From Ruminococcus sp. (GTDB taxonomy: Bacteria > Bacillota > Clostridia > Oscillospirales > Ruminococcaceae): DNA of 54,724 nt. Numbering within the stretch: the stretch's first letter is position 1; the number at the start of each line of letters is the position of its first letter. A program made the translations under genes and the position numbers. The notes under the pieces are model-generated. The model saw only the letters and a list, made by a program, of their open reading frames with translations. It ran no database searches and was not told the origin of the DNA. Of the stretch, positions 1-54,724 are shown one piece after another. Where the stretch lies: positions 1-54,724 of the forward strand of contig SVNJ01000001.1 in the NCBI GenBank assembly GCA_015066955.1. The letters are read 5' to 3'.

Positions 1-230
1 TATAGAAAAAAGTGATGGACATAGAATGCCAAAAGGAAGTATTAAAGACGAAAATGGAACAAGAAAATTAGTAGAAGATATGACACAAGAAGAAAAAAAT
101 GAAAAAAATTTATATGATAGATGGAAAAAATCTAAAGAAAGAAAGGAACTTGAAAAATATGAAGGAAAACCAATAGAAAAAGTACCAGAAGAGTATAAAG
201 AATTCATAAGTAAAATGAGAGAATATGGAT
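1..230 (+). other. Foreign AT-rich coding fragment (Lys/Glu-rich frame open from the left edge), joined to the GH42 gene on the opposite strand
   Basis: Strongly A-rich composition unlike the rest of the window. The frame IEKSDGHRMPKGSIK...PEEYKEFISKMREYG is open from nt 2, and composition switches abruptly at about 215-232. Confidence 0.7.
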
Positions 231-403
231 ATCACCTCATCAAGCCAGCTGAAATCGTATGTTCCCTCTGTCGGTTCGATTCTTGACCATGCAAATTCTG
301 CAAGTCGTACTGTTTTTACTCCTGTTTTTGCCATAAGCTCGGCATCCTTGCTCCACAAGGTTTTATCCCATTGCTCGGGATAGTAATCTACACCAATTTT
401 CAT
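215..403 (-). pseudogene. Truncated N-terminus of a GH42 beta-galactosidase
   Basis: MKIGVDYYPEQW...VRLAEFAWSRIEPTEGTYDFSWLD is the typical GH42 N-terminus, with an AGGAG RBS. After about 62 aa the frame runs into unrelated low-complexity sequence; GH42 enzymes are normally over 600 aa. Confidence 0.8.
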
Positions 404-413
404 ATCTGAACTC

Positions 414-956
414 CTATTTTATTTTATATTCACGAAGCTCACAGTTTCCCATAAACCAGTTACTGTACTCCGCTGTTGTCATGTTATTAAAATATGTCTC
501 TATTACACGGCAGATTCCTCCGTGACTTACAAGAAGCACATTTTTATCACGGTACTTTTCAATTACTTCATCAAGTACCGAATATACTCTGTGTGAAAGC
601 TGAAGAAGCGATTCTCCGCATTCTCCCATTTTCACCCCGAACTGCCTTTTGTTTTCAGCAAAGCCATCTGCGTCCCTGAACATTCCTTCGTATTTTCCAT
701 AGTCCCACTCCCTTAGACGACTGTCGGCAGTAATCGGAATATTGTTCAGCTGTGCAACTGTTTCGGCAGTTTTCAACGCCCTTTTCATAGGCGATGCAAT
801 TATTATATCAATGCTTAAATTATCATTACGGATTCTTTCAGCAAGCTCCTGTGCCTGTCTGAGTCCTATTTCGTTGAGAGGGATATCGGTTGTACCAAGT
901 ATTCGCTCATTGAAATTGTAGTCTGTCTGTCCGTGACGTGTTGAATATATTATCAA
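414..956 (-). CDS. Histidine phosphatase (phosphoglycerate mutase-like) family protein
   Basis: RHGQT motif, LREWDYGKYEG and VSHGG motifs. Confidence 0.9.
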   Translation of the reverse strand: MIIYSTRHGQTDYNFNERILGTTDIPLNEIGLRQAQELAERIRNDNLSIDIIIASPMKRALKTAETVAQLNNIPITADSRLREWDYGKYEGMFRDADGFAENKRQFGVKMGECGESLLQLSHRVYSVLDEVIEKYRDKNVLLVSHGGICRVIETYFNNMTTAEYSNWFMGNCELREYKIK

Positions 957-992
957 TTTATCGGTTCCTCCGTGCTTAGTACAAATTCACAT

Positions 993-2654
993 CTATATTC
1001 GTGAAGCCTTTTCAAGTTCTTCAACTGCCGTATCAAGCATCAGTCTGCTTGGATTTTCACCGCCCATTATACGTGCAATCTCGGAAACTCTGCCGTCAAA
1101 ATCAAGCTGTGTTACGTGAGTTTCGGTACGCTCGTCTATAACCTTTTTCTCAATCATAAGGTGGTTGTCAGCCATTACAGCAATCTGCGAAAGATGTGTT
1201 ACGCAGATAACCTGACGCACCTTTCCGATTTCACGAAGCTTTATTCCTATCTTCTGAGCCGCCTTACCGCTTACACCTGTATCGATTTCATCAAAAATCA
1301 TGGTGGGGATGCTGTCCTTGTCGGCAATTACACTTTTAAGTGCAAGCATAATTCTCGAAAGCTCACCGCCTGATGCAATTTTTGATATGGGCTTCGGCTC
1401 TTCACCTTTATTTGCAGATATGAGGAACTCTGCTGTGTCCATACCATTGAGTGTGAGCTTGCCCTTTTCGTGACGTACTGCTATTACCACATTGGGCATA
1501 TTAAGAAATTCAAGCTCCTTTGTTACTCTTTCCGAAAAGCTTTTCGCAAGCTCCTCACGATAGTCAAACAATGCCTTTGCATGAGCAGTAACGGTATGAA
1601 GAAGCTCATTCTTCCGCTCGCTCAGCTTTGCAATTTCATCGGCTGAGCTGTCAAGCTTCGAAAGCTCGGCAAGTGAATCAGTGTAAAGCTTACAAAGCTC
1701 ATTGCAGTCACACATATACTTGCGTTTCAGTCGGTTGATTTCACTGAGTCGGTCACTCATAAGCTCAAGCTTTCCGCTGTCAAGCTCAACTCTGTCGGCA
1801 ACTGCGGCAAGCTCTGAGGATATGTCCGAAAGCTCAATTTCAGCCGCACACAGTCTTTCATATAATGCGTTGAGCTTTTCGTTATTATCCGTGTAGCCGC
1901 TGATTGTGCTTTCGGCAGATGTAAGCATTTCTATCACTGCTTCTTCGCCGCTTATCAGCTGTACCGCACTGTTCAGCGCACGTATAGTACGCTCGGCATT
2001 CTTTGCGGTTTCGTAGTCTTTTTCAAGCTGCTCGTCCTCGTTTTCTTCAAGTTCAAGTGCACCTATATCCTCAATAACTTCATTGAGGTAGCGGCTTCTT
2101 TCGGCTCTCGACTGCTCAAGCTTTTTAAGCTCGCCAAGCTTCCTTGCTGTCTGCTGAAGCTCCCTGAAGCTTTCTCGGTACTGCTCAAGCAAAGTGTTAT
2201 CACCGCCGAAATTGTCAAGTATATGCAGGTGCTTTTCGCTGTCAAGGAGTACCTGATTATCGTGCTGTCCGTGAATATTTATAAGCATCGCACCTATCTC
2301 TTTGAGAAGTGACGCTGATGCGGTACGGCTGTTGATACGTGCCACACTTCCGCCGTCTGCGCTTATTTCACGGGTAATGGTAATTTCATCGCCATCGTGT
2401 GCTACTCCAAGTTCATCCAGCTTAGACTTCACATCTTCCGAAAGGTCAGTAAAAAGTGCCGTAATTACCGCTTTATCACAGCCTGTACGTACTATATCCT
2501 TAGTGCATCTTTGTCCGAGTACGGCATTTATTCCGTTTATTAGTATTGATTTTCCCGCACCTGTTTCACCGGTAAATATATTCAGGCTGTTATTCAGTGG
2601 AATAACAGCTTCCTTTATTACAGCAAGATTTTTTATGTATATTTCCCTGAGCAT
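993..2654 (-). CDS. recN: DNA repair protein RecN
   Basis: Walker A GETGAGKS, IHGQHD, signature ASGGELSR, FDEIDTGVSG; follows argR. Confidence 0.97.
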   Translation of the reverse strand: MLREIYIKNLAVIKEAVIPLNNSLNIFTGETGAGKSILINGINAVLGQRCTKDIVRTGCDKAVITALFTDLSEDVKSKLDELGVAHDGDEITITREISADGGSVARINSRTASASLLKEIGAMLINIHGQHDNQVLLDSEKHLHILDNFGGDNTLLEQYRESFRELQQTARKLGELKKLEQSRAERSRYLNEVIEDIGALELEENEDEQLEKDYETAKNAERTIRALNSAVQLISGEEAVIEMLTSAESTISGYTDNNEKLNALYERLCAAEIELSDISSELAAVADRVELDSGKLELMSDRLSEINRLKRKYMCDCNELCKLYTDSLAELSKLDSSADEIAKLSERKNELLHTVTAHAKALFDYREELAKSFSERVTKELEFLNMPNVVIAVRHEKGKLTLNGMDTAEFLISANKGEEPKPISKIASGGELSRIMLALKSVIADKDSIPTMIFDEIDTGVSGKAAQKIGIKLREIGKVRQVICVTHLSQIAVMADNHLMIEKKVIDERTETHVTQLDFDGRVSEIARIMGGENPSRLMLDTAVEELEKASRI

Positions 2655-2666
2655 CTTTTACCTCGT

Positions 2667-3110
2667 TTATTTTCCAGGAAAAAGCTCACTTCTGAACTTT
2701 TTCGAAAGCTTTTTTGCATCTGCTTCGGTTCTTACAAGTATGAATATTGTGTCATCACCGGCAATTGTACCCACAACTCCCGGATGTGTAACTGCATCAA
2801 TTGCCGCACACGTACCCTGTGCCATTCCTGCCCTGCATTTCAGTACTATAGTGTTGAGGGCATAGTCCACAGACAGCACGGCTTCGGCAAAAAAGCTCTT
2901 CTCCGCAATTCCTGCGGCAGTCTGCATATAACGGTATATTCCGTTTTCGTCCTTAGCCTTTACAAGCGAAAGCTGCTGTATATCTCTTGAAAGTGTTGCC
3001 TGTGTTGCTTTTATATCACGCTCTTCAAGTAGCTTTATAAGATGCTCCTGAGTTGAAACAGGAGTCTCCGAAATTATTTCAAGTATTGCTTCAAGTCTGC
3101 GGTTTTTCAT
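2667..3110 (-). CDS. argR: Arginine repressor
   Basis: TQATLSRDI helix-turn-helix and GTIAGDDT motif; ATG at 3110 follows a GAGGTG RBS. Confidence 0.96.
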   Translation of the reverse strand: MKNRRLEAILEIISETPVSTQEHLIKLLEERDIKATQATLSRDIQQLSLVKAKDENGIYRYMQTAAGIAEKSFFAEAVLSVDYALNTIVLKCRAGMAQGTCAAIDAVTHPGVVGTIAGDDTIFILVRTEADAKKLSKKFRSELFPGK

Positions 3111-3120
3111 CTGTTTCACC

Positions 3121-3978
3121 TCATTTTATCGGTTTCATCATTTTTTTGCAAAGAGAATCATGGAATGAATTTCCTATAAGGTCAATGAATTTTATCTTAT
3201 GCCTTCCTCTGCATATTTCTATGGACTGCCCTTCCGTTAAATCGGCATAATAATCGCCGTCAATCGTTATATTCATCGGACGCATTACGTCAGAGGTCGT
3301 ATCCTTTATCAGAAGCCTTCTTTCAGCAGAAAAAAGTGTTGTTCTTGAAAAAAGCGAATGAGGACATATAAGCGTCATTTCTATACATTCAAGATCAGGC
3401 TCGATAATAGGTCCCCCCGCCGAAAGTGCATAGGCTGTTGAACCTGAGGGGGAGCTGAAAAGTGCACCGTCTGCCCTGTATCTGCCGATGAGATAACCGT
3501 CGGAGTAAACCTCAAAATCACAGATTCTCGAATTTACAGACTTCACACACACATCATTGAGTGCGGTAATTCTGCGGGTAGCTTCGCCTTCTCCGATTAC
3601 TACATCAAGTGTCATACGCTCAGAAATGTTGTATTCCCCTGTTTTCAGGCGTTTCAGCTTATCAAGCTGGTCTGCTTCAAGTCCTGCCATGAAACCCAAT
3701 GTACCTGTATTTATTCCGAGAAGCTTTGTGTCAGTACCCATAAGATGCTTTGCACAGCGAAGTATTGTACCATCGCCGCCGATAGCTATAACCACATCAG
3801 CTGTCTTTACAGATTCTGCTATAGATTCATAGTTCACTGCAGCTTTATCGGAAAACTCTCGTCGGTATTTTTCGCTTACGCATACTTCTATTCCCTCCTG
3901 TGCAAGTACATCGCATACCTCTCTTGCACAGCCGAGTGCATTTACCTTCTGAAAATTAGGGTACAGAACTGCTTTCAT
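3121..3978 (-). CDS. nadK: NAD(+)/NADH kinase
   Basis: GGDGTIL, GINTGTLGF and GSTAYALSAGG motifs; tlyA-nadK-argR-recN synteny. Confidence 0.95.
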   Translation of the reverse strand: MKAVLYPNFQKVNALGCAREVCDVLAQEGIEVCVSEKYRREFSDKAAVNYESIAESVKTADVVIAIGGDGTILRCAKHLMGTDTKLLGINTGTLGFMAGLEADQLDKLKRLKTGEYNISERMTLDVVIGEGEATRRITALNDVCVKSVNSRICDFEVYSDGYLIGRYRADGALFSSPSGSTAYALSAGGPIIEPDLECIEMTLICPHSLFSRTTLFSAERRLLIKDTTSDVMRPMNITIDGDYYADLTEGQSIEICRGRHKIKFIDLIGNSFHDSLCKKMMKPIK

Positions 3979-3990
3979 TTTTATACTCCT

Positions 3991-4776
3991 TTAAAGTTGT
4001 CTGAACGCTTCTTCGGCAAGACTTCTGAAATCATGAATAACAGGCGGTCTGCGGTCCTTTACAAGCTTTACAAGATATTCTATATTTCCGCTTCCGCCCT
4101 TTATTGGGGAATATGTGTACTTTTCCGTAAAAAAGCCTGTTGATAAAGCAAAGCTGTCAATATCCCTCAGTACCTGTTCATGTACCTTCTTATCCTTGAC
4201 AATTCCGTTTTTACCGATATTTGAGCGTCCTGCCTCAAACTGTGGCTTTATAAGCACTGCCGCACACGCACCTTCTTTAAGCAGCTCGTACATCTTCGGC
4301 AGAATCATTTTTAGCGATATAAACGAAACATCGGCACAGATAAAGTCAACCTCTCCTCCGAGAAATTCTGTTGTAAGAGTTCGTACATCAGTACCTTCAG
4401 CATTTACCACACGGCTGTCCTCACGCAGTGACTGGACAAGCTGTCCGTGTCCCACATCTACAGCAAAAACCCTTGCCGCACCGTTTTGAAGCATATAATC
4501 GGTAAAGCCGCCTGTAGACGCACCAATATCAAGACATATCGTTCCCGTAAAATCAAGACAAAATTCCTTTGCCGCCTTTTCAAGCTTAAGTGCACCTCGT
4601 CCAACATAAAGCTCGTTTTCCGCTGATACGATTTCGTCCTCATCAAGCACATCATAGGCTGGTTTAGTTACTACTTTTCCGTTAACGGTTACATTCCCGT
4701 TTTTTATCATTTCCTTTGCACGCTCTCGGCTTCGTGAAATTCCTCTTGCTACAAGCTCGCTGTCAAGCCTTGCCAT
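3991..4776 (-). CDS. tlyA: TlyA-family rRNA 2'-O-methyltransferase
   Basis: N-terminal S4-like domain, DIGASTGGFTD, DVSFIS and LIKPQFE motifs. Confidence 0.95.
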   Translation of the reverse strand: MARLDSELVARGISRSRERAKEMIKNGNVTVNGKVVTKPAYDVLDEDEIVSAENELYVGRGALKLEKAAKEFCLDFTGTICLDIGASTGGFTDYMLQNGAARVFAVDVGHGQLVQSLREDSRVVNAEGTDVRTLTTEFLGGEVDFICADVSFISLKMILPKMYELLKEGACAAVLIKPQFEAGRSNIGKNGIVKDKKVHEQVLRDIDSFALSTGFFTEKYTYSPIKGGSGNIEYLVKLVKDRRPPVIHDFRSLAEEAFRQL

Positions 4777-6685
4777 TTATCATGCTCCTTCTGCGTACAA
4801 ACTCAGCTATGGTTTCACAGGTCATTCCAAGCTTTGTAAGACTTGATTTAACAGTTGCCTGCTTTACAAAGTCATCAGCTGTAACGGTACTGTATAAACC
4901 GCTGTATGCACTTTCCGCAAGTATATTTCCGATTTTTTCGGAAATAGAACCGCTGCCCATACTCTCTTCAATGAACACAATATGCTTATAACCGATTATC
5001 TTATCAATAATTTCATCAGAAAGCGGATAGATTTTCGTAAGCTTAAGCAAATCACAGCTGATTCCGTCACCGTTAAGGATTGACTGCGCCTTGTATACTT
5101 CATTGTAGATGCGTCCATAAGATATTATAAGCGTGTCACCCTGATTATTATTGTTAAGGGTGTACTCCGTATTCAGATTGGATTTGTCAAATACGGAATC
5201 GTCCGTGCCTCTGGGGTATCTTACAGCCGCTATGCATTTATCGGTGTATATCGCCTTATTCATGCACATTTTCAGTTCCTCGTAGCATGAGGGAGAATAT
5301 ATAGTAGTGTTGGGTATTGAAGCAAGCATAGGCACATCAAGAAGTCCCTGATGAGTTTCTCCGTCCTCGCCAACAATTCCCGCACGGTCAATTCCAAGCA
5401 CAATATGAAGCTTTCCTATTGCAACATCATGTATAAGCTGGTCATAAGCACGCTGTAAAAATGTCGAATATACTGCAAATACGGGAATCTGTCCCATTGA
5501 AGCAAGTCCGCCTGCAAAGGTTACTGCATGCTGCTCCGCTATTCCGACGTCGTAAAAACGCTGTGGATGCTTTGCTGAGAAAAACTGCAGTCCTGTGCCG
5601 TACTTCATTGCCGCTGTAATTGCACATATACGCTTATCCTTATCTGCAAGCTCGGTAAGCTCCTTGCCGAAAACTGTTGAATAGCACTCATCAACCGAAA
5701 CCTCAGGATTTCCCGAAACTACGTCAAATTTTGAGATACCATGATATTCTCCGGGATTCTTTTCAGCCGGAATATAGCCCTTTCCTTTTACTGTTTTAAC
5801 ATGAATCAGTACAGGGCGGTGATAGCTCTTTGCAGTACGCAGAACCTCGTCAAGCTCAGCTATATTATGACCGTTTACAGGTCCGAGATATACAAATCCC
5901 ATATCCTCAAAAAGCGTGCTCTGCTCCAGAATTTTCGACTTGAATGAATCCTTTGCGTTCTTGATTCCTCTTGCCACAGGTGCTCCGACTACCGGAATAT
6001 TAAGCAGAGTTTTTTCAACAGCCCTCTTGGTGTTAAGGTAATTCTCGGTATTTCTCAGTGACGTAAGATAGCGTGAAAGTGCACCTACACTCTTTGAAAT
6101 TGACATATTGTTATCGTTGAGAATTACAATGAGGTTATTGTTCTTTTCACGTCCGCCGTTATTCATGGACTCATAGAACATTCCGCCTGTCATTGCGCCG
6201 TCACCTATTACGGCAACAGCATAATTCTTTTTGCCCTGCATTCTCATTGCCTCAGCCATACCTATTGCAACTGATACAGAAGTACTGCTGTGGCCGCTTA
6301 TGAATGAGTCGTGCTCCGACTCCTCAGGCTTGGGGAATCCTGAAAGACCGTCCTCCTGACGAAGTGTGGAAAACCTGTCAGCACGTCCTGTAAGGATTTT
6401 ATGTGTATAGGTCTGGTGACCTACGTCCCATACTATTTTATCATTCGGCGAATCAAAATTACGGTGAATAGCCATTGTTAGCTCTACTACGCCGAGATTG
6501 GACGCTAAATGTCCGCCTGTTTTCGAAACCGTTGAAATCAGCATTGTTCGGATTTCACTGCACAGGGAATTGCACTGTTTTAAAGACAGCTTTTTCAGAT
6601 CCTGCGGCAGATTAAGTCCGCTGATTACCGGTTTTTCGGTTACTGTTATTTTTTCCTTCATTTTATATAAAGCGTCGGAATACAT
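4763..6685 (-). CDS. dxs: 1-deoxy-D-xylulose-5-phosphate synthase
   Basis: GGHLASNLG, WDVGHQ, GDGAMTGG TPP motif, DVGIAEQHA, DGETHQG; ATG at 6685 follows AAAGGAG. Confidence 0.96.
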   Translation of the reverse strand: MYSDALYKMKEKITVTEKPVISGLNLPQDLKKLSLKQCNSLCSEIRTMLISTVSKTGGHLASNLGVVELTMAIHRNFDSPNDKIVWDVGHQTYTHKILTGRADRFSTLRQEDGLSGFPKPEESEHDSFISGHSSTSVSVAIGMAEAMRMQGKKNYAVAVIGDGAMTGGMFYESMNNGGREKNNNLIVILNDNNMSISKSVGALSRYLTSLRNTENYLNTKRAVEKTLLNIPVVGAPVARGIKNAKDSFKSKILEQSTLFEDMGFVYLGPVNGHNIAELDEVLRTAKSYHRPVLIHVKTVKGKGYIPAEKNPGEYHGISKFDVVSGNPEVSVDECYSTVFGKELTELADKDKRICAITAAMKYGTGLQFFSAKHPQRFYDVGIAEQHAVTFAGGLASMGQIPVFAVYSTFLQRAYDQLIHDVAIGKLHIVLGIDRAGIVGEDGETHQGLLDVPMLASIPNTTIYSPSCYEELKMCMNKAIYTDKCIAAVRYPRGTDDSVFDKSNLNTEYTLNNNNQGDTLIISYGRIYNEVYKAQSILNGDGISCDLLKLTKIYPLSDEIIDKIIGYKHIVFIEESMGSGSISEKIGNILAESAYSGLYSTVTADDFVKQATVKSSLTKLGMTCETIAEFVRRRSMINGKA

Positions 6686-6704
6686 CCGCCGCACTCCTTT
6701 GATA

Positions 6705-7598
6705 CTATTTTGTACGCTTCAGAAGCATTTCTGTAAGCTCAACAAGAAAATCATTATTATCAAAATTTTCAAGAAGCTTCATCGCCTCGTCTGTTATTTC
6801 CGCCGCTATTTTCTGTGCCTTTTCCACACCGAAAAGTGTTACAAAGGTAGTCTTGTTTTCCTCTGCGTCACTTCCGATTGGCTTTCCAAGCTCCTCTGCT
6901 GTACTTGTTACGTCAAGAATATCGTCAATTATCTGAAAAGCAAGACCAAGTCTGAAAGCATACTCCGATGCAGCTTCAATAAGCTTTTTGTCTGCACCTG
7001 CACAGATACAGCCCATTACACACGATACTGCAATAAGCTGGCCTGTCTTATTTCTGTACATATTTCTCAGATTAGCTTCATCTACGTCGCTTCTCTGCTC
7101 ATTTTCAATGTCAATAATCTGTCCGCCTATCATACCTTCTCTGCCCGATGCCTTTGCAAGGCAGGAAATAATTTTCACCTTCCGGCTGTCGGAAAGCTGT
7201 GTATCTTCGGAAATAATTTCAAAAGGCAGAAATGAAAGTGCGTCACCTGCAAGTACAGCACAAGCCTCTCCGAAAGCCTTATGACATGACGGTTTTCCCC
7301 TTCTGAAATCGTCGTCGTCCATTGACGGAAGGTCATCATGAATAAGGGAAAAGGTATGTATCATTTCAATTGCACAGGCAGGTGCAGCGGCAATGCGGTA
7401 GTCCGCTCCGAGTGCCTCGCAGAATGCATAAACAAGAACGGGTCTTATACGCTTTCCACCTGCTTCAAGGGAATAATTCATTGCGTCTATCAGACTTTTC
7501 TGCGGTGCATTTTCTTTCGTATAATTATTGTATTTCTTAAGATTTGCTTCCGTAAATTCTATATATTCCGCAAGCTTCTCGTTAAAATTCAGGCTCAT
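6705..7598 (-). CDS. ispA: Polyprenyl (farnesyl) diphosphate synthase
   Basis: GGKRIRP, first aspartate-rich motif HDDLPSMDDDDFRRG and second motif FQIIDDILD. Confidence 0.95.
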   Translation of the reverse strand: MSLNFNEKLAEYIEFTEANLKKYNNYTKENAPQKSLIDAMNYSLEAGGKRIRPVLVYAFCEALGADYRIAAAPACAIEMIHTFSLIHDDLPSMDDDDFRRGKPSCHKAFGEACAVLAGDALSFLPFEIISEDTQLSDSRKVKIISCLAKASGREGMIGGQIIDIENEQRSDVDEANLRNMYRNKTGQLIAVSCVMGCICAGADKKLIEAASEYAFRLGLAFQIIDDILDVTSTAEELGKPIGSDAEENKTTFVTLFGVEKAQKIAAEITDEAMKLLENFDNNDFLVELTEMLLKRTK

Positions 7599-7601
7599 GG
7601 C

Positions 7602-7808
7602 TCACTCCTCCGCTGATACAGTTGTACCGCTGTCCTCTGTAATTTTTATCTCAGCCTCCGAAAGCTGTTTCTTGCACTGTGCTGAAAGCTTTATACCCTT
7701 GCCGTACAGCTCAACAGCCTTTTCAAGAGGAATTTCTCCCTTTTCAAGCTCAAGTACAATCTTACCGAGCTGAATCATATTTTCCTCAAATGTAAGTTTT
7801 TCTTCCAT
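7602..7808 (-). CDS. xseB: Exodeoxyribonuclease VII small subunit
   Basis: TFEE...LEKGEIPLEKAVELY pattern; lies between xseA and ispA. Confidence 0.93.
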   Translation of the reverse strand: MEEKLTFEENMIQLGKIVLELEKGEIPLEKAVELYGKGIKLSAQCKKQLSEAEIKITEDSGTTVSAEE

Positions 7809-7820
7809 AGTATCACCGAT

Positions 7821-9008
7821 TTATTTATTGATTATCTCAGCCTCAGCCTCACCGCTGCCGAAGCGTATCTTAATTATATCACCGTTTTTCAGCTTATCTG
7901 CGTCGTTTATAAGACTCTCACCCTTATATACAAGTGAATAGCCTCTCGATAATACCTTAACGGGACTAAGACTGTCAAGTCTTATCAGCTTTTCATTAAG
8001 CTGTGAATCAAGCCTTGATATATACCTCTTTATCGCAAGCTCGCTGCGTTTTTCCAGTCCTTCAAGACGCTCCTTATTCAGTCTCAGCCTGTTTTCGGGA
8101 GAGTATGCAGAAAGACGTGTGTAAAGCTGCATATATCTGTCCGACGCTTTATCTAAAAGCATATTTGCCGCAGTCTTGATCCTGCGCTCAAGTATGTTTA
8201 TTTTCTCTGTCAGCTGTTCCATTGAAGGTGCCGCAAGCTCTGCCGCAGCCGAAGGTGTTGGTGCTCTCATGTCAGCCGCAAGGTCGGCAATTGTTGTGTC
8301 AGTTTCATGTCCGACTGCTGAGATTACAGGCACTTTGCAGTTATATATAGCATAGGCTACCTTTTCGGTATTGAAAGCACGCAAATCCTCAGATGAACCG
8401 CCGCCTCTGCCTACGATAATTACATCACACCCTGCTTGTTCAGCTTTTAGAATACCTCTGCAAATCGAATCAGGAGCTGTTTCACCCTGTACAAGTGCGT
8501 TTACAACGTAAAGTCCGCCGATAGGATACCTTCTTGTAAGTACGTTGATTATGTCGCGTACCGCCGCACCGCTGAGTGACGTTACGGCACCGATTTTCTT
8601 CGGCATTACAGGCAAGGGGCGCTTATGAGCGGTATCAAAGATGCCTTCTTTTGCAAGCTTCTGTTTAAGCTGTTCAAGTGCAAGGCTTGCCGCACCAAGT
8701 CCGTCAGGCTGAATATCATTCACATAAAGCTGATACACACCCTCACGCTCAAATACTGCTATACTTCCCGATACTATCACAGCCATGCCATCCTCAGGAC
8801 GGAATTTAAGACGTGAAGCCGCAGAAGCAAACATTACAGCTCTTATTGAGCTTTCTTTATCCTTCAGCGTAAAATATAGATGTCCGCTGCGATAATGGTC
8901 GGTAAAGTTCGATATTTCGCCCTTTACCATTATTCCCTGAATATTCTTGTCGTCCTTTATTCGAAAGCTCAGGTATTTGTTTATTTGTGTTACTGTTAAA
9001 ACAGGCAT
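7821..9008 (-). CDS. xseA: Exodeoxyribonuclease VII large subunit
   Basis: GEISNF...SGHLYFTLKD OB fold, GRGGGS, SAVGHETD, RAPTPSAAAE. Confidence 0.96.
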   Translation of the reverse strand: MPVLTVTQINKYLSFRIKDDKNIQGIMVKGEISNFTDHYRSGHLYFTLKDKESSIRAVMFASAASRLKFRPEDGMAVIVSGSIAVFEREGVYQLYVNDIQPDGLGAASLALEQLKQKLAKEGIFDTAHKRPLPVMPKKIGAVTSLSGAAVRDIINVLTRRYPIGGLYVVNALVQGETAPDSICRGILKAEQAGCDVIIVGRGGGSSEDLRAFNTEKVAYAIYNCKVPVISAVGHETDTTIADLAADMRAPTPSAAAELAAPSMEQLTEKINILERRIKTAANMLLDKASDRYMQLYTRLSAYSPENRLRLNKERLEGLEKRSELAIKRYISRLDSQLNEKLIRLDSLSPVKVLSRGYSLVYKGESLINDADKLKNGDIIKIRFGSGEAEAEIINK

Positions 9009-9961
9009 TATTTTTCTCCTGTTGTTTTAGATTTCAAAAATCCGTATAGTGCAACGCCTGCCGCATTGTCACACGAAAATTCCGGTGCGGCAAAGTGCGC
9101 TTCGGGAAATACGGAAATAATTCTGTCACGTATAATCTTATCGGACATTACTCCTCCTGCAAAAATCAGCGGAAGCGGTCCGTGTTTTTCAATTGCCGCT
9201 TTTGTCATGGCAATGATCGTTTCTGATAAAAATTCAAGGCAGTAGCCTGCTATATTTTCAGGCTTTTCTCCGTCTGCAAGCATTTTTTCGCATTTATTCT
9301 CCAGACCGGACAAACAGCAGTCAGTGCCCTTCATTACAGGCTTTACCTTATGCTTTACAGTACTTCCTTCCGCAAGCTTTTCAAGTTCAATACCGCAAGG
9401 GAATTTCAGTCCAAGCATAAGTCCTGTGCGGTCAACAGCCTGTCCCGCCTTCAAATCAAGTGATGTTCCGATTTGAGTAATTTTCACAAGCTCTTCTTCG
9501 TCAGGCTCACATAAAAGGCAGTCAGTAGTGCCGCCGCTTACATGAAATGCGATAAACCGCTCATTCACAAGGTCAAGTCTTTCTGCGGAATAAAGTGCCG
9601 CAAGTATATGTCCCACCTGATGAGATGTAAACATTGCAGGAATCCCGTTTACTGCCGCCAAAGAACGTGCATAGCCCTCTCCGCACAAAAAACAGGGCAT
9701 ATATGAGCCTTCGGTATTTCTCGGTCTCACTGATGCCGTAACAAGTGACGGCTGATTAAAGCTGTGTGAAGAATACAGCTGCTCGATTATTTCGGGAAGC
9801 TGCTTGGTATGGTGAAATACCGCATCACTCTGACGCAGACCGAGTGCTCCGTCCTTTACGGGAAGAAGCTTCTTTGACTGATATATTTTCCCCTCCTCGC
9901 TGACATAGACAGCGGCAGAGGTTGTATAATTACTTGTGTCTATACCGAGATACTCAGGCAT
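9008..9961 (-). CDS. TsaD/Kae1 (peptidase M22)-like protein
   Basis: LGIDTSNYTTS, HQVGH metal motif, VSGGTT, AGGV and CDNAAG motifs; start at MPEYL overlapping the nusB stop. Confidence 0.8.
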   Translation of the reverse strand: MPEYLGIDTSNYTTSAAVYVSEEGKIYQSKKLLPVKDGALGLRQSDAVFHHTKQLPEIIEQLYSSHSFNQPSLVTASVRPRNTEGSYMPCFLCGEGYARSLAAVNGIPAMFTSHQVGHILAALYSAERLDLVNERFIAFHVSGGTTDCLLCEPDEEELVKITQIGTSLDLKAGQAVDRTGLMLGLKFPCGIELEKLAEGSTVKHKVKPVMKGTDCCLSGLENKCEKMLADGEKPENIAGYCLEFLSETIIAMTKAAIEKHGPLPLIFAGGVMSDKIIRDRIISVFPEAHFAAPEFSCDNAAGVALYGFLKSKTTGEK

Positions 9962-10370
9962 CTGCCTTTTCCTCACCTGCGTGGTCTCTTGAAAATGCAC
10001 CGAGAACACCGTTGATAAATGAAGTGTCCTCCTGATAAGTATACGTCATAGAAAGCTTGATAGCCTCGCTTATTGCCGCATTTACGGGTGTATTTTCATC
10101 ATAGATAGCCTCGTAAAGTGCGATTCTGAGTATTGCAAGGTTGAGCTTTGAGATTCTTGCAATGCTTCTTGATTTACTGTAGCTTGAAATGATTGAATCA
10201 AGCTTTTCTCTGTGCTCAATCGTTCCCTCAACAAGCTTCTTCACTTCATCGTTTACTGTAATCTCATCGATTTCCTCAGCGATGTCATAAAGCTCCTGTA
10301 TGTCGTCATCACGCAGAAGCTGCTCAAATACCAGCTTGAATGCGCTGTCTCTTATTTCACGTCTTGTCAT
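9954..10370 (-). CDS. nusB: Transcription antitermination factor NusB
   Basis: N-terminal RREIR, ILRIALYE, AISEAIKL and FINGVLG motifs. Confidence 0.95.
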   Translation of the reverse strand: MTRREIRDSAFKLVFEQLLRDDDIQELYDIAEEIDEITVNDEVKKLVEGTIEHREKLDSIISSYSKSRSIARISKLNLAILRIALYEAIYDENTPVNAAISEAIKLSMTYTYQEDTSFINGVLGAFSRDHAGEEKADA

Positions 10371-10387
10371 TTTTCTTCTCCTCTGTT

Positions 10388-10723
10388 TTATTCAAACTTA
10401 ACGCCGCCTATTGTTACGTTAACTCTTGCTACGGTTACGCCTGTCATGTTCTGCACGTTCTCCTTAACAGCCGACTGAACCGCCTGTGCAACAGTACAAG
10501 CCTTTGCGTCACCGTTTACCACAATCTTAATATCAATTGCAGCTACATCACCGATAAGCGATGCTGATATAGGTCTCTTGTTGCGAAGCTTGCTTACTGC
10601 ATTCATTTCTCCGTCGAGACCTGCTACGCCCTTTACATCAAGGGCGGCAAGTCTTGCAACTGTAAGTAATACATCCTCAGATATTTCAAGTCTGCTCTTT
10701 GCAGCTTTGTTCATTCCTTCCAT
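10388..10723 (-). CDS. Asp23/Gls24 family envelope stress protein
   Basis: ISEDVL...VQSAVKENVQNMTG...VNVTIGGV pattern; spoIIIAH-asp23-nusB synteny. Confidence 0.88.
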   Translation of the reverse strand: MEGMNKAAKSRLEISEDVLLTVARLAALDVKGVAGLDGEMNAVSKLRNKRPISASLIGDVAAIDIKIVVNGDAKACTVAQAVQSAVKENVQNMTGVTVARVNVTIGGVKFE

Positions 10724-10794
10724 TTTTACCTCCGCCTTTCCGCAGAATTAGGTGTATTTTTTAATCAATATTGTGTTTACACCCCTACTTTTAT

Positions 10795-10823
10795 ATTATA
10801 CCAAAAAAAATCGATTTGTACAA
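10795..10823 (-). promoter_or_regulatory. Sigma-A-type promoter for the asp23-nusB...recN operon
   Basis: TTGTAC-17 bp-TATAAT with an extended -10 TG on the minus strand. Confidence 0.6.
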
Positions 10824-11420
10824 CTACTTTACCTCAAAAATTCTGATATTTTCTGCAGAAACTTCTGCCTCACCAAGAATTATCTCCTTAATAGAGGCTG
10901 CCTGTGCCTTGTCAAGCCCTTCTGTCTTTACAACAACCTTTGCACTTTCACCGTCAAGGTATGCAACACAGTCCGCAAAGCCCTGTGCTTTTACAAGAGA
11001 TTCAATTGTTCCCTCAGACTCGATAAGCTTTGAAACCTCAACTGCATCAAGCGCATTCACTACCATTTCGTCCTCTGTAAGGTCACCGCCGCCTATGATT
11101 GTCTGTAAGGTCTGCACCGCTTCGTCACGATTATTCATCTTATCAAGACGAGCCTGTGCAAAATAATCTGTACCGTCAGCACTGACTGCTGTATCTGCGT
11201 CAGTCTCAGCATCTGCTTCTACAGCTGCATCACCGTTTACAAATTCAGTTTCGCCGTAATTTATATTTTCACTAAGACCGCTGCTGCCTGCGGCTGCATT
11301 ATCCTTTTCGCCGATTTTTGGTGCTGTTACGTAATTTATGTACACTGCCACTCCAAGCATTAATGTAAGACAGCTCATAATGATATGCTTTTTTCTGATG
11401 ATAAATGAAGGTTTTCTCAT
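10824..11420 (-). CDS. spoIIIAH: Stage III sporulation protein AH
   Basis: N-terminal TM with AVYINY, YFAQARL and IESLVKAQGFADCV; last gene of the spoIIIA cluster. Confidence 0.9.
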   Translation of the reverse strand: MRKPSFIIRKKHIIMSCLTLMLGVAVYINYVTAPKIGEKDNAAAGSSGLSENINYGETEFVNGDAAVEADAETDADTAVSADGTDYFAQARLDKMNNRDEAVQTLQTIIGGGDLTEDEMVVNALDAVEVSKLIESEGTIESLVKAQGFADCVAYLDGESAKVVVKTEGLDKAQAASIKEIILGEAEVSAENIRIFEVK

Positions 11421-11435
11421 AATCGTTTTCTCCTT

Positions 11436-11963
11436 TTACTTAAGACTTGTTACATAAATCCTGCTTGTGGGAATACCAAGTGCGGTAGATACCGCCTTGT
11501 ACACCATTTCCTGCACAACAGGACTGTCGCAGCCGCTGCAGGCTATCACCGCACCGCTTATCTGCGGTGCTTTAACTGTTTCTATCAGCGCAGTTTTATC
11601 TCCGCTTCCTCCCACCATCACATATTGATATTCCTCCTCCTTCTTGTTTTCCGATTCACTTGACTTTCCCTCAGTCGCATATACATACTCCTCTTCATTG
11701 CTCACCGTGAGATATACTTCGACCTCGCCTACTCCTTCGATTTTCCGAAGAAATTCAGAAAGTCTTTTTTCGGTTTCTTTACAGTAGTCCTCTGACATAG
11801 ATGTTACAGTACATGACTCTGCAGTTTTATACTCTTTTTCCTTTACTCCCGGAAGAAGTGACGAAATCAGAATCAGACAAAGTCCCGCAGCACCAAGTAT
11901 CATTACTGCCGAAAGAGCTTTTTTATCGCTCCCGAGAGACCTTATCAGTTCACCTATTCCCAT
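11436..11963 (-). CDS. spoIIIAG: Stage III sporulation protein AG
   Basis: TM segment, LRKIEGVGEVEVYLT, PQISGAVIAC and AVSTALGIPTSRIYV. Confidence 0.88.
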   Translation of the reverse strand: MGIGELIRSLGSDKKALSAVMILGAAGLCLILISSLLPGVKEKEYKTAESCTVTSMSEDYCKETEKRLSEFLRKIEGVGEVEVYLTVSNEEEYVYATEGKSSESENKKEEEYQYVMVGGSGDKTALIETVKAPQISGAVIACSGCDSPVVQEMVYKAVSTALGIPTSRIYVTSLK

Positions 11964-12411
11964 CGATTACCTCCGTTTCTTCTCCGAGACTGTTCCTGAT
12001 TACCTGTGCAGCTGCCTGAAAATCGTCTGCGCTGACTGTAACATTACTAATATATATGCTGTTTGTCTCAGAAATATTAACATTTGTCTCTATTTTACTG
12101 CATTCAACACCTGCCGCTTCAAGCTGCTGCAAGAGTACAGATGAAATATTCTCCCCTGTCTGAATGCGGATTTCCTCGTTGTATAATTCGTCCTGCTTCG
12201 TATACTCAGGCAGAGTATAATTCTTTAAATCAGGAAGCTCAAATTTCAGCGTACCTTTCAGAAACGGTGTTACAATCACTGTAATAAATATAAGATTCAG
12301 TAGAAATTTCATCTGATTTTTAAGACGTGTACCCGAAACAAGCCCGTCCATTATACATATCGCAGCCGATATAATACAGACTGCTCTGATAATCTCTTTT
12401 AAGTTGTCCAT
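11950..12411 (-). CDS. spoIIIAF: Stage III sporulation protein AF
   Basis: Two N-terminal TM segments plus a soluble domain; position between AE and AG. Confidence 0.75.
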   Translation of the reverse strand: MDNLKEIIRAVCIISAAICIMDGLVSGTRLKNQMKFLLNLIFITVIVTPFLKGTLKFELPDLKNYTLPEYTKQDELYNEEIRIQTGENISSVLLQQLEAAGVECSKIETNVNISETNSIYISNVTVSADDFQAAAQVIRNSLGEETEVIDGNR

Positions 12412-12425
12412 AGCACACCTCCCGA

Positions 12426-13525
12426 TTATACTGTTTTCATAAGTATTGCCGTGCTGATTATAAAAAGTACAGAAAAACAGATAAGTACGCTGAGTGCAAT
12501 TGCAAGTCCGCTGTCAAGTCCTTTAAATAGCTTTTCAAGCGGTGCAACCGAGAACATCTCTGCTGCCGCTGTACCAGCCCATAAAGCTGCTCTGAATGCA
12601 AAAATCTCAAGTATAGGTGGAAGCATAAGAATGATTACAGCAATAGTCCCTGCTGTACCTGTAGTGCACTTCATAACCTCAAAGCTTCCCTTTACGGTAG
12701 AGTATGCATCCGTTACCGCACTTCCCACAACAGGTACAAGTCCTGATACAACAAACTTCACAGATTTTGAAGCAAAGCCGTCTACTGTATTTCCGAGAGT
12801 TGATTTAAGGGAAACAAACCCGCTGAATAATGTCATTGAAACAGTAAGTCCCCACGTTATTAGCTTCTTAATAAGCCTTACTATTCCTTCTGCTGAGGTT
12901 TCGGGGAAAACACTCCCTGTGATTGAAAGTGCCGCAGTCATAGCCACAAGAGGCATTACGATACATGATGAAAGCTGTACAATAATTTCAGCTGCTGCAA
13001 GAGTAATTGTATTATATACGCCTGCTGAAACTATATTTCCCGAAGCCACTGAAATTGCAACGTAAACAGGTACAAATGCAAGCATAAAGCCGGAACCTTT
13101 TTCAAGGGCAACACTGCTGTTCTCATAAGCCTCAAGAAGGGGCGGACATATAACCGCAGCGGCTGAAATTACGCAAACCATGTTGTAAAGATTGGCTGAC
13201 GGACTTTTCGGGAATGTGGTGTCTCCTGCTGTATGCATTAACGAAGCAAAAACTATTGTTATCAGAATCGTACCCAAAAGTCGGAATGGTGCTTTAAGAC
13301 GTGCAGTCACGGAAGCAAGCACCGAATCAATTATTGACGAAAGCGAAAGATTTTCCATATCCTCATAAGAAAAATTCGTATCGTATTCCGAAAGCATATC
13401 ATTAACCTGACCGCTTATCTCTTAGTACTCGCATTGATGTCCTGTGCAAAAGCATCAAGCGAAAATACCTTTGAAAGGCATATAATTATTGTAACAGTAA
13501 GCAGTATTTTCAAAAATCTTCTCAT
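12426..13525 (-). pseudogene. spoIIIAE: Stage III sporulation protein AE with a 1-nt frameshift near 13420; the main ORF is 12426..13397
   Basis: Polytopic AE-like ORF (VPVVGSAVTDA). The RBS-supported ATG at 13525 encodes a signal-peptide-like MRRFLKILLTV...AFAQD that stops at 13415-13417. It is 128 nt from the downstream ATG, so out of frame. Confidence 0.75.
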
Positions 13526-13538
13526 TTTCAACTCCCTT

Positions 13539-13928
13539 TTACAGAAAATCGTTTATCATTTCAATCAATGCAGAAATAATCGGAAGTGAAATAACCGTTA
13601 CGGCGCAACGCCCCCACAATTCAGCTGCAGAAGCTATCGCACGCTCTCCGCTGTCACGGCATATTTCAGTTGTAATCTGAGTTATAAAACAAATAGCAGC
13701 CGCCTTGAAAACCACTGATAAGTAGGAGGACGAGATGCCAGCTGTTTCAAAAAGCTCACGGACCTGCTGTATAACAGGCTGAACAAGCGTAAGTACCGCT
13801 AAAAGTATTCCGATACATGCGGCAAGTGCCGCCAACAGTGACTGCTCACGGCAATACTGACGAAGTAATACCGCAAAAATTACCGAACAGACCGAAAAAA
13901 TCGAAACAGTAAAACAGCTGTCTACCAT
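13539..13928 (-). CDS. spoIIIAD: Stage III sporulation protein AD
   Basis: Hydrophobic, with ICRDSGERAIASAAELWG...LPII. Confidence 0.9.
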   Translation of the reverse strand: MVDSCFTVSIFSVCSVIFAVLLRQYCREQSLLAALAACIGILLAVLTLVQPVIQQVRELFETAGISSSYLSVVFKAAAICFITQITTEICRDSGERAIASAAELWGRCAVTVISLPIISALIEMINDFL

Positions 13929-14119
13929 AATCCGAACACCGACTTTATTGTCTCAAACAGCTCACCTATCTCATTCACTATAACCACAAGCACCACTATA
14001 AGTCCCGCAAGTGTGGTAAGCATTGCCTGTTCTTCCCTTTCCGCACGTTTAAGTACAAGATTCAGCACTGCAACTATGATTCCTGTTCCTGCAATCTTAA
14101 ATATCAAATCAATATCCAT
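13922..14119 (-). CDS. spoIIIAC: Stage III sporulation protein AC
   Basis: MDIDLIFKIAGTGIIVAVLNLVLK...EEQAMLTTLAG...LFETIKSVF. Confidence 0.95.
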   Translation of the reverse strand: MDIDLIFKIAGTGIIVAVLNLVLKRAEREEQAMLTTLAGLIVVLVVIVNEIGELFETIKSVFGLW

Positions 14120-14139
14120 TTGAAAACTTCCCTTCTGCT

Positions 14140-14643
14140 TCAGATAATCATTATGCCTGTCATTGTTCCTAAAAGTACGCCGACGCTTTTGTAAAGCTTG
14201 CTCTTCCGAAGATACTCCTCATTACAACGCTGCTGAATATCCTTTATTATTTCGCAGGTACCATCAATTGATAAAAGCTGTCCTTCAATATCGCTTTTTC
14301 CAAGTGCATGTCCGAATGAAACAAGACAATTCCGCTCCTCAGTTTCTAAATTTCTATCAGATTGCACGGCATTTTCCCAAAGCTTATGAAAATCATCACA
14401 CGGTTCATAATAATCAGGAAGCTCAGAAAGAAAATGCAGATTTGAATATTCCTTACAGGATTTAAGCTCACGGATAATTTCAAACATGTCCATTTTTCTG
14501 TAACGAATCAGCATTGAAATCCGATGAAGCATTTCACAAACCGCACGACAGGAATCACGTCTTATACGAAGCTTCTCCGATAAAGTAAACCCGCCAACAG
14601 CACCGCATAAAACAAATAAAACAAACGCAATCATTTTTAGCAT
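14140..14643 (-). CDS. spoIIIAB: Stage III sporulation protein AB
   Basis: N- and C-terminal TM segments, LGKSDIEGQ and KLYKSVGVLLG; ATG at 14643 follows AGGAGG. Confidence 0.88.
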   Translation of the reverse strand: MLKMIAFVLFVLCGAVGGFTLSEKLRIRRDSCRAVCEMLHRISMLIRYRKMDMFEIIRELKSCKEYSNLHFLSELPDYYEPCDDFHKLWENAVQSDRNLETEERNCLVSFGHALGKSDIEGQLLSIDGTCEIIKDIQQRCNEEYLRKSKLYKSVGVLLGTMTGIMII

Positions 14644-14644
14644 A

Positions 14645-15559
14645 TTATTTAAGCCTCCTGATTTCCTTAACTTTTCCGGGAAAGGACTCCCCCTGAAGAA
14701 AAACAGCATAATCAAAAACACCTTTTTCAAGCAAAAGTTCAATTCCCTGCCTTTTATACAGGTCTGCCAAAGATTCGGCATGAACAGTTGAAATAAACTT
14801 GACACCACAGCCATATCCGTTGATTAAAGCTTCTGCATCGTCGCAAGTACTGATTTCATCGCAGAAAATTATATGAGGAGAAAGAGTTCTGATTGCAGAA
14901 ATTATTCCGTCACAGCGGTTGATTCCCTCAAGAATATCAGTCTGAAGTCCTGTATCGAAAAATGGAAGACCGTCTACAGAGGCGGAAATCTCGCTTCGTT
15001 CATCAATTACTGTGACCTTGTACTTATTTCCGCACAAGCGGCATAAGTCCCTTAAGATTGTAGTTTTACCCGAATTCGGACCGCCACAGACAAGAACACT
15101 GCTTATTTGTGTTGAATACAATTTACCAAAAATATTTTCTGCACAGCCAATAACTTCCCGTGCTATTCTGAAATTAAAGCCTCCAGCATATTTCAGAGGT
15201 GAATCAGAATCATTCCTTACACCTGATACACCGACTCTGACTCCATTTTCAATTGTAAAGTAGCCTTGTCGGAGTTCACGCTCAAAGCTGTGAACGGAAT
15301 AACGGCACAATCGTCTTAGTATTTCCTGTACGTCTTCAATTGTAACAATTAGTAAATTATCAGTTCGTCCATTTTCTGAAAGATTTCCACTCATAGTCAC
15401 ATAATATAAACAATTGCATTGCACAAGAGAAACCGGCCGACCAACACGTAGTCGGATCTCACATAGCTTATCCCTGATATGAACCGGTATATCATTTAAT
15501 TGTGTGCAAATTCTTTCGGGTAAATATGATGATATGGTTTCGTATGCCGTTTTTTTCAT
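14645..15559 (-). CDS. spoIIIAA: Stage III sporulation protein AA (ATPase)
   Basis: EIRLRVGRP, GGPNSGKTTILRD, IDERSEI, CDEI and STVH motifs. Confidence 0.93.
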   Translation of the reverse strand: MKKTAYETISSYLPERICTQLNDIPVHIRDKLCEIRLRVGRPVSLVQCNCLYYVTMSGNLSENGRTDNLLIVTIEDVQEILRRLCRYSVHSFERELRQGYFTIENGVRVGVSGVRNDSDSPLKYAGGFNFRIAREVIGCAENIFGKLYSTQISSVLVCGGPNSGKTTILRDLCRLCGNKYKVTVIDERSEISASVDGLPFFDTGLQTDILEGINRCDGIISAIRTLSPHIIFCDEISTCDDAEALINGYGCGVKFISTVHAESLADLYKRQGIELLLEKGVFDYAVFLQGESFPGKVKEIRRLK

Positions 15560-15584
15560 AAAACATCCCTCACTCTTTTTTATA

Positions 15585-15614
15585 ATCATATTCAGCTGCA
15601 GTATATTTTATGAC
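15585..15614 (-). promoter_or_regulatory. Putative sigma-E promoter of the spoIIIA operon
   Basis: gtcATA-16 bp-aATAtgaT resembles the SigE consensus ATA-16/18-cATAcanT; spoIIIA is SigE-dependent in Bacillus and Clostridium. Confidence 0.6.
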
Positions 15615-15616
15615 AT

Positions 15617-15676
15617 AAAAAAAACCCTGCCTTATGACAGGGGAAAATAAAAACAGCACACCGAAGTGTGCTGTTT
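15617..15676 (-). terminator. Two tandem intrinsic terminators after the ABC operon
   Basis: AAACAGCACAC-TTCG-GTGTGCTGTTT plus T-rich tail (15644-15676), then CCCTGTC-ATAA-GGCAGGG plus T8 (15617-15643). Confidence 0.85.
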
Positions 15677-15686
15677 AATAACAATA

Positions 15687-16583
15687 TTATTCCTTTACAC
15701 CACCGAGAGCAACACCAGCAATGATGAACTTAGACAGAATGATGTAGATGATAACGATAGGAAGAATACTGAGTGCGATTGCAAGATAAATTGCACCGTA
15801 ATCAACGAACTTATCGGATGCCTGAATTGCAGACACCATCATCGGGAGTGTCTTCTGATTAAATTTAGAGCTGATGAGGATCATGTTAGGTGTATAGAAG
15901 TTGTTCCAGCTTGCGATGAAGGCAAAGATAGCCTGTACAGCGATAGCCGGCTTCATCATGGGAATTGCAATTGTAAGGAAGGTTCTGAACTCACCTGAAC
16001 CGTCAATTCTCGCAGCCTCAACAATGTCGAGGGGGAACGAGGACTTCATGTATGAACGCATGAAGTATACTACAGCAGGAGCTGCAATTGAAGGAAGGAT
16101 AAGAGGCCAGTATGTATCTGTCAGTTTAAGGTCGAGCATGAAGCTTACGAAACCGGCAGATGTAACCTGTACAGGAACCATCATTACAAGAAGAATAATT
16201 GTGTAGGAAATTTCCTTAAGCTTAAAGTCATAAACGTGAATACCGTATGCTGTAAGTGCAGCAAAGAAAACTGTAAATACAGTTGAGAAACCTGTGATAA
16301 TAGCAGAGTTCCTGTAACCGATAAGTACGTTAAATACAGTATTATAGTTGATGTCCTTGAAGAGTGTATCAATATTCTTCATAAGATATGTTCCCGGAAC
16401 AAATGAAATTCCGTTAGAAATATCATGATTGCCTCTTGTAGCATTTATAATAAGAATATAAATAGGTAAGAGACAAATTACTGTAAGAATTACAAACCAG
16501 ATAAAAAGGATTGTAGACTTAGTTCTGATCTTACGTGTGTAGTTAGCGTTTGAAGTGCCGTATACTGCTTTCATATTACTCAT
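15687..16583 (-). CDS. Carbohydrate ABC transporter permease (MalG-like)
   Basis: EAARIDG EAA loop, FIASWNNF, multiple TM segments. Confidence 0.92.
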   Translation of the reverse strand: MSNMKAVYGTSNANYTRKIRTKSTILFIWFVILTVICLLPIYILIINATRGNHDISNGISFVPGTYLMKNIDTLFKDINYNTVFNVLIGYRNSAIITGFSTVFTVFFAALTAYGIHVYDFKLKEISYTIILLVMMVPVQVTSAGFVSFMLDLKLTDTYWPLILPSIAAPAVVYFMRSYMKSSFPLDIVEAARIDGSGEFRTFLTIAIPMMKPAIAVQAIFAFIASWNNFYTPNMILISSKFNQKTLPMMVSAIQASDKFVDYGAIYLAIALSILPIVIIYIILSKFIIAGVALGGVKE

Positions 16584-17635
16584 ATAGTAAGACCTCCAAA
16601 CTGCTTATTTTCACGCTTTGCCTGCTGTGCATTCTTCTTACGCTGCTTCTTCTTAGCGATTTCATCCTTGTCTCTTGTGAGATAGAATGCAATACAACCA
16701 AGAATAAGAGTAATAATGAAGAGAATAACAGACGCAGCACCTGCGTAACCCATCTTAGGACTTGTTACGTCGTGGAAATATTCATAAATGTAAACCGCAA
16801 CGGTCTTGAGGTCATCGCTGACCTTCTGCGGGTCTTTATGATAAAGGAAAGGAATATCGAACATCTGGAGACCACCGATCATGGATGTTACGAGTGTATA
16901 AGCCATGATTGGGCTGAGAAGAGGAAGAGTAATCTTTCTGAATACCTGTCCTGAATTAGCGCCGTCGATGCTTGCCGCCTCAAATAATGAGGGGTTGATA
17001 CCCTGAATACCTGACATAAGCATAATCATAGTATTACCGAACCACATCCATGTCTGGATAAACATAACTACACCACGTGAAGTCCATGTATCGGTAATGA
17101 ATTTAATAGTATCATACTTTGCAGATGTCGAGTTATAATCAACAATGCCCATTTTACTGAGCAACAGGTTGAGTGAACCCGGAACATTCTCTGCCTCACC
17201 GCAAAGCTGGAGGAAGAGTACAGCAACAGATGCTGCAGTAATAATATTAGGTAAGTACATAACAATCTTGAAGAAGCCCTTGCCCGGGATCTTAAGATTA
17301 GCTTCTGTAAACCAAACAGCGAGAGAAAGAGATAAGATAATCTGAGGAATGAAGTTACCAACCCAAAGAATAACTGTATTCTGAAGGGCAATAAAGAACT
17401 TCTCATGAACCATCTTAACTGAACGGTTTCCGTCGCCGAAGAGAATTGCCTTGTAGTTATCCATGCCTACAAAGGCTTCCAACTCCTTACCATTACCATG
17501 AACACTGAGTACAAAAGTATTAATCAGCGGCCAAAGCTGGAAAAAGAAGTATACTAAGAAAAAAGGTAAGATAAAAAAGTAGCCGTACTTGGCATAGCTT
17601 ATCGATTTAATTCTTCTCTGCGCAGCTGACGCCAT
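16580..17635 (-). CDS. Carbohydrate ABC transporter permease (MalF-like)
   Basis: EAASIDGA, FRKITLPLL, GLQMFD and GYAGAAS motifs. Confidence 0.92.
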   Translation of the reverse strand: MASAAQRRIKSISYAKYGYFFILPFFLVYFFFQLWPLINTFVLSVHGNGKELEAFVGMDNYKAILFGDGNRSVKMVHEKFFIALQNTVILWVGNFIPQIILSLSLAVWFTEANLKIPGKGFFKIVMYLPNIITAASVAVLFLQLCGEAENVPGSLNLLLSKMGIVDYNSTSAKYDTIKFITDTWTSRGVVMFIQTWMWFGNTMIMLMSGIQGINPSLFEAASIDGANSGQVFRKITLPLLSPIMAYTLVTSMIGGLQMFDIPFLYHKDPQKVSDDLKTVAVYIYEYFHDVTSPKMGYAGAASVILFIITLILGCIAFYLTRDKDEIAKKKQRKKNAQQAKRENKQFGGLTI

Positions 17636-17672
17636 AACACACACCCTCTCAAAAGTAGATAAGTAAATATAT

Positions 17673-17702
17673 ACCTACGGAATGCCTCAGCATTCCGTAG
17701 GT
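17673..17702 (-). other. Intercistronic 13-bp stem-loop after the solute-binding gene (mRNA stabiliser or partial terminator)
   Basis: Perfect inverted repeat ACCTACGGAATGC-4 nt-GCATTCCGTAGGT without a clean U-tract on the mRNA strand. Confidence 0.75.
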
Positions 17703-17743
17703 TTTCAAAAACGATTTTGAAGAATGAATATTATTGACGATTA

Positions 17744-19252
17744 TTATTCCCAATCAAGGTCAGGAAGTGCTTCTGCTGCGAGATCCTTGAATGCTTCCTG
17801 AGTCTCTTCCCAAGTCTTTCCGCCTTCGAGGTATTCTGTCTTAACAGCTTCAACGAAGTTTGTCTTGCAGGGGTTATCGTACTCTGTGATGAGGCCCTTG
17901 AAGTCAATCTTCTGTACGTTCTCATAAAGAGGAGCGTAGATGTTCTGGTTGTCCTTCATGTTGCCTGTGATATCCTGGTTGAATACTGTGTCAGCCTTGA
18001 TAAGCTCATCCATAACAACAGAGTTGTTAACGAACTCAGGCTTAGCTGAAGCGTATGCCTTCATCTGAGCGTTGTCAACTGTAGCAGACTTGATGAAGTC
18101 CTGAGCTTCCTGAGCGTTGTCAGTCTTGGGGTTAACAACCATCCAAGTACCGCCCCAGTAGTAAGCCTGAGGACCCTGACATACAGCCCACTTACCGTAT
18201 GTTTCGCCGCCTACGCCGCCTGCAGCTGTAAGACCGAAGCCGCTGTAGCCCCATGTAGATACGAAGTAACCCATACATGTGTCGTTTGTACCAGCAGCTG
18301 TCCACTCATCTGTCCACTGGCCGTTCTTTGTAACACCGCCGCAGTCCCAGAGAGCCTTAGCTGTGTCAGCAAAGTTCTTGCAGAAGTCATCGATTACTAC
18401 CTTGTTGTCAACAACCCAAGGCTGTGTACGACCACAAGCGTATGCCTGCCAGAGACCACCAAGTGTATCAGCGAGAGCTGTCTTTCCGCCTGACTGCTCA
18501 GAAATTGTCTGTGCAGCTGCTACGAAATCATCCCATGTACCGATCTTAGCCTGCATCTCCTCAGGGCTCTTAACGCCGAGGTACTGCTCAGCAAGGTCAG
18601 CTCTGTACTGGAAGCCGCCTGCTGCAGCCTGCCATGAAACGCCCTTACGAACGCCGTTCTTATCCTTACCGATTTCATCTGTGTAGCTGTAGATCTCAGC
18701 AAAGTTAGCATCTGAGAAACCGAGGTCAGAGAGAGGAGCTGTCTTAGTATCATCGTTGATGTACTTGAGAGCCCAGTCAGCCTCTACCATGTATACGTCC
18801 ATGTCCTCGCCACCAGCGAAGATGTTGTCATACTTTTCAGAAGCTTCGCCACCCTGGCAACCCATGTTGTTGAAGTTTACACCTTCAATTTCGCCGTTAG
18901 CAACCTGCTCAACGCCTGCCTTGTAGTCTGTGATACCCTTCCACTGGCAGATGAGGTAAGGAACGTCATCACCGTTCCAAGCTGCAACTGTGAACTTGTC
19001 GCCGCCTGTAGCGAGCTTAACCTCGCCTACTTCTGTTGTCTTGCCAGCAGGTGCTGCCTCAGATTCGGACTCTGACTCAGACTCAGAAGCTGACTCAGAC
19101 TCAGAAGCTGACTCAGACTCAGAAGCTGACTCAGAAGCTGAAGATGATGATGAAGACTTAGACTCTTCCTTTTCATCACTACAACCAACGAATGCTGTAG
19201 CAGACATAACGAGTGCTGCCATTAAAGCTAATGTTTTCTTAAGATTGTTCAT
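17744..19252 (-). CDS. Carbohydrate ABC transporter substrate-binding lipoprotein
   Basis: Lipobox FVGC, Ser/Glu linker and YYWGGTW motif; upstream of two sugar permeases; codon bias suggests high expression. Confidence 0.9.
   Translation of the reverse strand: MNNLKKTLALMAALVMSATAFVGCSDEKEESKSSSSSSASESASESESASESESASESESESESEAAPAGKTTEVGEVKLATGGDKFTVAAWNGDDVPYLICQWKGITDYKAGVEQVANGEIEGVNFNNMGCQGGEASEKYDNIFAGGEDMDVYMVEADWALKYINDDTKTAPLSDLGFSDANFAEIYSYTDEIGKDKNGVRKGVSWQAAAGGFQYRADLAEQYLGVKSPEEMQAKIGTWDDFVAAAQTISEQSGGKTALADTLGGLWQAYACGRTQPWVVDNKVVIDDFCKNFADTAKALWDCGGVTKNGQWTDEWTAAGTNDTCMGYFVSTWGYSGFGLTAAGGVGGETYGKWAVCQGPQAYYWGGTWMVVNPKTDNAQEAQDFIKSATVDNAQMKAYASAKPEFVNNSVVMDELIKADTVFNQDITGNMKDNQNIYAPLYENVQKIDFKGLITEYDNPCKTNFVEAVKTEYLEGGKTWEETQEAFKDLAAEALPDLDWE
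19074..19139 (-). repeat. 18-bp tandem repeat encoding an (ESESAS)n linker
   Basis: GACTCAGACTCAGAAGCT unit repeated about 3 times plus partial copies. Confidence 0.85.
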
Positions 19253-19309
19253 TAGAATTTTCCTCCTTAAATATATATATTATATTTTAAAAATATAATA
19301 GCGTAAATA

Positions 19310-19600
19310 ATGTTTTTGCCGCCGCTTCCTCAGACATTTCATGCTAAAATGAATGTACTCACCCAAGCCTTCCTGCTTCGGTGCGCTCAGCTATATTACA
19401 AAAGGCATAGGCCTGTGTAATCTTATTCATCAAGCAACTCCCGCACGGGCGTTTCCCGTACAAAATCCATACTGTCAGCTCAGCAATCCTCCGCACAGCT
19501 TTTATTGCTTTGCAGACGTCCTCTGCTTCGGGCAATCATTCCGCATTCCGCAGAACTCAGCCATGCTCAGACCCACTCACTCGCAGTATGTGAATAACCG
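19310..19600 (-). ncRNA. Candidate structured cis-regulatory RNA in the long 5' leader of the ABC operon (family unknown)
   Basis: GC-rich block between AT-rich flanks, at least five pairing elements, five CUGAG and two CCGAAGCAG repeats, no credible ORF. Confidence 0.55.
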
Positions 19601-19687
19601 TTGTTTTTCAGTTAATTATATATGTATCAGTGTCAACATACACAACTTGTCTCAAAAACGTCACAGTTCAATTGCTTTCGTAACATA

Positions 19688-19716
19688 AATATACCGTATT
19701 TTTCGTCTAAAGTCAA
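19688..19716 (-). promoter_or_regulatory. Sigma-A-type promoter of the sugar ABC operon
   Basis: TTGACT-17 bp-TATATT. Confidence 0.65.
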
Positions 19717-19873
19717 TGCTTAAAATCGTTCTTTAATCTTTTTTGGTCGGTTTATACAAATTTATACATCTGTTTTTGTTATTTGTCACAGTTTTTTCGC
19801 GTCATTTCCGAAATAGTTACAAAACGGTTAAAATTGATATTGTTATATTTTCACCAATTATTTCCTTAATTAT

Positions 19874-20740
19874 TTACTCCAATTCGCCAACCGTTACAAA
19901 TTCAAGCATTTCAGATACCTCTTTCTGCTCAAGTTCTTCTATAAGCAAAAGCTCATAAACGTGACTGAATCCGCCTATTTTCTCCCGCAGTTCGATTATC
20001 TGCTCAGCTATTTCCTCCTCCACGTACGGCAGCAGCATAAGCTCTTCCTTTTCTGCTTCGTTAAGGTCTATCGGTGCAATATTCTCCAATGTAATTTCGG
20101 TTTCAGTATGCGGTTCTGTTGTTGTTACTGTTTCTTCTTCGCTAATTGTTTCGGTTATTTCTTCGGAAATATCCTCAGTAGTTGTTATTTCTGTCGTTAT
20201 AGGTTCTGTCGCTTTCGATGAAGGTTCGGCTGTTTCTTCTGTTTTCTGTTCCGTTACTGGTTCGATTTCGTACACAGGATTTTCTACATATATGTAAGGC
20301 TCAATATCAGAAAAAACAACCTCGCCGATTCCGTCAACATTCATTATTTCTTCTATATTGCGGAATTCTCCGTTTGTCTTGCGGTATTCTATTATCCTCT
20401 CCGCAATAACCTCCCCTATTCCGTTAAGCTTTGTAAGCTCTTCAGCTGTGGCAGTGTTGATATTTAGCCACAAATCCTCTTCTTCCGTAATTGCTTCCGT
20501 TTTCGCTGTTTCTTCGTTTTCTTTGCTTTCCTCAGATAAAGGTTCCTTTTTGTCGGAAGCATTTTTATCATTTTTAACAGCTTTATCAGTGGCTGTCTCC
20601 GTAGTTTCTGTACTGCTCTCAATAGTTATAATCATCTGCTCACTGTTCTTATCCGGACTTTTCAGCACTAAATACAATGAAACTAAAAGCAGTGCAGAAA
20701 ATGCCGCAGCTATAACCTTTAAACCGCTTTTATCAGACAT
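19874..20740 (-). CDS. comEA: ComEA-like helix-hairpin-helix DNA-binding membrane protein
   Basis: N-terminal TM, LNINTATAEELTKLNGIGEVIAERII...IMNVDGIG, and a second HhH module IDLNEAEKEELMLLP. Confidence 0.8.
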   Translation of the reverse strand: MSDKSGLKVIAAAFSALLLVSLYLVLKSPDKNSEQMIITIESSTETTETATDKAVKNDKNASDKKEPLSEESKENEETAKTEAITEEEDLWLNINTATAEELTKLNGIGEVIAERIIEYRKTNGEFRNIEEIMNVDGIGEVVFSDIEPYIYVENPVYEIEPVTEQKTEETAEPSSKATEPITTEITTTEDISEEITETISEEETVTTTEPHTETEITLENIAPIDLNEAEKEELMLLPYVEEEIAEQIIELREKIGGFSHVYELLLIEELEQKEVSEMLEFVTVGELE

Positions 20741-20763
20741 TTTCCGCACCTGCCTTTTTGATT

Positions 20764-23700
20764 TTAATATTGTCCTGTAGATATCATTGCATAGTATGTG
20801 AGAATTCCCGACGCATCGGTTGAATCTATAAATTCGTCCTCATTATAGTCACAGCCGTAAAGCTGAGTATGAGTCATTTCGGGAGTATTACCCGTACTTA
20901 CCGCCGCATAGTACGCAAGTACCGAAGAAGCGTCTGTAGAGTCAATGCTTCCGTCAGCATCCACATCACCTCTCATTTTATATGCAAGCTCAGTAAACCT
21001 CATACATGATGCAAATGCATCGTCAAGCGAGTAATAACGTACTGCTATTTCGACGCTCTCTGTGCCATTTTTCTCATAATCAAAAGCTGCATCCCACTCG
21101 ACTGCCATCGCTTTACGGAGTTCTTCCTCGTCGTTAACATTGTAACGTTTTTTCATAAGCTCGGTAAATTCAGCTGTTTCATAGCCGAAATCCGCAGCAG
21201 CTGTGTCAAGTTCATTCCTTGTTACAGCTTCATGTACAATTCCGAATTCAAGAATATCGCTGTATTCCACTTCATAATATTCGTCGGAAACTGTATACTC
21301 AGGCTCTTCAGTCGGTGCAGTTCCTGCTTCCTTTATATTAAATGTTTCAGGAATACTTGCAAATTTTCCTTCACCTGCAGCAATTTTAATGGTTACGATC
21401 TCGCCGGGAATTATTCTGAACGCCTTGTTCATTACCATTCCTGAAGTTATGTTCTGTCCGTCAATGTAACGCTTTTCAGCAGGAATATAGTCCTCGTCAG
21501 TAGGATCTGACTTGACAGCATACACCACATTATTCGCTATATCATTTGAAATGAAATTGAGCGTCTCATTGAGGTAATCTACTTCAAGCTCAGGAAGCAC
21601 TGCTCTTTCGGGTACTGTAACCTCAACATTTACACCCATACATTTAGCAGTCAGAATCTGTCCTGCGTAGTCAGATACGGACTCACCGTCATAAAAGCTG
21701 TGCCCGTCTGCCGCAGTAAGCGAGCTTGCATCGTTAAGACTTACAGTTTCATTTTCAAGGTCAAAGCTTATCAATTCACGAAAAACCTTTACAGTAACGG
21801 TAGAAGCAAGCTTATTTTCCTGTTCAAGTTCAAAGGTGAATATGTTTTCACCTGTTTTTAGCACTGAATCAGCAGTAAAAGTATTTGCTTCAATCAGTTC
21901 ACCGTTGAAGTAAACATCTGCCGCTGAAAACGGAAGAAAGCTGATGCTTTCCTCTATTCCGCCAAGAATTATTTCATAAGTATTTTCATCTATTTTTTTT
22001 GCATACTGAGCATCATAGCTTGAGCTTGAACCCGTCTTTACTGAATACATAAGGTCATTAAGCTCCGCTTTTGCGGGTATATAGGTCTTTTCGGTATATG
22101 TAGCATTATCTGTTGTTGCTGAAATAACGGTTTCTTCAGTAATTTCAATGGGTGCTTCGTAAATGGTGTACTCTCCGCCATTGATTGATACGTAAATGTC
22201 ACTGCCGTCCTTCACACTCAGTTCAACCTTTTCATCGGAGGGAACATTTCCCTCTATATGAGAAAAATCAACCGTATTCACAGGATTACCGAAGGCTTTA
22301 AGCGACATATTTCCCATAAGCACCTTAAGCTGTGTGCCGACTGCCATTTCCTCAATTTTAGCTATTTCCTCATCTGTGATAAGTCCCGTATATTCCTCAA
22401 TGAGAGCATCAAAATATGCCTGTGTTTCTTCCTCTGTGTAAAGGTAATTTTCTGAGGTTACGTCTATCCACTCTGTACCGTTTTCACTATAGAAGCTTTC
22501 ATTTTCTGCAGTAAACTCGCAAATCTGGTCATAGGAAATAAAACCGTTAAGCGTATCGTCTACCATTTCGCCGTCCTTTTCAAGAACCATGCAGGTTTCA
22601 AGGGGAAGTACAAATTTGGTGTCCTCACAGTAAAGTTTTACAACAACCGCAAAGCTCTCACCCTCTTCAACTACCACATTTTCATCAAGCTCAATTGTAA
22701 TATATCCTGTAAGGTCAGAGGTACCCTTCGTTACCGCAGAAGCAGTGCCCGATGATGGGTCTGACATATCCTTTATATCGGTATATACCGTAATCTCGTA
22801 GTCTGTGGCGGGATTGTTTATGTAGGTTGATACCGCCTCAATCTGCTGTGTTTCCTCCGCAGTGAAAACGTTTGCCATGTACGACGGCTGATTTATATCA
22901 AGATCATCGTCAGCAGACATGGTCTGTGTTGGAATAAAGCTGTCATGCTGATAATTGGTGGCATAATTGGTGTTTTCGTCAAGCTCAAATACACCGAATT
23001 CACAAAGCGACGTATCGTCATAGGATATCCAGAAGTAGCCGTTATCGCCGAAATGAGTACCCCAGCTGTTCTTCACAAGCCATGCACCTATGTTTCCAGC
23101 GAAATGTGAAGCAGTAAAATTATCGTCCCAGCCTACGATTGTTACGGAATGATTTGCAAGTCTCGGGTCGGTATAGGAATGGGTCGCATTTGAACTGGAG
23201 CTGTAGCCTTTGGTTGAATAAGAAACGTCTACTGCATGTCCATCATAAAGAAACTGCTTGACAAGATTTTTTATAGTGTCCCTGTTTGTGCCGTCCTCGT
23301 TGAAGTCGAAAAGATACGCATTTTCAAGATGATAATCAGCCATTTCGTAAAAACCCGCCGCATACTCATCATCCAAAAAAAGATTGATGTCGGGATGTGC
23401 AAGCTTGTCCTCGCTGATTGGTCCTTTCCACTGCGACCACAGATTCGTTACGATAAAGACAGTTCCGCCTGCGTCCATAAGCTCATTGGACGTCATATCG
23501 GTACTTGCAATCTGTACCCTCTCTTCGCCGTAGTACGGATAAAAAGCAGTATGCATCTCAGAAAGGTTAATTGACGGAATATACTTCATAAGGCTTGTTT
23601 CCGCACTTGCCGCAGACGCAAAGGTCCAGCATGTACCAAAGGGATTCTGATTCTTCATTGATGTGCCAAAACCTGCATCAAGAAGGTCAAAAGACTCGGG

Positions 23701-23982
23701 AAGAATTGTTTCAGTTTCCGATATACTTACATTTTCCTCAATTGCGCCATAACCTGCTACAGGTGAAAGGTCACCTACACCCTCAACGTCTTGTCCTATA
23801 AGGCTCTTGAAATTCGGTATCGCATAGGAAACCGACGCTTCACAGGAAGCAGAAAGTCTGTCCGCTGAAATAACCTCCGAGCTGAATGCGGCAAAGCTTC
23901 CTTCGGGATAAGCAGACGCCGTACCCGTTACAATCATCAATGCCGCCGATGCGGAAATTATTCGTCTTAAGTTTTTATTCAT
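20764..23982 (-). CDS. Secreted papain-family (C1A) cysteine peptidase with lectin-like domain and C-terminal dockerin
   Basis: Signal peptide; catalytic motifs QNPFGTCWTFA, NHSVTIVGWDD and KNSWG; duplicated dockerin repeats GDVDADGSIDSTDAS and DYNEDEFIDSTDAS. Confidence 0.9.
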   Translation of the reverse strand: MNKNLRRIISASAALMIVTGTASAYPEGSFAAFSSEVISADRLSASCEASVSYAIPNFKSLIGQDVEGVGDLSPVAGYGAIEENVSISETETILPESFDLLDAGFGTSMKNQNPFGTCWTFASAASAETSLMKYIPSINLSEMHTAFYPYYGEERVQIASTDMTSNELMDAGGTVFIVTNLWSQWKGPISEDKLAHPDINLFLDDEYAAGFYEMADYHLENAYLFDFNEDGTNRDTIKNLVKQFLYDGHAVDVSYSTKGYSSSSNATHSYTDPRLANHSVTIVGWDDNFTASHFAGNIGAWLVKNSWGTHFGDNGYFWISYDDTSLCEFGVFELDENTNYATNYQHDSFIPTQTMSADDDLDINQPSYMANVFTAEETQQIEAVSTYINNPATDYEITVYTDIKDMSDPSSGTASAVTKGTSDLTGYITIELDENVVVEEGESFAVVVKLYCEDTKFVLPLETCMVLEKDGEMVDDTLNGFISYDQICEFTAENESFYSENGTEWIDVTSENYLYTEEETQAYFDALIEEYTGLITDEEIAKIEEMAVGTQLKVLMGNMSLKAFGNPVNTVDFSHIEGNVPSDEKVELSVKDGSDIYVSINGGEYTIYEAPIEITEETVISATTDNATYTEKTYIPAKAELNDLMYSVKTGSSSSYDAQYAKKIDENTYEIILGGIEESISFLPFSAADVYFNGELIEANTFTADSVLKTGENIFTFELEQENKLASTVTVKVFRELISFDLENETVSLNDASSLTAADGHSFYDGESVSDYAGQILTAKCMGVNVEVTVPERAVLPELEVDYLNETLNFISNDIANNVVYAVKSDPTDEDYIPAEKRYIDGQNITSGMVMNKAFRIIPGEIVTIKIAAGEGKFASIPETFNIKEAGTAPTEEPEYTVSDEYYEVEYSDILEFGIVHEAVTRNELDTAAADFGYETAEFTELMKKRYNVNDEEELRKAMAVEWDAAFDYEKNGTESVEIAVRYYSLDDAFASCMRFTELAYKMRGDVDADGSIDSTDASSVLAYYAAVSTGNTPEMTHTQLYGCDYNEDEFIDSTDASGILTYYAMISTGQY

Positions 23983-24032
23983 GATATTCCTCCGTGATAT
24001 TATTCGGATAAGTAATCTTTTTCTATCTTTTT

Positions 24033-24061
24033 ATTATACCACACAGGAAATTATTTGTAAA
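24033..24061 (-). promoter_or_regulatory. Sigma-A-type promoter of peptidase-comEA
   Basis: TTTACA-17 bp-TATAAT with TG extension. Confidence 0.65.
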
Positions 24062-24140
24062 CGAAAAACATTCAATCGTTCATCATAAAAATCTCAATTT
24101 GTAATAAACGTAAAATATCAATCACAGGTTTTGGACATTA

Positions 24141-25550
24141 TTACCCTCTCTCGCTGAGATAAAGTGATATTCTGTTTTCAAGCATATCAGCCGCTTCTTC
24201 AGGTGATTTCTCACCGTTGATTACTGCAAGATATTCCTCTCTCGCAATGTGTATAAGCTGTGTATCGAAATACGGATTAATCTCCACGCTCATAATATAG
24301 TCCTTAATTGCCTGCTTGCTCTTTTCGTCAATCTGTGAAAGTACCTCTCCGTCAAGTGTCTGTGCAAACGGTGCATTAATGGAACTGCTGTCCCACTTGT
24401 TATACTCCATTGCACTGTCAATCACACTTTCAATTACGGGAATTCCATGCATTTTCACAGTTTCACTCAACAGATAGCCTTCATTGAAAAATTCGCAGAT
24501 AAACTCCCATGCACCGTCCTTGCAGTCGCTGTTTTCAAGAATTGCATACATCTGCATAGTTTCCGTATCAGTCACCGCACCGCAGCCGTCTGTATTCGGA
24601 TAACCGACATAAGTTATGTCAGCACCGCCGAAATCATCATAAATCTGCTGACCGACGTGAGCGTTGATTCCGCTGATGTTAATTTCACTCAATAGTGCAG
24701 TCCCCTTTTTTAGTCCGTCTGCCTCCCGCTCATATACTTCAAGTTGTTCTGTTTCGGTCATTTCACTGATATTACGTTCAATATTATGTGCATCAAGAAA
24801 ATTAAAGGCATCAAGAAATGCACTGTGAAAATCACAGGTATTATTTTCAAAATCAACGCTGTCACGTATTATTTTATAAAGCATAAAATTAGGAATGTCT
24901 GTTTTTGTATGCTGTATATTAAGAATCTGCGTATTTTCAGGCAGAGTTTCACATATTAGCGACATTTCATCCAATGTCCAGTTTTCGTACTCCTTGCCTA
25001 CAAACTCTGTTTTAGCTGCAGCAGTCCTCAATTCAAAGGTGCTTGCTATCACAGGAAGCTTTCCGTCACGCTCAAAGCCTTCAAGAACATTCGGCAGAAA
25101 AGCATCACGAGGTACACTGCCTGCATCCATAAGCGGATATAAATCGGTGAAATAGCCGTCGTCAACAATGGACATGATGAAATTTCCGTCACTTACTATT
25201 ATATCAGGACAATCACCGCTTATCATGTCCCTTTGAAGCGTCTCCCTTGCAAGAGCATCGATATCCTCGCCGTCGTCCGCTTCTGTTTCTGCGTTTTCAA
25301 GATAATTCACAAAATCAACAGTATACTTATCCGTTTCAAAACCCTTCGCCTTATTAAGGAATTCACCGCGCTGTGTTGCAATGTTTGCAACCTTGATAAC
25401 AGCCTTTTCCGAAGATGAGGATTCAGAAGATTCTGAGCGTTCCTGACTGTCGCTGATTTCTTCGTTTTCAGTCTTTCCGCAAGATACTGCTCCGAACATA
25501 AGAGTTACAGCTGCAGTAAACGCTGTGATTTTTCTTATTTTGTCTTTCAT
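24141..25550 (-). CDS. Orphan extracellular solute-binding lipoprotein (ABC SBP family 1-like)
   Basis: Lipobox AVSC, PDII, FTDLYPL, KDGAWEFI and C-terminal SPEEAADMLENRISLYLSE; no adjacent permease. Confidence 0.8.
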   Translation of the reverse strand: MKDKIRKITAFTAAVTLMFGAVSCGKTENEEISDSQERSESSESSSSEKAVIKVANIATQRGEFLNKAKGFETDKYTVDFVNYLENAETEADDGEDIDALARETLQRDMISGDCPDIIVSDGNFIMSIVDDGYFTDLYPLMDAGSVPRDAFLPNVLEGFERDGKLPVIASTFELRTAAAKTEFVGKEYENWTLDEMSLICETLPENTQILNIQHTKTDIPNFMLYKIIRDSVDFENNTCDFHSAFLDAFNFLDAHNIERNISEMTETEQLEVYEREADGLKKGTALLSEINISGINAHVGQQIYDDFGGADITYVGYPNTDGCGAVTDTETMQMYAILENSDCKDGAWEFICEFFNEGYLLSETVKMHGIPVIESVIDSAMEYNKWDSSSINAPFAQTLDGEVLSQIDEKSKQAIKDYIMSVEINPYFDTQLIHIAREEYLAVINGEKSPEEAADMLENRISLYLSERG

Positions 25551-25678
25551 AATAATTCTCCTTCCGTCTTTTTACCTTTACTTTATCCCGTCAGAAAAAA
25601 TTTTTTGACGGGTTCTATATATAAGTGTCATTAAAAGGCAAAAAAGACGAAGGTCAGAAATATTTTTTTATTTAAACT

Positions 25679-25703
25679 AAAAGGAGCACCCGAAAGTGCT
25701 CCT
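25679..25703 (-). terminator. Intrinsic terminator after glgA
   Basis: AGGAGCAC-TTTCGG-GTGCTCCT followed by a short T run. Confidence 0.75.
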
Positions 25704-25709
25704 GAATCT

Positions 25710-27131
25710 TTATTCTGCTGTAAGCTCCTTGTACATCTTTATGTACAAATCAGCCGATGCAAACCAGCTGTAATCGCATTCCATTGCACGCTTTACAAGG
25801 TCTGCCCATTCTTTTCTATCACTGTAATCACGCTTTGCACGCTTAACAGCATCAAGCATATCATTAGCATTGTACGTTTTGAAGGTGAAGCCGTTGCCGT
25901 TTTCGCCTCCGTTATCACGTACAGAATCTCTGAGTCCGCCTGTTTCACGTACAATCGGAATTGTACCGTATCTCATGGACATCATCTGTGCAAGTCCGCA
26001 AGGCTCGCTCTGTGAAGGCATGAGGAACATATCTGCTCCCGCATAAATCTTTCTCGAAAGCTCAGGAACAAATCCAAGCGTTACCGATACACGTCCGGGA
26101 TATCTTGCCGCCATTTCACGGAAGAATTCCTCGTATACCCATTCACCGCTTCCGAGTATCGCAAACTTGACTCCAAGACCGACCATTTCCTCGAATACAC
26201 AGCGGATAAGGTCGATACCCTTATGAGATACAAAACGGGTAACTATGCCGATAACAGGGTCATCTCCGTCATCAAGTCCAAGCTCGGACAAAAGTACCTG
26301 CTTGCACTTAGCCTTACCATCGGAATTATCAGCGTTAAAGTTTTCGGGAATAAGCTCATCCGTCTCGGGATTGTACTTATTAATATCAATACCATTAAGT
26401 ATCCCCTTAAGCTTGTGCTGCTTTGTAACGAGAATTCTGTCAAGTCCGTGTGCATACCAAGGGTCAAGAATCTCCCACGCATAACTAGGACTTACCGTTG
26501 TAATCATATCGGCAGTCTCAAAGGCACCCTTCATCATATTGATGTAGCCGTCATATTCAAGCAGATTCGCATGATACATGGGAATGCCCATAAGCTCATT
26601 GAGAACCTCTTTACCGTAGCGTCCCTGATACTCGATATTATGAACGGTAAATACCGTCTTTATATTATCGTAGCCCTGCTGATATTTGTAGTATACATTA
26701 TAGTAAACAGGAATAAGAGCAGTCTGCCAGTCATTTGCATTGATTACATCAGGCTTGAAGTCGATATATCTGAGCATTTCAAGAACTGCACGGGAAAAGA
26801 ATACAAATCTTTCACAGTCGTCGTAAAAACCGTAAAGACCTTCACGGGCAAAATAGTACTCGTTATCAATAAAGTAGTATGTAATTCCGTTGTGTACAGC
26901 TGTAAAAATTCCGCAATACTGCTTTCTCCATGAAACGTCTACGGTAATATTCGTGAGAAATGTCATTTCATCACGAAGCTCCAGACGTATGGCCTTATAC
27001 AGCGGTATTACTATTCTGCAGTCATTTCCCTTACTGTTTATTGCCTCAGGAAGAGAGCCTGCAACATCCGCAAGTCCGCCTGTAGCTGCATAAGGAACAG
27101 CCTCACTTGCGGCAAATAAGATATTCATCAA
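25710..27131 (-). CDS. glgA: Glycogen synthase
   Basis: TGGLADV, NDWQT, TVHNIEYQG, MPSQSEPCGLAQM and TGGLRDSV motifs. Confidence 0.96.
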   Translation of the reverse strand: MMNILFAASEAVPYAATGGLADVAGSLPEAINSKGNDCRIVIPLYKAIRLELRDEMTFLTNITVDVSWRKQYCGIFTAVHNGITYYFIDNEYYFAREGLYGFYDDCERFVFFSRAVLEMLRYIDFKPDVINANDWQTALIPVYYNVYYKYQQGYDNIKTVFTVHNIEYQGRYGKEVLNELMGIPMYHANLLEYDGYINMMKGAFETADMITTVSPSYAWEILDPWYAHGLDRILVTKQHKLKGILNGIDINKYNPETDELIPENFNADNSDGKAKCKQVLLSELGLDDGDDPVIGIVTRFVSHKGIDLIRCVFEEMVGLGVKFAILGSGEWVYEEFFREMAARYPGRVSVTLGFVPELSRKIYAGADMFLMPSQSEPCGLAQMMSMRYGTIPIVRETGGLRDSVRDNGGENGNGFTFKTYNANDMLDAVKRAKRDYSDRKEWADLVKRAMECDYSWFASADLYIKMYKELTAE

Positions 27132-27146
27132 TTAAATCACCGCCGT

Positions 27147-28268
27147 TTATATTCTGCCGTTCTTTCCGATGTAAAGAGGATATGTCTCAGAACCTGTAAG
27201 CACCTTTTCATCACTGATTTCTACGTTTTTATCAGTAATAATCGAAGTAATGTCGCACTTGTTTCCGATTTTTGTGCCCTGAAGAAGAACACAGTTCTTT
27301 ACAACGGCACCCTTTCCTACCTTTACGCCTCTGAAAAGAATAGAGTTTTCAACAGTACCCTCAATCACACAGCCGTCAGCAATAAGTGAGTTGCTGATAT
27401 TTGATTCAAGGCCGTATTTTGCGGGACCGTTGTCGCCGATTTTTGTGTAAATCGGGAAATCCTTTGAGAAAAGTGCGTTTCTCTTTTCGCTTTCAAGAAG
27501 CATTGAATTTGCCTTGTAGTAGCTCTGTACGCTGTCAATTCTTGTGAAGAAGTCCTTGTGCTCATAGCCCATAATCTTGTACTCAGACTTTTTGCCCTGA
27601 AGAATCTCTCTTGTGAAGCTGTACAGATTGCGGCTTGCAGCATCAGATACAATCTTCTTGAGGAAATCCTTGCTGATGATGAACATTTCAAGCCACATAT
27701 TGCACTCGCCTGAAAACTGAGGGTCAACAAGAACGTCCTTGAGACGGTTCTCAGCGTCAAATTCAAGCATTGTTGCACCGTGACTTACTTCGCTGTCATA
27801 TTTGCTCTTACTATAAATAAGTGTAATATCAGCTTCATTTGCAATGTGCTGCTTGAGTACAGGATTGAAGTCAATTGTTGTTACGATATCACAGTTTGAA
27901 AGAATTACATACTTTGCCTTTGAATGCTCAACAAAGCTCCAGATATTGTTGAGTGCGTCAAGACGTCCTCTGTAGATACCGCCTGTCTGACTGTAAGGCG
28001 GAAGAAGATGAAGTCCGCCCTTTTTACGGGATAAATCCCACTCACGTCCTGAGCCAAGATGGTCAAGAAGTGAGCCGTAGTTTGATTTTGTTATTACTCC
28101 CACCTCCGGAATTCCCGAATTAACGAGATTTGAAAGGGGGAAATCTATAAGTCTGTAACGTCCGCCGAAAGGAAGCGAACCCATTGTTCTCTGCTTTGTA
28201 AGCTCTGCAACCGATGAATCGTGCATACTTGCAAATATTAATCCCAGTACATTGTAATTTAAACTCAT
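27147..28268 (-). CDS. glgD: Glucose-1-phosphate adenylyltransferase subunit GlgD
   Basis: [16 protein letters not shown] and HLGSGREWDL; lacks the GlgC LAGG motif; lies between glgC and glgA. Confidence 0.93.
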   Translation of the reverse strand: MSLNYNVLGLIFASMHDSSVAELTKQRTMGSLPFGGRYRLIDFPLSNLVNSGIPEVGVITKSNYGSLLDHLGSGREWDLSRKKGGLHLLPPYSQTGGIYRGRLDALNNIWSFVEHSKAKYVILSNCDIVTTIDFNPVLKQHIANEADITLIYSKSKYDSEVSHGATMLEFDAENRLKDVLVDPQFSGECNMWLEMFIISKDFLKKIVSDAASRNLYSFTREILQGKKSEYKIMGYEHKDFFTRIDSVQSYYKANSMLLESEKRNALFSKDFPIYTKIGDNGPAKYGLESNISNSLIADGCVIEGTVENSILFRGVKVGKGAVVKNCVLLQGTKIGNKCDITSIITDKNVEISDEKVLTGSETYPLYIGKNGRI

Positions 28269-28281
28269 AATGAAGTCCTCC

Positions 28282-29508
28282 TTAGATATTCTCGCCGATA
28301 ATCTGCTTCGGCTCTACTACCTTGTTTTCCGAAACAGTTACATTATGTCCGACAACCGCAATTCCCCAGTCGTCTCTGTTAGCGATATTCTCGGGACTTG
28401 TACCGATTTTTGCACCGCTTTCAATTACACAATCCTCACCTACAATGGCATACTCAACAACCGCACCCGATTTGATTACAGTGCCCGGCATGAGTATACT
28501 GTAGTTTACAGTTGCACCCTCTTCAATTGTTACTCCTGAGAATACGATTGAGAAGTCAACTGTACCGTCGATGCTGCTGCCCTCTGAAATCATTGAGTTC
28601 TCGATGTTAGCATTGAAGCCGATATACTGTGGTGCCATATTGCTGTTGCGTGAATAAATCTTCCAGTTACGGTCATAAAGGTCAAGCGGTACACTTGGGC
28701 TGAGAAGGTCCATATTTGCCTCCCAGAGAGAATCAAGTGTTCCTACGTCCTTCCAGTAGCCTTCAAACTCGTAAGCGAAAAGACGCTGATTATCACGAAG
28801 CATGGATGTAATAATATCCTTGCCGAAATCCTTTGACCAAGGCTCACCCTTTTCACGCTTTGCATTTGCGTCGTTTTCATTTTCGATGAGGTATTTGCGG
28901 AGCTTATCCCAGCTGAATACATAGATACCCATTGATGCGAGTGTTGACTTAGGCTCCTTCGGCTTTTCAACGAAGTCAGTAACCTTGTTGTTCTCGTCAC
29001 AAATCATGATACCGAAACGTGAAGCCTCAGCTCTCGGTACGTCAATTACGGAAATAGTACAGTCAGCCTCATTGGCAATATGGAAATCAACCATCTTTGA
29101 GTAGTCCATCTTATAGATATGATCACCGCCGAGAACGATAACGTATTCAGGGTCATACCTCTCAATGAAACGCATATTCTGATAGATAGCATTTGCAGTA
29201 CCCTCATACCATGAAGCACCCGACTGTGTTTCATAAGGCGGAAGAACATGAACTCCGCCGTTCATTTTATCAAGGTCCCAGGGCTGTCCGTTGCCTATAT
29301 AATCATTGAGAACGAGAGGCTGATACTGTGTCAGTACTCCGACAGTATCAATTCCCGAGTTAGTACAGTTTGAAAGCGGGAAATCAATAAGACGATACTT
29401 TCCGCCGTAAGGAACAGCCGGCTTTGCAACGTTTTTTGTCAGTGCGTAGAGTCTGCTTCCCTGACCGCCTGCAAGAAGCATTGCAACGCATTTCTTTTTT
29501 ATATACAT
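28282..29508 (-). CDS. glgC: Glucose-1-phosphate adenylyltransferase
   Basis: [28 protein letters not shown] and YWKDVGT; ATG at 29508 follows AGGAGG. Confidence 0.96.
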
Positions 29509-29565
29509 AGTATTCCTCCTAAAGTGTGTAGTGGTATGTGTCACGGAATCTTTTATTCCGGTTAT

Positions 29566-31557
29566 TTATTCTGCTTTGGCAGAGCGTTTTTTTGCTGTGG
29601 TTTTCTTAGCTGCCTGTTTCTTTTCAGCCGGTGCAGCGTCGGTTTTCTTCGGCTCACGTTTTTTAACAGGAGCATATTTGAGGTAGATAACCGAGAGGGG
29701 TGCAAGCGTCATTGAAATGCTGTCCTCAAAGCCATGCATTGCAAAGCGTGAGGTTTTGAAGGACTTCTCAGTAACTCCCGTACCGCCGAATTCAACTGCA
29801 TCGGAGTTGAATACAAGCTTGTATCTTCCCTTCTGAGGTACGCCTATTTTATAGTCATCCCTCTGAACAGGTACAAAGTTGCAGACAGCAATAATTTCAT
29901 CGCCGTTATCATCAAAGCGGCGGAATGCAATTACACTCTGCTTGTAGTCATCGTTTGAAATCCAGCTGAAGCCGCTCCATGAATCGTCAGTCTGCCACAG
30001 CGGAGAATTGTCCACATAGAATTTATTGAGCTTTTCAGAGAATCTGAGAAGCTTCTTGTGTGAATCAAATTCCATAAGATTCCAGTCAAGCTGAGTATGG
30101 TAGTCCCATTCCTTCATCTGTCCGAATTCCTGTCCCATGAAAAGAAGCTTCTTTCCGGGATGCGCCATCATATATGCAAGGAATGCACGGTACGAGCTGA
30201 ATTTCTGCTCATATTCGCCGGGCATTTTATTAATCATTGAGCATTTTCCGTGAACAACCTCATCGTGAGAAATAGGCAGAACATAATTCTCTGAGAAACA
30301 GTAGAAGAATGAGAATGTGAGCCTGTCATGGTTGAATGCACGATAAATCGGGTCGAGTGACATATAAGCAAGCATATCATTCATCCAGCCCATATTCCAC
30401 TTGAAGTTGAATCCGAGTCCGCCCATATCAGTAGGCTTTGTAACGAGAGGCCATGCAGTAGACTCTTCGGCAATCATAAGTGCGTCGGGATGCTTTGCAA
30501 ATACCGCTTCATTAAGCTGTTTTAAAAATGCAACAGCTTCAAGGTTTTCATTGCCTCCGTAGATATTCGCACACCATTCGCCGTCACGTCTGTCATAGTC
30601 AAGGTAAAGCATTGACGCAACAGCATCAACTCTCAGACCGTCAACATGAAATTCATCAAACCAGTAGCATGCACTTGAAATCAGGAATGAACAAACCTCA
30701 TTCTTGCCATAGTCAAATACTCGTGTTCCCCATGCCTTGTGCTCTCTTTTGCGTTCATCGGTATACTCGTAACAGCATGTACCGTCAAACTCATAAAGTC
30801 CTGCAGCGTCCTTCGGAAAATGTGCAGGTACCCAGTCAAGAATAACACCTATTCCTGCCTCATGGAACATTTCAACCATTTTCTTGAAATCATCGGGTGT
30901 ACCGTAACGTGAGGTCGGTGCAAAATAGCCTGTAACCTGATATCCCCATGAACCGTCAAAGGGATACTCGGTAAGCGGCATGAATTCAACATGAGTATAG
31001 GACATTTTTTTCAGATAAGGTATTATCTGCTTTGCAAATGATATATAATCAAGGAAAACGTTTTCATCGTAGGTTTTCCATGAACCGAGATGAACCTCGT
31101 ATACATTCATCGGACTTTTATAGATAGTTCTCTTATTCTTTTCCTCATACCACTTGCCATCAGACCATTCATAGCTGCTTTCGTATATCTTCGATGCAGT
31201 GCCGGGTCTTGTTTCAAAATGGCTTGCATAAGGGTCAGATTTAAGAATTACTCTTCCGTCCGCTGTCTCAATGCTGTATTTGTACACATCAAACTGCTTG
31301 AGACCTTTTATTTCCGTCTCCCATACTCCGTCTGAGATAAGCTTCATGGGATTCGCCTTTCTGTCCCATTTGTTGAAATCGCCTACAACAGAAACACTTA
31401 CCGCTCTGGGTGCCCAGACACGGAATACATAAACTTTTCCTCTTCCCTTTTTGTGGGCGTGCACTCCGAAAAATTTATATGCTTCATAATTTTTTCCCTG
31501 ATAGAATAAGTATAACGGGAATTCATTCAGATTTTCGTTATAATTATTAGGTGACAT
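29566..31557 (-). CDS. glgB: 1,4-alpha-glucan branching enzyme
   Basis: YEVHLGSW, SWGYQVTGY, DWVPAHF, RVDAVASM, AEEST and SHDEVVHGK motifs. Confidence 0.96.
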   Translation of the reverse strand: MSPNNYNENLNEFPLYLFYQGKNYEAYKFFGVHAHKKGRGKVYVFRVWAPRAVSVSVVGDFNKWDRKANPMKLISDGVWETEIKGLKQFDVYKYSIETADGRVILKSDPYASHFETRPGTASKIYESSYEWSDGKWYEEKNKRTIYKSPMNVYEVHLGSWKTYDENVFLDYISFAKQIIPYLKKMSYTHVEFMPLTEYPFDGSWGYQVTGYFAPTSRYGTPDDFKKMVEMFHEAGIGVILDWVPAHFPKDAAGLYEFDGTCCYEYTDERKREHKAWGTRVFDYGKNEVCSFLISSACYWFDEFHVDGLRVDAVASMLYLDYDRRDGEWCANIYGGNENLEAVAFLKQLNEAVFAKHPDALMIAEESTAWPLVTKPTDMGGLGFNFKWNMGWMNDMLAYMSLDPIYRAFNHDRLTFSFFYCFSENYVLPISHDEVVHGKCSMINKMPGEYEQKFSSYRAFLAYMMAHPGKKLLFMGQEFGQMKEWDYHTQLDWNLMEFDSHKKLLRFSEKLNKFYVDNSPLWQTDDSWSGFSWISNDDYKQSVIAFRRFDDNGDEIIAVCNFVPVQRDDYKIGVPQKGRYKLVFNSDAVEFGGTGVTEKSFKTSRFAMHGFEDSISMTLAPLSVIYLKYAPVKKREPKKTDAAPAEKKQAAKKTTAKKRSAKAE

Positions 31558-31630
31558 ATTTAACCCCCTTTGCCTCCGGATACAGCTGTACAGACGCACC
31601 TGTCTCGTCACCGGATGCTTTTTCTATTAC

Positions 31631-31659
31631 ATTTTATCAGAAAAAAGGAAATTATTCAA
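31631..31659 (-). promoter_or_regulatory. Sigma-A-type promoter of glgBCDA
   Basis: TTGAAT-17 bp-TAAAAT with TG extension. Confidence 0.55.
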
Positions 31660-31790
31660 GCATTTTCGGCCTCACGGTAAAATTTTCAGACGATATACTA
31701 ATTTTCAAGCAGCGTTTTAGTGCATTATGACAAATTACACCCCAATTGATTCAAGATTATTTCAGCTATTTACACACATTTCACACCGCA

Positions 31791-34040
31791 TTAAGTTAAA
31801 TCTTCGGATTTATAGACTTTTATGCCGATAACCGTCACGTCATCACTTCTCAGATTCGGATTGAACAGCTCCGCCTTTGCGCATATTTCATCAACTATCA
31901 TTTTTACGTCGTCATTCTGCAATAAAAGCTCCTTTATAAATTGATACTCACCCTCGCTTATTCCGTCGGAAAACATGATTATTATGTCGTTTTCCTCAAA
32001 ATCATAATTGCGGGCAAAGGTGTCTGCCTCTTCTACTATTCCTATAGGAAAGGTCGGTGTTGCTATCTTCATGACCTGCCCTCTGTGTCGGATAAGTGTC
32101 GCCGATGCGCCGGACTTGATAACCGTAAGTTCACAGGTGTCACGGTCTATTCTTACAGCATCAAGTGTAGCAAAAGCTTCATCAGCCGACTTTGCAAGCA
32201 TAATTGAATTTATCAGCTTTATCGCTGAATTGTACTGCACTCCGCTGCTTATAAGACGTCGGAACATGCTTACTACCATTCTTGATTCAAGGGCGGCACC
32301 TCGTCCTGTACCCATTCCGTCGGAAAGTATAACATAGCTCATCCCTGTACCGTCGGAAAAAACTGCTGTCGAATCGCCTGTTTCTGATGAATCCTCCGCA
32401 CATACCGATGCACCGTATATTTCAAGGGAATAATCGGGACGCTCAAACAGACGGATTCTTACTTCCTTACCCGAATTTACAGGCTCGGAATAATCAAGGT
32501 TTATCTTCAGCTCGTCCGCTATAAGGTCGCAGACACGCAGACAATTCTTCGGAGCGTCCGCATAGGCAAAATAAAGCTCTACCTGAAGCCTGTTGCGTGA
32601 ATTATAATATGCTATTACATTTTTTGCATTGTAGCTGTACTTTTTCAGTTTTTCCGCTATAGTACGGCTTATAGGTGCACTGCATCTTACGTCTGTACGC
32701 TCGCCTGCCGCCGCTATTATTTCCTCTGTTATCTTTATCTGCTCGAAAAGCAGCCGCTGACTTTCAGAGAATCTCAGTTCAAGAAGCTTTGCGGTCATCT
32801 TTTCTCTCGAAGTCTTTTCAAAAGCTTTTATAAGCTCATCCCTGTGAAGGCAGTCCTCAAGCTCATAGGGAAAATTATTCCTTGTAATCTCAGATAGTCC
32901 CGAAAGTCTCTGAAAGCCTCTTTCTGTTATCTCACGGCTGTTATACCAGCACGCAAGACGCTTATGACATGTACCGCACACCTCACTGCTGTTTATTCCG
33001 ATTTCATCGGGCTTCTCTGCATTTTTCGCAAGAACCTCAAATATTTTTCCCGATTCAGTGCGGATTGTTCTGATTGATGTTGCAAGAAAATTCATTCTTG
33101 AACCGATTATTCCCGTAAGTGCGTCACCTTCTCCGATGCCCGTCATAACAAGCTTGTCCGAAAAATAAGGGGAAACAAAAATAAACACCGCAGTACCGAT
33201 AATAATGTTGAGCATTCTTGAAATACTCTCTGTACCGACTCCCGTAAACACTGTAATCACAAAGCTCATTGCAACAAAACAGCCAGCCGCAATTCCAGCC
33301 TTCTGCTTATGCAGATAACCTGTAAGAAAGCCAGCCGCAGGAAGAAGCATTGTTTCAAGTCCCGTTACCGATGAACAGAGATACGCTCCGCAGGCTGTAA
33401 GTGCACCGCAGAGTATTCCTCCTGTATATCTGTAATGATATGCCGCTGTTACCGTAACGGCTGTGCCGACAATTATTCCTGTATTCACAAAGGGAATATC
33501 AATTGAACATAATGATGCAGTGAATATGGTATAAACTACCGCATAGGCACAGCTTACAGGTGCTGAAAGGTCAAGCACAAGCTGATTTCTGAGGCTTTCC
33601 ATTATCAGCGCAAGGGAATAAGCCGTAAAGCCTGCAACCGCACCGTAAAAAGCGTAAAAAACAAGCTTATATATAATCTCATGAAGAATTGCCGAAACCG
33701 CAGTTCCTGAAACAAAAACAGCCGCCGCAGTTATTATTCCGCAGTATTTCGGAGAAGTCTTTGATTCAAAAAAAAGCTTGAAAATAACACATATCACCAT
33801 TGCGGAAAGCTGTATCATATTCTTTGCAATACTCTCCGAAGTCATGTATCTGATTATACTGCCTGTAAGTACCGCCGCAGCGTATGGCAGACCTGCCGCA
33901 CCTGTCAGCGAAATATTTGTAAAGGATGCCGCACCGGCAAATTTCGTTTCCGCAAGAAGAAAACCTCCTATAAGCGAAGCTGCAAAGCCTGCCGCCTGCA
34001 TTCCAGCACCTGTTTTTTCAGCCGTCCTCATTTTCAACAT
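31791..34040 (-). CDS. spoIIE: Stage II sporulation protein E (membrane PP2C phosphatase)
   Basis: Multi-TM N-terminus, CGTC...CW central motif, PP2C motifs GDS, LSDGMGTG, FATLD, FSDG and DDVTV. Confidence 0.9.
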   Translation of the reverse strand: MLKMRTAEKTGAGMQAAGFAASLIGGFLLAETKFAGAASFTNISLTGAAGLPYAAAVLTGSIIRYMTSESIAKNMIQLSAMVICVIFKLFFESKTSPKYCGIITAAAVFVSGTAVSAILHEIIYKLVFYAFYGAVAGFTAYSLALIMESLRNQLVLDLSAPVSCAYAVVYTIFTASLCSIDIPFVNTGIIVGTAVTVTAAYHYRYTGGILCGALTACGAYLCSSVTGLETMLLPAAGFLTGYLHKQKAGIAAGCFVAMSFVITVFTGVGTESISRMLNIIIGTAVFIFVSPYFSDKLVMTGIGEGDALTGIIGSRMNFLATSIRTIRTESGKIFEVLAKNAEKPDEIGINSSEVCGTCHKRLACWYNSREITERGFQRLSGLSEITRNNFPYELEDCLHRDELIKAFEKTSREKMTAKLLELRFSESQRLLFEQIKITEEIIAAAGERTDVRCSAPISRTIAEKLKKYSYNAKNVIAYYNSRNRLQVELYFAYADAPKNCLRVCDLIADELKINLDYSEPVNSGKEVRIRLFERPDYSLEIYGASVCAEDSSETGDSTAVFSDGTGMSYVILSDGMGTGRGAALESRMVVSMFRRLISSGVQYNSAIKLINSIMLAKSADEAFATLDAVRIDRDTCELTVIKSGASATLIRHRGQVMKIATPTFPIGIVEEADTFARNYDFEENDIIIMFSDGISEGEYQFIKELLLQNDDVKMIVDEICAKAELFNPNLRSDDVTVIGIKVYKSEDLT

Positions 34041-34079
34041 TTTTATCACCCTTTATAGCGTTAATTATTAATAAATACA

Positions 34080-34145
34080 ATTATACTTATGCAAAAACAG
34101 ATATAGTGTCGTATTGTGAATTGCAGATTACAACTTTTTGTCGTT
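34080..34145 (-). promoter_or_regulatory. Putative Spo0A-activated spoIIE promoter
   Basis: TATAAT at 34080-34085, 21 bp from a 0A-box-like TACGACA (34107-34113); a second box-like AACGACA at 34139-34145. Confidence 0.6.
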
Positions 34146-34171
34146 TATTCCGATATATACAGATACCGTAC

Positions 34172-34200
34172 TTTACACACCGTGAATTTTATGTTATAAT
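34172..34200 (+). promoter_or_regulatory. Sigma-A-type promoter for the flavoprotein-rsmA operon
   Basis: TTTACA-17 bp-TATAAT with TG extension. Confidence 0.65.
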
Positions 34201-34236
34201 GTATATAAGTAAAATGAATAAGTTCGGGGTGAAAAT

Positions 34237-35484
34237 GTGGAAGCAAAAGCTAAATGCGATATAGCCATTATCGGCGGCGGTGCATCGGGACTTGCGGCGG
34301 CAACAGGTGCACTTCAAGCCTGTTCCTGCAGTGTTGTAATAGCAGAACGTCTTGAAAAAACGGGAAGAAAAATCCTTGCAACAGGCAATGGCAGATGCAA
34401 TCTCGGAAACAGAAATATCTCGAAAGATTATTATCACGGCTCAGTGAAAAATATTATGGGTATTATAAAAAATTCCCCCTCACCCGAAGAGCTTTTTTCG
34501 GATATGGGTATACTCTGTACTTCAGACGAACAGGGCAGAATATACCCTCACAGCAATTCTGCGGCTTCCGTTCTCGGTGCGCTGAGAATTCAATGTGATA
34601 TGCTCGGTGCAAAGGAAATCTGCGGCTTTAATACAGTAAAAATTCAGCCACTGAAAAATGGCTTTCTGCTTCACTCGGAAAACGGAGATACCATACAGTG
34701 CAGACGTCTTATTATTGCCGCCGGAGGCTATGCGGCACCTGCTTTCGGTACTGACGGAAGCCTTATTAAGCTTCTTCGGGATACAGGCTACAAAACTGCT
34801 AAAATCTGTCCCGGAATCGCTCCATTGAGAGTTTCTCCCGAAAGCGTGAAGGGGCTTAAAGGTGTACGTGCAAAAGGTATTGTTTCAGCAATAGCAGACG
34901 GCAAAATCCTGAAAACTCAGCAGGGTGAAATACAGTTTACGGAAAATTCTCTTTCGGGAATATGCGTTTTCAACCTTGCACATCTGTTTTCCGAATATGA
35001 AGGCAAGCTAATTATCCGTGCAGATCTTCTTCCCGAAATGAAGAGAGATAAGCTTGAAGAATACCTGTATATGGTTCAGTCTATAAGGTATGATTGTACG
35101 CTTGAAGAATTCCTTACAGGTATTTTTACTAAGAATCTTGCACTATATCTTATGAAAAATTCGCTCGGCCGTCCTCTTACGGATTTGATTTCATCTCTCA
35201 CATATCCCGAAATTCAGCGTATTGCCGCAAAAATCAAGTGCCTTGAATTCAAAGTAACAGGCTGTTCTTCATGGCAGAATGCACAGGTTACATGCGGAGG
35301 AATTCACGGAAGCTGTGTTGATGAAAAATTACATTCCAAACTGCACAAAGGTATATATTTCTGCGGAGAAATTCTCGATGCCGACGGCGACTGCGGAGGC
35401 TATAACCTGCAATGGGCATGGGCTTCGGGACTTCATGCCGGAAGAAATTGTGCACTTTCACTTGAATCGGAGGAACACAAATGA
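34237..35484 (+). CDS. HI0933/BaiN-family NAD(P)/FAD-dependent oxidoreductase
   Basis: IIGGGASG, GRKILATGNGRCN and GEILDADGDCGGYNLQWAWASG motifs. Confidence 0.9.
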   Translation: MEAKAKCDIAIIGGGASGLAAATGALQACSCSVVIAERLEKTGRKILATGNGRCNLGNRNISKDYYHGSVKNIMGIIKNSPSPEELFSDMGILCTSDEQGRIYPHSNSAASVLGALRIQCDMLGAKEICGFNTVKIQPLKNGFLLHSENGDTIQCRRLIIAAGGYAAPAFGTDGSLIKLLRDTGYKTAKICPGIAPLRVSPESVKGLKGVRAKGIVSAIADGKILKTQQGEIQFTENSLSGICVFNLAHLFSEYEGKLIIRADLLPEMKRDKLEEYLYMVQSIRYDCTLEEFLTGIFTKNLALYLMKNSLGRPLTDLISSLTYPEIQRIAAKIKCLEFKVTGCSSWQNAQVTCGGIHGSCVDEKLHSKLHKGIYFCGEILDADGDCGGYNLQWAWASGLHAGRNCALSLESEEHK

Positions 35485-37073
35485 TCAGAATTAATAATAT
35501 TAAGGTTCCGCTGAGCTTTGATTTCGGTCAGCTTCATGAGTTTTGTATTCAGAAGCTTGGAATTGAAAAAAAGCAAATCAGAAGTGTACGCCTTGCTAAA
35601 AAATCTGTGGACGCGCGAAAAAAATCTGACGTTCACTTCACTATTTCCCTTGATATTGTAGCAGAAAACGAATCAAAGCTTCTGAAACGAATCAAGGGTG
35701 CGGTAAAACAGGAAAAGTACTCCTACAAAGTCGTAAAGCTTACCGCCGAACCCGAAAAGCGTCCTGTTATTGTAGGTTTTGGTCCTGCGGGAATGTTTGC
35801 GGCACTCGTTCTTGCTGAAGCAGGTGCAAAGCCTGTAGTCCTTGAAAGAGGCGGCGATGTGGACTCACGTTCCGAAGCTGTTGAGCTTTTCAGGCAAAAG
35901 GGTATCCTTGATACGGAAAACAATGTGCAGTTCGGCGAGGGCGGTGCAGGTACCTTCTCAGACGGAAAGCTTACAACAGGTATCAGGGACGTGCGTTTAG
36001 GCTATGTTTTTGAGCGTCTTGTTGAGTTCGGTGCACCTGATGAAATACTATACCTTGCTAAACCGCATATCGGTACGGACAAGCTTAAAATTACAGTTAA
36101 AAATCTGCGTGAATACGTCCAATCACTTGGTGGTAATATTATTTTCAACGCAAAATTCTGCGGATATGAAACGATTATTGACAATATTTCCTCTGTTAAG
36201 TACATTAAAAACGGAACGGAATATTCTCTTTCAACGGATAATCTTATTCTTGCGACAGGTCACAGTGCAAGAGACGTTTTTGAAATGCTGCACAGAAAAA
36301 ACGTAAGTCTTTCACAGAAGAATTTCTCAGTCGGAGTACGCATAGAACACCTGAGAACAGATATAGATAAGGCTATGTACGGAGATTTTGCAGGTCACAG
36401 TGCACTGAAAGCCGCTGACTATAAGCTTGCGGTACATCTCCCTGACGGACGCACTCTTTACACCTTCTGTATGTGTCCCGGCGGCTATGTTATGGCGGCT
36501 TCCTCAGAGGAAAACAGACTTGCGGTTAATGGTATGAGCTGTTTTGCCCGTGATGCCGAAAACTCAAACAGTGCTCTGCTTGTAGGTGTAGGAAGCGACG
36601 ATTACGGCAGTGAACACCCGCTTGCAGGTATGTATTTTCAGCGTGATCTTGAGGAAAAGGCGTTTATTGCAGGCGGAAGCGATTACCGTGCACCTGCTGT
36701 TACTGTCGGAGAATTTCTCGGTAAAACTGCTTGCGGCGATTTCGGCAAGGTAACACCTTCCTATATGCCCGGAGTAAAGCACTGCTCACCCGATGAATAT
36801 CTGCCTGATTTTGTATGTGAAAGCCTGAGACTCGGATTAATGGAAATGGGTAAAAAAATTCACGGCTTTGATGATAACGATGCCGTACTTACAGGTATTG
36901 AAAGCCGAAGCTCGTCACCTGTACGTATAAATCGTAACGAAGATTTACAGTCCCTATCAGTCAGAGGACTTTTCCCGTGCGGTGAAGGTGCAGGCTATGC
37001 AGGCGGTATTGTATCAGCGGCTGTTGACGGTATAAAATGTGCGGAGGCAGTAATTGCCAAACTAAGAGGTTAG
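35481..37073 (+). CDS. Uncharacterised FAD-dependent oxidoreductase
   Basis: VGFGPAG, FGEGGAGTFSDGKL, FCMCPGG and GEGAGYAGGIVSAAVDG motifs. Confidence 0.88.
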   Translation: MIRINNIKVPLSFDFGQLHEFCIQKLGIEKKQIRSVRLAKKSVDARKKSDVHFTISLDIVAENESKLLKRIKGAVKQEKYSYKVVKLTAEPEKRPVIVGFGPAGMFAALVLAEAGAKPVVLERGGDVDSRSEAVELFRQKGILDTENNVQFGEGGAGTFSDGKLTTGIRDVRLGYVFERLVEFGAPDEILYLAKPHIGTDKLKITVKNLREYVQSLGGNIIFNAKFCGYETIIDNISSVKYIKNGTEYSLSTDNLILATGHSARDVFEMLHRKNVSLSQKNFSVGVRIEHLRTDIDKAMYGDFAGHSALKAADYKLAVHLPDGRTLYTFCMCPGGYVMAASSEENRLAVNGMSCFARDAENSNSALLVGVGSDDYGSEHPLAGMYFQRDLEEKAFIAGGSDYRAPAVTVGEFLGKTACGDFGKVTPSYMPGVKHCSPDEYLPDFVCESLRLGLMEMGKKIHGFDDNDAVLTGIESRSSSPVRINRNEDLQSLSVRGLFPCGEGAGYAGGIVSAAVDGIKCAEAVIAKLRG

Positions 37074-37077
37074 TATT

Positions 37078-38208
37078 ATGAAAATCATTTATATTTCGGA
37101 AAACAAAATCTATAAGTGCGAGAACGGGAAAATTGCGGAGCTTCCGAGCGAAAGGGTTCTTCATTACACCGGTACCATCGCACAGATCAATAAAAACAAA
37201 GAGTGGAAAAACAGCGGTACGGGTGCTGAATTTATGGGAGCTGCCGTACATCCCGGATCTGAGGAAAATGCATACGTCAATATTAACGGAGTTGCGGCAG
37301 GTGGACTGGGTATTGTGTATTCGATGAGACTCGGAGATATGGGCGGTATCTACAGCAAAAGCATTGATAACCCGAATGAAGCTGAGGCACACATATTCAC
37401 AGGCATGAATACAAATATCAGCACGATTTCGATAAAAAACGATAGAATAGCTACAAGCATCGATGGTCATCTTGCAGTTTCGGATTTTAAAGGCAATCTC
37501 GATGAAATCACTGACGGCGATTCCCGTGAGGAGGACCCAAGCTGGTCTTTAACCGATAACAGAATATTTTGTACTACAGCAGGACTTGCGCGTGACAGCA
37601 GAGGAATCATTGCCGCAGTCAGTCCGCGTTCAATAATGGCTGTTGACCTTGACGGCGGCTCTATCAAAGAGCTTTATTCAGACGAAGATTATGACTTCCT
37701 TAAGCCGAAAAACAACTCTCACGGAAACTTATATTACATAAAGCAGCCATATAAAGCACCTCAGGAGAAGGATCCGCTTTGGAAGGATATTCTGCTGTTT
37801 CCCTTCAGAATTCTCAAGGCAATCGGCGGCTTTCTCAACGCTTTCAGTGTAATTTTCGGCGGAGAATCTCTGCAAAGCGGCAAGAAGCATGGTGACGTCA
37901 AGACAAAGCAGAAGTCCGATAAGGAGCTTTACTTAGAAGGCAAACTTCTCGAGGCTGAGAAAAATGAAAAGGAAAATTCCGCAAAAGGAGATAAAAATCC
38001 CGGAATTCTGCCCGTAAACCGAGTTCTTGTGCGTACAGAAGCTGACGGGAAAGAAACCGTTATCAAACGTGGTGTGCTTGATTATACTGTCCTTGACAAT
38101 GGAGATATTATCTGCTCCAACGGAAAAGCGCTTATTCGCATCGGCGAAGGCGGGGAAGAAATTATCGCCAAAGCTAAGCTTGCACACAGTATCTGCGTAA
38201 TTAAATAA
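37078..38208 (+). CDS. Hypothetical protein, possible beta-propeller with an internal hydrophobic segment
   Basis: Long ORF with coupled spacing; TolB-like ITDGDSREEDPSWS; hydrophobic DILLFPFRILKAIGGFLNAFSVIFGG. Confidence 0.7.
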   Translation: MKIIYISENKIYKCENGKIAELPSERVLHYTGTIAQINKNKEWKNSGTGAEFMGAAVHPGSEENAYVNINGVAAGGLGIVYSMRLGDMGGIYSKSIDNPNEAEAHIFTGMNTNISTISIKNDRIATSIDGHLAVSDFKGNLDEITDGDSREEDPSWSLTDNRIFCTTAGLARDSRGIIAAVSPRSIMAVDLDGGSIKELYSDEDYDFLKPKNNSHGNLYYIKQPYKAPQEKDPLWKDILLFPFRILKAIGGFLNAFSVIFGGESLQSGKKHGDVKTKQKSDKELYLEGKLLEAEKNEKENSAKGDKNPGILPVNRVLVRTEADGKETVIKRGVLDYTVLDNGDIICSNGKALIRIGEGGEEIIAKAKLAHSICVIK

Positions 38209-38219
38209 GGAGTTTGCAT

Positions 38220-38483
38220 ATGAAAATCAATGTAATAAACGGTGAGCTTGATGTTCACGAAATCGATGAGTATGTAAAATACGGAAGCAGAAAATATAAA
38301 GGCAGACAGATTTCTCAGCTTGATATTACTCTTGACGGTGAATTTGTAGACCTTAAATTCTATTTCAAAGACACTGATTTTCAGCATGCTTACCGCTCTG
38401 CTGATTATCTTGTAAATACTATGGAAAAGCTCAATGACGCAAAACAGGCTGAGTTTTCTCAGAAACAGCGTCATAAGGCGTAA
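38220..38483 (+). CDS. Small protein resembling the NrdD C-terminal glycyl-radical segment, degenerate
   Basis: TAAGGAG RBS; the C-terminal YRSADYLVNTMEKLNDAKQAE...RH parallels the recalled NrdD tail RRITGYLVGTLDRFNxAKxAE...RVKH. Confidence 0.6.
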   Translation: MKINVINGELDVHEIDEYVKYGSRKYKGRQISQLDITLDGEFVDLKFYFKDTDFQHAYRSADYLVNTMEKLNDAKQAEFSQKQRHKA

Positions 38484-38492
38484 AGGCGGTGT

Positions 38493-39350
38493 ATGATGAA
38501 TCTTACTAACATAGGAACTGTAAAGGATATACTTTCTCGTCACGGTTTCAGCTTCTCTAAGGGACTGGGACAGAACTTTATTATTAATCCCGATATCTGC
38601 CCGAGAATTGCTGAAAACGGCAACGCAAAGGAGGGCTACGGCGTACTCGAAATCGGTACGGGAATCGGCGTACTTACAGCTGAGCTTGCTAAACGTGCAG
38701 ATAAAGTTGCAGCTGTCGAAATTGACACAAGACTGCTTCCCATACTTGACGAAACTCTTGAAGAATTCGACAACGTGAAAATATTCAATGAGGACGTTAT
38801 GAAGTGCGACCTGAATAAAATAATCAAAGAAGAATTCAACGGACTCAGGGCGGCTGTTTGTGCAAATCTCCCCTACTACATCACCTCACCTGTTATTATG
38901 CTCCTTCTTGAAAGCAGACTCCCCATAGACTCAATTACCGTTATGGTACAGAAAGAAGCCGCTCAGCGTCTTTGCGCAAAGGTAGGTTCAAGAGAATCGG
39001 GAGCTATTACCGTTGGTATTAATTATTACGGAACAGTGAAAAGTCTCTTCAATGTTTCAAGGGGAAGCTTTATGCCTGCGCCTAATGTTGATTCCGCAGT
39101 TATACGTATTGATATAAATCATGACAGACTGCTTGATGAAGAAGAGGAAAAATTCTTCTTCAAAATGGTGAAATACGGTTTTTCTCAACGTAGAAAAACT
39201 ATTGCCAATGCACTTTCCTCACAGCTCGGTCTCAAAAAGGATGATATATATTCAGCTCTGACCTCCTGCGGACTCCCCGAAGCCGCACGCATCGAGCAGC
39301 TTGATATGCAGCAGCTTATTTCACTTTCACGTATGCTTATGAACAGATAA
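38493..39350 (+). CDS. rsmA: 16S rRNA m6,2A1518/1519 dimethyltransferase
   Basis: KGLGQNF, LEIGTGIG, ANLPYYITSP, PAPNVDSAV and FSQRRKT motifs. Confidence 0.97.
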   Translation: MMNLTNIGTVKDILSRHGFSFSKGLGQNFIINPDICPRIAENGNAKEGYGVLEIGTGIGVLTAELAKRADKVAAVEIDTRLLPILDETLEEFDNVKIFNEDVMKCDLNKIIKEEFNGLRAAVCANLPYYITSPVIMLLLESRLPIDSITVMVQKEAAQRLCAKVGSRESGAITVGINYYGTVKSLFNVSRGSFMPAPNVDSAVIRIDINHDRLLDEEEEKFFFKMVKYGFSQRRKTIANALSSQLGLKKDDIYSALTSCGLPEAARIEQLDMQQLISLSRMLMNR

Positions 39351-39355
39351 TATTT

Positions 39356-39384
39356 AAGGCTCACCTTTTGGGTGAGCCTTTTCT
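39356..39384. terminator. Intrinsic terminator between convergent genes
   Basis: AAGGCTCACC-5 nt-GGTGAGCCTT plus T run. Confidence 0.85.
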
Positions 39385-39393
39385 ATATCTTAT

Positions 39394-41376
39394 TTAGTTT
39401 TCCTCATCAAATAAACCGTTTGCTGATTTCTTTTTATGAAACTCTTCTTCTGTCTTCTCCTGAGAGTCAACATCAGATTCCTCATAAATTTCCTCGTCAT
39501 TATCATCCTGTGAGCTGTCAGCCATTTCCTGTGCACGAAGTTCGTTAATCTGCTCTATTTCCGCACGATACTCTTCTTCAAGTTCAGGATTAAGAATAAT
39601 CATTTCTTCAAGATACTGTATTCTTCTGAGTCTCTTCTCTTCAAGTGCCACAAGTCTTCTCTGTTCTTCTATACTCTTAATCTGCTCGTTAGCCGGAATA
39701 TCGGGTTCAAGCTCGATTATATCCATTGAAATAAGCTTAAGTGACAGATAACGTCCGTCATTTCCTTTTATCTTAAGTTCTTTTCTGCGATATACATTGC
39801 TTGCACAGATTGTAATCTCAATATAATCCTTATCTGCAAACCAGCTGTTCGGAACCTGAAGCAGGAAGCCTCTGTTCTTTCTTGTAAAGAGCTTGGCACT
39901 GCGGACATAATGACCGTTTACGTAGAATTTAAGGTGAACCTCATACTGCTTGTATCTGAGATAAGGACCTCCTCTTAGCTTGATTGCCAAATCCTTATCG
40001 GTATGAGGAATATGGAAACCGATTTTTGCCTTTTTGCTTACAATCCAGCGTCCGACATTGTCGGGATACTCTATTCCCTCAGTATATATATCGGGATATC
40101 TTGCAAAACGTATGTAATTATTAAGCTGCATCTGATACATAGTTTTTGTATCATTCTTTGTTGCAGCAAGATAATTGTAGAATCTCTCACAGAAACCTGA
40201 ATTGTAGTAGAAGAAACGGTCTCTCTTTTCCTTGTCGGATTCAGTAAACTCAAAATCAGTCTTAAAGTATCCGTCAAGCATATCTATACACTCATCAACC
40301 GTATCAACGACATTGAAAATGTAGTCCTCCTTATCCTTGTACGGAGTCGGAAGATCAGTCTTATGCTTGTATCTGAGACAATCCTCACGGTCAGGTACAT
40401 TAAGGAAAATTACAGGCTTGTGCTGGAACCACATTTCAAAGCACATGGATGAATAGTCAGTAATAAGTATTGCGGAATCTCTCTTTGCTGCTGCTATCTC
40501 CGCATCTTCAAGAATATGAATTCCGTCAAGAACGTCGCTTCCGCAAACTGAAAGTACGGTGTGATGCAGAGCAACCTTTACTGTATAACCGTAATCCTTT
40601 ACAAGCTTTGTAAAGCGGGGATCCTTAAGCAGTCCGGTAATGGTCTGAACATAGACAGACTCGGTTATATCGGAAATATGACGAAGGTATCTTCTGTGAG
40701 TAAAATAAATGAAGATACTCTTTTCAGACTTAGCATTATCGGCACTGAGCAAATCCCATCTGAAAAGACCGTTCGGTACAAGGTTTTCCTCTTCGTAGCA
40801 GCCCTTGCTTATAAACAGTTCCTTTTCAAACTCATTGCTTATCATAATTTTATCAAAAAGGAACTGGCTGTAGGTTGCCTGTGTAATAAAGTTGTTCTTG
40901 AAGAAGTTTACACCGTGCTGTGTGAAAAAGGAATATACATACGGACTTTTCTTAACCGCATCGGTAATTCCGAAATTAAGTGCGTGCATTACCTGAAAAC
41001 CGCCGCAGATAAACTTTGTGGTCTTGAAAAGATTCTTAAGCTGCCATGAAAACTTAACGTGATTTTCTGTTGAATACGGAATAATGTTATCACCGTATTC
41101 AGCTTTTATTTCAGGATAAGCACTTGAATGCTCATTTATGATATAATAAGGCTCAAAACCGCTGTCCTTCTTATTATAGATATATTTGAAAAGCTCAAAC
41201 TCATCCTGTGGAGAAGTATTTTCCTCAAGAATGAAATCACAGGTTATTATTTTATTTCTTTCTGTATTTTCAGACATTGCCTTATTAATAAGATAGGCAA
41301 TAACCTTTCTGTATATTCTGCTTCTGAGAACAAGCATCGGATATTTAAACTTCCAATACAAAAAATCTTTAAGCAT
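39394..41376 (-). CDS. CDP-glycerol glycerophosphotransferase (TagF/TagB-like) family protein with C-terminal extension
   Basis: FTQHGV, GLFRWDLL, THR and LITDYSS motifs resemble the TagF fold; acidic C-terminal tail. Confidence 0.75.
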   Translation of the reverse strand: MLKDFLYWKFKYPMLVLRSRIYRKVIAYLINKAMSENTERNKIITCDFILEENTSPQDEFELFKYIYNKKDSGFEPYYIINEHSSAYPEIKAEYGDNIIPYSTENHVKFSWQLKNLFKTTKFICGGFQVMHALNFGITDAVKKSPYVYSFFTQHGVNFFKNNFITQATYSQFLFDKIMISNEFEKELFISKGCYEEENLVPNGLFRWDLLSADNAKSEKSIFIYFTHRRYLRHISDITESVYVQTITGLLKDPRFTKLVKDYGYTVKVALHHTVLSVCGSDVLDGIHILEDAEIAAAKRDSAILITDYSSMCFEMWFQHKPVIFLNVPDREDCLRYKHKTDLPTPYKDKEDYIFNVVDTVDECIDMLDGYFKTDFEFTESDKEKRDRFFYYNSGFCERFYNYLAATKNDTKTMYQMQLNNYIRFARYPDIYTEGIEYPDNVGRWIVSKKAKIGFHIPHTDKDLAIKLRGGPYLRYKQYEVHLKFYVNGHYVRSAKLFTRKNRGFLLQVPNSWFADKDYIEITICASNVYRRKELKIKGNDGRYLSLKLISMDIIELEPDIPANEQIKSIEEQRRLVALEEKRLRRIQYLEEMIILNPELEEEYRAEIEQINELRAQEMADSSQDDNDEEIYEESDVDSQEKTEEEFHKKKSANGLFDEEN

Positions 41377-41483
41377 ACAAAATTTACGTCCTTTCAAAAA
41401 TTACTATCCTGCTAATTAAAGCATCGGTTATATATGTTTTTAACCGAATGCCGGGAATTAGTAAGCCTAAAACAACTCATATT

Positions 41484-41513
41484 ATTATATACCAATAAAA
41501 GCTGTATTGTCAA
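41484..41513 (-). promoter_or_regulatory. Sigma-A-type promoter of the TagF-like gene
   Basis: TTGACA-18 bp-TATAAT. Confidence 0.65.
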
Positions 41514-41609
41514 TGCTTTATATTTTAAAAGCTCTTTTTTTGTAGGAAAAGTGCAAAACACATCGTACATAAGAAATATAATTGATAAAATGACGTTACT
41601 TCCTGTAAA

Positions 41610-42710
41610 TCACTTCAGTGTCACACTGTTGTTCAATACAAGCGTACTGTACAGAAAAAGCACATCCTGATTCTCAAAATCCATGAAGTTTCCAAGCATA
41701 GCAGATGAGAGATATCTTATATCAACAAGAGTGATTTTTGAGTAGCCCTCAGCAAGAAGGGGTGCGAGACTGCTTCCGAATGAATCACGGAAAACAATAA
41801 GCTCCTTATCGGATGAAGCGTTCGGATTTGTTATTTCAATAAGCGAAACAGAACCCAAAAGATACATTTCATAAGGGTCTTTTCCGTATGCCTTTTCCAT
41901 ATCATACATACTTCCCTCGCTGTCTGTTTCGTAATTGTATACCTTGCAGTTTCTGAGCATATCATTTTCAAGATAATATATCTCATCGGCATCACACGGC
42001 AGTGCAAGCTGTCCGTAGTATACTCCGTAAAAAGGATTATCAAGAAGCTGCTGAGTATAATCACTTCTTACAGCAGTACCCATTTCCGATGCAAGCTTTT
42101 CGGCAGTATCTTTTATTTTCTCCTGTCGCCAGTGCGTATCGGTTTTGTAGTAATCACCTATTTCAAGTGTATCGGAAATATCTATATAATTCATATAACC
42201 GCACTGCTCACGCATATATTCCTCAAGCTTTTTGTATTCCATTGAAGGATAGCCGTTATCCTCCGCAAGGAAATAATTCTTATCGGGAATTATGCTCAGA
42301 TACACACTGCATTCCGTATCACTCAGATAATTATTATAAATATTTTCAAATCGCTCAGACGCATAGTCAAGAGAATCTGTATTCAGCGGATATTCAAGCT
42401 TTGAAATATACCCCTCTGACATATATACTCCATTATTATCCCTGAGTCCCATAAGCTTCATTGCTGTGAATGCCTTAAGCGTTCTCATTTTATCACGCAG
42501 AGGAAAATTATCAAGTGCAAAGCTTTCGGTATCGGTCATAAATTCTCCCGACATTACTGTTTCCTTATTCAGCTTCGGAAATTCCGCAAGCTGTCTGCGT
42601 TCACTTTCGGAAAATTCGCCGTGCGGCTTGATTATTCCCCATACGCTAAGCACAAGTACAAAAGCGGACGCAAGAAGAATAACCGCATAATTTTTAAATT
42701 TAGTATTCAT
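41610..42710 (-). CDS. DHHW-family (AlgJ/AlgX-like) putative O-acetyltransferase
   Basis: N-terminal TM, SESERRQLAEFP, YYKTDTHW, FRDSFG and VDIRY; directly after the MBOAT gene. Confidence 0.8.
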   Translation of the reverse strand: MNTKFKNYAVILLASAFVLVLSVWGIIKPHGEFSESERRQLAEFPKLNKETVMSGEFMTDTESFALDNFPLRDKMRTLKAFTAMKLMGLRDNNGVYMSEGYISKLEYPLNTDSLDYASERFENIYNNYLSDTECSVYLSIIPDKNYFLAEDNGYPSMEYKKLEEYMREQCGYMNYIDISDTLEIGDYYKTDTHWRQEKIKDTAEKLASEMGTAVRSDYTQQLLDNPFYGVYYGQLALPCDADEIYYLENDMLRNCKVYNYETDSEGSMYDMEKAYGKDPYEMYLLGSVSLIEITNPNASSDKELIVFRDSFGSSLAPLLAEGYSKITLVDIRYLSSAMLGNFMDFENQDVLFLYSTLVLNNSVTLK

Positions 42711-42721
42711 CTGTCGTCCTC

Positions 42722-44122
42722 CTAAAATCTGAAATATAAAAATGGATTGAATGAACCATCCACAAGAAATGCCGTTGACAGCAGAAGCATTATGAAAAGT
42801 ACTATCGGTTCGGCTGTATTTATAATAATACGTGTTTTGTCACTGTTTTCAGCCTTTGAAAGCAAATTACGGACAAACGGTGCGGAACCGACCACTGCAA
42901 ACAGCAGGATCAGACCATAGCTTCTGAGATAATATAATCCATCATCCGATACAATAGAATAATCTCCTGCTCCGAACATTGCACCTATTGTACAAATACC
43001 TTCTCCCATATCAGCTGAATCAAATATTACAAAGCTTATTATAACTGCCAATAAAACATAAATGTGGCTGAATACAACCGATTTATCAAGCTTATTTTTA
43101 AGCCAAAGCTTTTCCGCCGCAAGGAATACCGCAAAATAAAGTCCCCATATTACAAAATTCCATGCCGCACCGTGCCATAAGCCCGTTGCCATCCATACTA
43201 CAAGAATATTGAAAAGCCATCTTGCCTTAGAACAGCGGTTTCCTCCAAGAGGGATGTAAAGGTAGTCCCTGAACCATGAACCGAGTGAAATATGCCAGCG
43301 TCTCCAGAATTCCGTTACACTCTTTGAAATGTACGGATAATTGAAGTTCTCCACAAAGTCAAAACCAAGTATTTTTCCAAGTCCCACTGCCATATCACTG
43401 TAGCCTGAAAAATCAAAATAGATATACAAGGATGCCGCTATTGCATACACCCAGAAAAACAGTACCGACTTATCCTCAGAGGCTTTAAACACATCACAAA
43501 GCTGCGCAAGATTGTTTGCAAGCAGAACCTTTTTTGAAAGACCGATTACAAAGCGTCGAACGCCGTATGACGCCTTTTCAATTGTATGCTCTCTGTTTTC
43601 AAGCTGACGTGCAATGTCTGAATAACGGACAATGGGTCCTGCAATAAGCTGAGGAAACATTGCCACATACGCCGCCAGATTTATAAAATTACGCTGTGCC
43701 TTAACCTGACCTCTGTACACGTCAGCTACATAGCTGAGAATCTGAAATGTATAAAAGCTTATTCCTATAGGCAACGCTATTCCTAGTGCTTTAATCGAAA
43801 TTCCCGTTATTGCACTGAAGTTTTCAATGAAGAAATCCGCATATTTACAGTAAGCAAGCAGTCCCAGACTTATTGTCACTGATAAAATCAAAAACAGCTT
43901 TGACTGCTTTCTGCCATTGTATTTTTCTATCAGAAGTCCGAGAATATAACCCTGTATCACCGAAACAAGCATGAAAATAATGAATTTCGGTTCTCCCCAT
44001 GCGTAGAAAAAGAGACTCGACATGAGAAGAACCGTATTTTTCAGCTTTTTCGGAGCGATAAAGTATACCGCAAGTGTAATCGGGAGAAAGTAAAAGAGAA
44101 ATGTTATACTTGAAAATACCAT
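42722..44122 (-). CDS. MBOAT family O-acyltransferase (AlgI/PatA-like)
   Basis: LPIGISFYTFQ, FPQLIAGPI, DFSGYSDMA, FWRRWHISL and GLWHGAAWNF motifs. Confidence 0.93.
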   Translation of the reverse strand: MVFSSITFLFYFLPITLAVYFIAPKKLKNTVLLMSSLFFYAWGEPKFIIFMLVSVIQGYILGLLIEKYNGRKQSKLFLILSVTISLGLLAYCKYADFFIENFSAITGISIKALGIALPIGISFYTFQILSYVADVYRGQVKAQRNFINLAAYVAMFPQLIAGPIVRYSDIARQLENREHTIEKASYGVRRFVIGLSKKVLLANNLAQLCDVFKASEDKSVLFFWVYAIAASLYIYFDFSGYSDMAVGLGKILGFDFVENFNYPYISKSVTEFWRRWHISLGSWFRDYLYIPLGGNRCSKARWLFNILVVWMATGLWHGAAWNFVIWGLYFAVFLAAEKLWLKNKLDKSVVFSHIYVLLAVIISFVIFDSADMGEGICTIGAMFGAGDYSIVSDDGLYYLRSYGLILLFAVVGSAPFVRNLLSKAENSDKTRIIINTAEPIVLFIMLLLSTAFLVDGSFNPFLYFRF

Positions 44123-44139
44123 CGCTTCGTCCTTGTCAA

Positions 44140-44829
44140 TTATACAAGCTGTTCATCGTAAACAAGCTGTGCTGAAGCGTATGCTGCTGTAACCTTTGCC
44201 TTGAAATTATCAATTAAATCAGCACTGCCGAATGCAGAAATAACATAGCCGTCAACTGTCATTACGATAAGCTTGTCAGGGAAACCGCACATCCACTGAC
44301 GAACAAGTATATTCTCCTTTATGCCGTCAGCTATTGTCTGTACATCAGCTTCATTTGCAGCATGGAAAGCACCGCATGTAAATGTGTTTGCATTCATCAT
44401 GTGAACAAGTGATGCCGCATCATCGATAAGTTCCGCTGAAGCTGCAGGAATTCCGAGAACAGAATCAAGAGTTTCCTTGTCTTCAATTCCGAATTTTCCG
44501 GGAGCATCCATTGTCATGTTTTCCTCTGAATAGTCACCGCCTGCTGCTGCAAACTTCTCTGCATCCTCGTAAGAAGCCCATACTGAATTAAGAAGTCCGA
44601 GTGCACCCTCTGCATCAGCTTCAGGAGCACTTTCTTCTGCAGCTTCTGTTGTTTCTGCTTCAGTCTCTGCCTCTGTTTCAGCTTCAGTCTCTGCCTCTTC
44701 AGTAGCTTCCGCCTCTGAACTCATTGAGCTTTCCTTTGAAGACTCAGAGCTGCTCTGTTCATCCTTTTCGCAGCCTGTAAATGCAGCCGCCATCATTAAT
44801 GCCATTAAAAATGCTGTAATCTTTTTCAT
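44140..44829 (-). CDS. Lipoprotein associated with the MBOAT/DHHW cassette
   Basis: Lipobox FTGC, acidic (EAET)n linker, HMMNANTFTCG and QWMCGFPDKL; first gene of the operon. Confidence 0.75.
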   Translation of the reverse strand: MKKITAFLMALMMAAAFTGCEKDEQSSSESSKESSMSSEAEATEEAETEAETEAETEAETTEAAEESAPEADAEGALGLLNSVWASYEDAEKFAAAGGDYSEENMTMDAPGKFGIEDKETLDSVLGIPAASAELIDDAASLVHMMNANTFTCGAFHAANEADVQTIADGIKENILVRQWMCGFPDKLIVMTVDGYVISAFGSADLIDNFKAKVTAAYASAQLVYDEQLV

Positions 44830-44879
44830 TTGAATTTCCTCCAAAAAATAATGATCGTTATTTTCTTAACAACCTGCTT

Positions 44880-44908
44880 ATTATATCATTATTAATGCAA
44901 TATGTCAA
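44880..44908 (-). promoter_or_regulatory. Consensus sigma-A promoter for lipoprotein-MBOAT-DHHW
   Basis: TTGACA-17 bp-TATAAT with TG extension. Confidence 0.8.
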
Positions 44909-45034
44909 TATAAAAGCGTATTTTTCATGCTGTTATTTTTCTGCATTTTCTATTAATATATTCTTACATTTTATTTTAAACAGGTTTTTACAAATAATAC
45001 ATCCTATAAATCATTCACGGATTTAAAAAAATTA

Positions 45035-45063
45035 TTGAAATTCCTTGCAAAGTATGTTATAAT
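45035..45063 (+). promoter_or_regulatory. Sigma-A-type promoter for the HD gene and metY
   Basis: TTGAAA-17 bp-TATAAT with TG extension. Confidence 0.7.
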
Positions 45064-45106
45064 ATCACTGTACATTAAGTACTAAAATTATATTAGGAAG
45101 ATTAAT

Positions 45107-45625
45107 ATGCTAAAAGCTATCGGTTCCCGAAAGGAGCTTACCGTCAACAGTTATTTTGACTGCATAAGCGACATCATAGATTCCGACGAACTCAGACAGC
45201 TGAAGGATATTACCCACCACATCTGTACAACACGCTTTCAGCACTGCATTAACGTTTCCTACTACAGCTATATCATCTGCAGGAAGCTGCGTCTTAATGC
45301 TCGTTCAGCCGCAAGAGCAGGGCTTCTGCATGATTTATTCTACTATAACAGAAAAACTTACAATGCTATGCGTTCAAAAGGTCAGCTCTCCCACAGCAAT
45401 ATGCATTCACTGGTTGCTGCGGAAAATGCTTCAAAGTATTTCAATATATCTGAACTTGAACGTGACATTATCGAAAAGCATATGTGGCCTGCAACAAAGA
45501 AGCTTCCTAAATACAAGGAGGGGTATGTTATCGTTATGGTCGATAAGTACTGCGCTCTTCTTGAATTTATATTGCCTAATCTGAAAAAATGCACCGCTTT
45601 TGCTGTACGAAATGACAAAAAATGA
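45107..45625 (+). CDS. HD-domain phosphohydrolase
   Basis: TRFQHC, AGLLHDLF, IIEKHMWP and VDKY motifs. Confidence 0.88.
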   Translation: MLKAIGSRKELTVNSYFDCISDIIDSDELRQLKDITHHICTTRFQHCINVSYYSYIICRKLRLNARSAARAGLLHDLFYYNRKTYNAMRSKGQLSHSNMHSLVAAENASKYFNISELERDIIEKHMWPATKKLPKYKEGYVIVMVDKYCALLEFILPNLKKCTAFAVRNDKK

Positions 45626-45681
45626 CTTTTATACCTTTCAGGTATTTATAAAGTAAATCACAAATCCGGAGGTAATTAATT

Positions 45682-46947
45682 ATGAGAATTGAAACACAGT
45701 GCCTTCATGAAGGCTACACTCCAAAAAACACGGAGCCTCGTGTAGTTCCTATCGTTCAGAGTACAACTTACGTTTATGACTCTACCGACGATGTTGCTGC
45801 TGTATTTGACGACCCTACGAAAAGTCTCATCTATTCAAGATTTGAAAACCCTACAGTTATGGCTGTAGAGGATAAAATTGCCGCTCTCGAAGGCGGTATC
45901 GGTGCAATGTGTACTTCAAGCGGTCAGGCTGCTTCACTCTGCTCACTTCTTAACATCTGTCAGTCAGGCGACAGCTTTATTTCTGCTTCAACTATCTACG
46001 GCGGTACGGTAAACCTTTTTGCCGTAACCCTCAAGAAGCTCGGTATTGAGTGCATTTTCGTTGACGCAGATGCTTCCGAAGAAGAACTCAGAAATGCAAT
46101 CAAGCCTAATACAAAGGCTATTTTCGGTGAAACTCTTGCAAATCCCGCACTTGCTGTTCTTGATATAGAAAAGTTTGCTAAGGTGGCTCACGAAAATAAT
46201 ATTCCCCTTATCATCGACAATACCTTCCCTACTCCCGTTCTTTGCCGTCCCATTGAGCATGGTGCTGATATTGTTATCCACTCCACTTCAAAGTATATGG
46301 ACGGACATGCTGTTCAGGTAGGCGGCGTTATTGTTGACTCAGGCAATTTTGACTGGACTAACGGCAAATTCCCTGAATTTACAGAACCTGATGAAAGTTA
46401 TCATGGTATTGTTTACACTGAAACCTACGGTAAGGCGGCTTATATCGTAAAGGCAAGAATGCAGCTCATGAGAGATTTCGGCTGCTATCCTTCCGCACAG
46501 TCTGCTTTCTATCTCAATCTCGGTCTTGAAACCCTTGCACTCCGCATGAAGCAGTACTGCGAAAATGCTAAGATTATTTCTGAATTCCTTGAGGCTAACG
46601 ATAAGGTTGAATCGGTGAATTATCCAGGTCTGAAGAGCAATAAGTATTATGACCTTGCTCAGAAATACCTTCCCGACGGCTGCAGCGGTGTTATCTCCTT
46701 TGTTATCAAGGGCGGAAGAGATACTGCTGTCAAGTTTATGGATTCTCTTAAGCTTGCTTCAAACGAGGTTCACGTTGCTGATATACGTACCTGCGTACTT
46801 CACCCTGCAAGTGCTACTCACCGTCAGCTTACCGATGAACAGCTTGTTGCCTGCGGTATCGATGCAGGTATGATTCGTTTCTCTGTAGGTCTTGAAAATG
46901 TTGAGGATATCCTCGATGACCTTAAGCAGGCTTTTGCGGCTATTTAA
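45682..46947 (+). CDS. metY: O-acetylhomoserine aminocarboxypropyltransferase (sulfhydrylase)
   Basis: YSRFENPT, IDNTF, PLP lysine motif HSTSKYMDGH, HPASATHRQL and IRFSVGLE. Confidence 0.9.
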   Translation: MRIETQCLHEGYTPKNTEPRVVPIVQSTTYVYDSTDDVAAVFDDPTKSLIYSRFENPTVMAVEDKIAALEGGIGAMCTSSGQAASLCSLLNICQSGDSFISASTIYGGTVNLFAVTLKKLGIECIFVDADASEEELRNAIKPNTKAIFGETLANPALAVLDIEKFAKVAHENNIPLIIDNTFPTPVLCRPIEHGADIVIHSTSKYMDGHAVQVGGVIVDSGNFDWTNGKFPEFTEPDESYHGIVYTETYGKAAYIVKARMQLMRDFGCYPSAQSAFYLNLGLETLALRMKQYCENAKIISEFLEANDKVESVNYPGLKSNKYYDLAQKYLPDGCSGVISFVIKGGRDTAVKFMDSLKLASNEVHVADIRTCVLHPASATHRQLTDEQLVACGIDAGMIRFSVGLENVEDILDDLKQAFAAI

Positions 46948-46966
46948 TCAGAATATATAATATTTG

Positions 46967-47032
46967 CGGGCGGATATGATTTCCGCCCGATTTTCATATA
47001 TAAGCTAAGGGCAGCCATCACGGCTGCCCTTT
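46967..47032. terminator. Two hairpins terminating the convergent metY and sortase operons
   Basis: CGGGCGGA/TCCGCCCG plus TTTT (46967-46994) and AAGGGCAGCC/GGCTGCCCTT (47007-47031). Confidence 0.8.
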
Positions 47033-47034
47033 CA

Positions 47035-47907
47035 TCACGCCTTATTCTTGATTTTAGTAACAACTGCATAAGCAATAATCAATACCGCACCTGCCGAGGC
47101 AAATATAATCTGATTAAACATAAATAAGTCAACTGCCTTGTACATAAGCCCCGTAAATGCAGCAAAAATATATGGCTGCTTGATTGTGAATGCATCAAAA
47201 TAGCTTGTAGCATTGAGATATAGACACGGTACTATTCCGATAATTCCGGAAATAAGTGCCGATACGCCCGTCCAGTACAATACTGCGGAAACAGACTTCA
47301 TATTTATAAGTGCAAGTACTATTATAAGAAGCAGTGAAGCACCTGCCGCCGCAAGCGAAAGCTTACCGATGCTGCGGTAAATTCCTCCAGCTTTTTCAAA
47401 AATGCCCTCTTTATTGATTGTCTCAAACTTATAGATATCACACGCTTTACGTATCGTATCATACGCATTTTCAATAGTATTTCCAAGATATTCCTCGTAC
47501 TTTTCATCCATTGCATAGCCGCTCTTTTGAGCGTAGTCATTAAAAAAGCCTGTAATACTTTCTTCAAGTGCGGGATTTTCCATTCCCGTTGTATTGTCAA
47601 ACTTTCCGCCGTTCATTTTCTCAAAGCCGGCACTGATATTGATTTCAATAAGCTTTGAAATATATTCATCGGTAATTGCGTCGGTGTAAACCTGTGCAGG
47701 CACACCCGTTTCGTTGTAATTATCCTCAAAATGCTCGGTAAGCTCGGTCTTTACCATTGACACTATCTGCTTTTCCTCTGCAAGGTCTGTAAGTGCGGTG
47801 GTATCTGCAAGCTTATCCGCAAGCATAAGTGCGGATGTACCGAGAAGTGCAAAGGTCAGAAGGATTGAAACAAGAAGCGAGGGAATATAAGTTTTCAGAT
47901 TTTTCAA
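47035..47907 (-). CDS. Hypothetical membrane protein (1 N-terminal and about 3 C-terminal TM segments)
   Basis: Hydropathy pattern; start overlaps the sortase stop codon. Confidence 0.75.
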   Translation of the reverse strand: MKNLKTYIPSLLVSILLTFALLGTSALMLADKLADTTALTDLAEEKQIVSMVKTELTEHFEDNYNETGVPAQVYTDAITDEYISKLIEINISAGFEKMNGGKFDNTTGMENPALEESITGFFNDYAQKSGYAMDEKYEEYLGNTIENAYDTIRKACDIYKFETINKEGIFEKAGGIYRSIGKLSLAAAGASLLLIIVLALINMKSVSAVLYWTGVSALISGIIGIVPCLYLNATSYFDAFTIKQPYIFAAFTGLMYKAVDLFMFNQIIFASAGAVLIIAYAVVTKIKNKA

Positions 47908-48593
47908 TTCAGTGTCCCCTCCTCCGCCTGTACATAGAATTTCTTCTCCGTAAGCTCACATACAACGCCGATTCTTTCGTCAGAGGCACCGAATACATCC
48001 ATTTTGCAGGTGTACAGCGTAAGCTTTGTTTCATCGGAGGGATTAACATACCTTTTATCAGTCTTTTTGAAGCTGATAAGCTCTTTTACAGTGTACGTAA
48101 ACTCACCGTAATTTGTATTGATTGTAACCTTATCTCCTACAGCAAGCTCAGACAGCTTAGCAAAATATGTATCAGCATGAGCACTGATTACGGTATTTCC
48201 GCCTTCACCCGGAAGCTTTGAATAAGAAGCCTGACATGCACCGAGTTTTAAAATCTCTCGCTCACTTCCCCAGTAAACAGGTACGCTGACTTCAAGCTTA
48301 TCATTTCTCAGCTCAGCATACTTCTCACCGAATGACGGGCGTATTACCTCGCCTTCATCGGATATAGTACCTTCAAATTCAAGGTTTATATTACCGTCCT
48401 TGATGACAAGTCCGTTTGAGCTGTTAATGGGGTTTGAATGTGTACTGTCATTGAATGCAAGATTCAGATACATTGAAATCTTATTGTAAGGCTTGATTGC
48501 ACCTAAAATAATCACAGCCGTACATATCAGCAGAATAATTACGGGAGTTGCAATCAGAAGCAGAAGATTTCCTTTTGTCTTTTTTTCGTCCAT
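47904..48593 (-). CDS. Sortase (class D-like)
   Basis: N-terminal TM, ISAHADTYF His, LTLYTC catalytic Cys and downstream Arg (DERIGV). Confidence 0.88.
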   Translation of the reverse strand: MDEKKTKGNLLLLIATPVIILLICTAVIILGAIKPYNKISMYLNLAFNDSTHSNPINSSNGLVIKDGNINLEFEGTISDEGEVIRPSFGEKYAELRNDKLEVSVPVYWGSEREILKLGACQASYSKLPGEGGNTVISAHADTYFAKLSELAVGDKVTINTNYGEFTYTVKELISFKKTDKRYVNPSDETKLTLYTCKMDVFGASDERIGVVCELTEKKFYVQAEEGTLN

Positions 48594-48594
48594 T

Positions 48595-49626
48595 TTATTC
48601 CTCTGTTTCGTTTTTGTTGAAGCACTTACGGATTACAAGCCAGATACCGCCTGCTGCAGCAATAATGCAAGCTCCGCAGATTGAGTAGATAAGACGATAA
48701 TCATAGCCTGTATCATCAACAATAACACCTACGGTAGCTATGTCAATAAGCTCGCCCTTTTCATTTTTCATCAGCATTGAAACATTTTCGTCGGAAATTT
48801 CATCTACGGTTACCTCGACGCCCATAGACTCGCCTACTTCAACGAATTTATCAACTATCACAGCCTTATCATCCACAGGAAGCTGCTTTACTATGCTTTT
48901 AAGCTCCTCTGCTGAAAGAGAATGCATGAATGCCTGTCGTTCATCTTCGGGAAGTGAAGCAACGTAAGCCAGCTTTTCTTCAAGCGTCATATTTATGAAG
49001 TCCTTCTGATTGATTCGGTCGCTGCTGCTGCCACTGCCGGCATTACTGTTTGTGCTGCCGGAATTATTATTTGCATTGCCTGAATTGTTGTTTGAGTTGT
49101 TTCCGGTTGAAGCTGTCGGCTTTTCAGTCAGCACGCCGCTTACTTCCTGATCTGGTTTTCCTGACTGTCCCGAACTGCCGTTCTGCACAGGATTTGTGGT
49201 AATTGCACCGCCTGAATTTCCTGTCTCAGGCTGAAGATTTTCTCCATTGCCGCCCATTACAGCTTCGGTAGATTCTTCAGATGAATTACCCGATGAAGAA
49301 TTTCCCTGCTGACTTTCTTCGGATTCTGTGGGTGGCTGTGATGGCTGTTCTGAACCGATGAAATCCTCAAATTTTTCAATTACCAAGTCCCTATAATTCT
49401 CAATAGCATACAAGGCATTATCAAGGTAATAATCATTATCTGCATATTTCTCCGGATTCTGATAGTACTCACTTAGTCCTTGCTGTATCATAGTCTCGGG
49501 AATACCATTTTTTCTCGCCGCCTCAATAACATCTTCTACCGTCGTTGCATACGAAACCATACCAGAAGCAAGCACATAACTGAATGTAAGTGCCGCTGCC
49601 GCTATATTTGCAATTATTTTCTTCAT
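48595..49626 (-). CDS. Secreted low-complexity protein with a putative C-terminal sorting signal
   Basis: Signal peptide, Ser/Asn/Gly-rich linker, then VDDTG, a hydrophobic stretch and an RK tail; adjacent to the sortase. Confidence 0.7.
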   Translation of the reverse strand: MKKIIANIAAAALTFSYVLASGMVSYATTVEDVIEAARKNGIPETMIQQGLSEYYQNPEKYADNDYYLDNALYAIENYRDLVIEKFEDFIGSEQPSQPPTESEESQQGNSSSGNSSEESTEAVMGGNGENLQPETGNSGGAITTNPVQNGSSGQSGKPDQEVSGVLTEKPTASTGNNSNNNSGNANNNSGSTNSNAGSGSSSDRINQKDFINMTLEEKLAYVASLPEDERQAFMHSLSAEELKSIVKQLPVDDKAVIVDKFVEVGESMGVEVTVDEISDENVSMLMKNEKGELIDIATVGVIVDDTGYDYRLIYSICGACIIAAAGGIWLVIRKCFNKNETEE

Positions 49627-49665
49627 ATTTTCTCCTTTCGGATGGGGGCTTTTTTCCTATACCCA

Positions 49666-49694
49666 ATTATACATACTTTCACATATAAAGTCAA
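49666..49694 (-). promoter_or_regulatory. Sigma-A-type promoter of the sortase cassette
   Basis: TTGACT-17 bp-TATAAT. Confidence 0.7.
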
Positions 49695-49724
49695 GTGATG
49701 GGAATATTTTCATAATCCCATCAC
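49695..49724 (-). terminator. Stem-loop after the MATE gene
   Basis: GTGATGGGA/TCCCATCAC inverted repeat directly after the stop; weak U-tract. Confidence 0.5.
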
Positions 49725-49728
49725 CGGT

Positions 49729-51048
49729 TTATCGCATTTTCCTGCGGTCAGCACAGTTTGAACTGATTATATATATTACAGCCGCTATGCATGTCACAAG
49801 CTCTGCCGCCGCAAAGGACAGCCATACACCGTCTATTTCAAGGAAATAGCCGAGAATCAGCACCATAGGCACTACCACAACCGCACTTCTGAGAAGCGAA
49901 ATGACAAATGCCTGCTTCGGCATATCAACTGCACTGTAAAATGCCGCTGTTACTATATTCAGTCCCGCAAAGAGAAAGCCTGAAAAGTATATCCGCATTC
50001 CTCTTACTGACAGTTTTGCAAGCTCAGGGTCGTTTCCGCTGTTGAATACTGCTGTTATAAATTCAGCGCACAAAAATACCGATACAAAAAGAACCAATGA
50101 TGCTGTTACGGAAGTAAATATACTATATCTGACAATTCTTCCTCTTTTCTTTAAATCCGAACATTCCCTGCTTGCAAGAGGCTGCATGCCCTGTGAAATT
50201 CCGTTGAAAACAGATGATGCAACAAGGGCGGTATTCGCTATAATTCCGTATGCCGCTACTGCTGTATTTCCGCCTGCTTTCAGAAGTACAAGGTTGAATA
50301 CGGTAACCGTTACAGCTGCTGAAAACTCTCCGATAAACGAGGACAACCCCAGCTTAAGCTGTGAAGTCATGCGCTTTATTTTCGGACATGACCATACGAG
50401 TTTTATTGTATTGTGCCTGCTTTTCAGATGTATACAAAGCACCGTTAGACTGATTATGGGTGAAAGTCCCGTTGCAAATACCGCACCGTACATTCCCATT
50501 GAAAAACGGAATATGAATATATAATCAAGGACAATATTCGCCATGCTGCTTATAAGCATTGCCGCCATGCTTATTTTTGAATTGCCGTCATTCCGCACAT
50601 ACGCAGATACTATATAATTAAGTATAAAACACGGTGAAAAACACAGCATAGTACTCATGTAAACATTTGAATGGTGAATTGTTTCATAATCCGCACCCAT
50701 TGCCTCAGAAATTGAAGGACTGAAAAATATTCCCGCTGTCATGAGTATAAGTGCCGTTATACCACCAAGAAACAATGATTGTACAAGCATTGTTTCTGCT
50801 TCATGTTTTTTGCCGAGACTGAGCAGAATACTTCTCCTTGCCGCTCCTCCGATTCCTATCATGAGTCCGAGTCCGTACATTACGCTGAATACCGCAAGTG
50901 CAAAATTAAGTGCTGCAAGTCCTTCCGCCCCGAGTGCAAGGGAAATAAAAAATGTGTCCGCAAGTATATAAAATGATATTCCGAGCATTCCCGCTACATT
51001 CTGTGTTACATTTCCGATAAATTCCGAAAGCAGACTTTTCTTTGCCAT
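49729..51048 (-). CDS. MATE family efflux transporter (MepA-like)
   Basis: About 12 TM segments, ADTFFI, VRNDGN, NIVLDYIFI...GAVFAT and GISQGMQP motifs; ATG at 51048 follows GGAGG. Confidence 0.92.
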   Translation of the reverse strand: MAKKSLLSEFIGNVTQNVAGMLGISFYILADTFFISLALGAEGLAALNFALAVFSVMYGLGLMIGIGGAARRSILLSLGKKHEAETMLVQSLFLGGITALILMTAGIFFSPSISEAMGADYETIHHSNVYMSTMLCFSPCFILNYIVSAYVRNDGNSKISMAAMLISSMANIVLDYIFIFRFSMGMYGAVFATGLSPIISLTVLCIHLKSRHNTIKLVWSCPKIKRMTSQLKLGLSSFIGEFSAAVTVTVFNLVLLKAGGNTAVAAYGIIANTALVASSVFNGISQGMQPLASRECSDLKKRGRIVRYSIFTSVTASLVLFVSVFLCAEFITAVFNSGNDPELAKLSVRGMRIYFSGFLFAGLNIVTAAFYSAVDMPKQAFVISLLRSAVVVVPMVLILGYFLEIDGVWLSFAAAELVTCIAAVIYIISSNCADRRKMR

Positions 51049-51119
51049 ATTTCCTCCAAAATCTGTGCTCAAAGCTGTTCAATAATCAATTTGTGCATAA
51101 TCTTTCTTTTTATTCACAC

Positions 51120-51208
51120 AAAAAAAGTCAGATACACCTCTATAAAGCCTGAAGAAGTGAGTCTGACGCTGAATCTGCATTACCCGGCGGCAATACAGAA
51201 AGATTATT
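51120..51208 (-). ncRNA. Probable guanidine-IV riboswitch (mepA/GGAM-1 motif)
   Basis: P1 hairpin UCUGUAUUGCC-GCCG-GGUAAUGCAGA, then AGCGUCAGA...GGUGUAUCUGAC plus U-tract terminator; CGCC/GGUG loop-loop complementarity; upstream of a MATE gene; matches my recollection of the consensus. Confidence 0.8.
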
Positions 51209-51214
51209 TTTTAG

Positions 51215-51243
51215 ATTATAGCATATATATCAAATTTTGTCAA
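51215..51243 (-). promoter_or_regulatory. Consensus sigma-A promoter driving the riboswitch-MATE transcript
   Basis: TTGACA-17 bp-TATAAT with TG extension. Confidence 0.85.
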
Positions 51244-51364
51244 ACGCAGGCTCTTTACATAATTCAGCTCAGTTTTTATAATAATTTTCCAATAATATAT
51301 TTTATCTGTGGTGATATAATACTATCACGGCATCAATAAATCAAATTTAAAGGAGAATTTAATT

Positions 51365-51544
51365 ATGAAGGGTGAATTTACTCAGAAGGGCAAGGAAGCT
51401 CTCGAAAGATTTAAGATGGAGTCTGCAAGCGAGGTAGGCGTAACACTCAAGCAGGGTTACAACGGTGACCTTACAGCACGTCAGGCAGGCTCAATCGGCG
51501 GTCAGATGGTTAAGAAGATGATTGACGCATACAAGATGCAGTAA
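51365..51544 (+). CDS. Alpha/beta-type small acid-soluble spore protein (59 aa, absent from the ORF track)
   Basis: AAGGAG RBS; MKGEFTQKGKEALERFKMESASEVGVTLKQGYNGDLTARQAGSIGGQMVKKMIDAYKMQ carries the SASP motifs. Confidence 0.93.
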   Translation: MKGEFTQKGKEALERFKMESASEVGVTLKQGYNGDLTARQAGSIGGQMVKKMIDAYKMQ

Positions 51545-51572
51545 TCGGATTCTCAATAAATAATATGTATTC

Positions 51573-51603
51573 GGAATACTCCCTCATGGGGGTATTCCTT
51601 TTT
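51573..51603 (+). terminator. Intrinsic terminator of the SASP gene
   Basis: GGAATACTCC/GGGGTATTCC stem plus T5. Confidence 0.85.
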
Positions 51604-51615
51604 GCTACATAACGC

Positions 51616-51647
51616 AAAAAGTACACATCCCGAAGAATGTGTACTTT
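51616..51647 (-). terminator. Intrinsic terminator with a UUCG tetraloop
   Basis: AAAGTACACATTC-TTCG-GGATGTGTACTTT followed by TT. Confidence 0.8.
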
Positions 51648-51720
51648 AAATAGCATTATTGTGCAGGCTGATCTATTTCTGTCATTGTAGCCACATCCCA
51701 ATATTATAGTATATGATTAC

Positions 51721-51749
51721 ATTATACTACAAGATTTGACAAAAAGCAA
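51721..51749 (-). promoter_or_regulatory. Sigma-A-type promoter about 100 nt upstream of that terminator
   Basis: TTGCTT-17 bp-TATAAT. Confidence 0.55.
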
Positions 51750-51764
51750 TAGATAGTGCAAAAA

Positions 51765-52214
51765 TTACCATCTATAATCACAGTTCTTACAATGATAGGT
51801 CTTACCAAAATTCTTACTGAATACACCTACAGTCAAAAATCCTGCCGCTTTCTTTGTATCAGAAATTTTTTCTATGTTAGTAGAACCACAAGTTAAACAT
51901 TTAGGGATGTTTTGTTGTTTTTCAATATGTTGTTGTTCAAGTTGTATTATTTGTTGAACCACATTTTTATTTTCAGTTGATAATTTTATTAACTGCTGAT
52001 TACATTTAGGACATTTAATGAATAATTTAGCATATTTTCGTTTGCATTTTTTACATCTTTTTGTTTTAGGTAAAGTTTGATATTCTTCATATGTTAATTC
52101 TGATATTACCAATTCTGAATTACAATGTGGACACAATTTACTTTTATTTGTTTCTTCAAAATTTGGGAAAAAGAGATTTTGACAATTTTGACAAACCATA
52201 AAATTTTGTTGCAT
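51765..52214 (-). CDS. AT-rich multi-zinc-ribbon hypothetical protein
   Basis: Six CxxC pairs; C-terminal PKCLTCGSTNIEKIS...FGKTYHCKNCDYRW; GGAG RBS; AT-biased codons. Confidence 0.8.
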   Translation of the reverse strand: MQQNFMVCQNCQNLFFPNFEETNKSKLCPHCNSELVISELTYEEYQTLPKTKRCKKCKRKYAKLFIKCPKCNQQLIKLSTENKNVVQQIIQLEQQHIEKQQNIPKCLTCGSTNIEKISDTKKAAGFLTVGVFSKNFGKTYHCKNCDYRW

Positions 52215-52219
52215 TCAAG

Positions 52220-54259
52220 TCACTCCATAATAAGTATAGCGATATTCAAATCTCCTTGTGGAGCCTGTTCCTGATTCTGCTGATTCTGATCCTGACCCTG
52301 CTGATTCTGATCGGGATTTTCCTGAGGCTGCTCCTGTACGGGAGGCTCAGTAGGTGCGGGTGTAGGAGCTTCTGTAGGTGCTTCAGTCGGAGCTTCTGTG
52401 GGTGCTTCGGTCGGAGCCTCTGTAGGCGCTTCTGTAGGCGGCTCTGTCGGAGGCGGCTCTGTTGCTATAACAGCATCCTTAGAGAGATAATACACTACAA
52501 GCGAGTGATTTTCCTTATTATCAAACTTGTCGCCCGGTTTTACAAGCTGACCGTTTACCTGAAGCTGTGTTACGGTGTTAGGTGTGCCGGATGAAGCTGT
52601 ATCTTCTGCAATAAGTGAGTAGTTAATAATACCCGCCTGCTTGAGGAGACTCTCATACTGAGAAACCGTCATATTGGCATAATTCGGAATCTCGGCTACT
52701 GCCTTACCCTTGCTTACCTTGACGTTTATTTTCTGACCCTTCTTGAAAGGCTCACCTGCGGCAATTTCCTGTTCAAAAATCTGGTCCTTCTGGTATTCGT
52801 CGTTAAACTCGAAGGTTGCTTCAAGCGTGAAGTATTCCTTATACTTATCCTTTGTTATTTCAAAATATTTGCCCTTAAGGTCGAACATAAGACTGTCGAG
52901 AACCTCTGTTTCAACCTCTGTTGAAGGCTCTGTAGTACCTGTTACGACGTTATCGGTCATTGATGAACCTGAGGATAAGGATGTCTCAGCATCATTATCA
53001 CTGTCACCTGCGAAAATATCAAGGAACCACACTGCAATAATCATAAGTATTGCAAGAAGAAGTATTCCTATAATTACGGGAACCTTAAGCTTATCAACGG
53101 TATTTACCTTTTCATAGCGGTAATTTTCCTCATACTCGTAATCATCATCGTCTTCTTCGTCATAGTATTCTTCTACAGGCTGCTGAACTCTTCTCTGAGG
53201 CTGAGGATTTCTCTGCTCATAGCGTCCTCCGCCGTAGTTTTCCTCACTGTAGTCATTTCTCTGACTGTTAGCAAGATGAAGCGGCTTCGCGGAAATCTGC
53301 TGCTCAAACAGCTTTGTAACAAGCTCTGTAATGGTCTGTATTCTGTCTCGTCCCGAAAGATTCATACCCTCCATAATTACACGGGATACGTGCTGGGGAA
53401 TGTTCTTATTGAGCATGTGAGGCAGACAGAGGTCATCGTTTTCAAGACGTCCTCTTGAATCAGACGGCATACAGCCTGTGAGAATTCTGTAAAGAAGTGC
53501 ACACATACTGTAAACGTCAGTCCATGAGCCCTGACGGCTGCTGCTGCTTGCTGAATACTGCTCTGGTGCGGCATAGCCTCTGAAAAGCTCATATTCAAGG
53601 CCTGCATCAGCTGTTCTTATGGCAGAAATGCAGAAGCCTGAAAGCTTAAGCTCGCCCTTGTTTGTAATATAAACCGTCTCGGGACTTATCGCACGATGCG
53701 TCATTCCCGCATTGTGAAGTATACCAATTGTTGTAAAAAGGGGCGGAAAAAGCTTTGAAACCTGTTCCCATGAAAGCTCTCCTGCATTGTCCTTAAGAAA
53801 ATCAAGAAGCTTCTTTCCCTCAATATATTCAAAAACAGTATATGTTGTATTATTTTCGGCAAACATATCAAGTGCCTGAATAATACTTGAATTTGCTCTC
53901 AGACGTGCAAGCGACTTATTAAGCTCGGTATATTCAGCCATAAAAGCCTTGTACTTGGCAAGATTGTTGTAATTTACGCTGATTGTAGGCTTGCCTTTTA
54001 CTCTTGTACAAAGATTTATAGGCATATACTCACGAATAAGCACCTTACAGCTGATAACCTTATCGTATCCTACATATGTAGCGCCCTCACCGTTATATTC
54101 AAGCAGTACGCCAACGAGATATCTTTCGTGGAGTATTGTACCCGGGGCAATATACATGGGATTGTGTGGTGTTGTTTCATCATATCCGCAGTGCGGGCAG
54201 ACTGTTCTCGGTGATTCATAGTTTCCCATGCAATTATAGCAGAATTTTCTTTCTCCCAA
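52220..54259 (-). CDS. Membrane Ser/Thr kinase-like protein (probable pseudokinase) with N-terminal zinc ribbon and PASTA-like domains
   Basis: CYNC/CPHC, kinase fold (GYAAPEQY, WTDVYS), TM segment, PASTA-like repeats and Pro/Thr tail; TTG start at 54259 follows AAAGGAGG. Confidence 0.85.
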   Translation of the reverse strand: MGERKFCYNCMGNYESPRTVCPHCGYDETTPHNPMYIAPGTILHERYLVGVLLEYNGEGATYVGYDKVISCKVLIREYMPINLCTRVKGKPTISVNYNNLAKYKAFMAEYTELNKSLARLRANSSIIQALDMFAENNTTYTVFEYIEGKKLLDFLKDNAGELSWEQVSKLFPPLFTTIGILHNAGMTHRAISPETVYITNKGELKLSGFCISAIRTADAGLEYELFRGYAAPEQYSASSSSRQGSWTDVYSMCALLYRILTGCMPSDSRGRLENDDLCLPHMLNKNIPQHVSRVIMEGMNLSGRDRIQTITELVTKLFEQQISAKPLHLANSQRNDYSEENYGGGRYEQRNPQPQRRVQQPVEEYYDEEDDDDYEYEENYRYEKVNTVDKLKVPVIIGILLLAILMIIAVWFLDIFAGDSDNDAETSLSSGSSMTDNVVTGTTEPSTEVETEVLDSLMFDLKGKYFEITKDKYKEYFTLEATFEFNDEYQKDQIFEQEIAAGEPFKKGQKINVKVSKGKAVAEIPNYANMTVSQYESLLKQAGIINYSLIAEDTASSGTPNTVTQLQVNGQLVKPGDKFDNKENHSLVVYYLSKDAVIATEPPPTEPPTEAPTEAPTEAPTEAPTEAPTEAPTPAPTEPPVQEQPQENPDQNQQGQDQNQQNQEQAPQGDLNIAILIME
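52340..52460 (-). repeat. 12-bp degenerate tandem repeat encoding (PTEA)n
   Basis: Translation TEPPPTEPPTEAPTEAPTEAPTEAPTEAPTPAPTEPP. Confidence 0.85.
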
Positions 54260-54314
54260 AGCAACTCCTCCTTTATTATCATAATCAGAAATGCACAGTA
54301 TATGCATCATATCT

Positions 54315-54343
54315 ATTTTATCAGCATTTTATCAAAAAGTCAA
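54315..54343 (-). promoter_or_regulatory. Sigma-A-type promoter of the kinase-like gene
   Basis: TTGACT-17 bp-TAAAAT with TG extension; contains a TGATAAAAT direct repeat. Confidence 0.6.
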
Positions 54344-54435
54344 CCGCTTAAAGCCTCTTATAATTAAATCGTCGGAATTTGTATTTTTTCTGTAATATTT
54401 ACAGCTTAATTCTTATACGTTTTGTAACAATTTAA

Positions 54436-54468
54436 GGCGGTAACAGATATTTTTGTATCGTTACCGCC
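54436..54468 (-). terminator. Stem-loop after the YnbB-like gene
   Basis: GGCGGTAAC/GTTACCGCC inverted repeat. Confidence 0.6.
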
Positions 54469-54481
54469 CTGTAATCAGAGT

Positions 54482-54724
54482 TTAAAGCTTTATAAGTCCG
54501 CTGTCAAGCATCTCTTGTGCCGCAAGCATCACACCGATTTTTCCGCTTGTATAGGTGATGCCGCCCTGCATCCACGCTGCAAAAGGCTCTCTTATGGGTG
54601 CGTCTGCCGAAAGCTCGATTGATGCTCCCATTGTAAATGCACCTGCCGCCATTATTACCTTGCTGTTATAGCCGGGCATGTCCCACGCTTCGGGAGTTAC
54701 AAATGAATCAACGGGTGCACCCTT
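54482..54724 (-). CDS. 3' end of a methionine gamma-lyase-like / aluminium-resistance (YnbB) family protein, partial
   Basis: WDMPGY...VIMAAGAFTMGASIELSADAPIREP...QGG; frame runs off the right edge. Confidence 0.85.
   Translation of the reverse strand, partial: KGAPVDSFVTPEAWDMPGYNSKVIMAAGAFTMGASIELSADAPIREPFAAWMQGGITYTSGKIGVMLAAQEMLDSGLIKL

Follow-up and report, generated by a model that had tools for sequence, protein, structure and literature searches.

The best described counterparts of the RNA element reported here are the selective RNA processing and stabilization sites of the cip-cel operon from Ruminiclostridium cellulolyticum, one of the cellulolytic Clostridia. As described for that operon, a large stem-loop is followed by a single-stranded linker and a small protective stem-loop, the upstream stem sets the cut at a distance, and RNase Y was proposed to take part (PMC10311766). 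These sites are intergenic, their signal is the GC content of the stem, and the sequences at the cut sites are not conserved (PMC10311766). The hexaloops of CsrA/Rsm targets (ANGGAN) are fixed at positions 1, 3, 4, and 5 and free at positions 2 and 6, and related loops are repeated in one RNA (PMC3791407). ANTAR target RNAs are described as hexaloop hairpins in tandem that have A1 and G4 and precede a terminator (PMC3369931). Two more systems come from operons for sugars and plant polysaccharides. One is the long structured 5' UTR of xyl-doc in the cellulosome producer Clostridium papyrosolvens, which is described as conserved and as having terminator-like stems; it blocks expression until sugar relieves the block, and it was proposed to be a riboswitch (PMC5815224). 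The other comprises the internal terminators that cellulolytic Clostridia have in their ABC importers; these are RNA stem-loops by which the level of binding protein is set in sugar ABC operons (PMC9045158).

The leader that we describe here stands in front of an ABC importer operon in Ruminococcus. Like the cip-cel sites, it has a large stem, an unpaired linker, and a small downstream stem, according to predicted folds and covariation, and RNase Y is encoded in all five genomes searched for it. Unlike them, it has an invariant loop, it is a 5' leader in a slot that is occupied by a lacI gene in relatives, and its cut is a putative one. It shares with CsrA/Rsm targets the pattern of fixed and free positions in a hexaloop; however, the loop reads GNACAN, lies about 105 nt from the start codon, and belongs to a single locus. 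As in ANTAR targets, a short stem carries a hexanucleotide loop in a 5' leader, and ANTAR proteins occur in five of five genomes, but the loop has G1 and C4, there is one hexaloop, and no terminator was called. The xyl-doc 5' UTR is likewise a long structured leader of a plant-polysaccharide operon and is set apart by its published description. The internal terminators lie 3' of the gene for the solute-binding protein (SBP), whereas our element lies 5' of it. We found no published description of the leader among titles and abstract openings (subscription journals lie outside this coverage). Ruminococcus is absent from the main text of three genome-wide motif surveys, and also from one supplement file of PMC8632094. 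The leader is apparently an undescribed RNA family that is confined to one genus.

We analyzed a window of 54,724 nucleotides, the whole stretch of DNA under study, from a Ruminococcus sp. genome. The leader lies on the minus strand between the promoter and the SBP gene, which is followed by two ABC permease genes (Table 1). Transcription is predicted to start at about position 19681, for a leader of about 429 nt. The operon is likely to encode an importer of cello-oligosaccharides or β-glucans, because the one solved relative of the SBP is a putative cellobiose-binding protein (PDB 8bfy, E 9e-9) and because GH94, GH1, GH9, GH3, or GH16 genes adjoin homologous operons. The SBP had no match in Pfam; its single-sequence structure prediction was set aside (pLDDT 39.7). 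Nearly all named relatives, at 53–71% identity, carry the label Ruminococcus, R. flavefaciens FD-1 among them. After its signal peptide the SBP has a long Ser/Glu low-complexity linker that is encoded by short tandem repeats (19059–19160). The window also holds a gene for a papain-family protease with lectin-like and dockerin domains (20764–23982), and a similar gene lies 5' of the same promoter in relatives. UUUAAG before the Shine–Dalgarno sequence can pair with CUUAAG in codons 4–5 (window 19234–19271) in six of eight clades, with no covariation.

Table 1. Coordinates of the leader, its DNA surroundings, and the importer genes in the window, in the order of transcription.
Feature	Position	Strand	Basis or remark
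Conserved upstream DNA site TTAACCGTTTTGTAAC, TTAC-N6-GTAAC-like inverted repeat	19816..19831	-	also in lacI-bearing L017
Sigma-70-type promoter TTGACT-17-TATATT	19688..19716	-	common to leader-bearing and lacI-bearing genomes
P1 5' arm AAGCAAUU	19670..19677	-	just 3' of predicted start; resembles left half of palindrome in lacI-bearing L161
Domain I, variable multibranch, enclosed by P1	19440..19669	-	predicted fold
Domain I sub-parts: hairpin, domain, hairpin	19596..19668, 19467..19592, 19442..19462	-	
Domain I loops GGACG and AAACG	19512..19526, 19442..19462	-	predicted fold
P1 3' arm AGUUGCUU	19432..19439	-	pairs with AAGCAAUU; predicted fold, clade folds
P2 hairpin AUUACA...UGUAAU, short apical stem	19395..19421	-	pattern match in 61/122 leaders; clade folds
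P4 long imperfect arm	19318..19391	-	constrained fold; clade folds
Invariant GAGUACAUUC, consensus GA-GNACAN-UC hexaloop hairpin	19351..19360	-	loop 106 nt before start codon
G-poor single-stranded linker, candidate cleavage zone (putative cleavage)	19301..19317	-	
P5 AU-rich hairpin adjoining ribosome site	19278..19300	-	also in lacI-to-SBP spacer
Shine–Dalgarno AAGGAGG	19262..19268	-	sequence
SBP gene, likely for cello-oligosaccharides or related β-glucans	17744..19252	-	502 aa
ABC permease 1	16580..17644	-	PF00528
ABC permease 2	15687..16583	-	PF00528

The leader has orthologs throughout the genus. From 139 loci we obtained 123 distinct promoter-to-start stretches; eight others were duplicates and eight could not be parsed (three hold lacI, two are truncated by the end of a contig, and in three the -10 box is a variant and the leader follows the same plan as the rest). 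Since one of the 123, L017, holds lacI, 122 distinct orthologous leaders remain, 188–560 nt long. They form 57 sequence clusters, and their cores are mostly unalignable. Promoter and ribosome site were both recovered in the 123 parsed loci. Of 160 other genus genomes, 149 gave a DNA match to the promoter end and/or the ribosome-site end; the middle almost never matched. The fold energy lies below the mean of the leader's own shuffles in 122 of 122 leaders, and in 109 the sense strand gives the better fold of the two strands. For the window leader z is -3.54 (0 of 100 shuffles as low), and it is -2.02 for positions 19310–19610. With the AT-rich ends trimmed and one leader taken per cluster (14 shuffles each), the median z is -2.7; 42 of the 57 reach -2 or lower and one is above zero. 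Each of nine clade alignments contains 10–23 compensatory pairs.

These leaders share a common plan, in which P1 encloses the variable domain I and is followed by P2, the long P4 arm, the G-poor linker, P5, and the ribosome site. Of 61 leaders, 49 have a P1 helix of at least 6 bp to the stretch before P2; control windows gave 12 and 10. In the 18 nt before P5 the G content across leaders is 7%. P5 is predicted with at least 8 bp in 118 of 122 leaders and shows compensatory changes within clades. RNAalifold recovered the apex hairpin alone from an all-genus 3' alignment, because P5 was misregistered in it. The two shortest leaders (L075 and L085, 188 nt) lack the invariant motif described below and are natural loss-of-motif controls. 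A locus labeled Alistipes (L149) has the motif in its leader and an SBP that groups with those of the genus; the record is likely mislabeled or misbinned.

The first-pass annotation had seen in this region a structured cis-regulatory RNA of several domains that had not been described before, and had named conservation and covariation in relatives as one way to check it. This part of its proposal is borne out by the 122 orthologous leaders, by promoter and hairpin being conserved genus-wide, and by the covariation of the flanking pairs. Its promoter, about 429 nt before the SBP start, is confirmed and was recovered across the genus, and all of the helices that it named are in the predicted fold. 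It had not recognized a T-box or a SAM, TPP, cobalamin, glycine, or c-di-GMP riboswitch, and a scan of the window against Rfam 15, as it had asked for (T-box, riboswitches, and Weinberg motifs included), gave no match at the gathering score; positions 19000–20200 and 20 orthologous loci gave only sub-threshold, chance-like matches. The GC-rich core is real as well (GC 0.42–0.58 in 19320–19619 vs 0.17 and 0.35 in the flanking bins). The flanks are AT-rich in composition as claimed, but the 5' flank is itself paired, through P1 and the hairpin next to it (Table 1). Where no credible open reading frame had been noted, an antisense frame of 111 codons exists (19353–19688, plus strand), with no Pfam match. 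The repeats that had drawn attention are present in the window (CUGAG five times, CCGAAGCAG twice) but private to its species. Among the 122 leaders the median number of CUGAG is zero and only six leaders have two or more; CCGAAGCAG is in three leaders, twice in the window alone; CCGAAG is in 12; and GGA occurs 12 times in the window against a leader median of eight. Non-conserved repeats had thus been picked out, and the invariant GAGNACANUC hairpin and its link to lacI had been missed.

Conserved letters in the leaders are confined to one hairpin and the block around the ribosome site, and in this hairpin only eight positions reach at least 90% conservation. In the window it spans 19347–19364, where GAGNACANUC caps P4. 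In a zone 85–150 nt before the ATG, GAGNACANUC is exact in 109 of the 122 leaders, has one mismatch in seven, and is absent from six; its distance to the ATG is 97–138 nt (median 107). Nine leaders have a second exact copy beyond this zone, in each case in domain I of one clade. A GA-GNACAN-UC hexaloop hairpin is found in 107 sense leaders and in none on the antisense strand. Loop positions 1, 3, 4, and 5 are fixed and positions 2 and 6 are free; each of the four bases occurs at position 2 (G in 53 of 116). Changes in the flanks come in compensating pairs, G-U included. We measured covariation on 82 of the 116 motif leaders (no more than two from any cluster; 76 distinct): pairing holds in 84% of cells, with 58 double changes, whereas controls slid along the alignment reach at most 45%. 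No shuffle equaled this result; the shuffle test can be inflated by relatedness, a fault of which the slid control is free.

The pair probability of the hairpin exceeds 0.5 in 87 of the 116 leaders; in 18, including that of the window, it is below 0.1. In the window leader, the conserved fold costs 1.2 kcal/mol over the minimum, and its pair probability within that leader's ensemble is 0.01; hence the case for the hairpin there is a comparative one. A hairpin previously placed at 19334–19356 does appear in the predicted fold, but it overlaps the conserved hairpin and competes with it. In its own genome the 10-mer has 63 copies, and the leader copy alone has four extra pairs. A pattern search of that genome for a regulon gave no other convincing leader, with a crude map of reading frames that classed the window leader itself as coding. 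We also looked for a wider family with a model of the hairpin (R1) in 121 genomes of the order and rejected it: 28 are hit at E ≤0.2, which is near chance, 13 of 14 inspected loci lie in frames of more than 240 codons, and one (L215) is the tail of a replication-type gene. A leader peptide through the motif was rejected too, as no frame is consistently open and the distances are spread over all three phases.

In related bacteria a lacI gene stands before the importer, and in most Ruminococcus its place is taken by a folded RNA leader carrying a near-invariant hairpin that occurs in the lacI tail as well. In five genus genomes (G033, G102, G163, G021, and G168) a LacI-family gene comes after the same promoter, and a short P5-bearing spacer separates it from the SBP gene. 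Two outgroup loci (L161 and L162) have the same gene order and a comEA-like neighbor as in the window, and lacI also precedes the SBP gene in more distant loci. A lacI ortholog (E ≤1e-40) is present in at least six of 161 genus genomes; the sixth (46% identity) precedes a different binding protein. Among the matches listed, no ortholog turned up in leader-bearing genomes with the query used; the best 13 candidates at most were scored per genome, so that the absence applies to this query.

A covariance model of the hairpin matched inside lacI of G033. The motif lies in all five genus lacI tails, four times exactly, at the codons for K-E-D-I-P, 146–156 nt before the SBP ATG. Six of seven outgroup lacI tails are without it, and one has a one-mismatch match at another place. 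Every one of the five genus tails uses AAG for K, GAG for E, and GAC for D. The same fixed state is found elsewhere at one of 15 K, three of 14 E, and four of 18 D conserved sites, in a test that was made after the fact on five related genes. The motif flanks of leaders and lacI are 25–26% alike, which is no more than chance, so that descent of the leader motif from lacI rests on position and the 10-mer; searches of the leaders for lacI remnants with tblastn and blastn gave nothing significant. Because the motif occupies the last codons of lacI and no lacI ortholog was found in leader-bearing genomes, an RNA signal inside the repressor gene appears to have survived the loss of that gene. In a quick SBP tree (68 rows, basal fork open) the lacI-bearing outgroups fall outside the genus, and L058, a leader-bearing locus with an unrelated leader, is sister to the lacI clade. 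This position suggests that lacI was lost more than once. The L058 leader (genome G131) is 560 nt long, AT-rich, and made of long hairpins that are unrelated to other leaders; 141 nt ahead of the start it has a GGACAU loop, at a distance close to that of the motif in lacI tails.

Upstream of the -35 box, about 120 bp of DNA are conserved at fixed spacing between the window (19721–19831) and orthologous promoters. They hold the TTAC-N6-GTAAC-like repeat, TGTTGAAA.TGTACA, and ATTAAAGAACGAT, and are present in lacI-bearing genomes too. The conservation of this DNA suggests the target of a transcription factor, for which the TTAACCGTTTTGTAAC site is a likely binding site. In L161 a palindrome that resembles a LacI-family operator covers the start site in the first transcript bases; most genus leaders match its left half only, and a stretch like this half is now the P1 5' arm.

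That the region is transcribed can be seen in R. flavefaciens FD-1, at whose locus (L154; predicted start ~3574, linker 3928–3948, ATG 4001) one RNA contig of run X1 joins the leader to the SBP gene and runs into the first permease gene (3585–6037). Contigs start at 3585 (X1), 3593 (X9), and 3554 (X7), from three studies, and at 3592 (X12) and 3618 (X11). Against a clean start, the X7 contig begins inside the promoter and an X6 contig extends upstream (depth 319). In X12 and X6 the 5' half of the leader is on contigs of depth ~20,000–25,000, against 450–466 for the operon, or ~40–50×, whereas X2, probably a DNA run, gives one flat contig. In X1, X7, X9, and X11 the leader differs from the gene about two-fold or not visibly, or lies on one contig with it. 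Depth is thus unequal in two of six RNA runs, judged from contigs only, and we take the excess of the 5' half over operon RNA as a hint only, because parts of a gene cannot be ranked by contig depth and a single campaign may have produced both X6 and X12. By a rough mass bound, the deep piece has its 3' end at ~3803–3912, from P2 into P4 and before the linker, which fits a cut or stop near P2–P4 as well as or better than a cut in the linker. One X12 record (record 9, 3592–3782) has a back-joint from 3777 to 3592 at a 5-nt repeat, as in a 186-nt circle of domain I. We rejected a circular RNA; the joint may be rare or a library artifact, because the linear path is equally deep.

What does the hairpin do? 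Processing and stabilization fit best, because the signal sits in the lacI tail and in the free leader alike, and in each setting a linker and a protective hairpin lie downstream of it. We favor this explanation tentatively, at somewhat less than even confidence. A protein or nuclease complex, possibly RNase Y or a partner of it, would read the GA-GNACAN-UC hairpin, and the transcript would be cut upstream of P5, the hairpin next to the ribosome site. The products would be a protected importer mRNA and a stable leader fragment, and the amount of importer would be set in this way. The variable 5' domain would mainly shield the 5' end. For the history of the locus, we infer that lacI is ancestral and was then lost, probably more than once. 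The hairpin would have originated in the lacI tail as an RNA signal, and a cut there would have yielded much binding protein and little repressor; after the loss of lacI the hairpin would have been kept and rebuilt into a long arm. Several observations do not sit easily with this proposal. First, the invariant loop is left unexplained by the cip-cel precedent, since the signal there is stem GC content and cut-site sequences are not conserved. Second, the deep piece in FD-1 ends before the linker, and four runs (X1, X7, X9, X11) lack a strong leader excess. Third, the motif is missing from six of the 122 leaders, and in 18 of 116 the hairpin is improbable in the predicted ensemble.

One could also argue that the leader is a regulated one. 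In this case an RNA-binding protein would read the GNACAN hexaloop together with the related RNAC pentaloops of domain I and, depending on sugar supply, switch premature termination, decay, or translation; the protein would be titrated by the 5' RNA that is released, and RNA control would have taken over from LacI. Such a leader stays alive as the main competitor, if an unlikely one, because the loop is invariant and the leader excess is variable (the ratio of leader to gene depth differs between RNA runs). The loop's fixed and free positions mirror those of CsrA/Rsm hexaloops (PMC3791407), and lacI orthologs are missing from the matches listed in leader-bearing genomes. Related loops also occur in the 5' part of the leader: G[AG]-RNAC(N)-YC hairpins are found there in 33 of 122 leaders, against two on the antisense strand and a shuffle mean of 1.8. 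Their pentaloops are AAACG, AAACU, GGACG, and GGACU, and many are inherited within clades. However, there is no candidate protein. CsrA was found in none of 25 genus genomes (the control was positive in three known genomes), the CAT RNA-binding domain of BglG/LicT antitermination in none of five (control positive in four), and RRM proteins in none of five. Moreover, the hairpin is single-locus in its own genome, no terminator was called in the window, no switch helix recurs across the eight clades, P2 matches in half of the leaders, 61 of 122, and the conserved upstream DNA sites could supply regulation instead.

A joint account of history and function, which we hold to be just as doubtful as the regulated leader, is that the repressor was replaced by an RNA regulator from its own message. 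The hairpin in the last codons of lacI would have outlived the gene, multiplied into related loops, and come to bind an undescribed sequence-specific RNA-binding protein, while the abundant released 5' half would attenuate or titrate control of a fiber-sugar importer in rumen and gut Ruminococcus.

Alternatively, any well-folded filler may have been selected for nuclease resistance after the loss of lacI, with the loop as a favorable cap. The cores turn over almost fully and yet fold well, the sense strand mostly folds better than the antisense strand, and the sister of the lacI clade has an unrelated, AT-rich folded leader, all of which a passive stabilizer would account for. We consider it distinctly unlikely nevertheless: it leaves unexplained an invariant loop at near-fixed distance, a motif in lacI with fixed synonymous codons, and a leader minimum of ~188 nt.

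It is highly improbable that the loop is a pairing seed for a trans-acting small RNA. Hfq is encoded in five of five genomes and the loop is predicted to be exposed, but position 2 of the loop accepts any base and position 6 is variable. A covarying partner in cis was not seen either: within the leader and 60 coding bases, hexamer complements of the loop number eight, against 8.1 for swapped loops, and pentamer complements number 33 against 23 for one pentamer and 26 against 31 for the other, at scattered positions.

The riboswitch that had originally been among the proposals, for a sugar, a sugar phosphate, or a second messenger, we now regard as slightly less probable still. A long structured leader ahead of a transporter is a natural place for one, and the sugar-relieved xyl-doc 5' UTR was proposed to be one (PMC5815224). 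A metabolite riboswitch is poorly supported here because invariance is limited to one small hairpin and because a terminator/antiterminator or anti-Shine–Dalgarno switch does not recur as an expression platform across eight clades, although switches specific to single clades may exist. There are no conserved junctions, the cores fall into 57 clusters, Rfam gave no match, and the hairpin core also occurs inside a coding sequence.

The remaining two readings carry very little weight. As a transcription-factor or roadblock site in the DNA, GAGNACANTC would explain a short conserved word with inverted symmetry at its edges, but this is very unlikely given that the flanks change in compensating pairs and that, across leaders, the word keeps within a narrow range of distances from the start codon but lies at distances from the promoter that differ by hundreds of bases. 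A CsrA-binding or kink-turn scaffold, first suggested by the 12 GGA and five CUGAG of the window leader, is scarcely credible and fails because those repeats are peculiar to the window, none of the 25 genus genomes yielded CsrA, and the conserved loop is GNACAN rather than ANGGAN.

The locus is a traceable case of a cis-acting RNA element that some species have within a protein-coding gene and their relatives have as a free leader. Because both states exist in sequenced genomes, the birth of a bacterial regulatory RNA is directly testable here. The ten-letter hairpin is without a known reader, and the leaders provide a natural series of more than 120 variants for probing. Family-level covariance searches could miss RNAs of this kind, because structure is kept and sequence is not. 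R. flavefaciens is a principal cellulose degrader of the rumen. Since R. flavefaciens belongs to the same genus and the operon probably encodes a cello-oligosaccharide importer, control of the importer may bear on fiber use.
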